From Squalus acanthias (Eukaryota), in assembly GCA_030390025.1 (NCBI GenBank), contig CM059431.1, positions 115,012,001-115,076,000 on the forward strand: 64,000 bases of DNA, read 5' to 3'. Both the position numbers and the translations under genes were made by a program. This document shows positions 1 through 64,000 of the stretch, one piece after another; the stretch's first letter is position 1, and each line of letters begins with the position of its first letter. Under the pieces are notes generated by a model. The model was not told where the DNA came from and did not search any database. It saw only the letters and a list, made by a program, of their open reading frames with translations.

Positions 1-53
1 CACCAAACTCCCCCCTCCTCCTCAAAAACCAGGAACAAAAGTTTGGTCTTTCT

Positions 54-899
54 GGGCTGGATTTTGCCAATGGGGAGCTTTTGGAGGCGGGACTCCCACT
101 TGTCGGGTTTTAGTCCCGCCTCCATCGACTTCTGGCCAACCCAAGCTATTTTCCCTTGATTGACCTTGTTAAGCCCGCCCAGCGGGCTCAGCAGGCCAAT
201 TAAGGGGAAGCCGGTTACAGAGAACGTCAGCGTATGACGTTTCATCTGTCAAAATATTTTGACAGATGAATTGTCATCGTTTGACTGCTCTGTGAAGCTG
301 TCAAACACTGACATTCTCTGTTGTTTGATGAGTTCTTGTATTCAAGACTCATCAAACCTCTTTTGTGAGCAGAAATTAGATGGTTGTTGCATTGGAGAAT
401 GCAGCAGCCATCTGTCATCTCTGCCGGTGAGATGCGAGAGTCTCCGCACCCCCAACGTTTGAAGCCTGCAGGAAGAAACAAAGGTAAGTAAACATTTTCT
501 ATCACTTTCCACTCACCTCACATAATTACCGCTCCACACTTGCACCCATCACTTACCTTCACAGAGCACTTTTGCACCCCTCCGACCCCTGCAAGACCCA
601 CTGCTTGCCTCGATAACACTGGCGGGATTCGCAGCCTTTGGGAAGCCTGCACTTGTGTGGGTAAAATGGGGATAATCCTCTTATCTGCCTGTTAACTACC
701 TGTTAACAAGCAGTTAAGTGGCTGTAATCCCCTTCCCACCTCCAGGAGACGGGACCCGGCGTGGGTCAGCAACCTGCCTCCTGGGAAGATGGCATGGAGG
801 CGAGTTGGGGGCGGGATGGGTACCCGCTCCCAGATTCTGCCATTTTCCCGGCAGTCCTGCCTCCAAACCCGCCTCCCCAGGGCTGGCAAGATCGCGCCC
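54..899. mobile_element. Non-autonomous PIF/Harbinger-like element
   Basis: Imperfect TIRs: GGGCTGGATTTTGCCA (54-) and TGGCAAGATCGCGCCC (-899). Subterminal sequence resembles 2053-3813, 30171-33392 and 47561-49315. Flanks tct/tta are not a clean TSD. Confidence 0.75.
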
Positions 900-2052
900 T
901 TACTTTCTGTCATTAAAATGTACCTCTAACATTGGTTTACTGGATCAGATTGGAAGAAGAATAGGATCAGAATTACTTCATGCTTTGGACTATCCTTTTT
1001 ATCATCACCAGTTTAGAACCATTATTTATGACATATATATCTGGTAGCATATTTATCTAAGGCAGCAGTTACTACAGCAATTGTTGCCATAAAAAATAAA
1101 CAGAGGTGACTAAAATGCCCTGTCATTTGTGTAATACGCAATTTTATTCTGCACACTTACCTCTTTGTTATGTTAGTTGTATTATGACTTTGCTGTACAA
1201 GCCTTCTCAAAGTAGGAATATAAAAAAACAATATTGATACCATATCATAATTACATACACGGCGCATATAATAGCTACCACATGGCAGCTAATTCAGGTA
1301 ATAAAAAGTAGGTGTGGGGCAGAGAAAGGAATGCACGGCGTTTATTCAAGTGAGACAGTATATGGGGCAATAAAATTTGACTGCATTGGATAAATGGCAA
1401 GGCGGAAAGTTTTTATGCTAAATAAATTAGCTCATACCGGATTTTATTGCTATTGTAGCCTACTTTTTGTAAAATTATTGGAAAAACTAGGAATGAGATC
1501 TAAATCAAAGTGAACACCCAGAATGATCTAAATTTGGTAGTTTGGGGATTCTTTGGGAGTAGTTGAATTTTGTCCGATTTGCACCATTTTGGTTTTAGCC
1601 TGTTTATTTAAAAACTGCTGATGCACTTATACAGATACAAAATGTTACTCTGCATAGGTACCACCATTTTGCTATTGTGTTGTAAAATTTCTATGCCATT
1701 AAAGGCTTGCAGCAAAGAAAGAAATGACATCCGTGGCTAAACTATCCATAACATTGAGAGATTACCATCAAAATATGAAAAAGAGACATACAAACTATTG
1801 AAAAAATAAGTATGGTTTCTCATCGCTGCTAGTGTACACTTGGTAACACTGCTGTTTTACACGATAATTGATGCTTATTTGGGTGGGTCTGAAATCTCTA
1901 TTTTTCTCTCAATCCAGGTCTCACTCAGCCACATACTTCCTACAACTAGATGGTCAGGCAGGGGATCTACTCCCAGGCTTCAACCAGAGCAACTTGTCAC
2001 TGAGCCTCTAGAAGATGCACAACTTTCTGTCCTTCCTGTCGGCAGACATCTT

Positions 2053-3813
2053 GGCCGCGATTTCCCCTACCTCGGCGGGTCTGGGGCGGGCGACGTCAGT
2101 GGTGGGTCCCGACCCCCCTGTTGGCTCCAGCCCGCTCTGTAGAATGATTTTACGTTGATTGGGCTTGTTAAGCACGCCCAGCGTGTTTCCCGGCCAATTG
2201 AAGGAAGCGGGTCTGATGACGTCATTTGATGACGTGTTGCCAGCCGATTTCCTTAAAGGGGCCATGCGCAAATTTATTTTGACAGTTGTGCTGTCAGTGT
2301 TCCACAGCATTGAGGTGCTGCAAACACTGACAAGCACTGCACAGAGGTGCAGGGCTGCACCCAGGCTCTCCCATGACTCCCTCCATATCCTTATGGAGAG
2401 AGTCACAGCACGCAGGGAGGTCCTCTTCCCTTCCCATGGGCAGAAGAGACCTCCCCAGGAGATCAATGCAGCCTGGTTGCACATTGCAGAGGAGTGCACA
2501 AGCAGGGATGTCGTCAGGAGGACCAGGCTGCAGTGCTGCAAATCTTTCAATGATCTCAGTAGGTCACAAAACGTTACTGCAAAGCTACACTCAACCTCAT
2601 CCCCATCACTCTGCCTTCCCTACCCTACTGCTGCATATCCTTACTCACACCAACTTACCTTGCACCTCCACCCATCCCTCTCTATCTACATTATCACTAC
2701 CCCATCTCACTAGCCACCCCTCATACTCACCCACATCCTAATCCAATCATATCAATTAACAACACACAAGGTTAGGCACTTGGGTGTTTTAGCCAATGTT
2801 CATGTAAAGTTTCTGTTAATTTTGTGTCAAACATTGAAACCTTTATTTTCAACACTTTGCGTTGTTGGACAGATTTGTGTGCACCTTTGGAAGTGGCTTA
2901 GTGAGTTGCCGTGAATGGTGAGACATAACGGTACCCCCCGCAATGGATATGAGTGTGAAAGGAATGGCTTGGGCTTTGTAGCGATGCTTTATTGTTGGTG
3001 TGGGGTGGTGACAACCTGGCGCATCATGTGGCAGTCAGGGTGCACAGCATCAAGTGAAGTAAATCCGGCCATGGGGAGGCCATCCCTGAAGCGCCTTGGG
3101 ACATTTTACTACATTAAAGGCGCTATATAAATACAAGTTGTTGTTGTTGTCATCCCGGGCAGCAATGTGGTCGGGTGCTGATGCCCTGTGTCCTGTGCAG
3201 CACCAGCTGACTGCAGAGAAGGTTGGTGTTGATGTTGGTGCTGCTGGTGTGCCTGGTGCTGCTGGTGTTGGGGCTGATCGTGGTGGGATTCTGAGGACTA
3301 AGGTGATATTTTTTCAAGGTCACCGATGCTGATGTAATAGATGGCAGGTGAGGTTGAGATGACAGAAGCGATCTGTCAATGGCGAGAGAGGTTGCTCCAA
3401 GGAGTGGACACTGGATAGAGAGTTTGCTCCAAACACTTGCAACCTACATAAAGCTCAATCTGTCTTCGAAATGCAGTAAGCAACAGCTTCTGAGTTTGGA
3501 AAGTGAACAGCTGTGAGATGGGAGCTTTTATGGTACATTTGCAGCTGTCAAGTAATGAGATGATCCCATGCTGATTCAATTCCAACCTCCTTAACTGAAG
3601 CAGCGTGGACCTCATGGGCGACCTCATAAGATGGTAAGGTGAGCTCAAAGTACTGTTTAATGACCTAAATTGCCTCCCCCGCTGCTGTGTATCGGGTCTG
3701 TTCAGCCCTGACAGATCCGACATCTGGGAAAGCAGCGTGGCGGTGGGAAAACATTTTTCTCCCATCTGACCCACCACCAAACATGCCCGCTGAGCCCCTG
3801 AAAAATTCCCCCC
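2053..3813 (+). mobile_element. Non-autonomous Harbinger element with Myb/SANT exon 1 (+) and fused transposase N/C-terminal remnants (-)
   Basis: Termini GGCCGCGATTT.../...AAAAATTCCCCCC with a ctt TSD on both sides. + strand reads APRLSHDSL..EVLFPSHGQKRP..AWLHIAEE..RTRLQCCKSFNDL (Myb/SANT). Close paralog at 47561-49315. Confidence 0.85.
3087..3150 (+). mobile_element. Very short L2-type 3' tail inserted in the Harbinger element
   Basis: gaagcgccttgggacattttactacattaaaggcgctatataaatacaag(ttg)n matches the L2 tails at about 25233-25310 and 55040-55108. Absent from the paralog at about 48610-48625. Confidence 0.85.
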
Positions 3814-4653
3814 CTTGCCTCTGCTTGAAGGCCAGCAGTATGGCCGAGATTGGACACACATTGGAGTGGAGTGGGGGAATAGGTTTTATCCCTTGACTTC
3901 AGGGTACTATGTGTCACTGCTCTAAATGCTGCACCATCTCAATCCCATTAATTTACATTTGGCCATGTGTATTTTGTTGGAGACCAGCCAGCTGAGCCAC
4001 TTTAGTAAAACCAAGTGCTCACTTTCAATAAACCTGAAACTCTGATGCTCATAAAACTCAAGGAAAATGCAGTCACCTTTTTGGCGAGAGAGTGACAGAA
4101 CCTCTCTATCTCACCAATAAGGTTACCATGGAGGCCCCTTGGAACAAAGATTTACATTTTCGCAATGTCCATTTGGATCTTCAGCTCGAATCTGCAGAGG
4201 GAGGCTCTACTGACAAAACCCCTACCCGAGCTCTGATTTAATAGATATTGCAAGGAGACAATTAAATAAAGTGATCTAGAACTTTCCAATTAAATTTCTA
4301 TATTTTCAGAATGACTCCAGTGCAGCCCAATATGGACCAACTGATCTGAAGAATAAACCCTGAGGTGTGCCTGATCTCCGGCCTTAGAACCCAGTTACAC
4401 GGACATATGGTAAGACAGCAGAAGACATCAGTGCTGTCAGTTCAGGACTTGCACGGACACGGGATTCGGAGCAGAATAAAGCAATAGCAGGAGAGGCGTC
4501 TCCAGTCTGAGAACATTGTGAGCGATTCAAGCTAAAAGTTAAATTGTAGAGTTGAATTAGACTTTACTAGAATTTCAAATCAACGCATACTGACAACACC
4601 CGTGACCATTCCACATTTTGGCTCTCTGATACTGCTGTACTTGGGAATATTGA

Positions 4654-4743
4654 GAGGTCGCACAACACCAGGTTATAGTCCAACAGTTTTATTTGAAATC
4701 ACAAGCTTTCGGAGCTATCGCTCGCCCCTTCCTCAGGTGAAGT
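4654..4743 (-). mobile_element. Penelope-like element terminus with minimal hammerhead motif
   Basis: Reverse-complement paralog of 12085-12178. Minus strand reads TCAC CTGAGGA AGGGGC..GCTCC GAAA GCTT GTGA. Confidence 0.65.
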
Positions 4744-5845
4744 AGTAAAGAAATTTGGGAATATGCCAGGGTAGATCTAATCAACTTCAATTTTGCCAGA
4801 AACTCACAAGCTATGTACAATAGTCCAGAAGATTCCCAGAGGTTCTCCTATCCAGAAAAAAAGGAAGTTTAAATAGTGATAGTGATGAGGGAAAATGTTA
4901 TGATGTGATGTTATAATTATAACAGATTTCATCCATAATGATAGGAGGATGAGCAGCAATAGCTGGTGTTATAGTGGCATGATCCACTGTTTGATTACGG
5001 CTCAGCGATGGAAAATAGGCCAATTTGTTCCAGGCAGCCAGTTTCCAGAAAGCACACGACATGTGTGGTGTTCTTTGGTGGCTATGTACTGGTAGTAGCA
5101 TTGGCTTTGGAAAGGAGGAAGGTCATATACAATACAGTGAATTAGCCTATGAGGTGATCATTTATTTTTTTTAATTTGGAGTTGGGAATATATATTTCCA
5201 AAAAAAGTTGATAAATATTTGTTAAAGTAAATACTCACACAAAGTCCAGATTAATATACGTACATGCCACATTACGTTACTGAAACAAGTTTTTGATGCA
5301 GTAAGTAGGGGTAGCTTACTGACACTGATAGCCTTTATCAATGAATCACTTCATTTTTTCATCAAGTAGGACTGCTTTTCACAGCAACCACTGGAAGGAG
5401 CAGTAGTTTGCGAACAGAGTTAAATCGTAATAAACTCAATGACTGAGTGACTTTTATTTGTTTATGGCCATAGAAGACATTCTCTTATAACCCCTGTGAG
5501 CTGTAAAAGCAGTATTAAATTCAGTTACTTACTGCCATTTTCACTACACCATTTCTAAGCATCCTTTCTTGAGCTAAATTTACAGCTGACTGGCAGAGCT
5601 AACACGTCTGAGGTTGACAGTGTTTACACTAGTGCAGACCTTGGACATCCCAGACAAGGTATCCAAGAAGTCCAGCAATACAGTAAGGTTCTGTTTCTAT
5701 ACTGGTGCCCCCTACATGTTGGAGGCATGCAATGCTGATCGAGTGAAACTACTCTGTTAGTGCGAAGCCACATCTACACCGTGGTGACACTGCATATATA
5801 GAATGGATGCCATTAGTTGTCCGACTGCACAGTTCCCGACATCAC

Positions 5846-6030
5846 TAAAACAGACTATCCGGTCATTATTACATTGCTGTTTGTGGGAGCTTTCTGTGCA
5901 CAAATTATCTGCCTTGATTCCCACATTACAACAGTGACTACACTTCAAAAGTACTTCATTGGTTGGAAAGCATTTTGGGACATTCTAAGATCATGAAAAG
6001 CGTTGTATAAATGCAAGACTTCCTTTTCTT
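5846..6030 (+). mobile_element. SacSINE1/DeuSINE-like SINE, 3' part
   Basis: Matches the 3' half of the 46234-46690 SINE (cattattacattgctgtttgtgggagc...acacttcaaaagtacttcattgg...ataaatgcaag). Confidence 0.8.
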
Positions 6031-6553
6031 TCTGTTACTTGTCTGTAGAGGACACTGTTTGTGTTTGAAGGTATGAATTGGCTTACATATTTTGAACACA
6101 ATAAGTTGGTCCAATCGCGAATGCTTCAGTGTCCCGATATAATTTAAAACGCATCTTCACACGCAACTGCAATTCAGTCCTAGCTAATGTATTACTAACT
6201 GGTTTACAGCATTCCCTTGTTAGTCAGACAGGTAATGAACCTGAAACCTTATTTCAAAACTCATTTTATATTCAGCCTCTTTATTTTATTGTAAGTGCTC
6301 AAGCCCCTTCATTTCACAGAACTAACATAACAGGTAGTAAAAAAAATTGCAAAAATAAATGCAATCTTTTTATATATTTCACTCTTACTTTTCTTCACTA
6401 GGCAGCTTCTCCAAATAAACAGAAAAAGGACACTTCATGGCATTCAGCACCTTATGGAAAATGAGTCATCAAGTGGTACAGGTCATATAACTCATGAGCT
6501 TTTTAGATATAAGTGGTTTATTTACTATAAACCACCATTTCCTGATGTACTGC

Positions 6554-7378
6554 GGGTAGAATTTGAACCTTGTTGTGCTCGGTTTATATAAAACGGCCGC
6601 AATGAGGCCCTGTGTTGCTTTGGACAATTTTTCAGACTTCCCTGGCAGCCATCTTAAACAGGCATTAGGCCCCTTACATATGTAAATGAGGGGGGGGTTC
6701 TAACGCCTGTTTTAGGACCCCTCGGGAAATTGGTGTCCTGACAAGCTGAGCAGGTGATAAGCCTGCGCTGCTCAGCTTCACCTGGGGTCTAGGAACTGGC
6801 TTCCACCGGAAAGGTGAGTTCGAGTCATTTTTAAAATTCATGCGGAGCTAGGAGGAGCAGGAGTCATAAGAACATAAGAAATAGGAGCAGGAGTAGACCA
6901 TACGGCCCCTCGAGCCTGCTCCGCCATTCGATAAGATCACGGCTGATCTTCGACCTCAACTCCACTTTCCTGCACTATCCCCATATCCCTTGATTCCCTT
7001 CGTGTCCAAACATTATCGATCTCTGCCTTGAATATCCTCATCGACTGAGCATCCACAGCCCTCTGGGGTAGAGAATTCCAAAGATTCACCACCCTCTGAG
7101 TGAAGAAATTTCCCCTCATCTCAGTCCTAAATGGCCGACCCCTTATCCTGTGACTATGACCCCTAGTTCTAGACTCTCCAGCCAGTACTCCCCACCCCCC
7201 ACACTTACCTGAAGCTGTTGCTGCGAAGCCTGAAATTCATTCCTGCAGAAGGACAAGCTGCCTGCCCAGATTATTTAGATAAGGCCCGAGGCCCAATTTC
7301 AGGTCTCCCACTTCGGGCACGCGTTGAGGCCGCATCGCAGCTTTCGCACCCAAAACCAGTGCCGAGGAATTTCTACCC
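6554..7378. mobile_element. Harbinger-like MITE interrupted by a CR1 fragment
   Basis: Termini GGGTAGAATTT and AATTTCTACCC. Internal ttaggccccttacatatg..aaat shared with 26708-27170. Confidence 0.65.
6866..7183 (-). mobile_element. CR1 LINE 3' fragment
   Basis: Minus strand encodes MRGNFFTQRVVNLWNSLPQ (CR1 ORF2 C-terminus), followed by the 3' stem-loop and (ttcttatg) tail. Flanked by an agt duplication. Confidence 0.9.
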
Positions 7379-7415
7379 TATGGTTTATATTTTACATTGA
7401 TGGTTGCAGTATTAA

Positions 7416-7820
7416 AAGAAGAAAGACTTGAATTTATATAGCGCCTTTCACGACCAACGGACGTCTCAAAGCACTTTACAGCCAATGAAGTACTTTTGAA
7501 GTGTGGTCACTGTTGTAATGTAGGAAACACAGCAGCCAATTTGTGCACAGCAAGCTCCCACAAAGAGCAATGTGATAATGACCGGATCATCTGTTTTTGT
7601 CATGCTGATTGAGGGATAATTATTGACCAGGACACCGGGGAGAACTCCCCAGCTCTTCTTCGAAATAGTGCCATGGGATCTTTTACGTCCAACTGAGAGA
7701 GCAGACTGGGGCCTCGGTGTAACGTCTTATCCGAAAGACGGCACCTCCGACAGTGCAGTGCTCCCTCAGCACTGCACTGGAGTGTCAGCCTAGAATTATG
7801 TGTTCAAGTCCCTGGAGTGG
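7416..7820 (-). mobile_element. SacSINE1/DeuSINE-like SINE lacking the tRNA head
   Basis: Deu-domain sequence (tctttcggataagacgttacaccgaggcccc...aagatcccatggcactatttcgaag on minus) and an L2-like tail. Confidence 0.88.
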
Positions 7821-8393
7821 TATTAATGATATATATTTTTGTGATTAAATCCTGTGCTTTGTCGGTGTTTCAAATCTTTTTTTTCACACCGGTGAAATGT
7901 GGTTTAATACATTTGCGGCGCAGTCCACTGAAGCTTTGTGGGACATTCGGTTTTCGGCATTGATGTGTTTGGGTCAAAGTTCACATCGGGGGTATGTCAT
8001 ATATTTGTGTCTGTGCAAGAAAAAACACAGAGAGGGCAATATTCTGAGGAAGGATGATGAATTAGTGAACACAAACATTAGGATTGAATAGATAAAGGGA
8101 GTAAAAGAGCAAAAAGTTGTACCTTGATCGGAAGTCAGATGGACAGTTAGTAGGTCAGGGATAGTCTGGGCACTGAGGATTAAAGAAAGGAGAAGGATGC
8201 ATGTGCAAACATTGTAAAGTAGTTTGAGCAGTGGTGCCAAAGACCCATGAACCAATAATTCAGAACAATTGTGAGTAACACCACATGTTTTACATTAATA
8301 AAGGCGAGCAAATTATGAGAACTCTCTCATCTACGCGTCAGCATTCTGGTCAATACCATGTTTTGTTATTTCATCTCTAATTGGCCACAGAGC

Positions 8394-9731
8394 GGGCTAG
8401 AAATTCGATCGTGCTTGAAATGGGACCGCAGCACATTAAATTGGTGTTGGCAGCCCATTATCATGAGCCAGGCGTGCAGCCAGCGCTACCTACGAACTAT
8501 TCATTGGTGGTGTGCCTGTTTGGAAGGGCCGGAAACTGGGTTTGACCAACGCCACTTAAAGGCAACCGCCACCTCTTAAAGGGGAGGTGCACTCTGGCTG
8601 CAGACAACAGGGAACACTTGTAAGCAGAGAAATGGCTTCAAGAGGTCCAGAGCAGTGGTCAGGAGGAGGGAGATCCTGTACCGCCCCCCCCCCCCCCCAC
8701 AGAGGACAGAATGCCCTCCAGGCAACACCTCCACTGCCATTGCGAAAAGGTCGTCGGGGAGGTCAATGACAGGAGCTTAGCACCCAGGACATGGCTGTAA
8801 TGCCAAAAGGAGTTCAATGAGCTGACTGGAGTTGTCAAGCTAATAATACTCCTCTCACCTCAACTATGCTCTCCTCTCGCATCTGCAGCCTCACTACTCA
8901 CAAAATTCCTCGCCCCCACTTCCCTTCACTCCTACAATCACTGCACCACACCCCCTTTTCCCCCTACTCACATACTCTGCACTTCCTACTCTCACCACTA
9001 TTGCAACCCTCACTTTCCCACACCTTACATCTTCCACACAACATACGAGCTATTCTACCATGACAGATATATTCTCCAAACTCCCCACAAGGATGTCACG
9101 AACACACTACCTTCTTTCTTGCAGTAGATCATGCACAACTTGCGACACGAAGCCTCCTTTGTGAAGTGAAAGCGCCTGACGCAGTCCTCAGTGAAGTTAA
9201 GGCAGGAGGAGTGCTCCCTGAAGACCTGCTGTTAGTATGGCCATCTGCGCTGTGTCCTCCTCCCAGCTTCTCCTCGCTACACTCCAGTACTGTGCAAAAA
9301 CTTCTTAGCAGAAGTCAAAAATCATTTGTAGAATTCCGAAAATAGGCCAAAAAATGCCCAGAAATTAACCCGCAACCTATAAGGGAAAAGGCAGCAACTA
9401 ACCAGTAAGTGGTGGATAAGCCCTTTAAATAGAGCTGCTGAAGCATCCTTCCTGCTTGTTAACGCTGCTGAGTGAGTTTATCACATGGCAGGTCAGGCAC
9501 TGGGGTAGACAATTCCACAAAAGGGTTTTACAACAAGCGTGGAATCCTTATTTAAATTTTTTAATGAACGTTTTAAATGGCGCGTGCCCTTGACGCCTAT
9601 GGAAGAGCCCAATCCCATAAGGTGGGTGGCACAATTCTGGCATGGAATGAGCATGCCGTTCACCACATTGGACACTCAGGTGCCCATTTTCCACCTGTAA
9701 AACGGGCACGGTGCCAACGAATTTCTGGGCC
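8394..9731 (+). mobile_element. Non-autonomous Harbinger element with decayed Myb/SANT remnant
   Basis: TIRs GGGCTAGAAATTCG and CGAATTTCTGGGCC. About 8790-8840 reads TWL*CQKEFNELTGVVK, followed by a pyrimidine-rich intron-like stretch ending in ttcttgcag. Confidence 0.75.
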
Positions 9732-12044
9732 AGTGGCTCTGTTCCTAGGTTTAATTGTCAGAATTTTTTTTTAGGTACTGACTATACTTTCCTGCTTTCA
9801 ATCTAAACATAGGCCTTTTCTCATTCATGGTATGAATTTTATTCTCTCTAAGGCTGGAGTTTAATCCATGTAAATAAAAGTTGTGTGTCTGGTGTGTGTT
9901 CATCCCGCCTCAAAATATCACGATTAAAAGTGATTAAAACATGCAAAGTGTTTGTCATTTGAGAGTCTCAAATATATTCTTAAAACAGCAAGAAATTACT
10001 GCAAAATATACTGTATGAAAATTATAAATCTAAATGCACCAGAGAGCTGCAAAAACAACCAATCAAGAATCAGTAGTTAACTGTTAATAAAACAACTAGC
10101 AAGGAGGGGAAGGTTACCAATGAAATCACTCAATATTTTTTCAAAATTCGTCTGGCTAGTGCTGAACTATGGTCTTTTCGTCTCCTATCGTTGTTTTGAT
10201 GGGATGCTCTTTATATACTGAGGTCCACCACTGTCTGAGGCCCCCTTGACCCTATCTCCTTGTTCAGTCACATATTCTCGCCTTTGTGTGATTTTTGCCC
10301 TCTTTTTAACTTAAATGTTATGCAGATCAGTGTATCGCATGGCATTTCCCACCACTGCCTGTCATTTTCTGTAATGAAGTGTGACTACTCATTGCTGTAC
10401 ACATCCATCCACACTGGGAAAACGGGGATGGATTTGCCTATGGCTGCGGAAGAGGAAGTAACAAAGAAAGGGCGAAAATTAAAAGAACACATGTGCGGAC
10501 ATAGAGTATTAGTAGCACAGTGTTAGCAATTCAATGCTGAATTAGGCTACATTAATCTAGAATGTCATTTCACATCACCTGGGGCTGAAAAACTGTTTGG
10601 CCAATGGGCTTGGCTTCGTTTCAGCGCTACGTTTTCCTCATTTGGAGTCACAGTTTTTGTTGTGTGTCTAACATTATTAATACGTGTGTTGAATAAATAG
10701 CCCTCTGTTCGTGAAGCAGCTTAAATGTGTACATTTCCACACAGACATACTGAAGAGGTTTCCCATGAAGCAAAAACATTTCTTCAGTGATTTGTTGAGG
10801 AGGTACTCAACGAATGGAAAGAGTACACTCGTTGACTCAAACTCCACATATGCATCTAAATTCCTTCGTGTTCCGCTAACAGATGTTTGTTAAGAGTAGA
10901 GCTGGAATTAGACAATGAAATTAGTGTCATAGCTAAATAAATAGTAGCCTGAACCATGGGATGCACCTGCCGCAGTCTGCAGACATGCTCACTCAGGGTA
11001 GGCGTGACAACTGCAGCAGCTGTTCCATAACCATGGCAACGCAACTATTTATCAAATCCGTAAGCATCTGTGAACTCTGTACTCTGCGTTCTGCCAGAAG
11101 TGAGCTTTATAATTATGTTCAGAAAGTGGCATTGCTAATTAAAACTTTATAAATGTGCAAATGAAGATATCATTAAGCTGCAAGCACTTTCCAGAGTTTC
11201 ACAAAACCTTAATGTCACCATGTGTTATTTTAGTTTGATGGTAGAGCTGATTTGTAGTGAACTAGACATTTTATTTTCTGTTGGTTTGTGGGAAAGAGCC
11301 ACTAAGCATGGATGAATGAACAGCCCAGGAACAGTGTCTGAGTATAGTTCAATTCAACCTCAGTCAAGCCCATTGAATCCAAACCTGGCGCGACCCGTTA
11401 AAAGTGCTGTTCCTCCAGCTCAATGCCAATGTGAAGACTTGGCTCAGTGACAATTTAAGTTTCTTTTCAGCGCTTCTACATTGCATTGGAACCCCCGTAA
11501 ACCCAAACCAAGGAAAGCTTGTTATCTGCTTGACCAAGTTTCAGCAGCCATGTATTTCTCTTTTTTTTTTAGAGGTGGGGGAGAGCAGGTGGAATTTGCA
11601 TCCTAGCACAACACACTATTCATCCTCAAGAAAAATACTTTTTTCTTCCCTTTTTTGTTACCCATTTCTATCTTCCAAGCTAGGAGGCCAGGTAATTGGG
11701 CCAGAGATTTTTTTTTTGCAGTGATGCAGCACTAATTCCACTTCATATGGTCAACTAAGAGATGGCACACTTCCAATAATAGGACAGAAGTGTTTCCTTA
11801 GCAGTTCCACCTTGGTAGCTGCATGGGCCTTGTATCCATGCTCCGCTTCTACCGATAAACAAGGCTGCAAAGGGAAGCTTGTGTACCTGAGGAGCCATCC
11901 TTCCAGTCTGCCGTTACCTTCAAATAAGCCTGGCGCAGATGATTCTTAAGATGAAAGCATTGCGACTACTGTCTAGGAAGTGTCCATTGTACAATGTTGG
12001 TGGGTCACTGACGAGCTGTACATTGTAGAACCTCTTTCTGTTGT

Positions 12045-12178
12045 CATGATGCGGAGATGCCGGTGTTGGACTGGGGTGGACTGAAGTGACTTCACCTGAC
12101 GAAGGAGCAGCCGCTCCGAAAGCTTGTGATTTCAAATAAAACTGTTGGACTATAACCTGGTGTTGTGCGACTTCTCAC
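12045..12178 (+). mobile_element. Penelope-like element terminus with minimal hammerhead motif
   Basis: TCAC CTGACGA AGGAGC AGCC GCTCC GAAA GCTT GTGA followed by aataaaactgttggactataacctggtgttgtgcgac. Paralog at 4654-4743. Confidence 0.7.
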
Positions 12179-12711
12179 TCTTTCTGTTGGGCATGGCATT
12201 TTGCTTAGAGGCCTGTTTAGCTTCCTGAGTGCCAACAATGACGTCGTGTACTTTGGGAAATCCAACAGTGCTGCTTAGCCTGTTAGTGGTGTAGAATCTC
12301 ACATAAAGTATGACACATATGTGGACAACAAATTGGATAATACTGCTGATGACAACTCAACTAATCTGGAAGGAGCTGGAGTTCGAAAATTTCAGGGCCA
12401 TAGTAAACTTGACTGCTACTGATAGTGCTGGAGGTGGGCTGCAAATCTCCTTGGCACTACTCTGTAACGGCCTTCCTATAACTGGAGTTTGTGGAAGCAG
12501 TTCTCCTCCATCATTGCCAGGTAATTGTGTGTGGATGTGAGCCACCGTTGGTCCGCCTTTGGTGCCATTTGTTATCCCTGGCCAACATTACTCCTTCTAC
12601 CTACACCACCAAATAAGCCTGACTGCTGCCTTTACCCACATACCAACAGAGAGTACACTTCAAAAATAGCATTGGTTGGATGTGAAGCACTTTGGGATAT
12701 CCTGAGAGATG

Positions 12712-13016
12712 ACCCTTAGTGTTAGGGGGGATTAAATATGTGGGGTTATGGGGATAGGATGGGATATGTTAGGGGGAATTAAATACGTGGGGTTACGGGG
12801 GTAGGGTGGGATATGTGTACTGTGGGGATTAAAGCAGGGACAGGGTACTGGATTTGGATGATCAGCCATGATCGTATTGAATGGCGGAGCAGGCTCGACG
12901 GGCCGAATGGCCTACTCCTGCTCCTAGATTCTATGTTTCTATGTTTCTATGTTTCTATGTTTCTATGTTTCTATGTTTCTATGTTTCTATGTTTCTATGT
13001 TTCTATGTTTCTATGT
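12712..13016 (+). mobile_element. HE1/V-SINE-like fragment (tandemly duplicated ~47-bp block) joined to a CR1 3' end with expanded (TTCTATGT)n tail
   Basis: gttagggggrattaaatatgtggggttayggggrtagg occurs twice. It is followed by atcagccatgatcgtattgaatggcggagcaggctcg..cctactcctgctcc and about 11 copies of TTCTATGT (12929-13016). Confidence 0.75.
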
Positions 13017-14569
13017 GATAAGGCACTACACAAGTTCTTCCTTTTCCATAAATTCCAGTCAGTGTGGAGCACTGAAAGCAATCCCCGTAGCTTATAATTG
13101 AATGGCAGCAATAAGAAATGGACAGAGCAATTTCAAAGGATCACCAATTTGCAGGCAAAAACTTAGCTGGCCTTTAACGCTTATTTTAAAATGGACAAGC
13201 CGTGTGCACCCCAAAGGGATTTTACCGGCTCGTGTTACATTGAATTTGAAACTCTTACACACTTTATGTGAGATTCTACACCACTAACAGGCATCCAAGT
13301 AAGGAAATTAAAATGACATGCAGAGTGGGCAGGAAGCGTGCTGGTTCCCAAAATTGCAACCCTCCCCCCTCGTCCCACTCCCCCCCCACTTGCACAATTG
13401 CCACCAGCTAAAGCAGTTTTGCGAGCAGGAATTTCTAGCTTATGGTCTCAATTACGGAGGCTGCTACAGCACTTGTCACAGCAGCTGGCACCGACTGCAC
13501 TTTGGACCTCAGGTCTGATCATCTTACCCATATCATTCCGACTGCTCACGATGCTAGACACAGAATCATTAAAAGCACCCAGACCTTGCCACACAGAAGT
13601 GACTGCACTGCACACATGGGCTAGCATCGTCTGCTCATAAAGGTCTACTGAGAGGCCTATTTTCTCAGACGCTTGGAGTACATGAGCCACCGCTGAATCT
13701 CCCTGAAGACGACAGAGCTTCAGCAACAGTGCTGTTACTTTCACTGAGTGAAACCTTCTGTGCTTTACTGTTCTGTGAATTACATGCACGGAGAAAGAAA
13801 ACACTTCACCTGCCAATCTCAGGCTTGTGGATTCTTCACCTGTGAAGAAACACTGGAACCATGTCAATATTCATTGTGCAGTCGTGGCATACGTGTTGTG
13901 ATATATGTCATAGACCGCCTATGCTCAGCACGTGACACATATGTAGCCATGCATAAATCCTCATGGGGATGCGAGCCCCACAGCTTGGGAGACCTGCTCC
14001 TACAATGATTGCATGTGCAATAAACTTAACTAGGCAGACCTCCTAGACCATCAAGATCATCTGCTGGAATCATCCCCATGTGGTTCCACTTCTGCCTTTA
14101 GTATTGAAAGGATATTAACCTAGAAGAAAGGAATTTATATCAGTTAAAACAAATTGTGCTGATGAAGCAAGGTGCATATAGATTCTACCTTCTTGGGTGA
14201 GTTGGGGTAGAACTTTCAAATCCAAGGACAACATATACCATACATGCCCTACTGTACCAAATCATGCAAAATGTAAACCAATTCCTTCACACCATTTCAA
14301 ACATAAACTGTTATTCCTACTAAATAACAGTAGGAGTATATATTTTCCCCCATATAACACTCCCTTCCAATTTCCAGGGAGCTATCTGGCTTTATTGGGC
14401 AGCCTGTGCTTGATTTATACGATAAAGTTTTCCCCATATTTGGAGGTTGGGACTAATTGCACATTAACTTCTGCAGTCACACCATGTTTGCATCATGTTG
14501 TGATGACAACAAGACACTTGCTTCATAATCCGTATTTGTCCTTTGACCTTTCCTTTACATATTAGTGTT

Positions 14570-14800
14570 GGCTCACCTTTATACTTTTGGGCAAGTCATT
14601 GAACTTCTTCCTGACCAGACTTAGTGACACAAACAAGTTTGGCGCTCAAACAAACAAAACCTAATGCCAGGCAAGCTGGCCCCTGGTCCTAGGGTTGTCA
14701 AAACTCTTTGAGACAGGGAGACGCCAGGGCCACATCTCCAAGTTTGGATCGAGCTCTGTCTGAGATGTAAGCTTTTCTTCCACATGGCTGAGATATAATA
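14570..14800 (-). pseudogene. Highly decayed Harbinger Myb/SANT exon remnant
   Basis: Minus strand at about 14585-14612 reads RKKFNDLPK, followed by a GTGAG donor, as in the other Myb/SANT exon-1 copies. Confidence 0.4.
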
Positions 14801-15467
14801 GACCCAGAACTGCATTCTCTCCAGCTGGCTTAACATTAATGGGTGCACTTATAGTAGTTAAGTGGCTCTTAAACTACTTCAGAAGCGTGAAACTGGCACT
14901 AGCAGAGGTAAATCAGGATTGGCTAGAATTCTGGCGTTAACATTAATGCCAAAGTGGTGAAAGAATTCTCCCAGTGGAAAACGTGTGGGAGTTCAGATCG
15001 AAGAACATTAGCATTAAATGACCTGAAAAATAGGGATATCAACACTGAGAACTAGAATATGTTTATATGCTGTGCAGTGACATTCCTTGGCAATACAAAA
15101 TTGTGTTTCTTGGATTGGCTGGAGTGCCAAGAATGGCATGGCTTGTGCCTCATGTTTGTTTAAATGTTTGCTCCCTAGCTAGTGACTAATATAAATGTAT
15201 GTCAGATTTTGAAATGTTTATGCTGGCATAAGTATCTTTCAGTGCTAGTTTTATGGGTGCAGATGTTTGTATCATGTGATATATTTTTAAAACATGTATA
15301 CAATGAAGTTATATCAAGTGCTCTGAAGTAACAATATTTTATTGTAAGTAAAACAATGCAAATATCAAGGGGTTTCTAAGTGAAATTATCGATAATGAAT
15401 ATCTAGCTATTAATACATGTAAAAGGTGGTAGGCCTAGTGTCCCCAGATGCCACACTGCTGATGTTA

Positions 15468-15800
15468 CACATTCTTCGACAGCACCTCCCAAACCCGCGA
15501 CCGCTACCACCGAGTATGACAAAGGGCAGCAGGCGCATGGGAACACCATCAGCTGCAAGTTCCCCTCCAAGTTACACACCATCCTGACTTGGAAATATAT
15601 TGCTGTTGCTTCATCATTGCTGGGTCAAAATCCTGGGAACTCCTTCCCTAATTGCACTGTGGATGTACCTTCACTACACGGACTGCAGGGGTTCAAGAAG
15701 GCAGCTCACCACCACCTTCTCAAGGGCAATTAGGGATGGGCAATAAATGCTGGCCTTGCCAGCGATGCCCACATCCCATGAACGAATAAAAAGAAAAAAA
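15468..15800 (+). mobile_element. 3' end of CR1/L2-group LINE (same family as 36925-43137)
   Basis: cttcgacagcacctcccaaacccgcgacc...ctcaagggcaattagggatgggcaataaatgctggccttgccagcgatgcccacatcccatgaacgaat matches 36925-37225 in reverse complement. Confidence 0.85.
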
Positions 15801-18800
15801 TAATGGCTGAGCCATTTGGTACAGCTCATTTTACATCCTCGCCGAAGTTGGAAGTTCCGCTCAGTATTTCAATTTACATGATTTTGAAAATTATTTGAAT
15901 ACAAACTGGATGACGAATTTGAGTAGGTTTTCAACTATATTTAAAAAAATAAAAAGCCCCATTTTTTTCCTTCAGAAAGTGTATTAAGCTGAGAGACAGA
16001 GGGAGGGACAGACAGAGAGAAAGACAGAGACGGGGAGAGAGAGAGTGAATCATTTACACATGTAATTGTACAATATGGACTTTTCTGTATTATCCTAGAA
16101 TTTGTATATCTGGAGAGATTTTCTTTTCTTAAAAGACAATTTAATTTTGAAAACCTTTCAATTAGATATAGCAGGTTAATTACCTCACCTGTTTTGGTTT
16201 ATATTTAGCCTTTATCTCTGAAAAACTAATTAAATCACTTGTGTATCCCATAATAAATATTCAGTGCTCAACATCCTGGCACCATGCCCAGTGCAATTTC
16301 CTGCACCTCTCCCCTACTGCTAGTACAAACAGGTCTTGCTATTCCCTGCCTCACACCTTAGTGTTACCCTGGGTACTCCCCATTATTGCTAAACCCTGTA
16401 AACCACCCCCCACACACCCCACCCCACTGCAGTCACCCAGGAATCACCCAGAAACTACAATATTAAAAGTGTTTTAGTGCTTAAAACCAGCTTCAGGCAC
16501 GGAACAGAGCTGACAGCCTGGGAATGTACTATGGGAGTACATGATAGCCAAGAACAGTTTGAGACAAGTCAGCTCAGACTATTCTTGGCTTTTATGCCCC
16601 TCAATCCTGCCAGACCTCAGCTTCTTCCTCTTCCTCATTGATGCTAGATTCTGTCCCTCCTCAGTACCTCTGAACCTGAGGGCATTCATCTCCCAGTATT
16701 CCTGCATTTCAACATCCCATTTCCAAGTGCTGCATTATTCCATTTCCAGTGTTTTCAGACTTTGGAACCTCCCTCCCAGCACTCTCGGTACTCAGAATCT
16801 CTTCTTTATGTTCTCCTGTGCTAGGCTACTGCTCACAATGTTCCCAGGTCCTGACACCTTCCTCCGAGTACTCCCAGATCCTGGGTACCTCCCCTTCCCC
16901 CAGCAAATGCTTCCAGACTCCAGGATTCCCCTTCCTTGTGCTCTTCATCACAGGGACACCTTTCATCAATGCTCCCAGAACCAGCTTGCTTCCACCATTG
17001 CAATCCATCTCCAATGCTACCAGAACCAGGACTGCCCCCACCCCTCAGTACTGAGACCTTTGATACCTCCACCAAATCAGTGCTCCGAGACCCTGGGACT
17101 TTGCTATCCCCACAGTGCTGCCATATTCCAGGACATCAGCTTGAGACCTCCCACCAGTGCAGCCATACGACATTGTATGATTTCCAGTATCCACTGTATT
17201 TTGCTTTCATACCACATTGCCCCCAGTGCTAGAAAACCTGGAGACCTTCCCTAGTGCAGCAATTCTGTCATGCCCTCCAATTCTGCTAGGCTTCACCCCC
17301 CCCCCCCCACTCCCATGCCCCATTCTGACCCCTAGGACCTCCCTCAGTGCTCAATATTCTGGCACCATCCCCAATGTCATTACTTTCTCCAAAGTACCAT
17401 TAAATATCTCACAATACCATGTAATAAAAACTGAATTTGTCTTAGTCAGTATAAATTAGAGACCTTGATGATAAATGGGGGAGGGGTGCAGGAAATTACA
17501 TCATATATTACATTGTAAAACACCATTATAGTTATAAAGTAGAGTATCCCTCCTCATCATGGGAGATCTGCTAAAATACAATTACATCAACATAATTTAT
17601 AATCACTGAGAAGCATATTTTGCTGACCTATTGTCAAAAAAATGCTGGCCTAAAATGTATGGCTCGTAAGTTCAGTTACCGAAGCACTCCCTGGTACACC
17701 ATTACCTCTGATATAACAGGCATTATGTCTCCCTCGCTATAAAATACCTATTCTATAACACTCTTCCTGATTTTACAGTTTCTGGGAAGCTGCTAAAGGT
17801 CGCGGGATAAGTAATGGCCAGTCAAAGCCATTAGTAAATGGCTGTGAATTGGTCACAACATATGAAACTCATGCTATGGAAGAAAATTTCAAGCACATTA
17901 AGGAATTTTTGAATGAAATTCTCTTCCTTGGGTAGTGATGGCCATGTTTAAGCCACAAAAAGAATCGAACCTACTGGCAATTAGCTTGCTCCTTTTTTGC
18001 ATTCCTCCCCTCTTCACATGACAGTTTCTCAAGGGAGGAAAATAAGGCTGCAGTGTCGTTTAAGCAAATGAAGAGTCACTGGAGTTCAAAAACTACCCAG
18101 GAGTGCTGAAAATACCATGAAATAAGTGTTAGAAAATGTACTGTTTATCTGTAAAACCTCACCCAAGCAGATGCTTAATCAATCAACTTGTATAATATTG
18201 AGGCATTCTGGATTAACTCTCTCAGTATTGTGTGCCTCTTGCAGTTTTCCAAATATGTACATGATTTGTGTCATGTATCATCTACAAAAACTATTTTGTT
18301 TTCATTAAAGATGCTGATAATTATAAATCATAATTAGAGAAATGTGTGTAAGCAAATAACGTTTTTCAATTTGAGATATATTTTTAAAAAGGATTATTGC
18401 AGTTAGGTGAATGACAGTCCATTTTTCAAAGAAGGGAATTTGCTGCTTTACAGCACTTAGAAGAGGTAAGCACACTTAACTCTAGAGACCTTCTGGTAGA
18501 GCCCTTTCCTGCTCTACGGGTTAATTGCTTTAAGGAGTGTCCTTTGCAGATTTCAGAATGCCCATATGTTTTCAATCGGACATCTACAATAATGATTTTC
18601 TCTAAATTCCCAAATAAGCTGATAAAATGTAATAAATGAATAGCTGCATTAGTAATCTGGTCAGGTATGGTGTGTGTTACAAATTTAGGTCTTCCATGGA
18701 TGGCACTCTTTTAAATGGTCTGGGTGTCTTACTTTTATTGGAGTTGACTCACACTGGCCTATATCTGCTTAACCCATGAATAAAACAATAGCATCCCCTT

Positions 18801-19092
18801 GTGATCTGGACTGGACACTCATGTCTTTTGCACGTATATTTCTTAAATCTCTCTAAAAGGCAAACCAAGTTCCCATAATGTGAGTCAAGGTCTCATACAA
18901 GTTGTTAAGCTGCTTTAGTTCTCCACGAGAAAACAGACAGAACAACAATTATAATCAGAATCAGTTAGTTCAATTGATATAACGAATAAAGAACACGCCA
19001 AATTACCCCACATCAATGGGTCATCTTATTTGATTTGTATATGAGATCTTCCAACTGTTTCTCCAGCATTTCTGACTCTTTGAAATTGCCCC

Positions 19093-19840
19093 ATAGGAAC
19101 TTAGGAACAGGAATAGGTCATTTAGTCCCTCGAGCCTGTTCCGCCATTCAGTGAGATCATGGCCGATCTGTGACCTAACTCCATATACCCGCCTTTGCCT
19201 CATATCCCTAATACCTTTGCTTAACAAAACTCTATCAATCTCCGATTTAAAATTAACAATTGACCTAGCATCAATTGCCTTTTGCAGAAGAGAGTTCTAA
19301 ACTTCTACCACCCTTTGTGTGTAGAAGTGTTTCCTAACTTCATTCCTGAAAGGCTTGGCTCTAATTTTTAGACTGTGCCCCCTAGCCCCTAATAATAGAC
19401 TCCCCACCCAGCAGAAATAGTTTCTCTCAATCTACCCTATCAGTTCCCCTTAATATCTTGAAAACTTCAATCAAATCACCCCTTAACCTTCTAAATTCCA
19501 GGGAATACAACCTTAGTTTGTGTAATCTCTCATCGTAATTTAACCCTTGGAGTCCAGGTATCATTCTGGTAAATCTACGCTGCATTCCCTCCAAGGCCAA
19601 TATATCCTTCCTAAGGTGTGGTGCCCAGAATTGCTCACAGTACTCCAGGTGTGGTCTAACCAGGGCTTTGTATAGCTGTAGCATAACTTCTACTCCCTTG
19701 AATTCTGGTCCTCTAGATATAAAGGCCAGCATCCCATTAGCCTTTTTGATTATTTTCTGTACCTGTCCATGACATTTTAATGATCTATGAACACGGACCC
19801 CCAAGTCTCTTTGGACCTCCACTGTTTCTAGCTTTTCACC
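19093..19840 (-). mobile_element. CR1 LINE 3' fragment
   Basis: ORF 19427-19822: QRDLGVRVHRSLK..LYKALVRPHLEYCEQFWAPHLRKDI..RRLRGDLIEVFKI. CR1 3' stem-loop and tail at 19093-19170. Confidence 0.93.
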
Positions 19841-20110
19841 CCAACGAAAGGCCTCACAATTTTTGCTTCAACAAGGCTGGACTGCTCACATGTGCAGTTT
19901 TATTTCCCATTATCCAGTCCCCATAGGAAGATGGGGCTTGATTCCTGACCCCTCCGCCTTTCCAGGGGGATTGGCCAGAAGAGCTATTAATCAAAGCTGC
20001 CGCCACATCCCCTCCCTTTGAAACTAGCTTCATGTAAAGCTGTACAGGAAGGGACATTCCATTCCCCCCCACCCCCACCACCCCCACCCCTCACCCACCA
20101 CACACACAAT

Positions 20111-20870
20111 GGGCCAGAAATTCAGCTTTCAGGCTTCCTGCGGGTGCAAGCATCGCGCGCGTACTTGCCTACCGCGCCTGCAGTTGTGCTTTGGGCCCAC
20201 GAGGACTTCGGCTCCTGGGCCTCCTCCAGCTGCCGGCGCGCAGTGCTTGTGTATCCCAGGGGCGCAGTTAGTTTGAAGTGTTCCCTGGGATCATGTGGGC
20301 CATGGAGAGCCAATCCTAGCAGGGCATTTTCATTCATAGATTTGACAGGAAGACCTGTCAAATCTATGAATAGAGATCGGCCCCAAAACCACACTTAAAC
20401 TTCAAATACATTTTTTTTTAAATCACATTTTTAAAATAACTATAAGTTAAATAAATTAACTACTTTAAACAAAAATTTAAACTTTTGAAAAAATTAATTA
20501 TATTTTGTAACGGTGCTAAAAATAAACTTATCTTTCTTTAAAGTATCTAAAAAAGATAAACCTGTTGAAAAAATGTTTAAATTGTAATTAATTAACCACT
20601 TACCTTGTTAAAAACAGGCCTTGCGTCTCCTTTTTAAAAGCGCAGCTTCTCCATACTTACCTTCCCGGAGAAACCTGAAATAAAAATCGAAGTTCGTTGC
20701 GTGCGCGCAGCCTCTCCCGCGCACGCGTTCAACTTCTGAACCCCTCCCTTCAGGGGAACGGAAGTTCCGGTTTCCCACGCATGCGCAGTGCATGCAGGAA
20801 ACTGGCACTTCAGGTGGCCTTACGGGTGAGTACACAGCGCGTACTCACCCGACAACAGCCGAATTTCTGG
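20111..20870. mobile_element. Harbinger-type MITE with internal palindromes
   Basis: GGGCCAGAAATTCAGC...GCCGAATTTCTGG with aat on both flanks. Reverse-orientation paralog at 49797-50538. AT-rich core. Confidence 0.8.
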
Positions 20871-22296
20871 AATGTGGCTGGTGGGAGTTCCCAGGATGAG
20901 ATAGTGGCTCTCCTATTGTTTCTGATCATCTTGCGTATCAGCATCAATGTCTGGTTTTAATACACCTTTGGCAAATGCTTGCAGCCTGTGACCTTTCTTT
21001 TTTACCCTGTGCGAATCTACTTTGTTATTAAAATCAAACCCTTAAAAGTAATTTTTTTCCAAATCCTTTCTGTGAAGAAAATACTCAAAAAATCCTGAAA
21101 TCTGATAGTGAGTGTGTGTGCGTGTGAGTGTGTGAGATTTATTGCTATGATTAGTCAACAACTCCATTTTATTGTATCACGTGACGACCAGGATGATCGA
21201 AGGCGATCTAGATGGACGTTAGTCTTTTTTCATCTAACAATTCCTATGATCTTATGTGTGTGTGCCTACGAGATAGGACCCTGAATTAGATTGAGCGACC
21301 CTTGCATTTAAGTGGGTTAGGCCAAACAATTAAACTTCTCATGTCCTAGGTTAAGCCAGGCTTGCCAAGACAAATACTATGTCCGAATCACACAAATGCA
21401 AGAATGGCTATACCAGTGCTGATGATTTCCAGCATGAAATCGTGGACCTGGTAAGCTGACTATTAGGAGGAATTTGTTTAGATTAAATTTAATAAATGCG
21501 GACCCAAAAAACCACCACAAGACTGCTGAAGAATCAGAGCGGCAGGAATAAAGTTTCTTCTATTAGACCACTAGGGACTAGAAAAAAATGTTAATGGAAA
21601 AAATCTGATACATAGTCTTGGCACAGCCCACCTCCCCAACCTTCAGACCACGAGCAATCAGATGCTCCTATTTCATTGCCAGAGAATTTAAAAAAAACTT
21701 TTATCACTCTGGTTCCTGTCATAAATGGCAGCTACTTGCTTCCAGCTGGCATTCTGGTTGAGAAACTTGTGGTAGGTTAGGGGAATCTCTGCTTATGTGT
21801 TTTTTTTTTCAAAAAATGAGACAAAATAAGTATCCAAATTGAGCTAAATTTAAATATTGATTGTAAGAGACCAAATCGATGTAAATGGGGCCGGTAATGG
21901 CAGGTCCATGGTACCACCAGTGTGCCACACAATGTACCTCATTTTGTTGTGGCTTATCAATGATACTTATAATCTCTCCCAGCATCTCTGCAACCAATAT
22001 TGTAGCCGAGTATGTTGTTCTCAGTGGCCAGGTAAGATGAACGTGTATTTGTAATATCGGTGCTATTGGTAGATAGGCACCTGAGAATTTTAATCTACCA
22101 TTATGTCTGCTGATATAAAGTAACTGGAATATAAAGAAGGTTGCCTACCTATCCTGAGTTACAGTACTTTAGGCTATTTATTTTGTGGAGCTTGATTCAG
22201 AAAAAAAGCGAAACACTGTGCTTTGTGTGTAAGAGACAACATTGCAATATTCTGGTCAGTAAGCTATCAGGGAACACCCCTCCTTCCCAGCAAACT

Positions 22297-22386
22297 ACTC
22301 CACAGATGCTGCCTGACCTGCTGAGTATTTCCAGCATTTTCTGTTTTTATTTCAGTTTTCCAGCATCCGCAGTACTTTGCTTTTGT
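22297..22386 (+). mobile_element. Penelope-derived short repeat fragment
   Basis: ctccacagatgctgcctgacctgctgagtatttccagcattttctgtttttatttcag..cagcatccgcagtactttgcttttg is the reverse complement of 23972-24062. Confidence 0.7.
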
Positions 22387-23350
22387 CTCCTTATTAGACG
22401 ACTGAGAATCAAGGCGCTCCACTTATAGACTACCAGATAATTTAGAAAAAAAGCCAGCACCTCTATTAATCCCAGATAACTGGCTCTTACTTTTGATGCA
22501 CTGTGACAGTAGAAAGTAAATGCCAGGATACGCCCAGCACCAGTGCCCACGTACAGGGGCAGTAGTTTCCTTTGTGCATGGTCTCACTTATTTAAAGCAT
22601 TAGATCAATTTAACCTCCAAACGAATCTAATGGGCAAACTTCGGACATTTAGGAAAACCAAAGTGGATTCTTTTGAATTTTGAAATTGATTTCTCTCTCA
22701 TGAAGCTTTCTAGGGTCAGCTAAATGGCAGCAATAACAAATGTTATACATAGAATCTGTTAACCTAAGATGAGAGGGCAATTGTTCGAATTGCTTGTTCA
22801 GCTTGTTTATTTTGGTTCAAACAGGCTATTACAGCCTTCAAAGGCTTCCACAGATTCGTAGAGTAAGGGCAAATTATATACAATACAACTGTGTTGAAGC
22901 TTCATAATCTTCCCAGTAGGTGTAATCTCAGTGTGTCTAATATGACATATTAGTCATTATCCAAGCAATCAACGGGATCCATTCAGTGTATCAGATGTCT
23001 TTACTAATGTACTTTTTATACTAATATTTTCACGATGAACATACTCATGCACAGTAGTGTTCCAAGAAGACCAGAACATCTTTGCACGCGAGGAGTGTAA
23101 ATGAGCTGACACAGTGAATCTTTATATTGAGGGCAACTGGATAACTTTATTCCTTTTCATAAAACTTTTATATCTGTAATTTTTTTTTAAAAAGGAAGAA
23201 ACATCTATGTTTTGAAAATTATTTTAAAAAATAAGTTCAGATCAATTTGATATTGACATACAAAAGCGTGGAGTGTCACGGTCCATATTTGCATCCATGA
23301 TATTCCTCCTTTAATGAATTCCTTAGCTAAACCACCGGAGTGGAATCCTA

Positions 23351-23503
23351 GGCCTAGAAATTCGTCTTGGGAAGCATCGGATTGGCCGCTCATTACACGC
23401 AGTGCCTGATATTCCGTTCTATTGCAGTCAATGGATCTGAATATCGGGCGGCCGATCCGATACTGCCCGTTTTGGATCACCGCCCGAGACGAATTTCTAG
23501 CCC
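23351..23503. mobile_element. 153-bp Harbinger/Tourist-type MITE
   Basis: 21-bp TIRs GGCCTAGAAATTCGTCTTGGG and CCCGAGACGAATTTCTAGCCC (2 mismatches). Perfect cta TSD on both sides. Confidence 0.88.
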
Positions 23504-23914
23504 CTAAACTCTAATTATCGGGGGTAACATTCTAATGATTCGCTGGTGGCAGTGAGGTTTCGGGCTGTCAGTGTGTATTCGAGACATTTACTCCCAATAA
23601 TTAGAGTTCAGGAGTTTCTTCATAGAGAGGAAATATAAAGGAAAGAGTGGATCATCTGGGCTACTCCTATGTCCATCCTCTGGGCTAGTAATAGGATAGT
23701 ATTGGTGCACACCTGCTAACTGGTCACTTGCTTTCCTGCGAACACTTAAAAAAGAGAAGCAAAAATATTTTTTTAAATGAGGGATGTAAAGTTTTTTTTC
23801 CAATAACGTCACAAGTTTTCACCTCCATACAGTGCTGTCTCTCATATCCCCGAAACCACTCAGATGATGCCCTGTGAGGGTTTATCATTAGAGAATGCAA
23901 AAGAAAACACAAAA

Positions 23915-24365
23915 CTCCTATTAGCTGCCTAGTGTGGAACTGAGCCGAATGGACCAGGAAGATCCCAAGTTTACAAAAGCAAAATACTGCGGATGCTGGA
24001 AATCTGAAATATAAACAGAAAATGCTTGAAAACACTCAGCGGGTCAAGTAGCATCTGTGGAGAGAGAAACAGAGTTAGCGTTTCAGGTTGGTGATCTTTC
24101 ATCAGAACTGGCATCAGTCCCTGGTTTAGTTCCCTGTGAGTGCTGAGGTAGCTGAGTTCAGCCAGGCTGACAGAGAGGGCACTACAGTTGATCTCAGTTC
24201 GAGTTTGTGCCCCTAATCTTTGTCCGATGACTCACGGTAGAAAGTGTGTGTGTGTGTCTGCGTGTGTCTCCCATGATTAAATAGCTAATACTCACTGTCT
24301 AGATCTACGTGTGAAGAATGGCCATTTGGGAGAGGTACTGGAGGGTAGTTGATGCCCATGAACGG
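23915..24365 (+). mobile_element. Old tRNA-derived SINE interrupted by a Penelope-derived insert
   Basis: actgagcc...gaccaggaagatccca...ccctg..tgtgctgaggtagctga motif. Related degraded copies on minus at about 28430-28800 and 44790-44995. Confidence 0.5.
23972..24111 (-). mobile_element. Penelope-derived short element with decayed hammerhead motif
   Basis: Minus strand reads AGTT CTGATGA AAGATCACCAACCT GAAA CGCT AACT. The remainder is paralogous to 22297-22386. Confidence 0.7.
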
Positions 24366-24473
24366 CACTGCTGCCTGTTTGAGAGGCATCAGGAGAAGAA
24401 GGAAGAAAATTGGATGGGAATGCACAGAGTGTCCATTGACACCACTGTGTCAGTCAATGAGTTGCACTGTGTC

Positions 24474-25310
24474 CAACTAAATATTGGGAAGACCAAAGCG
24501 ATTGTCTTCCGTCCCCACCACAAACTCCGTTCCCTAGCCACCGACTCCATCCCTCTCCCAGGCAATTGTCTGAGGCTGAACCAGACTGTTTGCAACCTTG
24601 GTGTCGTACTTCACCCCGAGATGAGCTTCCGACCACATATCCGCGCCATCACTAAGACCACCCATTTTCACCGCTGTAACATCGCCCGACTCTGCCCCTG
24701 CCTTAGTTCATCTGCTGCTGAAACCCTTATCCACGCCTTTGTTACCTCTAGACTTGGCTATTCCAACGCACTCCTGGCCGGCCTCTCATCTTCCACCTTC
24801 CATAAACTTAAGCTCATCCAAATATCTGCTGCCCGTATCCTAACTCGCACCAAGTCTCGTTCATCCATCACCCCTGTGCTCGCTGACCTACATTGGCTCC
24901 CGGTTAAGCAACACTTCATTTTTAAAATTCTCATCCTTGTTTTCAAATCCCTCCATGGCCTCACCCCTCCCTATCTCTGTAACCTTCTCCAGCCCTACAA
25001 CCTTCTGAGATATCTGCGCTCCTCTAATTCTGGCCTCTTGAGCATCCCCGGTTTTAATTGCTCCACCATTGGCGGCTGTGCCGAGGCCCTAAGCTCTAGA
25101 ATTCCCTCCCTAAACCTCTCAGCCTCTCTACCTCTCTTTCCTCTTTTAAGATGCTCCTTAAAACCTACCTCTCATCTGCCCTAATATCCCCTTCTGTGGC
25201 TCGGTGTCAAATTTCATTTGTTAACGCCCCTGTGAAGCACCTTGGGACGTTTTACTACATTAAAGGTACTATATAAATGCAAGTTGTTTTTGTTGTTGCT
25301 GTTGTTGTTG
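24474..25310 (+). mobile_element. L2 LINE 3' fragment
   Basis: QLNIGKTKAIVF..NLGVVL..ETLIHAFVTSRLGYSNALLAGL..ITPVLADLHWLPV..FKILILVFKSLHG (L2 ORF2 C-terminus). Tail aaaggtactatataaatgcaag(ttg)n. Confidence 0.93.
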
Positions 25311-26707
25311 ACAGCCAATGAGTTTCACTGTGTCAGCCAATGAGTTGGAGGCGGGGTGGGACTTACAGCAGGACTCACAGCAAACAGTCTATTTTACGCA
25401 AACAAAGTCTATTTACTCAGTAAACAGAGTCTATTTAAACAAGCACACTACAGCAAACAGCCAACAGAGTCCATTTAAAAAGTGTCTCCATGAACTACAG
25501 CAAACAGAACTCATGGCCGAAACTACAGCAACGTCTCCCAATAAAAGCAGGGTGATTTCTCCAGCAAAATGCAGTGAGTGGAGGATCGTTACATATAAAT
25601 TATGTGGGTAAAATTAATCCCAGTCACTTACAGCAGTGTGGTCTCTAAGTGTGATTGATGGGGGGAATTACCCAATCATTTCCATTCTGGCTGGCAATAG
25701 TGGTGGCACTATATACAGCCGGAAATGTATTGAACAATGAAACTGTTTAGCATCTGGAGTGACAGTAAGTGTTGGGTGGTTTCAGACATGCTGTGCATTG
25801 CATACTCTTGTTTATTTTAAGCTCAATCTAAATTCTGCTGATCTGCACAGTTAATGCACTGAACACCGTTCTGATTGGAAGCCAAATGAAGCGTATTTTT
25901 GTGCAGACAGGACTTTAAAGTTAGCACTTTATATTCACACCTGGCCCCAGAGGCAAGTTAAGCATGTAGGTAATACATTCAAAAGTCTCACAAGATAATT
26001 GTTACTTTGGTGATCAGCTGCGCACCTAAAATAAAACAATGGGGAAAGCAAAGACAGGCAAAGTTGCTGGGAGAAGTTTCTTCTCTTTCCATTATGTACA
26101 GGAGCTTAACGACACAATCAAAGCCAGAGAGAACAAATACAAAATCTCAATCAGAACAGATTTTAGTAGCTCTCAAATTCACCTCCATTATGTTTAGAGA
26201 GAGTGAAAAATGCTTCATTTCTTTATCTTTAAACTGTTAGTTATGAAGATTTTGGGCAATTTTTGTCGCATCTCTTGCCTCCATTTTCTTTTGTTCTTCT
26301 CCTATCTAGTTCAAAACTGGGTTTGTGCAAAATAAAGTAACACAGTGATATATGTGCCAGCTTGGAAAAGTAAAGAAAAAGCTGAGCAACTGCTTCAAAA
26401 GTGCCGACACAAAAAGAGGACGAGGTAAATTTTGCCAGGTCTGTGATTTTCTAATGTGCTGCTGTGAGCAAAGAGCTGCTGGCCCTGGCAACTCACAAGT
26501 AGCCCTGAATATCTGCCTCTGCCTGGAAAACAAGTAGTTACACTGAAAGTGCAGTGGGGCATGGGCTTGTCAGAACTTAACCTCCAGGTGTACCCAACAT
26601 TCCATCACTTGTATTTCAGGAAAAAATTGAAAGTCCACATAAGTGTAATTTCAGCAGTGGCAGGTTTAGACATTTCTAACTGGGGGTGCAAGCGCTAAAG
26701 ATGCAAT

Positions 26708-27170
26708 GGCTTAGAAATTAGGTCGCGTAGCACCCATTTTTCGAATGCCCCAAAGTGGCGGGCAGGAAGTGTGCACGCTCTCCCGAACAGGAGTGCGTCG
26801 CCCGCCATATTGGGTCAGGACAAGCAAGAGGCGTCTTTTACTCATGCCTGAAGCAGGTGTTAGGCCCTTTACATATGCAAATAAGACACCTAACGCCTGC
26901 TTGAGGTCTTGAGTATAATGGGGTGCCAGCAATAGAGATACAATAGGGTGATTTTTTTTTTTACAAATTAGAGCTCCTAGCACAGAGCATCTCACAACTG
27001 GAGCGCATGTCCAGAATTTGGGTACAGAGTTATAATAGGTGGAACACATTGACCTCTGCTCCTGAATTCCCAATATGTGCTTCCGCTGTATGAAGCTCTG
27101 CAATTCCATCGCATGAAACTTTGCTCTGGGAGCGTTCGCTACTGATATCTACCCCGACATTTCACTGGGC
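26708..27170. mobile_element. Harbinger-like MITE (right end uncertain)
   Basis: Left terminus GGCTTAGAAATT after aat. Internal similarity to 6554-7378. Confidence 0.5.
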
Positions 27171-27266
27171 TGCTTCAAATGAACTCTTAAAGAGCAAGTG
27201 TACAATGAGCAGAAATAACCTCATATTTGTTAAGTGAACATAGCATTTGCTGCATTATATATATAT

Positions 27267-27732
27267 AAGAAAGACTTGCATTTATATAGCACCTTTCACG
27301 ACCACCAGACGTCTCAAAGCGCTTTACAGCCAATGAAGTACTTTTGAAGTGTAGACACTGTTGTAATGTGGGAAACACAGCAACCAATCTGCACTCAGCA
27401 AGCTCCCACAAAGAGCAATGTGATAATGACCAGATAAATTGTTTTTGTTATGTTGATTGAGGGATAAATATTGGCCAGGACACCGGGGATAACTCTCCTG
27501 CTCTTCTTCGAAATAGTGCCATGGGATCTTTTACGTCCACCTGAGAGAGTAGACGGGGCCTCGGTTTAACGTCTCATCTGAAAGATGGCACCTCTGACAG
27601 GGAAGCACTCCCTTAGCACTGCACTGGAGTATCAGCCTAGCTTTATGTGCTCAAGTCCCTGGAGTGGGACTATGAACCCACAACCTTCTGACTCAGAGGT
27701 GAGTGTGCTACCCACTGAGCCACGGCTGACAC
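27267..27732 (-). mobile_element. Full-length SacSINE1/DeuSINE-like tRNA SINE
   Basis: Minus strand: tRNA head gtgtcagccgtggctcagtgggtagc (A box)...gggttc, Deu core, then L2-like tail aaaggtgctatataaatgcaagtctttctt. Confidence 0.92.
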
Positions 27733-28906
27733 TTGACGACAATGACGACTGCTGTTCCTCTGAGTACGGGAACAACGTGATGCAGCAGCGCAGATTAAAA
27801 AACCAAGTTGCAGTCCATTCGTGGCCTGTTCAGAAACCTACAGGTTTGAATGGGGACTGCTGGGATCTGACTTTCTGCTAATTTGGAAGCATGAATATGG
27901 ACAGAAACAGGTCCAGCTCTCGCTTGAAGGAATAATTACAACTGCCGTGTAAATTTCCAACTCCTTTCAATAAATTTGCAGTAAGTTATATCTGAGGCTT
28001 CTTTTTATAACATTATTTCTGTCAGTTTTCATTTTAACGAAGAACGTTTTTTGTGCATGTGTATACAGTGTTTTCAGTCACAAGTGTGTAATGCTATCTA
28101 AGCCAGCAGTGCGATTAAAATCTGCAGAAAATTTCATTTCAAATTGCAGAAGTTACTGATTCCCTTTGTAATAGATCATGGGAAACAAAAGTTTTATGAT
28201 TCCCTTGGACACATTATAAAAATCATAATAAACGCTGTCAGCCTTGTCTCTAAGCTTGGTTGAGCTGCTATTGTGAAGGCAACAGAATCAGAGACAGCAA
28301 CAGAAATTATTTCAGGACCAGATTTTAAACTGTTTTAGTACATGCTAAAACAGGCCCATATGTGCCAGTCCCACAATAAATGTGCATCTTCCTTATTCAT
28401 TATTATGGACTCTTTTCCTGCAACTTTTGTACCTTTCCTTCACTTCCGAAGCCATTGATTACTTGCTGGGCATGATTCCAAGGGCACCCGACCGTAGCTT
28501 CATTAAGTGGGCATTCTTCATGTAAGAGCATTGGTGATGTCAGCTGGCTACTCATCTGAGAGGCAGCACAGCCAAAACCCGATCATACTCTCACCTAATG
28601 TACCATCGCCCATCGTACTTCCAGCAGGTAGATACCCATCTGGCAAGGGAACCTTGGCTGATATTTGCCTCTGAAACTCGGGCCAGGTGTCGTGCCCCTA
28701 CTGGCAGAAATCAACTAAATCAGTACGAACTGGGAGTTTAGTTTGTGACTTTTCTGGTGTCTATGGCTCAGCTCCTGATTGAATAAACGTGTTTAGCCAT
28801 CACACAAGCATCAAGGAATTTTATTGCAAAATAGCTCATCTTGAACGATTGCCTGAGAAAACAATATCATATTGATGGCGAGACCAGAAGTCAGGGTCAT
28901 AAATAT

Positions 28907-29309
28907 GGGAACGGTAGCATAGTAATTATGTTACTGGACTAGTATTCCAGAGGCCTGGATTAATGATCTGGAGACCCACCATGGCAGCTGGAGAATTGAA
29001 ATTCAGTTAATTAAATAAATCTGGAATAAAAAGCTCGTATCAGTAATCGGTGGCCATGAAACTACCAGATTGTCATAAAAATCCATCTGGTTCACTAATG
29101 TCCTTCAGGGAAGGAAATCTGCTGCCCTTACCTGGTCTGGCCTATATGTGACTCCAGATCCACAGCAATGTGGTTGACTCTTAACTGCCCTCTGAAATGG
29201 CCTAGCAAGCCACGCAGTTGTCATGACCACCTTCTCAAGGGCAATTAGGGATGGGCAATAAATGCTGGACTTGCCAGTGACGCCCACATCCCATGAATGA
29301 ATTTAAAAA
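28907..29309 (+). mobile_element. tRNA-derived SINE whose tail comes from the 36925-43137 LINE family
   Basis: Head ggtagcatagtaattatgttactggactagta. The 3' end caccttctcaagggcaattagggatgggcaataaatgctgg..gccagtgacgcccacatcccatgaatgaat is the same type as 15710-15790. Confidence 0.8.
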
Positions 29310-29492
29310 AAGATAGTCACTAATATAATCCAATAGGGAATTTGGGAGAAACTTCTTTACCCAGAGAATGGTTAGAATGTGGAACTCGCTACCACAGAGA
29401 GTAGTTGAGGCGAATAGCAGAGATGCATTCAAGGGGAAGCTAGATAAGCACTTGAGTGAGAAATGAATAGAAGGATATGTTGATGGGGTTAG

Positions 29493-30077
29493 AAACATAA
29501 AAACATAGAAAAATAGGAGCAGGAGACGGCCATTCGGCCCTTCGAGCCTGCTCCACCATTCAATATGATCATGGCTGATCCTCTATCTCAATACCATATT
29601 CCCGCTCTCTCCCCATGCCTTTTGTGTCTAGAAATCTATCTATCTCCTTCTTAAATATATTCAGTGACTTGGCCTCCACAGCCTTCTGTGGTAGAGAATT
29701 CCACAGGTTCACCACCCTCTGAGTGAAGAAATTTCTCCTCAGCTCAGTCCTAAATGTCCTACCCCGTATCCTGAGACTGCGACCCCTCGTTCTGGACCCC
29801 CCAGCCAGGGGAAACATCCTCCCTGCATCCAGTCTGTCTAGCCCTGTCAGAAATTTATACGTTTCAATGAGATCCCCTCTCATTCTTCTAAACTCTAGTG
29901 AATACAGGCCTAGTCGACCCAATCTCTCCTCATACGACAGTCCTGCCATCCCAGGAATCAGTCTGGTGAACCTTCGCTGCACTCCCTCTATGGCAAGTAT
30001 ATCCTTTCTTAGGTAAGGAGACCAAAACTGCACACAGTACTCCAGGTGTGGTCTCACCAAGGCCCTGTATAACTGTA
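29493..30077 (-). mobile_element. CR1 (HER1-like) LINE 3' fragment
   Basis: QLYRALVRPHLEYCVQFWSPYLRKDILAIEGVQRRFTRLIPG...RRNFFTQRVVNLWNSLPQ, then stem-loop and ttctatg tail. Confidence 0.95.
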
Positions 30078-30170
30078 TGGATGAAGAGGGGTGGGCGGAG
30101 GCTCGTGTGGAGCATAAACACCACCATGGACCTGTTGGGCCGAATGGTGTTTCTGTGCTGTAAACACTAT

Positions 30171-33100
30171 GGGCTCGATTTTGCCAGGCTCGAGGAGGCG
30201 GGATTGGAGGCGTGTGAGTTGTTAAAATCGCCAAAAATGGCGGGCGGGCCCGATCCCGCCTCCGAGCAATTTTCCCAAAGTTTTCTGACCCCCTTTCCAT
30301 CCCGCCTCCAAGAGGCGGGATAGGCCCTTAAGGCCCTTAACAACCACTTAATAGCCTCTATAATCCCATTTTGAGAGGCCTTTCCGATTTTTAGTCATTC
30401 CCCCATCCCTCACGCCTCCTCTGGAACACGCCAGGTAATGCTGGCGGCCTCACAAGTGGATTGCTTACGAACAGCTGCAGCTCCACCATTACAAAGGAGT
30501 TTTCACCAATGATCATTTGTAGGTGGCAGAACTTTGTTGTTTCAGGTCTGGGGGAACTTTTAGCAGGCATACTCAGTGTTGTGGAAGTTTGGAGCCTGAC
30601 GCCCATCTCCAGTGTGACCTCCTGGGAAACCCCTCTCCCCACCTTGACTAAGCGCTTCTTCAACTGAGGCATATACCAGAAGCATGGCGACCATTTAATT
30701 CCTTTCCTCCTGGACATCAGATTTGGATGAAGACCAGCCGCGGCAGCAGCAGGTTTATGAGCAACAGCAGCACCAACAGCAGGAACATCAACAGGAGCGC
30801 CAAGCTGCTGGTCAGCCACCTGAAGATGCACAGGCCAGAAGTCGCCAGAGCGCGACCATATTGCTGCCCGGGATGCAAGGGACGCACTCATGTGGTCACA
30901 TTTGCTTAGCCTGTACAATCAAACACTTTTGCCTCGCACCTTCTTACCAGAGCATCAACAATGGACAAGAACCTACGGATTCCTATCACTCTGACCACCA
31001 TACTGACAATTGCAAGTCGCTCTAAGTCCTCAATGTGGAAGTCCCATTTGTGAAATGACACAGGCCACAACTTCAACAGTTTGCCATCAGAACTTTTTAT
31101 CACAACAAGCAACTGGTGGCATTTCAAAAATAAACACAACATAACACCCAAGTGACTACCCTTGTGACTACTTGTGCATTATCTTCCTCTTCCGCGTGCT
31201 CCTACGTAGTGCTTCCCCTGTGGTTTCAGCAGGTGTGGAGGCCCCTTGCTCACTTTCTTGCTGTTCCTGTCTTGACACCTTTGGTGGCCGTCCTCTGGGG
31301 TTGCGAACCTATGAGGGCTCGGCAACAGTCTGCTGCTCCTGCAGCTGTGCAGGGGATGAGACGCCCATCTCAGTTGGGTGAGGACTCTGGTGGGGCTCTG
31401 ACCAAGGGCTTTGCAGTGGCATGGTCGTTTGAGCGCTTGGAGAGGAGCCCTCACTTCCTTGTTGTCTGCCACCAACATCCCTCTCATGGGTGAGCCCCAC
31501 TTCAGAGCTAGGAAGTGGCTTGACAGCACCTTGCTGCACTTCAGTGGGGCCATGAGGACCCTATTCTGCACTGGAAGTCCTACTCCAGAGGACTTCCATG
31601 AAGGTCTGGTTTCTATGCTCAGTAGCTGACCATCGCTCCTCAAGAGATGCCAGTCTATTCTGAACAATGACCATGTTTTCTACACTCTGGCGACTTAGCT
31701 CCTCCATGGCCGTAGCTATCCTCTCCTCTACTGTAGCCATCCTTTCCACGGAGGTTGCCATCCTTTCCGTGGTGATGCGTTCATGCGCCAATGCCTCCAC
31801 AAAGGCTCTGCTCATGTTCGCGATGGACTCCTCCATTCGCTCGACACTCGCAGCGACCCTGGCGACAAAACCTGCCAGAGACTCCTGCACCTGTTCCTGG
31901 AGTTCCAGCACCGCTCTCGTTCTGGATGGACCCAGAGGCACAGGGTCGACATGCAGCTGAGCCGAGCTGGCAGAGTCCTGCGCCCTCCGACGAGGACTCT
32001 CCACTGCTGTCCCTGTCTCCACCATCTGCTGATGCTCAGTTGTGAGCTGTGATACCACAGGTGCCAACACTACACTATCTTGCGAAGGTCCCACCGAGGT
32101 GTGAGTGTCTGCGCTGGTGCTGGGTGCGCTGAATTCTGCTGAGGCTGCACCCTCAGAGGTTGCAGCTTCCTCTGAGGAGTCTGGAAGCTCAGGCTGTTCC
32201 TCCTGGACAGTGGGGACGGGGGCTTTCGATGGTCCTGTGGGGGAGTAAAGGAAAGGGTTAGAGATGTGAGGTCAAGATTACATGAACATTGAATAGTGCA
32301 GATGATCATAAGTCAATCTGTTAGAGCATCAGATTCATTATCAGTGACTCATGCAATGTCAATGAGAGAGATGCCAAACTATTCTGTCACCAACTTGCTG
32401 CGATGCGCCCATCTGTCCGTCCCCCACTTGGGAATCCTCCTCGATCCCGGTGATTTCCAGGGATGCCTCCTCCCAGGCGGTGAGCTGGGCTACTAAGGGT
32501 GGCCCTCCTCCTGTCATGGCTCTTTCCCTCTTATTGTGGGCTCTCTTTTCCTGCAATGAGGGACACAAGTGGAGTTTCAGTGAGAATGAAGGAGTGAGTG
32601 TAGATAATCCATAGCATAGATGCTTAGAAGGATACAAAGGACCATCCCTGTGTGTTGAAAGTTGTTGTTGTCATGGCATCACAGTGATAGGGAGTGTGAG
32701 GGCTGCATGGTAGAATAGTTAAGTGAATGTGACCTTCGAGAAAGAGGGAATGGGTAAGGGTGCAGGCATGTAAGTGTCAAGTGGGATGTGGAGGAAGAGG
32801 TTGGCAAAGCAGAGTGCTGGTGAGGAGATGCGATGGGGATCAGATTGAGGGTGATGGGAAAGTCATACTCACTTTTCCTGTGCGGAGAAGGACATGAAAC
32901 CTCTTCCTGCACTGCAGCCAGGTTCTGTGGCTCAGCGAAATGGAGTTGACCTCCTGGGCCACTTGCAGCCACACAGCTTTTGTCTGCTGGGGTGGCTTTT
33001 TTCTCCCTGAGGAAGGGAACAGCACCTCCTTATTACATCTGGCTCCGTGCACCAGAGCTTGGAGGGAGGGCTCATCAAACCGAGGTGCACACTTTTGCTT

Positions 33101-33392
33101 GATCGTGGACATTGTCGGGAAATCAACACCTTCATACAATTTGCAGAGCCTTTGCAGTCTCCAGAGGAAGCAAGGCTGCTTGCAGGTCTTAAATCCAGCA
33201 GCATTGATGACGTCATCGGAGGCGACTTTCTGTATGAAAAGACTAATTGGGCCAGGTGTTCCCACACGCAGGAAATCAATTGCCCAATTTGGGGAAAATC
33301 CCAATGTTTCAGCACTTCACTTAGGAGTCAGGGTCCTGACACGATTTCCACCTGACACGCCCCAGCCCGCCCACACTGACAAAATCCAGCCC
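30171..33392. mobile_element. 3.2-kb non-autonomous PIF/Harbinger transposon
   Basis: TIRs GGGCTCGATTTTG and CAAAATCCAGCCC with a perfect tat TSD. Myb/SANT gene on minus. Transposase N- and C-terminal remnants on plus (about 30680-30910). Confidence 0.92.
31168..33112 (-). pseudogene. Harbinger Myb/SANT DNA-binding protein gene, 3 exons (33112-32873, 32550-32391, 32234-31168), two premature TAG stops
   Basis: Exon 1 MSTIKQKCAPRFDEPSLQAL..WLQVAQEVNS..RTWLQCRKRFHVLLRTGK|gtgagt. Exon 2 tgcag|EKRAHNKRERAMTGGGPP..QQVG|gtgaca. Exon 3 cacag|..coiled-coil..PRGRPPK..RRSTRKRK. Phases 0 and 1 are compatible; 1467 nt = 489 codons. Stops at 31561-31563 and 31309-31311. Confidence 0.85.
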
Positions 33393-33630
33393 TATGTAAT
33401 ACTTTGTAATATTGGAGTTGAAATCTTGTTATGGTTATAATGTGCCAATGAACACTTTTTGAGCTGCAAAATGAAGACACCAGTGAAAGGAATCTACTGA
33501 ATGTTAATTATAATCTAACTTCTCAATTACTGGGACTCACTTGAAGATTGCTCCTTTCAGTACAGGTAATATTTGCAGCATTCTCACTCTTATTTTATTA
33601 AAGCACTATCACTGACAGCAATTTTTATGA

Positions 33631-34243
33631 TCATAGAATCATGGAATGGTTACAGCACAGAAGAAGGCCATTCGGCCCGTCAAGCCCATGCCAGCTCTCT
33701 GCAAGAGCACTTCGGCTAGTCCCACTCCCCCGCACTTTCCCCGTAGCCCTGCAATTTTTTTTCCTTCAGCTACTTATCCAATTCCCTTTTGAAAGCCATG
33801 ATTGAATCTGCCTCCATCACCCTTTCAGGCAGTGCATTCCAGATCCTAACCACTCACTGTGTAAAAAAGTTTTTCCTCATGTCGCCTTTGGTTCTTTTGC
33901 CGATCACCTTAAATCTGTGTCCTCTGATTCTCGTTCCTTCTGCCAATGGGAACAGTTTCTCTCTATCTACTCTGTTCAGACCCCTCATGATTTTGAACAC
34001 CTCTATCAAATCTCCTCTCAACCTTCTCTGCTCTAAGTAGAACAACCCCAGCTTCTCAAGTCTATCCACATAACTGAAGTCCCTCATCCCTGGAACCATT
34101 CTTGTAAATCTTTTCTGCACCCTCTCTAAGGCCTTCACATCCTTCCTAAAGTGCGGTGCCCAGAATTGGACACAATACTCCAGTTGAGGACTAACCAGAG
34201 TTTTTATAAGGGTTCATCATAACTTCCTTGCTTTTGTACTCTA
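33631..34243 (-). mobile_element. CR1 LINE 3' fragment
   Basis: KALERVQKRFTRMVPG..EQRRLRGDLIEVFKIM..MRKNFFTQ, with an (attctatg)-type tail at 33631-33645. Confidence 0.92.
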
Positions 34244-34244
34244 A

Positions 34245-34680
34245 GGGCTGAATTTTCCGTGGTGATAGCGGGTGCAATCGGTAGCGGGTTGGGTGGGAAA
34301 GTTGTTTTTTTTGACAGTGGGTCGGGAACCCACTGTCTACTCGCTCCCACGCACCTTTCCCACAGGCGCATCTGTCAGCGTGGATCCGACCCGACCTGCA
34401 GTGGCGGGGGACCCCATTGAAATCATTATGAGGTACTTTGCAGGTACTTAAGAGCCTTTTCCCCCTTACTTTTTAAATTCCCCTGCATGGCCACAGGATT
34501 CACACAGCTCGGGAACCACTTCTGTCAACCTGAGGGGTGAATTCCAGAGCCATTGCTCCAGCTGATTACTTGACAACTAGGAAAACAAACCAAATTAAAA
34601 ACATGTTGATCAAATCAGCTAACAGATTGATGGAAGTTCTGTTCCACTTGAAAAGCTACTGGTAAATGTTAATTTTTCAC
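34245..34680. mobile_element. Left arm of a Harbinger-like non-autonomous element (right end not found)
   Basis: taa|GGGCTGAATTTTCC terminus, with GC-rich subterminal gcgggt/gggtcgggaaccc motifs like the other copies. Confidence 0.55.
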
Positions 34681-35269
34681 TGGCCTTGAACTTGCGCACA
34701 GAGCTTGGAGACAGAGCTGGGAGAACGCAATCGGAGTGGATCGCAAGCAGAGTGGAGGAATTTGGTGAGCGCAGGAATCAGTGGAGAGAAGGAAGGCGGG
34801 TGAGACGTCTAACTGAAAAGGAGGAGTGGAGCCATAGAACCCAAGGTCTCGAAGTTAATAGACACGAGAGCGGACCTGTGGGAGAGCGAGAGAAGCGGCT
34901 GCAGATAAAGGTAGGCCCAAGAGCCCAGAGCCCGGAGGGAGCGCGAGCGTCAGGGAGCACGGTAAGTGATGTCAGCACAAGGGAAGGAGCTGATTGGTGA
35001 GTAGCTGGTAAAATGTCAGTGCCGCTGCACATGCACACAACTATTTTTGGCTTCCTACCAGAGGTCAATCATCGCGTGTGTAAGCAGGACCTCTTCTGAA
35101 CATGGATGGTTGATGACCTGCAAAATCTTTGGCATTTGCAGCTAAAAGATGGTGTAAGGGGTTTTGTGTCGTGCTTGTATCGCAGACGGTGCTGGTGCAA
35201 GGTTAGGCCTTCATTGCCTAATGCTATTGCTTGCTCTGGTCTCCGGCCAGCCTTGTTGCAATAAGCACC

Positions 35270-36845
35270 TGTGAGTGGTTCGACCCACTCGCCCTTACGG
35301 TTCTAACACTGGACTTAGGTGCGAGAGCAGTAATGCAGAGAAAAACTCAAATAGAGCCGGTTGAATAGTACGAAATGGAAATCTTTATTGCATAGCGTCT
35401 AAAATCATGAAGTACATGTCATAGGCACAAATTAACGATAGTACAAGTATACATACATTCATAAAGCTTGGTCTATGGTAATGAAGAACGCACGGCACAT
35501 CGTAAAAAGGGGAACACATTATACTTTATCCTTAGTAAAACTACCCTCCCCTATCAATACCTACACTACATCTAGATTTGTAGGATCGGGAAACATGCTC
35601 GCCACTCGTGATACTTCGGAGAATTTTAAAGTGAGGCACTCGGCTCGTTTCGCTGCAGCGCCTGACTGTCACGTGTTTGGAGGGGTCTCTGTACCCCACT
35701 TGTTTATCTTCGCTGCTGCGGCAAGCAGGCTGGGCTCCCCGTTGTCATGAAGAACTCGACAATACTCGGGCCTGGCTGTAGAACTCAAAGAAAAAAAGTC
35801 TTCTTGTACCGACACCAGTTGTCGGTAGAATTCGAAGAAGAGTCTTCCTGTCCCCGACACCGGTTGTCGGGAGACTTCAATGAAAAGTTATTTCTTGTAT
35901 TTTCGGGCGCGGTCGGGGTTTACTGACCGCGGCGGCACGTGGATTCTTCTCCTCTTCTTCTCGTCTCGTCTCGTCTCTTCGGGCCTTCGGGTCCAGACAC
36001 CGTTTACCAACCCTCGGGATGGTGCACCCGGTCACTGGCCCTCGTTGAGGTGGCTCGTTCCATTTGAGCTCCACTCAACATAGTCAACAGAGTCCAGAGA
36101 AAACACAGAAGCTCACCAGTCAAGCCAGTCCATGAAGTCGCAAGCGAATAAGAGAATAAACCCTCCGCAGTCAGCAGCGAGATAAGAGAATAAGAGAGCG
36201 ATGGACATTTGTTCACTATAGTTATAGTGCCTGTGTTCCCTTATCTCCCGCCCAAATCTTAATGTTTGTCCTTTGTGAAATATTGGCGCTCAAAACTCCC
36301 AGCATGGGGCGATTCTTGTCCTTAACGGGTTTCGGTAGCACCTGAAACTGGCCAACTACCCGTTAATGTTTTCCCCATTGTTGGCCCAGCCGGGATCGTA
36401 TGAATCGTCTCCCTGACTGGTTTTGGGGGCCCCCGAATACTTGTTTAATCACCCGAGAATGGCTCTCTCATTGTAGAGCCGTGGGGGTATTTGTGTATTG
36501 ATGTGTCTGGATGGGCCTTCGATTGCCCAGTACAATGGTCCTTACTTGTGCATGGAAAACGATTCCAGCTCTTATATCTTTTGCTATTGTCACAAATGCA
36601 AACAGGTTGCATCCTGTCTTTATCGGTGCTCATCGAGTATGATCCTGTCTTATATTTGAAATGTATATTCGAACGCCATCTTGTCTGCCCACTGAAATTC
36701 TGGAAGCTTCTGCCACGATGCGCGGCGGCCATTTTACAGGCTTCTGTGTCCTTTATATCATGACAGCATTTCGTTTAAATAAACTGGTCAAACGAATCTG
36801 TTTCTCTTTCGTTATTTTGAATCGCGATAATTGCAAAACTTTACA
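35270..36845 (-). mobile_element. Probable solo LTR (boundaries approximate)
   Basis: CpG-rich block unrelated to the other repeats. On minus: CCAAT (~36285), GGGCGG, AGATAAG, TATAA (~36225), then AATAAA at 35384-35389. Short internal direct repeats. TG...CA candidate ends but no clean TSD. Confidence 0.55.
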
Positions 36846-37810
36846 ATGGACACTATTTAAAATTATTATTACTGTTTAACAAAATGCACAGTCAATGTTC
36901 TATGGGGAATACATCTTTTTTTAAATTAATTCATGGGATGTGGGCGTCGCTGGCAAGGCCAGCATTTATTGCCTACCCCTAGTTGCCCTTGAGAAGGTGG
37001 TTGTGAGCCGAATTCTTGAACCGCTGCAGTCCGTGTGGTGAAGGTACTCCTACAGTGCTGTTAGGGAGGGAGTTCCACGATTTTGACCCAGCGACGATGA
37101 AGGATCGGCGATATACTTCCAAGTCAGAATGGTGTGTGACTTGGAGGGAACTTGGAGGTGGTGGTGGTCCCATGCGCCTGCTGCCCTTGTCCTTCTCGGT
37201 GGTAGAGGTCGCGGGTTTGGGAGGTGCTGCCGAAGAAGCCTTGGCGAGTTGCTGCAGTGCATCTTGTAGATGGTACACACTGCAGCCACGGTACACCGGT
37301 GGTGGAGGGAGTGAATGTTTAAGGTGGTGGATGGGGTTCCAATCAAACGGGCTGCTTTGTGAGTGCGAGCCAGTACTGAGTGCAAGTCAGCAGAGAGTGC
37401 TGTGAGTTTGGGTCAGTGGGAGTAGTTCTTTAATTGTTAGTTCTCTTTAAATCATTCTTGATAAGAGTACTTAAGCAGTTTAAGTGAAGGGGAAAAGTTA
37501 ACTATTTGGGATTCTGTTGGTTTAAGAAGAGTAAAACAAGGTTACACTGCAGTAGCAGTAAATTGGCACAGCAGGCAGTGGAAACCAGTTTTCTAATCAA
37601 TCAGCAGGGGTCAAAGTCAGAGGGCAGGGCCAATTCATTGGTACCCGTATATAGGTGGAGCTGTTGCTAAACCCGAGACACTACACTAGTAGTGTCTCCC
37701 ACCCTCCCACCTCCTCTAACCTTTAGGGGTAGAGGGAATTTAAAAGGTAGGTTCGATTTATATTTTGTTTTCAGGGACTTAACTTAATAAAGTAATATAA
37801 GGGTTAAGTC

Positions 37811-38742
37811 ATGGCAGGAAATCTCGGAACCGTGTCGTGCTCCTCCTGTGCTATGTGGGAAATCAGGGACACTTCCAGTGTCCCTGACAACTATGTGTGC
37901 AGGAAGTGCGTCCAGCTGCAGCTCCTGACGGACCGCATGGTGGCACTGGAGCTGCGGATGGACTCACTCTGGAGCATCCACGATGCCGAGAACTTTGTGG
38001 ATTACTCATTTAGTGAGGTGAACACACCGCGGGTAAAGGCTAGGTCAGACAGTAAATGGGTGACCAAGAGGCAGGGCAATATCAGGAAGGTAGTGCGGTC
38101 GTCTCCCTCCAAAACAGATATACCGTTTTGGATACTGTTGGGGGAAATGACCTACCAGGGGAAGGCACCAGCAGCCAGGTTCATGGCACCATGGCTGGCT
38201 CTGCTGCACAGCAGGGCGGGAAAAAGAGTGGTAGAGCTGTAGTGATAGGGGACGCAATTGTAAGGGGAATAGACAGGAGTTTCTGTGGCCGCAACCGAGA
38301 TTCCAGGATGGTATGTTGCCTCCCTGGTGCAAGGGTCAAGGATGTCTCGGAGCGGCTGCAGAACATTCTGGAAAGGGAGGGTGAAGAGCCAGCTGTCATG
38401 GTGCATGTAGGTACCAACGATATAGGTAAAAAGCGGGAAGAGGTCCTACAAGCAGAATTTAGGGAGCTAGGAGCTAAGTTGAAAAGTAGGACCTCAAAGG
38501 TAGTAATCTCTGGGTTGCTACCAGTGCCACGTGCTAATCAGAGTAGCATGAACCGGATAGCGAGATTAAATACGTGGCTTGAGCAGTGGTGCAGGAGGGA
38601 GGGATTCAAATACCTGAGGCATTGGAACCAGTTCTGGGGGAAGTGGGACCTGTACAAAAGGGACGGTCTGCACTTGGGCAGGACTGGAACCGATGTCCTC
38701 GGGGTAATATTTGCTAAGGCAGTTCGGGAGGATTTAAACTAA
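37811..38742 (+). pseudogene. CR1 ORF1: CxxC..CxxC zinc finger/coiled coil plus SGNH esterase; one frameshift near 38095
   Basis: CSSCAMW..CRKC..LELRMDSL in one frame. LQNRYTVL..VVIGDAIVRG..CLPGA..VHVGTND..DGLH..DLN* in the next (SGNH blocks; catalytic GDS reads GDA). Confidence 0.9.
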
Positions 38743-41725
38743 TATGGCAGGGGAATGGGAACCTATGTAGCGAAACAGGGGGAAGTAATATGCAGTCAGA
38801 AACAAATGTTAGAAGGGTGAGAAACAATAAGGGAAATCCGAGTAAACAAAGGCAAGAAACACAAAGGGCCATACTAAATCATAAGTCTAAAAGGACAAAG
38901 GGTGTTAATAAAACAAGCCTAAAGGCTCTGTGTCTTAATGCAAGGAGTATCCGTAATAAGGTGGATGAATTGACTGTGCAAATTGATGTTAACGGATATG
39001 ATGTGATTGGGATTACAGAGACGTGGCTCCAGAACAATCAAGGCTGGGAACTGAATATCCAGGGGTATTCAACATTCAGGAAGGATAGAATAAAAGGAAA
39101 AGGGGGTGGGGTAGCATTGCTGGTTAAAAAGGAGATTAATGCAATAGCTAGGAAGGACATTAGCTTGGAGGATGTGGAATCAATATGGGTTGAGCTGCAG
39201 AACACCAAAGGGCAGAAAACATTAGTGGGGGTTGTGTACAGACCTCCAAACAGTAGTAGTGAGGTGGGGGAGGGTATGAAACAGCAAATCAGAGGTGCAT
39301 GCAAAAAAGGCGCAGCAGTTATCATGGGTGACTTTAATATGCATATAGATTGGGCTACTCAAACTGGAAGCAATACGGTGGAGGAGGATTTCCTGGAGTG
39401 TTTAAGGGATGGTTTCCTAAACCAATATGTTGAGGAACCAACTAGAGGGGAGGCCATCCTGGACTGGGTGTTGTGTAATGAGGAAGGACTAATCAGCAAT
39501 CTTGTGGTGCGAGGCCCTTGGGGAAGAGTGACCATAGTATGGTGGAGTTCTACATTAGGATGGAGAAGGAAACAGTTAATTCAGAGACCATGGTCCAGAA
39601 CTTAAATAAGGGCAACTTTGAGGGTATGAGGCGTGAATTGGCGAGGTTAGATTGGCAAGCGATATTTAAGGGGTTATCAGTGGAAGGGCAATGGCAGACA
39701 TTTAGAGATCGCATGGATGAACTACAGCAATTGTACATCCCTGTCTGGCGTAAAAATAAAAAAGGGAAGGTGGCTCAACCATGGCTAACAAGGGAAATCA
39801 GGGATAGTATTAAAAGCAAGGAAGTGGCATACAAATTGGCCAGAAGTAGCAGCAAACCCGGGGACTGGGAGAACTTTAAAACTCAGCAGAGGAGGACGAA
39901 GGGTTTGATTAGGGCAGGGAAAATAAAATATGAAAGGAAGCTTGTGGAGAACATTAAAACGGACTGCAAAAGCTTCTATAAATATGTAAAAAGAAAGAGG
40001 TTAGTAAAAACAAACGTAGGTCCCCTGCAGTCAGAAACAGGGGAAGTCATAATGGGGAACAAAGAAATGGCAGATCAATTGAACAAGTACTTTGGTTCGG
40101 TGTTTACTGTGGAGGACACAAACAACCTTCCGGAAATAAAAGAGATCAAAGGATCTGGTAAGAGGGAGGAGCTGAGGGAAATCCTTATCAGTCGGGAAAA
40201 GGTGTTGGGGAAATTGATGGGACTGAAGGCTGATAAATCCCCAGGGCCTGATGGTCTGCATCCCAGAGTACTTAAGGAGGTGGCCTTGGAAATAGTGGAT
40301 GCATTGACGATCATTTTCCAACATTCCTTAGACTCTGGATCAGTTCCGAAGGAGTGGAGGGTGGCTAATGTAACCCCTCTTTTTAAAAAAGGAGGGAGGG
40401 AGAAAGCAGGGAATTATAGACCGGTCAGCCTGACATCGGTGGTGGGTAAAATGATGGAATCAATTATTAAAGATGTCATAACAGACCATTTGGAAAGTGG
40501 CGACATGATAGGTCCAAGTCAGCATGGATTTGTGATAGGGAAATCATGCTTGACAAATCTTCTGGAATTTTTTGAGGATGTTTCCAATAGGGTGGACAGG
40601 GGGGAACCAGTAGATGTGGTGTATTTGGACTTTCAGAAGGCCTTCGACAAGGTCCCACACAAGAGATTGGTGTGCAAAGTTAAAGCACATGGGATTGGGG
40701 GTAATGTGTTGACGTGGATTGAGAACTGGTTGGCACACAGGAAACAAAGAGTAGGAGTAAATGGGTACTTTTCAGAATGGCAGGCAGTGACCAGCAGGGT
40801 ACCGCAGGGTTCGGTGCTGGGGCCCCAGCTGTTTACATTATATATTAATGATTTGGACGAAGGGATTAATTGTAATATCTCCAAATTTGCGGATGACACT
40901 AAATTGGGAGGCAGTGTGAACAAGGAGGAGGATGCTAGGAGGCTACAGAGTGACTTGGACAGGTTGGGTGAATGGGCAAATGTATGGCAGATGAAGTACA
41001 ATGTGGATAAATGTGAGGTTATCCAATTTGGTGGTAAAAATAGGGAGGCAGACTATTACTTGAATGGTGGCAGATTAGGGAAAGGGGAGGTGCAACGAGA
41101 CCTGGGCGTCATGGTACATCAGTCACTGAAGGTGGGAAGGCAAGTGCAGCAGGCAGTCAAGAAAGCAAATGGCATGATGGCCTTCATAGCAAGGGGATTT
41201 GAGTACAGGAGTAGGGAGGTGATGCTACAGTTGTACAGGGCCTTGGTGAGGCCACACCTGGAGTATTGTGTGCAGTTTTGGTCTCCTAACTTGAGGAAGG
41301 ACATTCTTGCTATTGAGGGAGTGCAACGAAGGTTCACTAGATTGATTCCTGGGATGGCCAGACTGACATATCAAGAAAGACTGGATCAACTGAACTTGTA
41401 TCCTCTGGAGTTCAGAAGAATGAGGGGGGATCTTATAGAGACGTTTAAAATCCTGACTGGTTTAGACAAATTAGATGCGGGCAGAATGTTTCCAATGTTA
41501 GGGAAAACTAAAACCAGGGGTCACAGTCTAAGGATAAAGGGGAAGCCATTTAAGACTGAGATGAGGAGGAACTTCTTCACCCAGAGAGTGGTGAATCTGT
41601 GGAATTCTCTACCACAGAAGGTTGTTGAGGCCAGTTCGCTAAATATATTCAAAAGGGAGTTAGATATAATACTCACAACTAGGGGGATCAAGGGGTATGG
41701 CGAGAAAGCAGGAATGGGGTACTGA
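38733..41725 (+). pseudogene. CR1 ORF2: APE endonuclease plus reverse transcriptase; single 1-nt frameshift near 39515
   Basis: NARSIRNK, ITETWL, YRPP, GDFN, LD, SDH (APE). SPGPDG, NYRPVSLTS, QHGF, YLDFQKAFDKV, PQGSVLGP, KFADD (RT). The frame is open from 38718; first ATG at 38790. Confidence 0.95.
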
Positions 41726-43798
41726 GGTAGCATGTTCAGCCATGAACGCATTGAATGGCGGTGCAGGCTCGAAGGACCGAATGGTCTACTCCTGCACCTA
41801 TTTTCTATGTTTCTATGTTTCTATGTCTTGGATGGTGTCGAGCTTCTTGAGTGTTGTTGGAGCTGCACTCATCCAGGCAAGTGGAGAGTATTCCATCACA
41901 CTCCTTACTTGTGTCTTGTAGATGGTGGAAAGGCTTTGGGGAGTCAGGAGGTGAGACACTCGCCGCAGAATACCAGACTCTGACCTGTTCTTGTTGCCAC
42001 AGTATTTATGTGGCTGGTCCAGTTAAGTTTCTGTTCAATGGTAACCCCGAGGATATTGATGGTGAGGGATTCGGCGATGGTAATGCCATTGAATGTCAAG
42101 GGGCGGTGCTTCGACTCTCGCTTGTTGGAGATAGTCATTACCTGGCACTTGTGTGGCACGAATGTTACCTGCCACTTATCAACCCAAGCCTGAATGTCGG
42201 CCAGGTCTTTCTGCATGCTGGCATGGACTGCTTCATTATCTGAGGAGTTGCAAATGGCACTGAACACTGTGCAGTCATCGGCGAACATCCCCACTTCTGA
42301 CCTTATGATGGAGGGAAGGTCATTGAAGAAGCAGCTGAAGATGGTTGGGCCTAGGACACTGCCCTGAGGAACTCCTGCAGTGATGTCCTGGGGCTGTGAT
42401 GATTGACTTCAGTTTTACTAGAGCTCCTTGATGCCACACATGGTCAAATGCTGCCTTGATGTCAAGGGCAATCACTGTCACCTCACCTCTGGAATTCAGC
42501 TCTTTTGTCCGTGTTTGGACCAAGGCTGTAATGAGGTCTGGAGCCAAGTGGTCCTGGGGGAATCCAAACTGGGCATCATTGAGCAGGTTATTGGTGAGTA
42601 AGTGCTGCTTGATAGCGTTGTCAATGACACCTTCCATCACTTTGCTGATGATTGAGAGTAGACTGATGGGGCGGTAATTGACCGGATTGAATTTGTCCTG
42701 CTTTTTGTGGACAGGACAGACCTTGGCAGTTTTCCACATTGTCGGATAGATGCCAGTGTTGTAGCTGTACTGGTACAGCTTGGCTAGAGGAGTGGCTAGT
42801 TCTGGAGCACAAGTTTTCAGCACGACAGCCGGGATGTTGTCAGGGCCCATAGCCTTTGCTGTATCCAGTGCGCTCAGCCGTTTCTTGATATCACATGGTG
42901 TGAATCGAATTGGCTGAAGACTGGCTTCTGTGATGGTGGGGACCGCAGGAGGGGGCCAAGATGGATCATCCACTCGGCACTTCTGGCTGAAGGTTGGTTG
43001 CAAATGCTTCAGCCTTGTCTTTTGCACTGACGTGCTGGGCTCCGCCATCATTGAGGATGGGGATATTCATGGATATCCTCCTCCCGTTAGTTGTTTAATG
43101 GTCCACCACCATTCATGACTGGATGTGGCAGGACTGATCTCGGACAATGGGCTGTGCATCCAGATACCTGGTGGTATGCATCTACATCCTGGTAATTACA
43201 AGTGGGATGCTAAATGCATCTGTTTCTCTGTTGATTCAACGGGAAAACACACTGGGTCATAGTTGGAGCCATCAGATTAAAAAATATTTAAATCAATATC
43301 GAGATTGCAAGATGAGTGACTGTTTAGTGTATTTGAACCTGAACTTGTTATCTTCTTCATTTTGTTAAACTTTCCAAAATTAAGATTCACGACCAACTCC
43401 TGATGTACTGAAATTTTTCTTCACTATCAAAAGTTTACATCAATACAAAGAATACCAACAAAGAACTCCCAAGAAGAATCCCTGCAGTGCGCATGTCCGA
43501 TAGTTCTTTTTGAGGGGGTGGGGTGTTTGCTTGTTGCATTAATCTGACTTTTTTGTACTGTAGTGTAAATTTTTTGGCCAATATCTTCCGCTCTCTGTCG
43601 GTCTGGGTGGGGGTCAGGAGCGGAAAATGTGGTGGGCCAGCAGTTCCCCAGCATCCTCGGTCCCTTCAGTGATTTTCTGCTAGAAGTGATCGTGGACATC
43701 GAATATTTGGGCAGGCACATTCAAATGGAAGGATAACAGGAACGCATCATCCAATATATTTCCTGTCATTGCACGCCAGGAATGCTGCTGCACTCATT

Positions 43799-44510
43799 GG
43801 CCAGAATTTTCTGCAGGTAGGCGGGTTGGGCGAGAAACCCTGGAAGCCAGGTTTCCCACAGGCCCTGCCGACTTTAAGGGCAGGGCCTGATTTGCATGTG
43901 AGGCATCGGTTTCCCACCCGAAGCCAGTCAGATTGAGCGGCTGGCTGGCTGCGGGCGGGTAGGCCTGCAGATGCAGAGAGGGAGCGAGGGGTTGGTCCGG
44001 GGAGGGATCACGGGAGGCTCGGTCGGGGATTGCGGGGGCGGGGGGGATCAGGTGTCGCGGGGACGGTCAGGGATTGGCGGGGTGGGGGGTGGGAGGCCTC
44101 ATGGTGGGGATCGGAGGCCTGGGGAGGCAATCGGAGAGCTCATGGTGGGGTCTCTGATCGCGGGGGGTTGGTTAGACAGGGACCCTGGATCCAGCAGGTA
44201 GATATAAAGCCACTTACCTCCTGGATACAACAGTCCCCGCCTCAGTTTAACTGCCAAATTGCGTGAAACCCGTCCATATGCAGTTAAATTCAAAATGGAG
44301 GTGAAAAAAGAGGCTTGCAGCCTCATTATAATATTTAAATTGATATTCCGCCCCCTGGAAGCGGGTTGGTTGCCCGCACCCCCATCCCGCCTCCGTTAAA
44401 ACCGGAAGTGGGCGGGTTGGACGTGGGATCAGGTCGGGAATCCCATTTTTAACACCTTACCTGCCCCCAAGTTCCAAGCCCACCCGTTTGTTTTAGGGGA
44501 AAATATGTCC
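43799..44510. mobile_element. Harbinger-like MITE
   Basis: GGCCAGAATTTTC...GGAAAATATGTCC termini. GC-rich cccgcc subterminal motifs and a G-rich core. Confidence 0.6.
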
Positions 44511-44621
44511 AGCATTGCCAAGGTGGTCCAGGTAAGGATGTGGGGGGTAATTTAAAAATAAAAGGATTGCCGTGCTTCATGCAATCAGTCACAAAGGCCT
44601 GCTTTTATCTACAATTGCCTT

Positions 44622-44741
44622 CATAGGAACAGGAGTAGACCATTTCGCACCTTGAGCCTGTTCTACCATTCAATGAGATCATGGCTGATCTGTAACCTAA
44701 CTCCATGTATCCACCTTTGCCCCATATCCCTTAATACCTTG
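44622..44741 (-). mobile_element. CR1 3' tail fragment
   Basis: cataggaacaggagtagaccatt..gagcctgttc..cattcaatgagatcatggctgatctg, same type as 19093-19220. Confidence 0.8.
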
Positions 44742-45279
44742 GGTTCTCCCCGCCCCCCTCCCACCCCCCCACCGCCCCGTCCCCAACTCTTTCCATGCCA
44801 GGTGATCTGGTGCCAGCCAAAATAGCGTTGGGATCAAGAGCAGAAACGCTGCCTAATTTTCCTTCCCAAACCCAGCGGGCACTAAGTGTAATTGTAGAGT
44901 CCCTTTCTGAGATCAGCTAACTCAACACAGATTGGGGATCAAATCTGGGACTGTTCTGCTCTGCATGGCTCATATAATTATTAGATACATTTTCTGAGCC
45001 ATCGAGGAAACACGAAGTACAAGATTTAAAAAAAATTGAAAATACATTAATTTTTTTTTTACCAGATGTTGAAAAGTTCGATGCTTCATGAAGCCAAATC
45101 TGAAGCTCATTACCCAACATTGCATAAACCTTTATTTAGTTCCCTTCTACGCTTCTTTATTAACATCAATCTCTCTCATCCAAACCTTCACGTCGTAATC
45201 ATGATGGCTTGCTTTCAGTTTTTCACAGTCGCTCATTTATTTTATTTTCTGGTATTTCTTTCCGAGTTTTGGTCACTAT

Positions 45280-46172
45280 GGGGGAAAAATTCAGTATCGC
45301 CCCGTTTGGGGCGCAATTATCGGCTGGACGCAAAGATTAGCGCCTGCTGCTAATTATCGCCTCTGAGTGCAAACTTGACTTTTATCGACCCTGGAGGTGA
45401 TTGGAGCGCTAAATCAGGCGCTACACACCTGTGTTAAGGCGCAAAGGCCGAGGAACGAGGCGCTAACTCAGAGCGCTGGTGAAACTCATGTGATGTCAGT
45501 CAGCAATGGAACACAGACACAATGGCCCCGGCCAGTTCTTAAAGGGGAGCGTTGATCTTGCTTTCCATCCACATCCTGCTCATTGCAGCCTTGAATCTCA
45601 GCCTGGAGAGACCTGCACGTCAAATCTGCTGGAAAGAACAATGGAGAGGCCCAGGGAAAGAGCTCAGAGTGCAGCCCCCATAGTCTCTTCTAAATCGATA
45701 CAAGGAAGGGCAAATCAAAATGAACCTGCAAAGTGCTGCTCAGTACCCAAAACTCCTTCACACAGCGTTGAATCGCTCCAGAAGTCTCTCTCTCTCTCTC
45801 TCAGAATGCGTGGTTCAAAAATGTCACCAACAAAAAAAGGCAGGAAGCGGTCGCCTTTAAATAGCACTCCTCCAGTCCCTTCCTGACTGCAAGACGCTCC
45901 CCTCAACCTGTCGTTGCTAGCGGCAGGCGGTAAGGCAGGGAGCGCCACTCAATATCCGCTCTGGGGCGCTACCGGGGCGTTGCGCACTCGACTGATGTCA
46001 CGATCTGCCGGCGCAGGAGATCGTGGCGGTAGTGTTTAGCGCTGCTGCAAAATGTCTAGTTAATTTCGCGAGCGGCGCAAACATCGCCGCGCCCGGGCGC
46101 TAGTTGCATTGCGCCCCATTAGTGCCCTCTTAAGGCGCTATCGGGAGGCACAACCAACTGAATTTTTCCCCC
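45280..46172. mobile_element. Harbinger/Tourist-type MITE, CpG-rich
   Basis: Perfect 16-bp TIR GGGGGAAAAATTCAGT and tat TSD on both sides. Repeated GGCGCTA motifs. Confidence 0.9.
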
Positions 46173-46233
46173 TATGTCTTTACTTTAGGGTCTTTTAGAA
46201 TACTTCCTATTTTTCCTACCCATTTACTTTACA

Positions 46234-46690
46234 GTGTCAGCTGTGGCTCAGTTGGTAGCACCCTCGCCTTGGAGTCAGAGGTTTGTGGGTTTCTAATCCC
46301 ACTCCAGAGACTTGAGCACAAAAATCTAGGCTGACACTCCAGTGCAGTGCTGAGGGAGTGCTGCACTGTCGGAGGTGCTGTCTTTCAGATGAGATGGTAA
46401 ACCGAGGCCCTGTCTGCTCTCAGGTGGATGTAAAATATCTCATGGCACTAGTTCAAAGAAGAGCAGGGGAGATATCCCTGGTGTCCTGACCAATATTTAT
46501 CCCTCAATCAACATAACAAAAACAGATTATCTGGTCATTATCACGTTGCTGTTTGTGGGAGCTTGCTGTGCGCAAATTGACTGCTGCGTTCCTACAGTGA
46601 CTACACTTCAAAAGTACTTCATTGGCTGTAAAGCGCTTTGGGATGTCCGGTAGTGATGAAAGGCACTATATAAATGCAAGTCTTTCTTTC
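46234..46690 (+). mobile_element. Full-length SacSINE1/DeuSINE-like tRNA SINE
   Basis: gtgtcagctgtggctcagttggtagc head, Deu core gtctttcagatgagatggtaaaccgaggccc, tail aaaggcactatataaatgcaagtctttttcttt. Confidence 0.92.
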
Positions 46691-46720
46691 TTTGCTTTCA
46701 ACTTTGATGTGGCTTTTGAC

Positions 46721-47001
46721 CAGTCTCAGAATAAGGGGTTGGCCATTTAGGACTGAGATGAGGAGAAATTTCTTCACTCAGAGGGTGGTGAATCTTTGGA
46801 ATTCTCTACCCCAGAGGGCTGTGGAAGCTCAGTCGTTGAGTATATTTAAGACAGAGATCGATAGATTTTTGAATATTAAGGGAATCCAGGCATATGGGGA
46901 TAATGCAGGAAAGTGGAGATGAGGTAGAAGATCAGCCATGATCTTATTGAATGACGGAGCAGGCTCGAAGGGCCAAATGGCTGACTCCTGCTCCTATTTC
47001 T
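46721..47001 (+). mobile_element. CR1 LINE 3' fragment
   Basis: SLRIRGWPFRTEMRRNFFTQRVVNLWNSLPQ plus 3' stem-loop. Confidence 0.9.
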
Positions 47002-47560
47002 TTTCTTTTGTATGTGCCATCAGATAACTATTCACAACAGCTTCAGTGGAAGCTGATGGTTATGTAAAATGCCTTTTGATCTTGGCTGACCCCCTCCTAG
47101 ACATCTTCCTTGTTCCCCTGTCCCCTTTTTTTTGTTTCTGACTTTCACCGGCCAAATCCTACAACAGGGTTTATGTCCACAGTGGCTGCCGTGCAAAAAT
47201 AAAAGCAAATGGCGGCAATGAATGGCCAGCTAGCAGCCCATTCATTGCTACTGTTGCTTGACGTTCCAACCTTTGTAGTGTTTCCAATACATTGTGTTCC
47301 ATGCACTGTAATTATGTTAGTGAACTGACCTCACATTATGGCACAAGGTCGAATTATTTGAATGCAGCACACCCGGCACCTCCAGAGTATTATTGGACAC
47401 AAGTTGTCTTGGATTGTTTTTTGGGTTTCAATATTCACAGTTGACCAAAATCAAGACCACAAACCGAATAAAACCGCCTGCTTGTCTACAATTCCCCCTG
47501 ATCAGCCATTATTCTATCTGTGATGCAATTCTTTCTGATAATACCACTTTCTGTTACAAT

Positions 47561-49315
47561 GGTCGCGATTTTACGAACCTTGGCGGGTCCGTGGCGGGCG
47601 ACGTCGGTGGCGGGTCCCGACCCCACTGATGGCTCCAGCCCGCTCTGTAGAATTAATTTACCTTGATGGGGCTTGTTAAGCCTGTCCACCGCGTTTCCTG
47701 GCCAATAAGAGGAAATGGGTCTTGTGACGTCATTTGATGGCGCGTCATCAGTCGGTTTCCTTAAAGGGACCATGCGCAAATTGATTTTTGACATTTGTGC
47801 TGTCAGTGTTCTACAGCATTGAGGTGCTGCAAACACTGACAATCACTGCACAGAGGTGCACGGCTGCACACAGGCTCTCCCATGACTCCCTCCATAGGCT
47901 TATGGAGGGAGTCACAGCACACAGGGAGGTTCTCTTCCCTTCCCATGGGCGGAAGAGACCTCCCCAGGAGATCAACACAGCCTGGTTGCACATTGCAGAG
48001 GAGGGCACAAGCAGGGGTGTGATCAGGAGGACCTGGGTGCAGTGCTGCAAACATTTCACTGATCTCAGTAGATCACAAAACGTTAGTACAAAGCCACACT
48101 CAACCTCATCCTGCTGTGCCTCTCGTCACATCCCCATCACTCTGCCTTCCCTACTCTACTCCTGCACATCTTTACTCACACCAACTTACCTTGGACCTCC
48201 ACCAATCCCTCTCTATCTACATTATCACATCCCCATCTCACTAGCCACCCCTCACTCACCCTCATTCTAATGCAATCATACCAACTAACAACACACAAGG
48301 GTAGGTGCTTGGGTGTTTTATGCAATGTTCATGTAAAGTTTCTATTAATGTGCTGTCAAACATTGAAACCTTTATTTTCAACACATGTGTTCTTGGACAG
48401 ATTTGTGTGCACCTTTGGAAGTGGCTTAGTGATTTGCAGTGAATGGTGAGACATAACGGTATCCCCCCAATGGTGATGAGTGTGAAAGGAATGGCTTGGG
48501 CATTGTAGGAATGCTTTATGGTGTTGGTGTGGGGTGGTGCCAACCTGGCGCATCATGTGGCAGCCAGGGTGTACAGCGTCAACTGAAGTAAATCTGGCCA
48601 TGGTGAGACCATCCCTGGCCTCCCGGGCAGCAATGTGGTCGGGTGCTGATGCCCTGTGTCCTGTGCAGCATCAGGTGATTGCGGAGAAGGTTGGTGTTGT
48701 TGGTGATGCTGGTGATGCTGGTGTTGGGGCTGATCGTGGTCAGATTCTGAGGACCAAGGTAAGAGAGTTTCAAGGGCACCCATGCTGATGGAACAGATGG
48801 CAGGTGAACTAGAGATGACAGAAGCGGTGTCAATGGTGGGAGAGGTAATCAGGTCAGACTGGATGGAGACTTGTGTAAAGATTTGCACCATCCTGAATCT
48901 GTAGTGGAAATGCAGTTTAGAGAAGCTAGTGGTTAAGGGAACATTTCTCAATCAACTGGGAGCTTTGACTTGACATTTGAAGCTGTCAACTCATCAGCTG
49001 ATTTAATGGCCACTGACCTCCTGCCTCAGCTTCACAGACGAGGTCCAGGCACAGCGGGAAACTGGTGGGTGATCTGTCAAATCCAAAAAGCTGGGAAATA
49101 AAACATTGATTAGTGGCTATAAACAAGCCACTAATGATTTTAATTGCCTCCCCCGCCGCTACCTGTTGGGTCTGCTCAACGCTGACAGACCCGACATTGG
49201 GAAAGTCCAGTGTGCGCGTTTTGACAGCGGGTTCCTGACCCGCTGTCAATCATTTTAAATTTAACAGCTGACCCGCCACCCATCCCGCCCGCTGAGCGCT
49301 GGCAAAATTCTGGCC
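47561..49315 (+). mobile_element. Non-autonomous Harbinger element (paralog of 2053-3813)
   Basis: GGTCGCGATTTT...AAAATTCTGGCC termini with flanks aat/tat. Myb/SANT exon ..RTWVQCCKHFTDL on +. Transposase C-terminus ..HIAAREARDGLTMARF on minus. Confidence 0.85.
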
Positions 49316-49436
49316 TATGTCTTATGTCACATCTCTTGGTTTAAAGAGTTTATGCCCAAGTACACCTCAGAACATAAAATTTCAGTCCTGCAGGAACCAG
49401 AAAAGGCATGAGCGCAGTGAGACCCCGTCAACAGAT

Positions 49437-49580
49437 TGTCTAGTGAGATGGAGATGTGATAATGTAGATAGAGTGGGATGAGTGGAGGTGCAAGGTAAGC
49501 TGGTGTGAGTAAGGATGTGCATGAGTAGGGTAAGGAAGGCAGGGTGATGGGGCTGTGATGAGAGGCACATGACAGCCATG
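49437..49580 (-). mobile_element. Inverted fragment of Harbinger intron-1 sequence
   Basis: Reverse complement of about 48110-48245 (catcaccctgccttccttaccctactc...tctatctacattatcacatc). Confidence 0.7.
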
Positions 49581-49796
49581 AACTAAACCAAATATACCAC
49601 AGGCATTGTGGAATCGGTGTACAACTAGAAAAATATGCACCTCTATGTAATCTCGAAGATTTAATCTTAAAAATAGCTAAATAGGTACAGAAAACTGAAA
49701 TGTTCAATCAGCTAACTCATTTACATTTATAAACTTGTGTAAATTACAGTGAAATCAAACTTCTTTTTTTGTAGCTGACCCATGCTGTAAAACATT

Positions 49797-50538
49797 GGCC
49801 CCAAAATTAGATCTAATACGCGAGAGTACGCACTGTGTACTCTCGCGTTTTAGGTCTCCAATTGCCGGTTTCCTGCATGCACTGCGCATGCGCGGGAAAC
49901 CGGCACTTGGTGAACTCAAAAGGGGGCGGTTCCTAAGTGAACCGCGTGCGCACTACAGGCTGCACGCACGCAGTGCACTTAGTGCTTTGAACGCGCAGGT
50001 AAGCATGGAAGATTTTACACAAAGAAAGGAGGCGTAAGACCCTCTTTTAACAAGGTAAGTAGTTAATTAAGTATTATTTTAAATTTTTTTCAACAGGTTT
50101 ATCTTTTTTAGAGACTTTAAAGAAAGGTAAGTTTATTTTTATAACTTTTAAAAAGATTTTAAATTTTTTCAAAAATTTAATTTTTTGTTTAAAGTGGTTA
50201 ATTTATTTAACTATACTTATTTTATTAATGTGATGGCTTTTAAAAAAAATTAATTGAGGTTTAGCTGTTCTTTTGGGGGTGTGTAGGATTCATAGCTTTG
50301 ACAGCCCTTGCTGTTAAAACTATGAATGAAAGATGGTGTGCTGCCATTGGCTCTAACTGAATCACGTGATCCCAGAGCTCGCATGAACTAATTGCATCTC
50401 TGGGTCACGCAAGCACTGCACAGCTGCAGCCTTGAAACTAAAGTTCGTGTGGGCCCGGAGGAAAAAGGTAGGCGCGGAGTGAGATATCGCGGGGAAGCCT
50501 TACCCCCGCGTGAACACTCAGTGTTTAATTTCTGGGCC
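49797..50538. mobile_element. Harbinger-type MITE with internal palindromes (paralog of 20111-20870)
   Basis: GGCCCCAAAATTA...TAATTTCTGGGCC with att TSD on both sides. Confidence 0.85.
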
Positions 50539-52215
50539 ATTATAAATACCAGAATCTACTACAGTCTACTGTTAATTCAAAGTCATTTTTTGCTGAAAAA
50601 ATGTATTATCCACTGGTCTAAATTAAACAATTGAGACAAGCCTTCAAGGTAAGAACATCCAATGTGTCAACAAGGTATTCACCAGGCCTGAGTCCATAGA
50701 TTAAAGATAATAGAATATTGAAAGATCCCTCTTTGATTTCAATGAGGTGTTACACTCCAGCAAGCTCCTTTCATTGAAATGCAACTTTTTACTCTCACCT
50801 GATTGTTGCTATTACTGAGCCTCATTTTTCTATTCTAACCAGTTCACTACAACTTCTGAGAGTCCTCCTATTCCCACAAGTACTTTGGTATTGCTGAGGC
50901 CATGTCACATTCCCAGCAGACCAATTATCTAACGTGAAGTGCAGCTTCCTGTTCCCGTGAGCTAATATTGCTCAAGACTCCATTTGTAATTCAGTTAAAT
51001 GAGAAATGGTGGCCATTATAACATGTGCTTGCAGTTATTTATTCAGAGTGGCATTAACCATCGCTGTTAGCGGCTAATTCTGAAATAAAGCTATTCAAAG
51101 TGTAGTGGGGTTTGGTGATACTAACTTTAGTAAGCTACAGTTAGACTGTAAGACTGCAGAAGTGATTGAACACTGAAGGTAAAAAATTGAATTTGTTCCT
51201 GGATTACACAGTTGGTTTTAATTACTCAAACTATTTAATTATGCAACCATCTGTAGATGTCTGTACAGATATTGAATATCATGGCATAAGGAAAACCCCA
51301 AAATAAACTCTCAAGCGCATTACCCACTCAACTGTAATTAGGACCCAAAAGAGCTTGGTGGCCCCAGGTTAACAAAATATTATTTGGGGTATTAAATCTA
51401 AAAGGTTGGAAGTTCAGCTGGCTAATAATTTTAGTGCTTGAAGATCTATGAATGAGTGAAGAGTGCTGAATAAATGTGACAAGATTCAGGAAACATCACC
51501 GTAGAAAAGAACAAGCCGCAAGCTCAGATTTTATGTACAGGAAAATGGGAAAATAGAAACCGGTTTTAGGAATAGAATCATGAGACGACCTGCATAAAAT
51601 GAGTTAAGCCATGATAAAGATTTTGTGACAGATTTGTATCGTTTTGTTGAGGGTAAGCTCCCTCCCACTATTTTGCTCTGAGTTATTCTCCTCTGGTCTA
51701 CCTGGACCATGTACCAACTGCAGATAACAAAAAGCCAGGCAACCATCTACTTAAATCACTGTACTTACCCTTACATTGGAGGACTAATGTCTGAGTAAGC
51801 ACGCACTTTGATTGTAGTTAGTCGGGATATCCATTGTTCTCTATTAAACTGCCACCAGGTTTCTGAAAATCTTATCTGGTTGGATGGTTTCAAATAGTCA
51901 GAACTCGTTGTTTGGCAGCATCTTTTGAAGGTTTTTTTTACTGCCGGGTTCGGCCATCACTCGATACAATGGCTTTTGGTCTTACATTGGTACCTGTTAG
52001 TGCTACTGAATAATTATTTAGTATTTACGTGCTGATAGTCCTGGTGGTGATAGTGATCACTTGCTGACTTCAATGGATGACAATTTGAAGTGTTTTCATT
52101 ATTTTGATTCTCTTCTATAGGTGCTATCTCTCACTTGGGTGTAGTTCCTTGGTTGCTGTCACCCTTTAGTACCTTACCCAAGTGGCCTACTTTCATGTGT
52201 GAGCCTAGACAGCAA

Positions 52216-52310
52216 GGGCTGGATTTTACCAGCCCTGAGGAGGTGGGTCTGGAGGCGGGACTGCTGGGAAAATCAAAAAAAAATGGGAGCGGGTCCCGAA
52301 CCACCTTCCT
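52216..52310. mobile_element. Harbinger left-terminus fragment
   Basis: GGGCTGGATTTTACCAGCCCTGAGGAGGTGGGTCTGGAGGCGGG resembles the termini at 54/899 and 30171. Confidence 0.6.
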
Positions 52311-52629
52311 GGATGAGATCAGACTGGGGATTCAACTTGGGACATACCTAGTGTGCATAGTTTAATTCCATGCTAGGAATATATATACCAAACTGAGCTG
52401 TCTTCTCCAACATCACATGCTTATGCATGAACTATATTATAAAATATAATCCTTAATGTCAAAGTAAATGTGTGTGTGTGTGTTTGCGTGCGTGTGTGCT
52501 TCAGAATCATCCACATTATGCTAATATAAGATTGTACAGACAGTTGATAATAACTTGAAAATTAAGGATGCACCACGCAACTGCAGGACATTTACTAAAC
52601 CTACGGAGTAGCTCAAAGTATAAATTTAC

Positions 52630-53025
52630 ACCCATTTTCCAGGGACAGTTCTCGAATGAGGTACTGTGACCCCAGGCAAACAATGTCCCCAGAAGAGTCC
52701 CCGGTTCCCAAAAACCATGAATAGACTAAAGCCATAGTCATTGAATATATGCATATCATACTGTTAGACATAATCACAGGTTCCGGTCAATGGACTGAAC
52801 AGTGTTATTGTATTATTTATAAACGGTGTCTGAATGCACTTCAATAGTGCGACGTCACATCCGCGGTAATTTTTACACATTTGTTTTGCATTTGTAGTGT
52901 ATATTTGCAACTGTTAAAAAATTTGCCTCGCTGCGCTGCGCAACCTCCATTTTCCGTTCTGGCTACTCTGCTGTGCTCCCACCCTCTGTGCCCCCGGATC
53001 AGGTTTAGAAAATATGGTCACCCTA
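52630..53025. mobile_element. Possible hAT-Blackjack (MER81/MER94-like) DNA transposon relic
   Basis: Right end ATATGGTCACCCTA is the reverse complement of TAGGGTGACCAT, a Blackjack-type TIR. gggaca/tgtccc subterminal motifs. Left TIR not seen. Confidence 0.45.
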
Positions 53026-54469
53026 TTTGAAACAACATTCAAATACTGCACCGTACTAAATAAATGCTAAGCAAATATTTGCCAAATTTTGGACAATTTC
53101 ATTTAATCTCCAGTGAAAACATAGAAAAAGTTTTCAAAAGTCCTAAATGACTGTTCTCCATGTGCATAGTTTTTATTAGCACTTAGTCAATGAAGCATGT
53201 ATGTGACTTTTGATATATTACAGTCCACTCACCTTGCTGGTTGTAGTCACTTACATACCAAATCCTATAATTTCTCATTCAGGCAGTCATGGTTCCCACA
53301 GATTCCTTATGTACGGGTCATCAACTAAGACATTGCTTCCTGTCAGCTGCTCTCTGGTCTAACAAAAAAAGAGGTTTTACCACAGAGTACACCTAACTCC
53401 GTTTAAAATCTTAAGCTGCACAACTTCTATGTTAGACACTGAAACAACTGTCTCCTCATTAACTTTACACCCCAGTTTGTTCTTAAGATTGCGTGCACTG
53501 AGTTTGGTCACTATGTCCTTGATTATAAACCCCAAACCTCAGGAAACAAACTCAGTTTTCACTTGAAGCTTAATTGTCGCAATATGGACTCCACTCTGGA
53601 GCAAACGCTGAAGTGCAAACTCTTGTAGCAGCACAACAAGGCATATCTCTTGTGGGTTTCTTGATGGTATGACATGAGTAACAGTACACTATAAACAGAC
53701 CTTAGTCTCCCCAGCCAATCTGCGTTGCACATTTCAAAGCCATGGGCACAAAGTTGATGTCACTGTAATAGCTATCCTTGCTCAATGCAGTTCCAGCTGG
53801 ATTCAAAAGGCTCTAACATCTGCATCGAAGTAAATGCTGTTAACTTCTGAACAATAGTCAGAAAAAATACATACTGGATATTAAGAGGCATTCCCACCCA
53901 AGTGATTCCAATGGTTTTGAGAAAAAGAAAACACGCTTCCAGTGGGCGCTCTCTATGTGTGAAAGCCAGTCCAAGTTCAAAACGTAAGTCAGGTTCAGTG
54001 ACTCCACACAGGAGGCCCAAACCCTATTTCTACTCATTCTAGTTATATTTCAGACCCTTCACACATTCCTTTCAAGGTTTCTCTCTCACTTCACTCCACT
54101 GTGAGGTTGTGAATCGTACAGGAACTCTTTTCTCCAATAATTACAGCACTAACAATTCTACATTTTGTCCACCGACCCCCAAGCCCAGTTTGGATGCTTT
54201 GTACTCAGACGGGTTTAGAATATGAAAAGCCATCCACAGCCTGCAGGCAGAATTTTTTCAGACATATGCTGTCGGCAACCATACCACAAGGATTAAGACT
54301 GCTGCACTATTGGCAACGGTGACATGTGGGATGGCCTCCAACTAGCTCACTCTCTGCCGTATGGTAGTCTCTGCCTAAATCTTGACTGCAGCGATTGCCT
54401 CAAATGCTAATTTTCCCATGTGCTTCTGTTATAAAGTTTTCCTCTTATTTTTACTGACCACAGGAGTAA

Positions 54470-55108
54470 CACCGTAACATCACCCATTTCCGCCCTTGCC
54501 TCAGCTCATCCACTGCTGAAACCCTCATCCATGCCTTTGTTACCTCTAGACTTGACTATTCCAATGCACTCCTGGCTGGCCTCCCACATTCTACCCCCAT
54601 AAACTTGGTGCGTCCTAACTCGCACCAAGTCCCGTTCACCCATCACCCCTCTGCTCGCTGACCAACATTGGCTCCCGGTTAAGCAATGCCTCGATTTCAA
54701 AATTCTCATCCTTGTTTTCAAATCCCTCCATGGCCTCGCCCCTTCCTATCTCTGTAATCTCCTCCAGCCCCACAACCCCCCCGAGATATTTGCGCTCCTC
54801 TAATTCTGCCCTCTTGAGCATCCCTGATTATAATCGCTCAACCATTGGTGGCCGTGCCTTCTGTTGCCTAGGCCCTAAGCTCTGGAATTCCCTGCCTAAA
54901 CCTCTCCGCCTCTTTACCTCTCTCTCCTCTTTTAAGACACTCCTTAAAACCTACCTCTTTGACCAAACTTTTGGTCACCTGCCCTAATTTCTCCTTATGT
55001 GGCTCGGTGTCAATTTTTTTTTTGTCTTATAATACTCCTGTGAAGCGCCTTGGGACGTTTTACTACGTTAAAGGCGCTATATAAATACAAGTTGTTGTTG
55101 TTGTTGTT
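54470..55108 (+). mobile_element. L2 LINE 3' fragment
   Basis: Paralog of 24670-25310: ..RYLRSSNSALLSIP..STIGGRAF..GPKLWNSLP..FKTLLKTYLF, with a (ttg)n tail. Confidence 0.92.
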
Positions 55109-55207
55109 GAGTACTTAAAGGAGCATAAGGCTCTTTTGATGACCTATTGGTGTAGTACAAAGGCATGCAAAGCAGAAGGTGTTCTGTTTGACCCTGAACT
55201 GAGCTGC

Positions 55208-55617
55208 TAACCCCATATCCTCTCCATCACCAAATCCCTCTACTTCCAGCTCCATAATATCGCCCGTCTCCGCCCCTGCCTCAGCCCACCTGCTGCTGAA
55301 ATCCTCATCCAGACATGACTATGCCAACGCTCTCCTGGCCAGCCTCCCATTTTCCACCCTCCATAAATTGAGCTCATCCAAAACTCCGCTGCTCATATGG
55401 TAACCTCTCTGTCCCTCCACCTCACTCTCCTCCTTTAAAATGTTCCTTAAACCCGAGCTACCTACCAAGCTTTTAATCACCCATCCTAATATCTCTTTCT
55501 TACCCTCACCCTAACCCTAAATGCAGGCACCAATATTTTTCTGATAACGCTCTTGTGAAGAACCTTGGGATGTTTTACGATGTTAAAGGTGCTATATAAA
55601 TGCAAGTTGTTGTTGTT
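55208..55617 (+). mobile_element. Degraded, internally deleted L2 3' fragment
   Basis: atcgcccgtctccgcccctgcctcagc..gctgctgaaatcctcatcc..aaaggtgctatataaatgcaagttgttgttg. Confidence 0.75.
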
Positions 55618-57160
55618 AAGGTCCATCTGACTGGTTCCAATATCTAGGAAATATCTGGCGATCATTTTTTGCCAGGTACTTATCCAACAGTCTCTCCCTC
55701 TCAGCCCCCCAATGCCTCTCTCTAGTCTGTTCCACACATGCATCACCTGTTGTGTAAAATAATTACTTTTGAACTGTCTTTTCACCTTCCTTCTCTAAGT
55801 TTGAAGCTATGGCCTTTTTTTTTTGCAAGGTCAGGCTGTTACCTGAGTTAGTCAGGCAGAAAGGCGGGCAGGATGGATTGAAAACAAATGGCAAAGTAAG
55901 GGTCAGAAGTGAGAAGAGATCACAGACTGTGGGCAAGTACCAACAGCAGCCAGAAGATACTGGAAAAAGTGGAAACGCAAGCACATAAAATAGATCGTCA
56001 CAAGCAACTGCAACCAGAAGACTACAGCTTCTTTCAGAGATTCACAGTAGTGAGCAGATATATGACATCTGTAACAGGAGCGAAACCAAGAGATCGTGTA
56101 AATTCTCTCATTTCTTTGATCAGTTGTTGGATTTGATTTTGGGGTCACGGACCCCCATTACACATTCACAAACAAGTGGCTGCTTTTGCAGGGACTAGGC
56201 CACATCAAAACAAACAATCTGACAGAACAGTGATATGGATCCCCGCTGGAGTCAAACCTGCAGTTTCAGAATCTTGTAGTTGGATATAAGAAATCTGAAC
56301 CAAGTCAAGTCAAAGTGAACCAACTGAAAGTTAAATCCTAGAATGAATGCCTATAGGGGACGTGTACAGTATATCCTTTCTTTTGAAAGTTGGCATTCAA
56401 TAGAGTTAAAGTCAATGCAACTGAGGTAACTGACGGTATAAAGGATAGACAGAATCCCCTGCAGGTTTGGTATTCATCAACCTGCCGATCATCAAGACTG
56501 CTATAATCAATTATACGCTCCAGCCATCTCACAGTGCACATATTTGTTTAGTGTGAAGCACCCACCTGGTGTATTGCAGTGCAGTATTCGATATGATAAT
56601 ATTAGTGTAATATATCACATTATAAACTAATTTCATATTCTACTTTACAGATTTAATCAAAATGATTTCTTTTCAGTAGTGTAATGGGATTTTATACGAT
56701 ACTCTCTTTTTTTAATTGGGAGTTTTATTTCCAAGCCACCTTATCCCCATTCGTCAGTCCACTATCATTCACACCTCCGCTACAAAGCAGCAGGTGGGTG
56801 ACCTCAGCCGACCCTTTTGCAAAGCTCCCCATGGCCAGTGATAGAAGATATAATTCACCACCAAGGTTGGATGGTCCTATCCAAAGTTCCTTCCCCACTG
56901 TCAGGGAAAGTGGCATTCTCTGCTTAACATCTTAGTTTCGGATCAGGCACTGAGAAGAGGGGTGGGGGGCAGAACCTGTGTCCTTGCAGTCTGTGGCACT
57001 GACTGTTGGTGCTCCACTGCTTGGCGCCACTATTCCTCTCTGGAATAGGCATTTTTCTTTATACACATAGCTCCAAAACATTGGTTTTGATAGGATTTAA
57101 GCTGCATTATTTCACCGTAAGTGGCATCAAATATTCTTTTTACTTTTCTAAATTGTTAAT

Positions 57161-58010
57161 GGCCCATAATTTGATGTCAAAATAACAGCGAAGCTAATAG
57201 CGCTTGCCTTTATTTTTGCGCAAAATGCTACAGCAACTTCAGGTGAGGGGCTGAAGCGCGATTAAACGTGGAAATTCAAAAGTTGCTCTCTGAGATGCCA
57301 TTGGCTTCACGAAAATGGCATCTCGCTGTCTGACTGATCATAGGAATGCATTGAGAGGCGTGAATGTATTTGCGTGGTAGATACGAACTAAACTCACCAC
57401 AGTAAGTTAGAGCTGGTCCGAAGTGATGCAAGGAGGTTATTTTGGAGCCATTTAAGATCCGTGCATATTTAATTAAGCCTGAATTAGCTGCCAGGGATTA
57501 TTTTAACAATGTGCTAATCGTTCATTACTGTCAATGAACCTCTATGGCACCAAAAACTAACAATTACACGCGTGGCGTCTCATTCCTTCAGGTTTTAATT
57601 GTTGTTGGATATTTTAAAAATGTGAAATTTAAAATTTCTTTTTTTTTACTTTTCCTTTTTTTGTCTCTTTTCTCTCTCTCTTACTCTACTCTTTCTTTCC
57701 CTCTCTTCATTTCTCTTTCTGTACCTGATTTGGCATTGAATTCATCCACTCTAATTTACACTTCCTCCTCAGTCCTTGCACTGTCAATTTCACATTCCTT
57801 CAATCTGATTGGTTAAGGAGATACCCTGTTGCTTGCCCTCTTCACTCAGGTCCCTGATGTCCTATTTCCCTCGCTGCGAAGTTATCAGCTCGCACTTTCA
57901 GAAACTTGCGCCGCAAAAACATCATAAAGATTAAACGGACAAGGGCAAGTCTAACTAACAGCAGGAGAGGGGGCCAGGGTTAGATTCACTCCTGCAGCAA
58001 AGTATGGCCC
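57161..58010. mobile_element. Harbinger-like MITE
   Basis: GGCCCATAATTTGATG...CAGCAAAGTATGGCCC imperfect TIRs with flanks aat/aaa. Confidence 0.65.
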
Positions 58011-58685
58011 AAAATCTCAATTTTAATACAGCGACGTGTAGCAGCCTACCAATATTATAAGGATTGTGATTTATAGTTGTACGATTAGATTTCTGTATGT
58101 TTTTGAAATATTTCAAGATCACTATTTTTCCCAAAAGCCACTTACATTCTGTTCCTGGTCGGTAATATTGTATTTAACACTGTGTTCTCTTTTCGTTCAA
58201 AAACTTAATTACTGCAGTTATTTTTATGCAATAAATATGATCACGTTATACTTAGCGCTCTTTATCTTTGCTTGGAGTAAACCTCAATAAAATTTTAATC
58301 TAAAAAAAAAAAATGTGTGAATTAGAAACAAAAATTCAACGCCAAGCATGTAAAGTTATTTTGCTTTGGTTTTTTGCAGCTGGTGTTTTTTTCATTGTTG
58401 TCTTCAGGCGATTTCCTGTTGCCATAGTTGATGGCCTGCCAGCGCCTGCCTTTCAAGTGTCAGCACTCAAAAGTCTGCTGTAATGGTCAAATGCACGTTA
58501 ATGAGATATAGCAGCTGGCTAGAGCTGAACCACTGTGCTGCAGAAAGGAATGCTGCTGCTGCTGCAGGAAGCAATGGTTTTCAATTGCTCGCAAAGTCGG
58601 TAGTTACACTCATAGTCAACCCTGACCCCCCTCTCCCTAACAAAAAAATCTAATATAAAGAATGGAAAAACATCATAAAAATATA

Positions 58686-59145
58686 AAGAAAGAAAGACTT
58701 GCATTTCTATAGTGCCTTTCACGACCACCGGACGTTTCAAAGCGCACTACAGCCAATGAAGTACTTTTGGGGTGGAGTCACTGTTGTAATGTGGGAAACG
58801 CGGCAGCCAATTTGCACACAGCAAGCTCCCACAAACACCACTGTGATAATGACCAGATCATCTGTTTTTTTGGTTGAGGGATAAATATTGGCCAGGACAC
58901 CGGGGATAACTCCCCTGCTCTTCTTCGAAATAGTGCCACGGGATCTTTCACATCCACCTGAGAGAGCAGACGGGACCTCGGTTTAACGTCTCATCCGAAA
59001 GACGGCACCTCAGACAGTGCAGCACTCCCTCAGCACTGCACTGGAGTGTCAACCTAGCTTTATGTGCCCAAGTCCCTGGAGGGGGACTATGAACCCACAA
59101 CCTTCTGACGCAGAGGCGAGAGTGCTACCCACTGAGCCACAGCTG
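58686..59145 (-). mobile_element. Full-length SacSINE1/DeuSINE-like tRNA SINE
   Basis: Near-identical organisation to 27267-27732. Confidence 0.92.
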
Positions 59146-59500
59146 TTTTCTCCTTGTTGATGTCCTTTCTATGGCTCACAGCATTGCAAGTTTGAATCTA
59201 AAGAGTAGACATGATTCTGAAATGACAGCGGCTCTGAACTAAGGAATACAAATTGTTAACAACGCTCCATGTTGATCTGTTGTTGTATCTACTCTGTCTC
59301 CTGTGCTGTGTTGTGTCTGTTAGCTGCCCTTGGGCAGGAAACCATTGTAAACAAGAATTGAAGCTTAACTTGGATATCCTGTATAAATATCTTTAATAAA
59401 TAAATCAAACTGATGTTAACAGTACATAAAAATAACAAACTGAAGCTGCATGGTTCAAGTAGTATGCTGATTGCCCATCGACAGAAGGTTGAAAGTTCAA

Positions 59501-60223
59501 GGGGGAGAAATTGGGTGCCTTTGTGCCTCTCGGGGGCGCTAACGGGATGCAAATGGTTTTGCGACCGGGCGCAGCACTGACATCGACTCCCGCCATATTT
59601 GGCAGGAGTTTTGTGGTGGCGCTATGGCGTTGTGCCCCGATCTCCTTCGCCTAGAGATTGTGACGTCATCGCCTTGCGCATCGCCCCGGTAGCGCCCCGG
59701 ACCCGAAATTGATTTCAGTCCCCTGCAGCAGCGCCAGTCAAAAACACCGACAGCTGCAGGAGGCGTGCATTGGGCGGCCAGCCGCTTCGGGGGTGATAAT
59801 TAAAGGCGAAGTGGCCGAGGTAAGTAAAAAAAATTAATTACCTTTCCTGTTGGTGTTTTTCTCGCGGTTTCCTGTCTGCGATCGATCAGCCCAGCACTCT
59901 GCTTGAATGCCGGGCTGATCATGCTGGATCACGGCTGCCTTGGTGGTCCAGGTCGGTCATTTTTCTATTGCAGAGCCTGCAGCGATGGCCCTTCCCTTTA
60001 AGGGAGGTAAGGAGCCTTTGAACACGGCAGCGCTGCACGGCCCAGTGTGCAGCGCTGTTGAAGTCTCCGCCCAGATATTCGGGGTTAGCGCTCTGCGCTC
60101 CACCTCCCTCTTGGGGCGCTAAAACCGAATTTTGCAGTCGCCGGCGCTAATTAACGCCAGGCGCTAAAGTTTGCACCCAGGCGATGTTAACACCCCAAAA
60201 TGGTCAATACCAAATTTCCCCCC
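59501..60223. mobile_element. Harbinger/Tourist-type MITE, CpG-rich
   Basis: GGGGGAGAAATT...AATTTCCCCCC with a caa (or aag) 3-bp duplication. GGGGCGCTA repeats shared with 45280 and 61708. Confidence 0.82.
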
Positions 60224-61707
60224 CAAGTTTTGGGATTGCTTGTCACTGAAATTTCCTCAGTTCTCAGCTAGGCTGCTGAATAGAAGAGTTTCATGTGAGC
60301 AGGTGGAAAAGACTGATGATGTTCCTGTCACGCTGTTTGGAATCCTGCCTCCTGCTGACTGATGATAGAAAAGCTGCATGCAATCCCCAAGAAAAAGAAC
60401 TTGCATTTATTTATATTGCGCCATGTGCATGCTCAGAATGCGTCAAAGAATAAATTTCCTGAAGTGTGGCCACTGTTACGTAAGCAAACGTGACAGCCAA
60501 ATTGCGCACATTAGTGGAGGAAAAATCCACCAATCTCTGTTCAAGTCCTGGCATGGAGTTTGGACAAACGACAAGCTTCTGATTAACAGGCAGGAGTGCT
60601 ACCAACTGAGGCAAACTAACACTTATCTGGGAGTCGCCAAAAGCTCGCTGCAATTTTTATTCAACTTCCGAAATGTGTCTTAACAGGTTGTCATCTTACT
60701 ACTTAAAGATAAAAATTTTATCATAGGCTAGGAAACCGAAACAACAATTTGGAAAAACTGAATGAATTTCTTTACGCCTCATGGCACGAGCCTAAATAAT
60801 GGTTGGTATGGAGGTTAGTAGCCTAACTTAAAAACTCAACAGTACATTGTTCATTGCCTTAGTGTGTGGCTTAGCTGCTCAAACATGCTTTCAGCGAAAG
60901 CAGTTGAACTGTTTTTTTTGGGGGGGGGAGGGGGATGTAGGCAACTGTTTGCACTATTTCAAAAAGCAGTGTGATTGCCCAGAAAGTGTACCATTTTTAC
61001 TACATTTTATTGGGATTCGTCAGAATATTTAATGTGCTATGAAAGTGTGTCCAGTTTCTTCGAGGCTACACCACTGTACTCGCTATGCAGAGACAGTAAA
61101 AGGATCCCATTGTTTACATGCTTGCTTTGCTAGTGTTAGGGGAGCCAACAATTAATTTAGTCTAGCCTAAACATGTTATATGTTCACAACCCCCCCACAC
61201 AAACACACACACACCAGAATATCACACAGGATTTTATTGAATAGTATTGACACCAAATGGTTGGCCTAGGCTCAAGAAATGAACGTTAATGTTGAAACCA
61301 GAAAAGTCTATTTCATTTTATATGAGTGCATGACCGTATCAAAACATTTCAGTAGACATAACTTAAATCTTAGCTTCAGTTTACCACGCGCACACACAAA
61401 TGAACCCTTCAAACTGCCAATGGATCAGAACCTAAAAGTTTTTTTTCTCTGTGTAGCTATTTTTTCTCAATTGAATTGGGAATTGTGACAGACTCTTGGA
61501 TCCCATCTCATTGTCCTTCAGTTGACTATGTACCTGGAGATGTATGTGACATTTACTCGGAGAGATCAATGCAGCAATATGCCAACTGGCATTAATTTTT
61601 ACACTGACTTACTGCCATGTAGAAAATGGCAGACTAAGCATTAAGGCTACTTTGGTCAGTATTAATGTCTTCTTGCCAATTTGAAGATTAATTTAATAAG
61701 AGAATAA

Positions 61708-62483
61708 GGGCTAAAAATTGAGTAGCGCCCCATTTGGGGCGCTAACTTCACCGGGGCGCTACTTTTAGCGCCCCGGAAAAATTAACACCCCCGCGCCGGG
61801 ACTCAAGTGGTTGCACCTCAAGAGGGAAGCGGGGCACTACTGGATTCGCGCCCCGCATCCCTCTTGGGGCGCTGCGAGTCAATATCATGGTGCTATGTGC
61901 CGCAGCGCCATGCGCTGCAGCATGTCATGCCGCAGTATTGCAGGCCTTCCTCCCCTTCTTAAAGGGGAGGGGCCTTGTGCAGCACGACCCGGGGCCCAGC
62001 TGGGCCCCTGGGGATCGGGAGTGCTGGCAAAAGAGCCCAGCACTCAAGAGAAGTGCTGGGCTCATGGAGCGCAGCCGGCACTCCGCGGGGGGGGGGCCAT
62101 TCAGGAGGCTGGGGACGGGAGCGCAGGCAGGTGTTGGCAGGCAGCCAGCAACAAAAATGGCCGCCCCGCACCTTGCCTTTAAATTGCGCCTCCCCGGCCG
62201 CAGGTAGGCCCCCCGACCCCGTCGGACATAGCGTCAGGCAGTAAGTCAGGGGGTGCTCCCAAAGATCGCGGCTGGGGCGCGAGCGGGGCACTGCACATGG
62301 CGATGACGTCATTGCCGGCGGCGCAGCGCCGCGGGGCGTTAACGGTTAGCGCCGCCACTAACCTCCCACTGAATTTCGCAGGAAGCGTGGGCGGCGTCGC
62401 GCCCGGGCACTTGTTGCTTTGCGCCCTGTTAGCACCCTCTTAGGGCGCTAACGGGAGGCGCAAAGCAACCCAATTTTTCCCCC
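61708..62483. mobile_element. Harbinger/Tourist-type MITE, CpG-rich
   Basis: GGGCTAAAAATTG...CAATTTTTCCCCC with taa TSD on both sides. Right arm nearly matches that of 45280-46172. Confidence 0.88.
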
Positions 62484-62789
62484 TAAATGTTTTACACTAG
62501 TGAAATAAAAAAACAATTCAACCATTTTTTCGGCCGCAGTTTCAATCAGCTTAAGTCACAGTGCAAATTCAAAATCATTCATGATCTAGTCTACTCACAC
62601 TAGAAGTTGGATGGGTTATGATAGCTGACTATAATCAGCACAATTTAAGTACTTTCAAAGGTTTTTCAGATGTGTCACTTGAAATGAGGGTACATACTAT
62701 CAATATTTAAACTTGTAGAGGCATTATACACTAATACTGATAAGTTTCACCTACATTTGTGTGCCTTTCTACGGGGTTCACAAACCATT

Positions 62790-63480
62790 CTATAATTCAT
62801 GTATTGGAAACGGATGCAAGGGCACGGTGACCCTTGCAAGTCGGCCCCAATCAATCCAGGCACCTGAAATGCTCTTTCAACATGTCTGGTGTGCTTGCTG
62901 ATGATTCTGGTGGATTAATGGATCTTGTTGTAGTACTGTTCAACTGCACTCCTGGGAAAGGATACAGGTATGATCAGCTATGGTTAGAGAATAGCCTTGA
63001 TCTCCAAGCATCCACCCTCAGAATTGTCTTTCTGTGGTAAAGAATGTAGACATGATGGAGTTTCTTAAAATAAAAGCATTGTGTGATCTCCCTTGGAAGT
63101 GAGCGTTCACTTGAATGATGGTCGCAAACGAGCTGCACATTGAGAAAGTGGAGTCCTCTCTTGTTGGTGCATATATGGGCACTGATCAAGTGAGTATTTA
63201 GGCTCATGTACTGCAATCTATGATTCCTCAGACTTCGGGGAATCCTGCTCCTCAACAAATTGGCAATGCTTGTCATGTTGGCAAGGTCACCCATGGGGAA
63301 GCTCAAGAGATCAATGCATCCATGACTTGCTTGTTGTATCTATACACAGCTATTTGGCCTGTCTTACAGAGGTCCCCAGTGGCAGCCTGGAATGAGCCCG
63401 CAGCACAGAAGCTAAGGGTGGGGGTTATGATCTCAACAGCGACTAGCAAAGTGGTGACTGCGGTGGAGGAGGCTTGCTTG
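62790..63480 (-). pseudogene. Decayed PIF/Harbinger DDE transposase (HARBI1-like family)
   Basis: Across frames on minus: LVAVEI..FCAAGSFQAATGDLC..KQVMDAL; AGFPEV*GIIDCS; NKRGLHFLNVQLVCDH; WMLGDQGYSL; LKEHFRCLD. These are the conserved Harbinger transposase motifs, with many stops and frameshifts. Confidence 0.85.
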
Positions 63481-64000
63481 CAGCATGTGGCAGAACTTGT
63501 TGACAGCTTCCTTTGGAAACCAAAGCCTCCACAGATAAAAGCAAGTAGGACCATTTCTGCCTGTAGCATGGGAATACTGATGGGCAGGGGGCCATGTATC
63601 TGTGATGCACTCTCAACAGCCTGGCCTCCCTCAGTTGCTTTAACTCTTCTTTTTTCAAGAAGCAAAGATCGGAGCAAATTCCCAATGTGTTGTGTCTGAA
63701 AAAGTGGAGAGGGGCAAATGGTTGTCCATTCGCAAATGACATATGGGCGGATAGCAACGTAGGTGGCAACAAAAGGTCCAAAAATAACCCAGTAATAAAT
63801 TTGGAATGTATAAGCTAGTTCCCTTGATATTCTCTTGCACCTTCAAAGTAGTGTCTAGCATCCGTGGATGCCAGTTTTATACTGGCATTACTATAATTCG
63901 GCATTAATAGGAGCTGATCGAAAATGCAAGATTTCACATCAGCATATCAGTAACATCTCAAGAAGAAGGCCCACCACTACTTTCTCAAGGGACAGGCAAT

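Follow-up and report, generated by a model that had tools for sequence, protein, structure and literature searches.

Luteovirus-type frameshift sites carry a slippery heptamer with a 0-frame stop codon immediately after it and rely on defined RNA structures, which in some cases are long-range. In retroviral and LTR-element Gag-Pol and in coronavirus ORF1a/1b (UUUAAAC), a heptamer X_XXY_YYZ lies in phase and the polymerase frame follows in -1; Gag-Pol-type systems yield a fusion of structural protein and polymerase at low ratio. A 2003 survey, as summarized in a section of Atkins et al. 2016 (PMC5009743), placed pol in the -1 frame in 28 of 51 animal LTR elements. The way in which ORF2 is translated from the bicistronic LINE RNA is called "not clear" or "unconventional" in passages of reviews (PMC2881922, PMC3894237, PMC3708506). 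In the passages on silkworm SART1, with its UAAUG coupling, and on human L1, with its reinitiation, ORF2 needs ORF1-translating ribosomes and the sequence just past the ORF1 stop matters; the ORF2p made is unfused, and no slippery site is needed. The Dictyostelium LINEs TRE5-A and TRE3-A differ from CR1 in clade, host and type of ORF1. CR1 is described, in PMC13343379, as the dominant retrotransposon in most vertebrates.

We analyzed a 64,000-nt stretch of Squalus acanthias DNA, referred to as the window, which contains a CR1 copy whose ORF1/ORF2 junction shares the in-phase X_XXY_YYZ heptamer and the -1 polymerase frame with Gag-Pol and coronaviruses, and the abutment of heptamer and stop with luteovirus-type sites. 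It differs from the former in belonging to a non-LTR element, in the stop that abuts the heptamer, in a 3' element made of two G-runs and in the lack of a predicted hairpin or pseudoknot; unlike at luteovirus-type sites, local folding found no defined RNA structure. Unlike in SART1, no AUG overlaps or abuts the ORF1 stop of the window family, which reads TAATAT (an overlapping ATG is found in some relatives only), and ORF2 is always in -1. We propose that the endonuclease/reverse transcriptase of CR1 is probably made by programmed -1 ribosomal frameshifting as an ORF1-ORF2 fusion, with a probability of about 0.65. No earlier report of CR1 frameshifting was found in the openly searchable literature.

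A conserved canonical frameshift signal offers a concrete mechanism for ORF2, testable by a simple reporter. If the proposal is right, a Gag-Pol-like fusion protein would change the view of CR1 ribonucleoprotein assembly and cis-preference, and a vertebrate-wide case of -1 frameshifting in cellular genomes, with an unusual stimulator, would be added to those known. Gene models that begin ORF2 at its first ATG would prove truncated, and annotation would improve.

The ORF1/ORF2 junction of the window copy

ORF1 carries an esterase domain (PF13472, E 3.7e-12, 47.6 bits with a cut-off of 32.9), and ORF2 carries both an APE endonuclease and a reverse transcriptase (PF03372, PF14529, PF00078). The junction string matches the LINE/CR1-labelled consensuses ScyCan_CR1-1a, PriPec_CR1-7 and HypSab_CR1-6b in the portion of the PMC13343379 supplement that was available. 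Judged by its domains and by this match to curated CR1, the element classes as a CR1-type LINE with an esterase ORF1. The family is young, as testified by the 40 of 40 scored matches (1524 candidates) that are ~100% identical and by the identical junctions of its copies. The window copy is broken: against five other young copies, its ORF1 lacks 13 nt after 38093 and its ORF2 lacks 1 nt after 39514, and because of the latter deletion the second part of ORF2 lies in a shifted frame. Despite this damage elsewhere, the junction is intact and all 30 fetched copies share it without a difference, and positions 38721-38770 have no listed variant in four sequencing runs (contigs). Counted from the first M, ORF1 has 314 aa in 8 of the 30 copies.

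Table 1 Features of the CR1 copy (positions in the window)
Feature	Position	Strand	Remark
ORF1: N-terminal Cys-rich/coiled part and SGNH/GDSL esterase	37811..38742	+	PF13472
TAA in the -1 frame	38715..38717	+	restricts the ORF1/ORF2 overlap to 25 nt
ORF2, first part: linker and APE endonuclease, -1 relative to ORF1	38718..39605	+	PF03372, PF14529
Slippery heptamer T_TTA_AAC	38733..38739	+	X_XXY_YYZ phase of ORF1
ORF1 stop TAA	38740..38742	+	immediately 3' of the heptamer
3' block TATGGCAGGGGAATGGGAACCTA	38743..38765	+	conserved; G-runs begin 10 and 17 nt past the heptamer
Short +1-frame ORF, ATG..TAG (MAGEWEPM*)	38744..38770	+	
First ATG of the ORF2 frame	38790..38792	+	19 codons past the heptamer start, 48 nt past the ORF1 stop
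ORF2, second part: remaining APE and reverse transcriptase	39482..41725	+	PF00078, E 1.5e-32

An earlier note on this DNA had placed T-TTA-AAC in phase directly before the ORF1 stop, and re-deriving the coordinates and the reading (38731-38742, GAT TTA AAC TAA) showed this to be correct. The same holds for its claim that the -1 frame opens only after an upstream TAA, leaving a short overlap that contains the heptamer: past this TAA, the -1 frame runs across the heptamer as TTT AAA CTA ATA TGG CAG GGG AAT and stays open to the end of the first part of ORF2. A G-rich tract (GGCAGGGGAATGGG), which the note had put at about 6 nt downstream, is present from 38746, 6 nt past the heptamer.

In the mechanism that we propose, some of the ribosomes that translate ORF1 would slip one base back at U_UUA_AAC, where tRNA-Leu and tRNA-Asn would re-pair to UUU and AAA just ahead of the ORF1 stop. 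Slipped ribosomes would carry on in the -1 frame to produce an ORF1-ORF2 fusion comparable to Gag-Pol, while those that do not slip would terminate and release free ORF1p; the adjoining stop codon and the two downstream G-runs may act as stimulators. Slippage itself, and its efficiency, we infer from sequence.

Conservation of the heptamer within and beyond the genome

Besides the window family, eight CR1 families of this genome, with ORF1 identities down to about 45%, have TTTAAAC in phase immediately before the stop and ORF2 in -1. Among diverged families (ORF1 62-72%, APE about 45% identical), the in-phase TTTAAAC stands directly before the stop in 20 of 30 loci, and ORF2 is in the -1 frame at 18 of these 30; a third family (ORF1 43-58% identical) shows the full arrangement in 8 of the 14 loci with a detectable ORF1. 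The same order of heptamer, stop and -1 frame recurs in families e, g and h. The exception is family f, a single old copy, in which one extra codon separates the heptamer from the stop and the APE is in the 0 frame. By our own arithmetic, ~0.2% of random sequences would have a canonical heptamer at a given codon position, and its recurrence in diverged families rules out a chance origin. The heptamer is also intact in 91 of the first 100 family-a matches, which are dead copies and so uninformative on selection. A TAG or TAA of the -1 frame lies at the place equivalent to 38715-38717 in 7 of 8 shark representatives, though the ORF1 codons there differ.

Conservation extends beyond this genome. 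A narrower ORF1 alignment used as query retrieved three metagenome loci, two of which (L090 and L092) read CAG or CCG, then GGA AAC TAG, that is G_GGA_AAC and a stop, with ORF2 in -1; two scans of viral contigs with the ORF1 alignment gave no related loci. The heptamer, its phase and the -1 relation, whose conservation the earlier note had proposed to check, are kept, together with the abutting stop, across nine CR1 families of the genome, in the distant metagenome lineage (as G_GGA_AAC) and in the published consensuses described below. Of the 97 ORF1 cluster representatives whose C-terminus is complete, 57 have N as their last residue, and in 53 of these (53/97 overall) the tail is LN, GN or KN, the residues of UUA, GGA or AAA followed by AAC; the remaining 44 have other tails, which counts against the proposal. 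The residue at -3 could have a T-ending codon in 39 of 40 LN types, as against only 1 of 10 GN types; the p-values for the tails (binomial, 3e-26) and for this difference (Fisher, 3.9e-8) overstate independence because cluster representatives and families are related. Searches of the genome itself with GN-type and KN-type ORF1 queries (P0107 and P0151) found only LN-type families, 32-43% identical.

In 8 of the 9 shark representatives, as in the metagenome lineage, the stop adjoins the heptamer, an arrangement that also suits an AUG-free entry into ORF2 after termination. Here the 80S or 40S would stay on the mRNA at the UAR that ends ORF1, the P-site tRNA would shift back by one base to re-pair from AAC to AAA, and elongation would resume in -1, giving an unfused ORF2p that begins near the Leu codon CUA. 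Post-termination ribosomes are able to move to nearby cognate codons, and the dispensability of an AUG fits the ATG-free families described below. LINE ORF2 translation is, moreover, described as ORF1-dependent reinitiation by the same ribosome in a passage of PMC2881922. We nevertheless hold this route to be unlikely: it needs AAC alone, whereas constraint also falls on the four bases with which the heptamer begins. The U before UUA, the G before GGA and the -3 residue that co-varies with the type together form a signature of slippage by two tRNAs.

The -1 frame and the start of ORF2

From the heptamer to the APE catalytic Asn (47-72 codons), the -1 frame has no stop in any of the nine representatives, while the other two frames contain 2-17 stops over the same span; the probability of such openness under shuffling is 0.001-0.06 for the -1 frame. 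Comparison of families d and e past the heptamer gave three synonymous and six non-synonymous codon differences in the -1 frame, where the other frames gave 1/9 and 2/6; the coding signal in the -1 frame is thus only weak, which counts against the proposal. Some loci carry ORF1-ORF2 fusions in a single frame, where one extra base has lengthened a G-run ahead of the heptamer and the open frames measure 1280, 1192 and 1211 aa; a G-run of the fusion length occurs in 19 of the first 100 b-type junctions.

The first in-frame ATG stands between 18 and 63 codons past the heptamer or is missing before the endonuclease, depending on the family. In families g, h and i, the -1 frame lacks an ATG all the way from the heptamer to the APE catalytic Asn, and families g and h are represented by at least 40 copies each, 99-100% identical across the ATG-free span. 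These observations bear on a conventional start of ORF2 at the first AUG (38790 here), reached by reinitiation, leaky scanning or an internal entry site, in which the junction block would be an RNA signal as in SART1. Such a start finds an ATG in the window family and, in family a, a first ORF2-frame ATG just ahead of the APE; in ScyCan_CR1-1a (TAATG) and in P0003, which begins MWQGDGN, the ATG overlaps the stop in a stop-start layout, with a precedent in the UAAUG and downstream structure of SART1 (PMC3894237 and PMC3708506, in the passages that treat it). A start codon so variable in place, and lacking in young families, makes this route improbable, even more so than entry after termination; it also has no use for an in-phase heptamer, and the -1 frame ahead of the ATG is nonetheless free of stops. 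When the heptamer and the ATG at 38790 are set against each other, as the earlier note had suggested, the heptamer is conserved whereas the first ATG changes place, an outcome that favours the heptamer.

The short +1-frame ORF extends to 38 codons in family e, and its ATG is missing in families a, b, c, g, h and i. Two sawshark models (P0001 and P0007), which have MAGGWEP as their N-terminus and would place the ORF2 start at the ATG just past the stop, were rejected; they probably mix frames, because in family e that ATG opens the 38-codon +1-frame ORF.

It is very improbable that the heptamer merely reflects a conserved C-terminal peptide of ORF1 (..LN) and is devoid of any translational role: in 35 of 40 LN-type representatives, LN follows the catalytic-block DG by 26 residues, a spacing that makes a structural role of the ORF1 tail conceivable, but L, G and K interchange at one position and are exactly the residues of XXA codons, Leu is TTA wherever the DNA was read, and the codon preceding it in the shark families (GAT, GGT, GCT or ATT, for D, G, A or I) is fixed in its third base, always T, and not in its amino acid.

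The downstream G-runs and the extent of the signal

Apart from its 3' element, the junction has the sequence features of a canonical -1 signal: the in-phase heptamer, a -1 ORF open across the site, and conservation that includes positions not required by the coding sequence. The stable stem-loop or pseudoknot 5-9 nt downstream, which also belongs to such signals, was not predicted by local folding. Minimum-free-energy folding against shuffles, which covers local, pseudoknot-free pairing, gave no stable stem-loop from 5 nt past the heptamer, with z-scores from -2.6 to +2.1 across representatives, mostly near or above 0. G-quadruplex-aware folding predicted a two-layer G-quadruplex in just three of nine representatives, neither method found a structure common to the representatives, and an Rfam scan of 38500-39000 returned no match. 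With no stable hairpin, few G-quadruplexes and no Rfam match, one of the elements that define the classical -1 signal appears to be missing or unconventional, which counts against the proposal. The suggestion that G-rich RNA acts as the pause thus stands as regards its sequence, since two G-runs are conserved, and not as regards a hairpin or a quadruplex shared by the families. Column conservation is 0.8-1.0 at offsets +10 to +29 and falls to 0.4-0.6 further out.

We tentatively extend the frameshifting proposal to a more general one, to which we give somewhat less than even odds: X_XXA_AAC abutting the ORF1 stop may be the ancestral and general arrangement with which LINEs that carry an esterase ORF1 (CR1, Crack and their relatives, within and outside vertebrates) produce ORF2p as a fusion, the shift being driven by the stop and the two G-runs, possibly bound by protein or rRNA, rather than by a pseudoknot. 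In the accessible part of a published CR1 library (PMC13343379 supplement), at least 18 consensuses show TTTAAAC, the stop and the G-runs; by their labels, they come from 12 vertebrate species among reptiles (crocodiles included), frog, bony fish, coelacanth and cartilaginous fish. Read by eye, these consensuses add CTT, TGT and TAT to the codons that precede TTA.

The ORF1/ORF2 junction in the window copy and its young family

The CR1-type LINE copy in the window has a GDSL/SGNH esterase ORF1 and an ORF2 with APE endonuclease and reverse transcriptase (Pfam), which is the CR1 layout. All the coordinates of an earlier note were confirmed, namely those of a heptamer in slippery phase at the 3' end of ORF1, the stop closing the -1 frame, the open ORF2 and its first ATG, and the G-rich tract lies where it had been claimed, about 6 nt after the heptamer. 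Compared with five other copies, ORF1 carries a 13-nt deletion after 38093 and ORF2 a 1-nt deletion after 39514; despite these deletions the junction is undamaged. The -1-frame stop occurs at the same offset in loci L054, L055, L074, L086, L087 and L088, where the ORF1 codons spanning it specify S, K or R. The stop itself seems to be conserved, and it sets the overlap at 25 nt.

Features of the window junction, and consensuses with the junction string at the ORF1 end
Feature	Position	Strand	Basis
ORF1 end, GAT TTA AAC TAA	38731-38742	+	read from sequence
T_TTA_AAC heptamer, X_XXY_YYZ phase	38733-38739	+	read from sequence
TAA closing the -1 frame	38715-38717	+	read from sequence
ORF2 frame, open	38718-39605	+	ORF scan
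First ATG in ORF2 frame	38790	+	read from sequence
GGCAGGGGAATGGG tract	starts 6 nt past heptamer	+	read from sequence
TTTAAACTA in AllMis_CR1-1b, AllMis_CR1-6a, CroPor_CR1-3a, CroPor_CR1-3c, CroPor_CR1-7b, AmiCal_CR1-1	apparent ORF1 end		by eye
TTTAAACTA in AquCat_CR1-2b, CalMil_CR1-1b, HypSab_CR1-6b, LatCha_CR1-1, PriPec_CR1-7	apparent ORF1 end		by eye
TTTAAACTA in ScyCan_CR1-1a, ScyCan_CR1-1b, SquAca_CR1-17a, SquAca_CR1-22, SquAca_CR1-6c, AldAff_Crack-2	apparent ORF1 end		by eye

A short +1-frame ORF (38744-38770), whose ATG lies one base past the ORF1 stop, has 8 codons here and 38 in family e of the same genome. The annotated sawshark proteins P0001 and P0007 match this product at their N-terminal ends and so appear to be gene models that mix reading frames. 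Immediately 3' of the CR1 copy and oriented opposite to it, a second, different RT-bearing LINE fragment occupies 41944-43066 on the minus strand.

The window family is young. The 3.7 Gb S. acanthias genome, queried with 501 nt spanning the junction, yields 1524 candidates; each of the 40 that were scored is ~100% identical. The junction string is identical in the 30 loci fetched; ORF1 is a 314-aa frame from the first M in 8 of the 30, and the ORF2 frame is open across the 1767 nt fetched in 8. Since near-identical copies are uninformative on selection, we sought diverged relatives.

Diverged families of the S. acanthias genome

A Pfam-guided genome search (PF13472) yielded 34,982 candidates, of which 150 were scored and 30 loci compared, with ORF1 62-72% and APE about 45% identical to the window element. 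TTTAAAC is in phase and immediately followed by TAG or TAA in 20 of them. Of the other ten, six are point-mutated within the heptamer, three retain the string behind an upstream indel and one is ambiguous. In 18 of the 30, ORF2 occupies the -1 frame. In a third family (ORF1 43-58% identical), found with a sawshark ORF2 fragment as query, ORF1 is detectable in 14 of 20 loci, and 8 of these 14 read ..GCT TTA AAC TAA, with ORF2 in -1 and overlapping ORF1 by 25 nt. Nine further short stretches cover families e, g and h, the old family f and three fused copies. When eight shark representatives are aligned on the heptamer, no position varies from its first base to the second base of the stop; conservation is 0.8-1.0 across the next ~20 nt (..TGGCAGGGGGATGGGAAC..) and 0.4-0.6 thereafter. 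The codon preceding TTA is GAT, GGT, GCT or ATT: the amino acid varies and the third base is always T, as a tandem-slippage site requires. The earlier note had proposed setting the conservation of these features against that of the first ATG; across the diverged families the heptamer, its phase and the -1 relation are kept, and the position of the first ATG is not. Locus L084 is an old family f copy reading ATT TTA AAC AAG TAA ATG: a single codon separates the in-phase heptamer from the stop, an ATG follows the stop directly, and the APE motif lies in frame 0. This could reflect either a distinct type of junction or mere decay.

From the heptamer to the APE catalytic Asn (47-72 codons), the -1 frame is free of stops in all nine family representatives; the other two frames hold 2-17 stops over the same span, and shuffled sequences leave the -1 frame open in 0.1-6% of trials. 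Codon comparison of families d and e gives a weak coding signal. The first Met falls at codon 18-63 of the -1 frame; families g, h and i lack one, and the 25-nt overlap contains no ATG either. Two of these families, g and h, are young, with at least 40 copies apiece that are 99-100% identical over the heptamer-to-APE span, so the missing ATG is characteristic of elements amplified recently. AUG-dependent reinitiation at ORF2 fits some relatives, those with TAATG at the stop (ScyCan_CR1-1a and the related protein P0003), but fails in the families without an ATG and leaves the heptamer without a role.

In three loci of the same genome (L081, L082 and L083, 321 nt each), an additional base in the G-run immediately upstream of TTTAAAC puts ORF1 and ORF2 into single intact frames of 1280, 1192 and 1211 aa. 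Young copies thus encode a fusion protein at the least, unless the additional base is a homopolymer assembly error, which is possible. The run between CTGTT and TTTAAAC was measured in the first 100 of 1538 junctions of b type: 58 are 8 nt and 19 are 9 nt long (fused), the remaining lengths being 11 (9 cases), 7 (8), 10 (5) and 6 nt (1). Single-ORF subgroups of CR1 and L2 are noted in a passage of Metcalfe and Casane (PMC4120745). P0036, a predicted 285-aa protein from an ENA contig, has an esterase C-terminus and an APE start in a single frame, separated by about 35 residues, and seems to represent a naturally occurring in-frame fusion of ORF1 and ORF2.

Junctions in other organisms

An exhaustive protein search with an intact ORF1 as query retrieved 2781 relatives at E <= 0.001. 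Tails were counted in 97 of the best 150 cluster representatives, those with the catalytic DGxH block 18-45 residues from the end. The C-terminal pair is LN in 40, GN in 10, KN in 3, EN and SN in 2 each, and scattered in 40; UUA, GGA and AAA encode L, G and K, so that X_XXA_AAC is implied. Among the LN-type proteins, the named ones belong to turtles, a lizard and a snake. A T-ending codon is possible for the residue preceding L in 39 of 40 LN types, and the residue preceding G is Q, whose codons never end in T and can end in G, in 9 of 10 GN types (-3 residue versus tail type, Fisher 3.9e-8; the clusters are interrelated and p-values indicative only). P0016, a CR1 endonuclease fragment 55% identical to the window element and filed as Aeromonas cavernicola (741-bp contig), is probably host-DNA contamination of that assembly.

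At the DNA level, a metagenome scan using a KN-type ORF1 alignment yielded two usable loci, L090 and L092, whose ORF1 ends in CAG GGA AAC TAG or CCG GGA AAC TAG; G_GGA_AAC is in phase with the stop adjoining it, the APE ORF follows in -1, and G-runs lie 12 and 20 nt past the heptamer. Contigs of four sequencing runs under four organism labels were aligned to window 38560-38960: among the best-supported 40 of 73 variant places none falls in 38721-38770, and they are dense on either side. We take the element labels AllMis, CroPor, AmiCal, AquCat, CalMil and HypSab to denote alligator, crocodile, bowfin, bullfrog, elephant shark and stingray, and LatCha, PriPec, ScyCan, SquAca, AldAff and PogVit to denote coelacanth, sawfish, catshark, dogfish, a halosaur and bearded dragon. 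Within the first 400 letters of each CR1-group consensus in Supplementary Table 2 of a 2026 survey (PMC13343379), whose main text contains neither 'frameshift' nor 'overlap', TTTAAACTA occurs 23 times, 17 of them at the apparent ORF1 end, judged by eye, and followed by G-runs; the other six are in 5' regions. In the same set, PogVit_CR1-2 reads ..GCT TTA AAC TGA, then GGGGAGGGGAC, and ScyCan_CR1-13 keeps the string with no stop after it, being either a misfit or the product of an indel in its consensus.

Downstream features and entry into ORF2

Of the G-rich RNA and adjacent stop codon that had been suggested as the pause, the conserved part is two G-runs, 8-12 and 17-20 nt past the heptamer, plus the abutting stop; folding of the representatives predicted no stable hairpin downstream of the heptamer and a G-quadruplex in only three of nine, and an Rfam scan of the junction region gave no match. 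The two G-runs and the stop would act together as stimulators of slippage. Entry into ORF2 by post-termination re-pairing without an AUG is improbable: it accounts for the stop adjoining the heptamer but not for the constraint on the heptamer's first four bases. The comparative evidence supports -1 frameshifting as the probable mechanism, and extends this candidate signal at the ORF1/ORF2 junction to a pan-vertebrate feature.

In the open literature, the CR1 junction string with retrotransposon ORF1 gave nothing, and slippery site or UUUAAAC in a non-LTR ORF2 context gave only the review of Atkins et al. 2016, whose LINE passages cover HeT-A, TART and L1, not CR1; older subscription CR1 papers lie outside this scope, and an earlier mention of the site in them is possible. 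Passages in reviews call LINE ORF2 translation unconventional or unclear. For the Dictyostelium elements TRE5-A and TRE3-A, also LINEs, a -1 frameshift is stated in a legend of PMC5911963.
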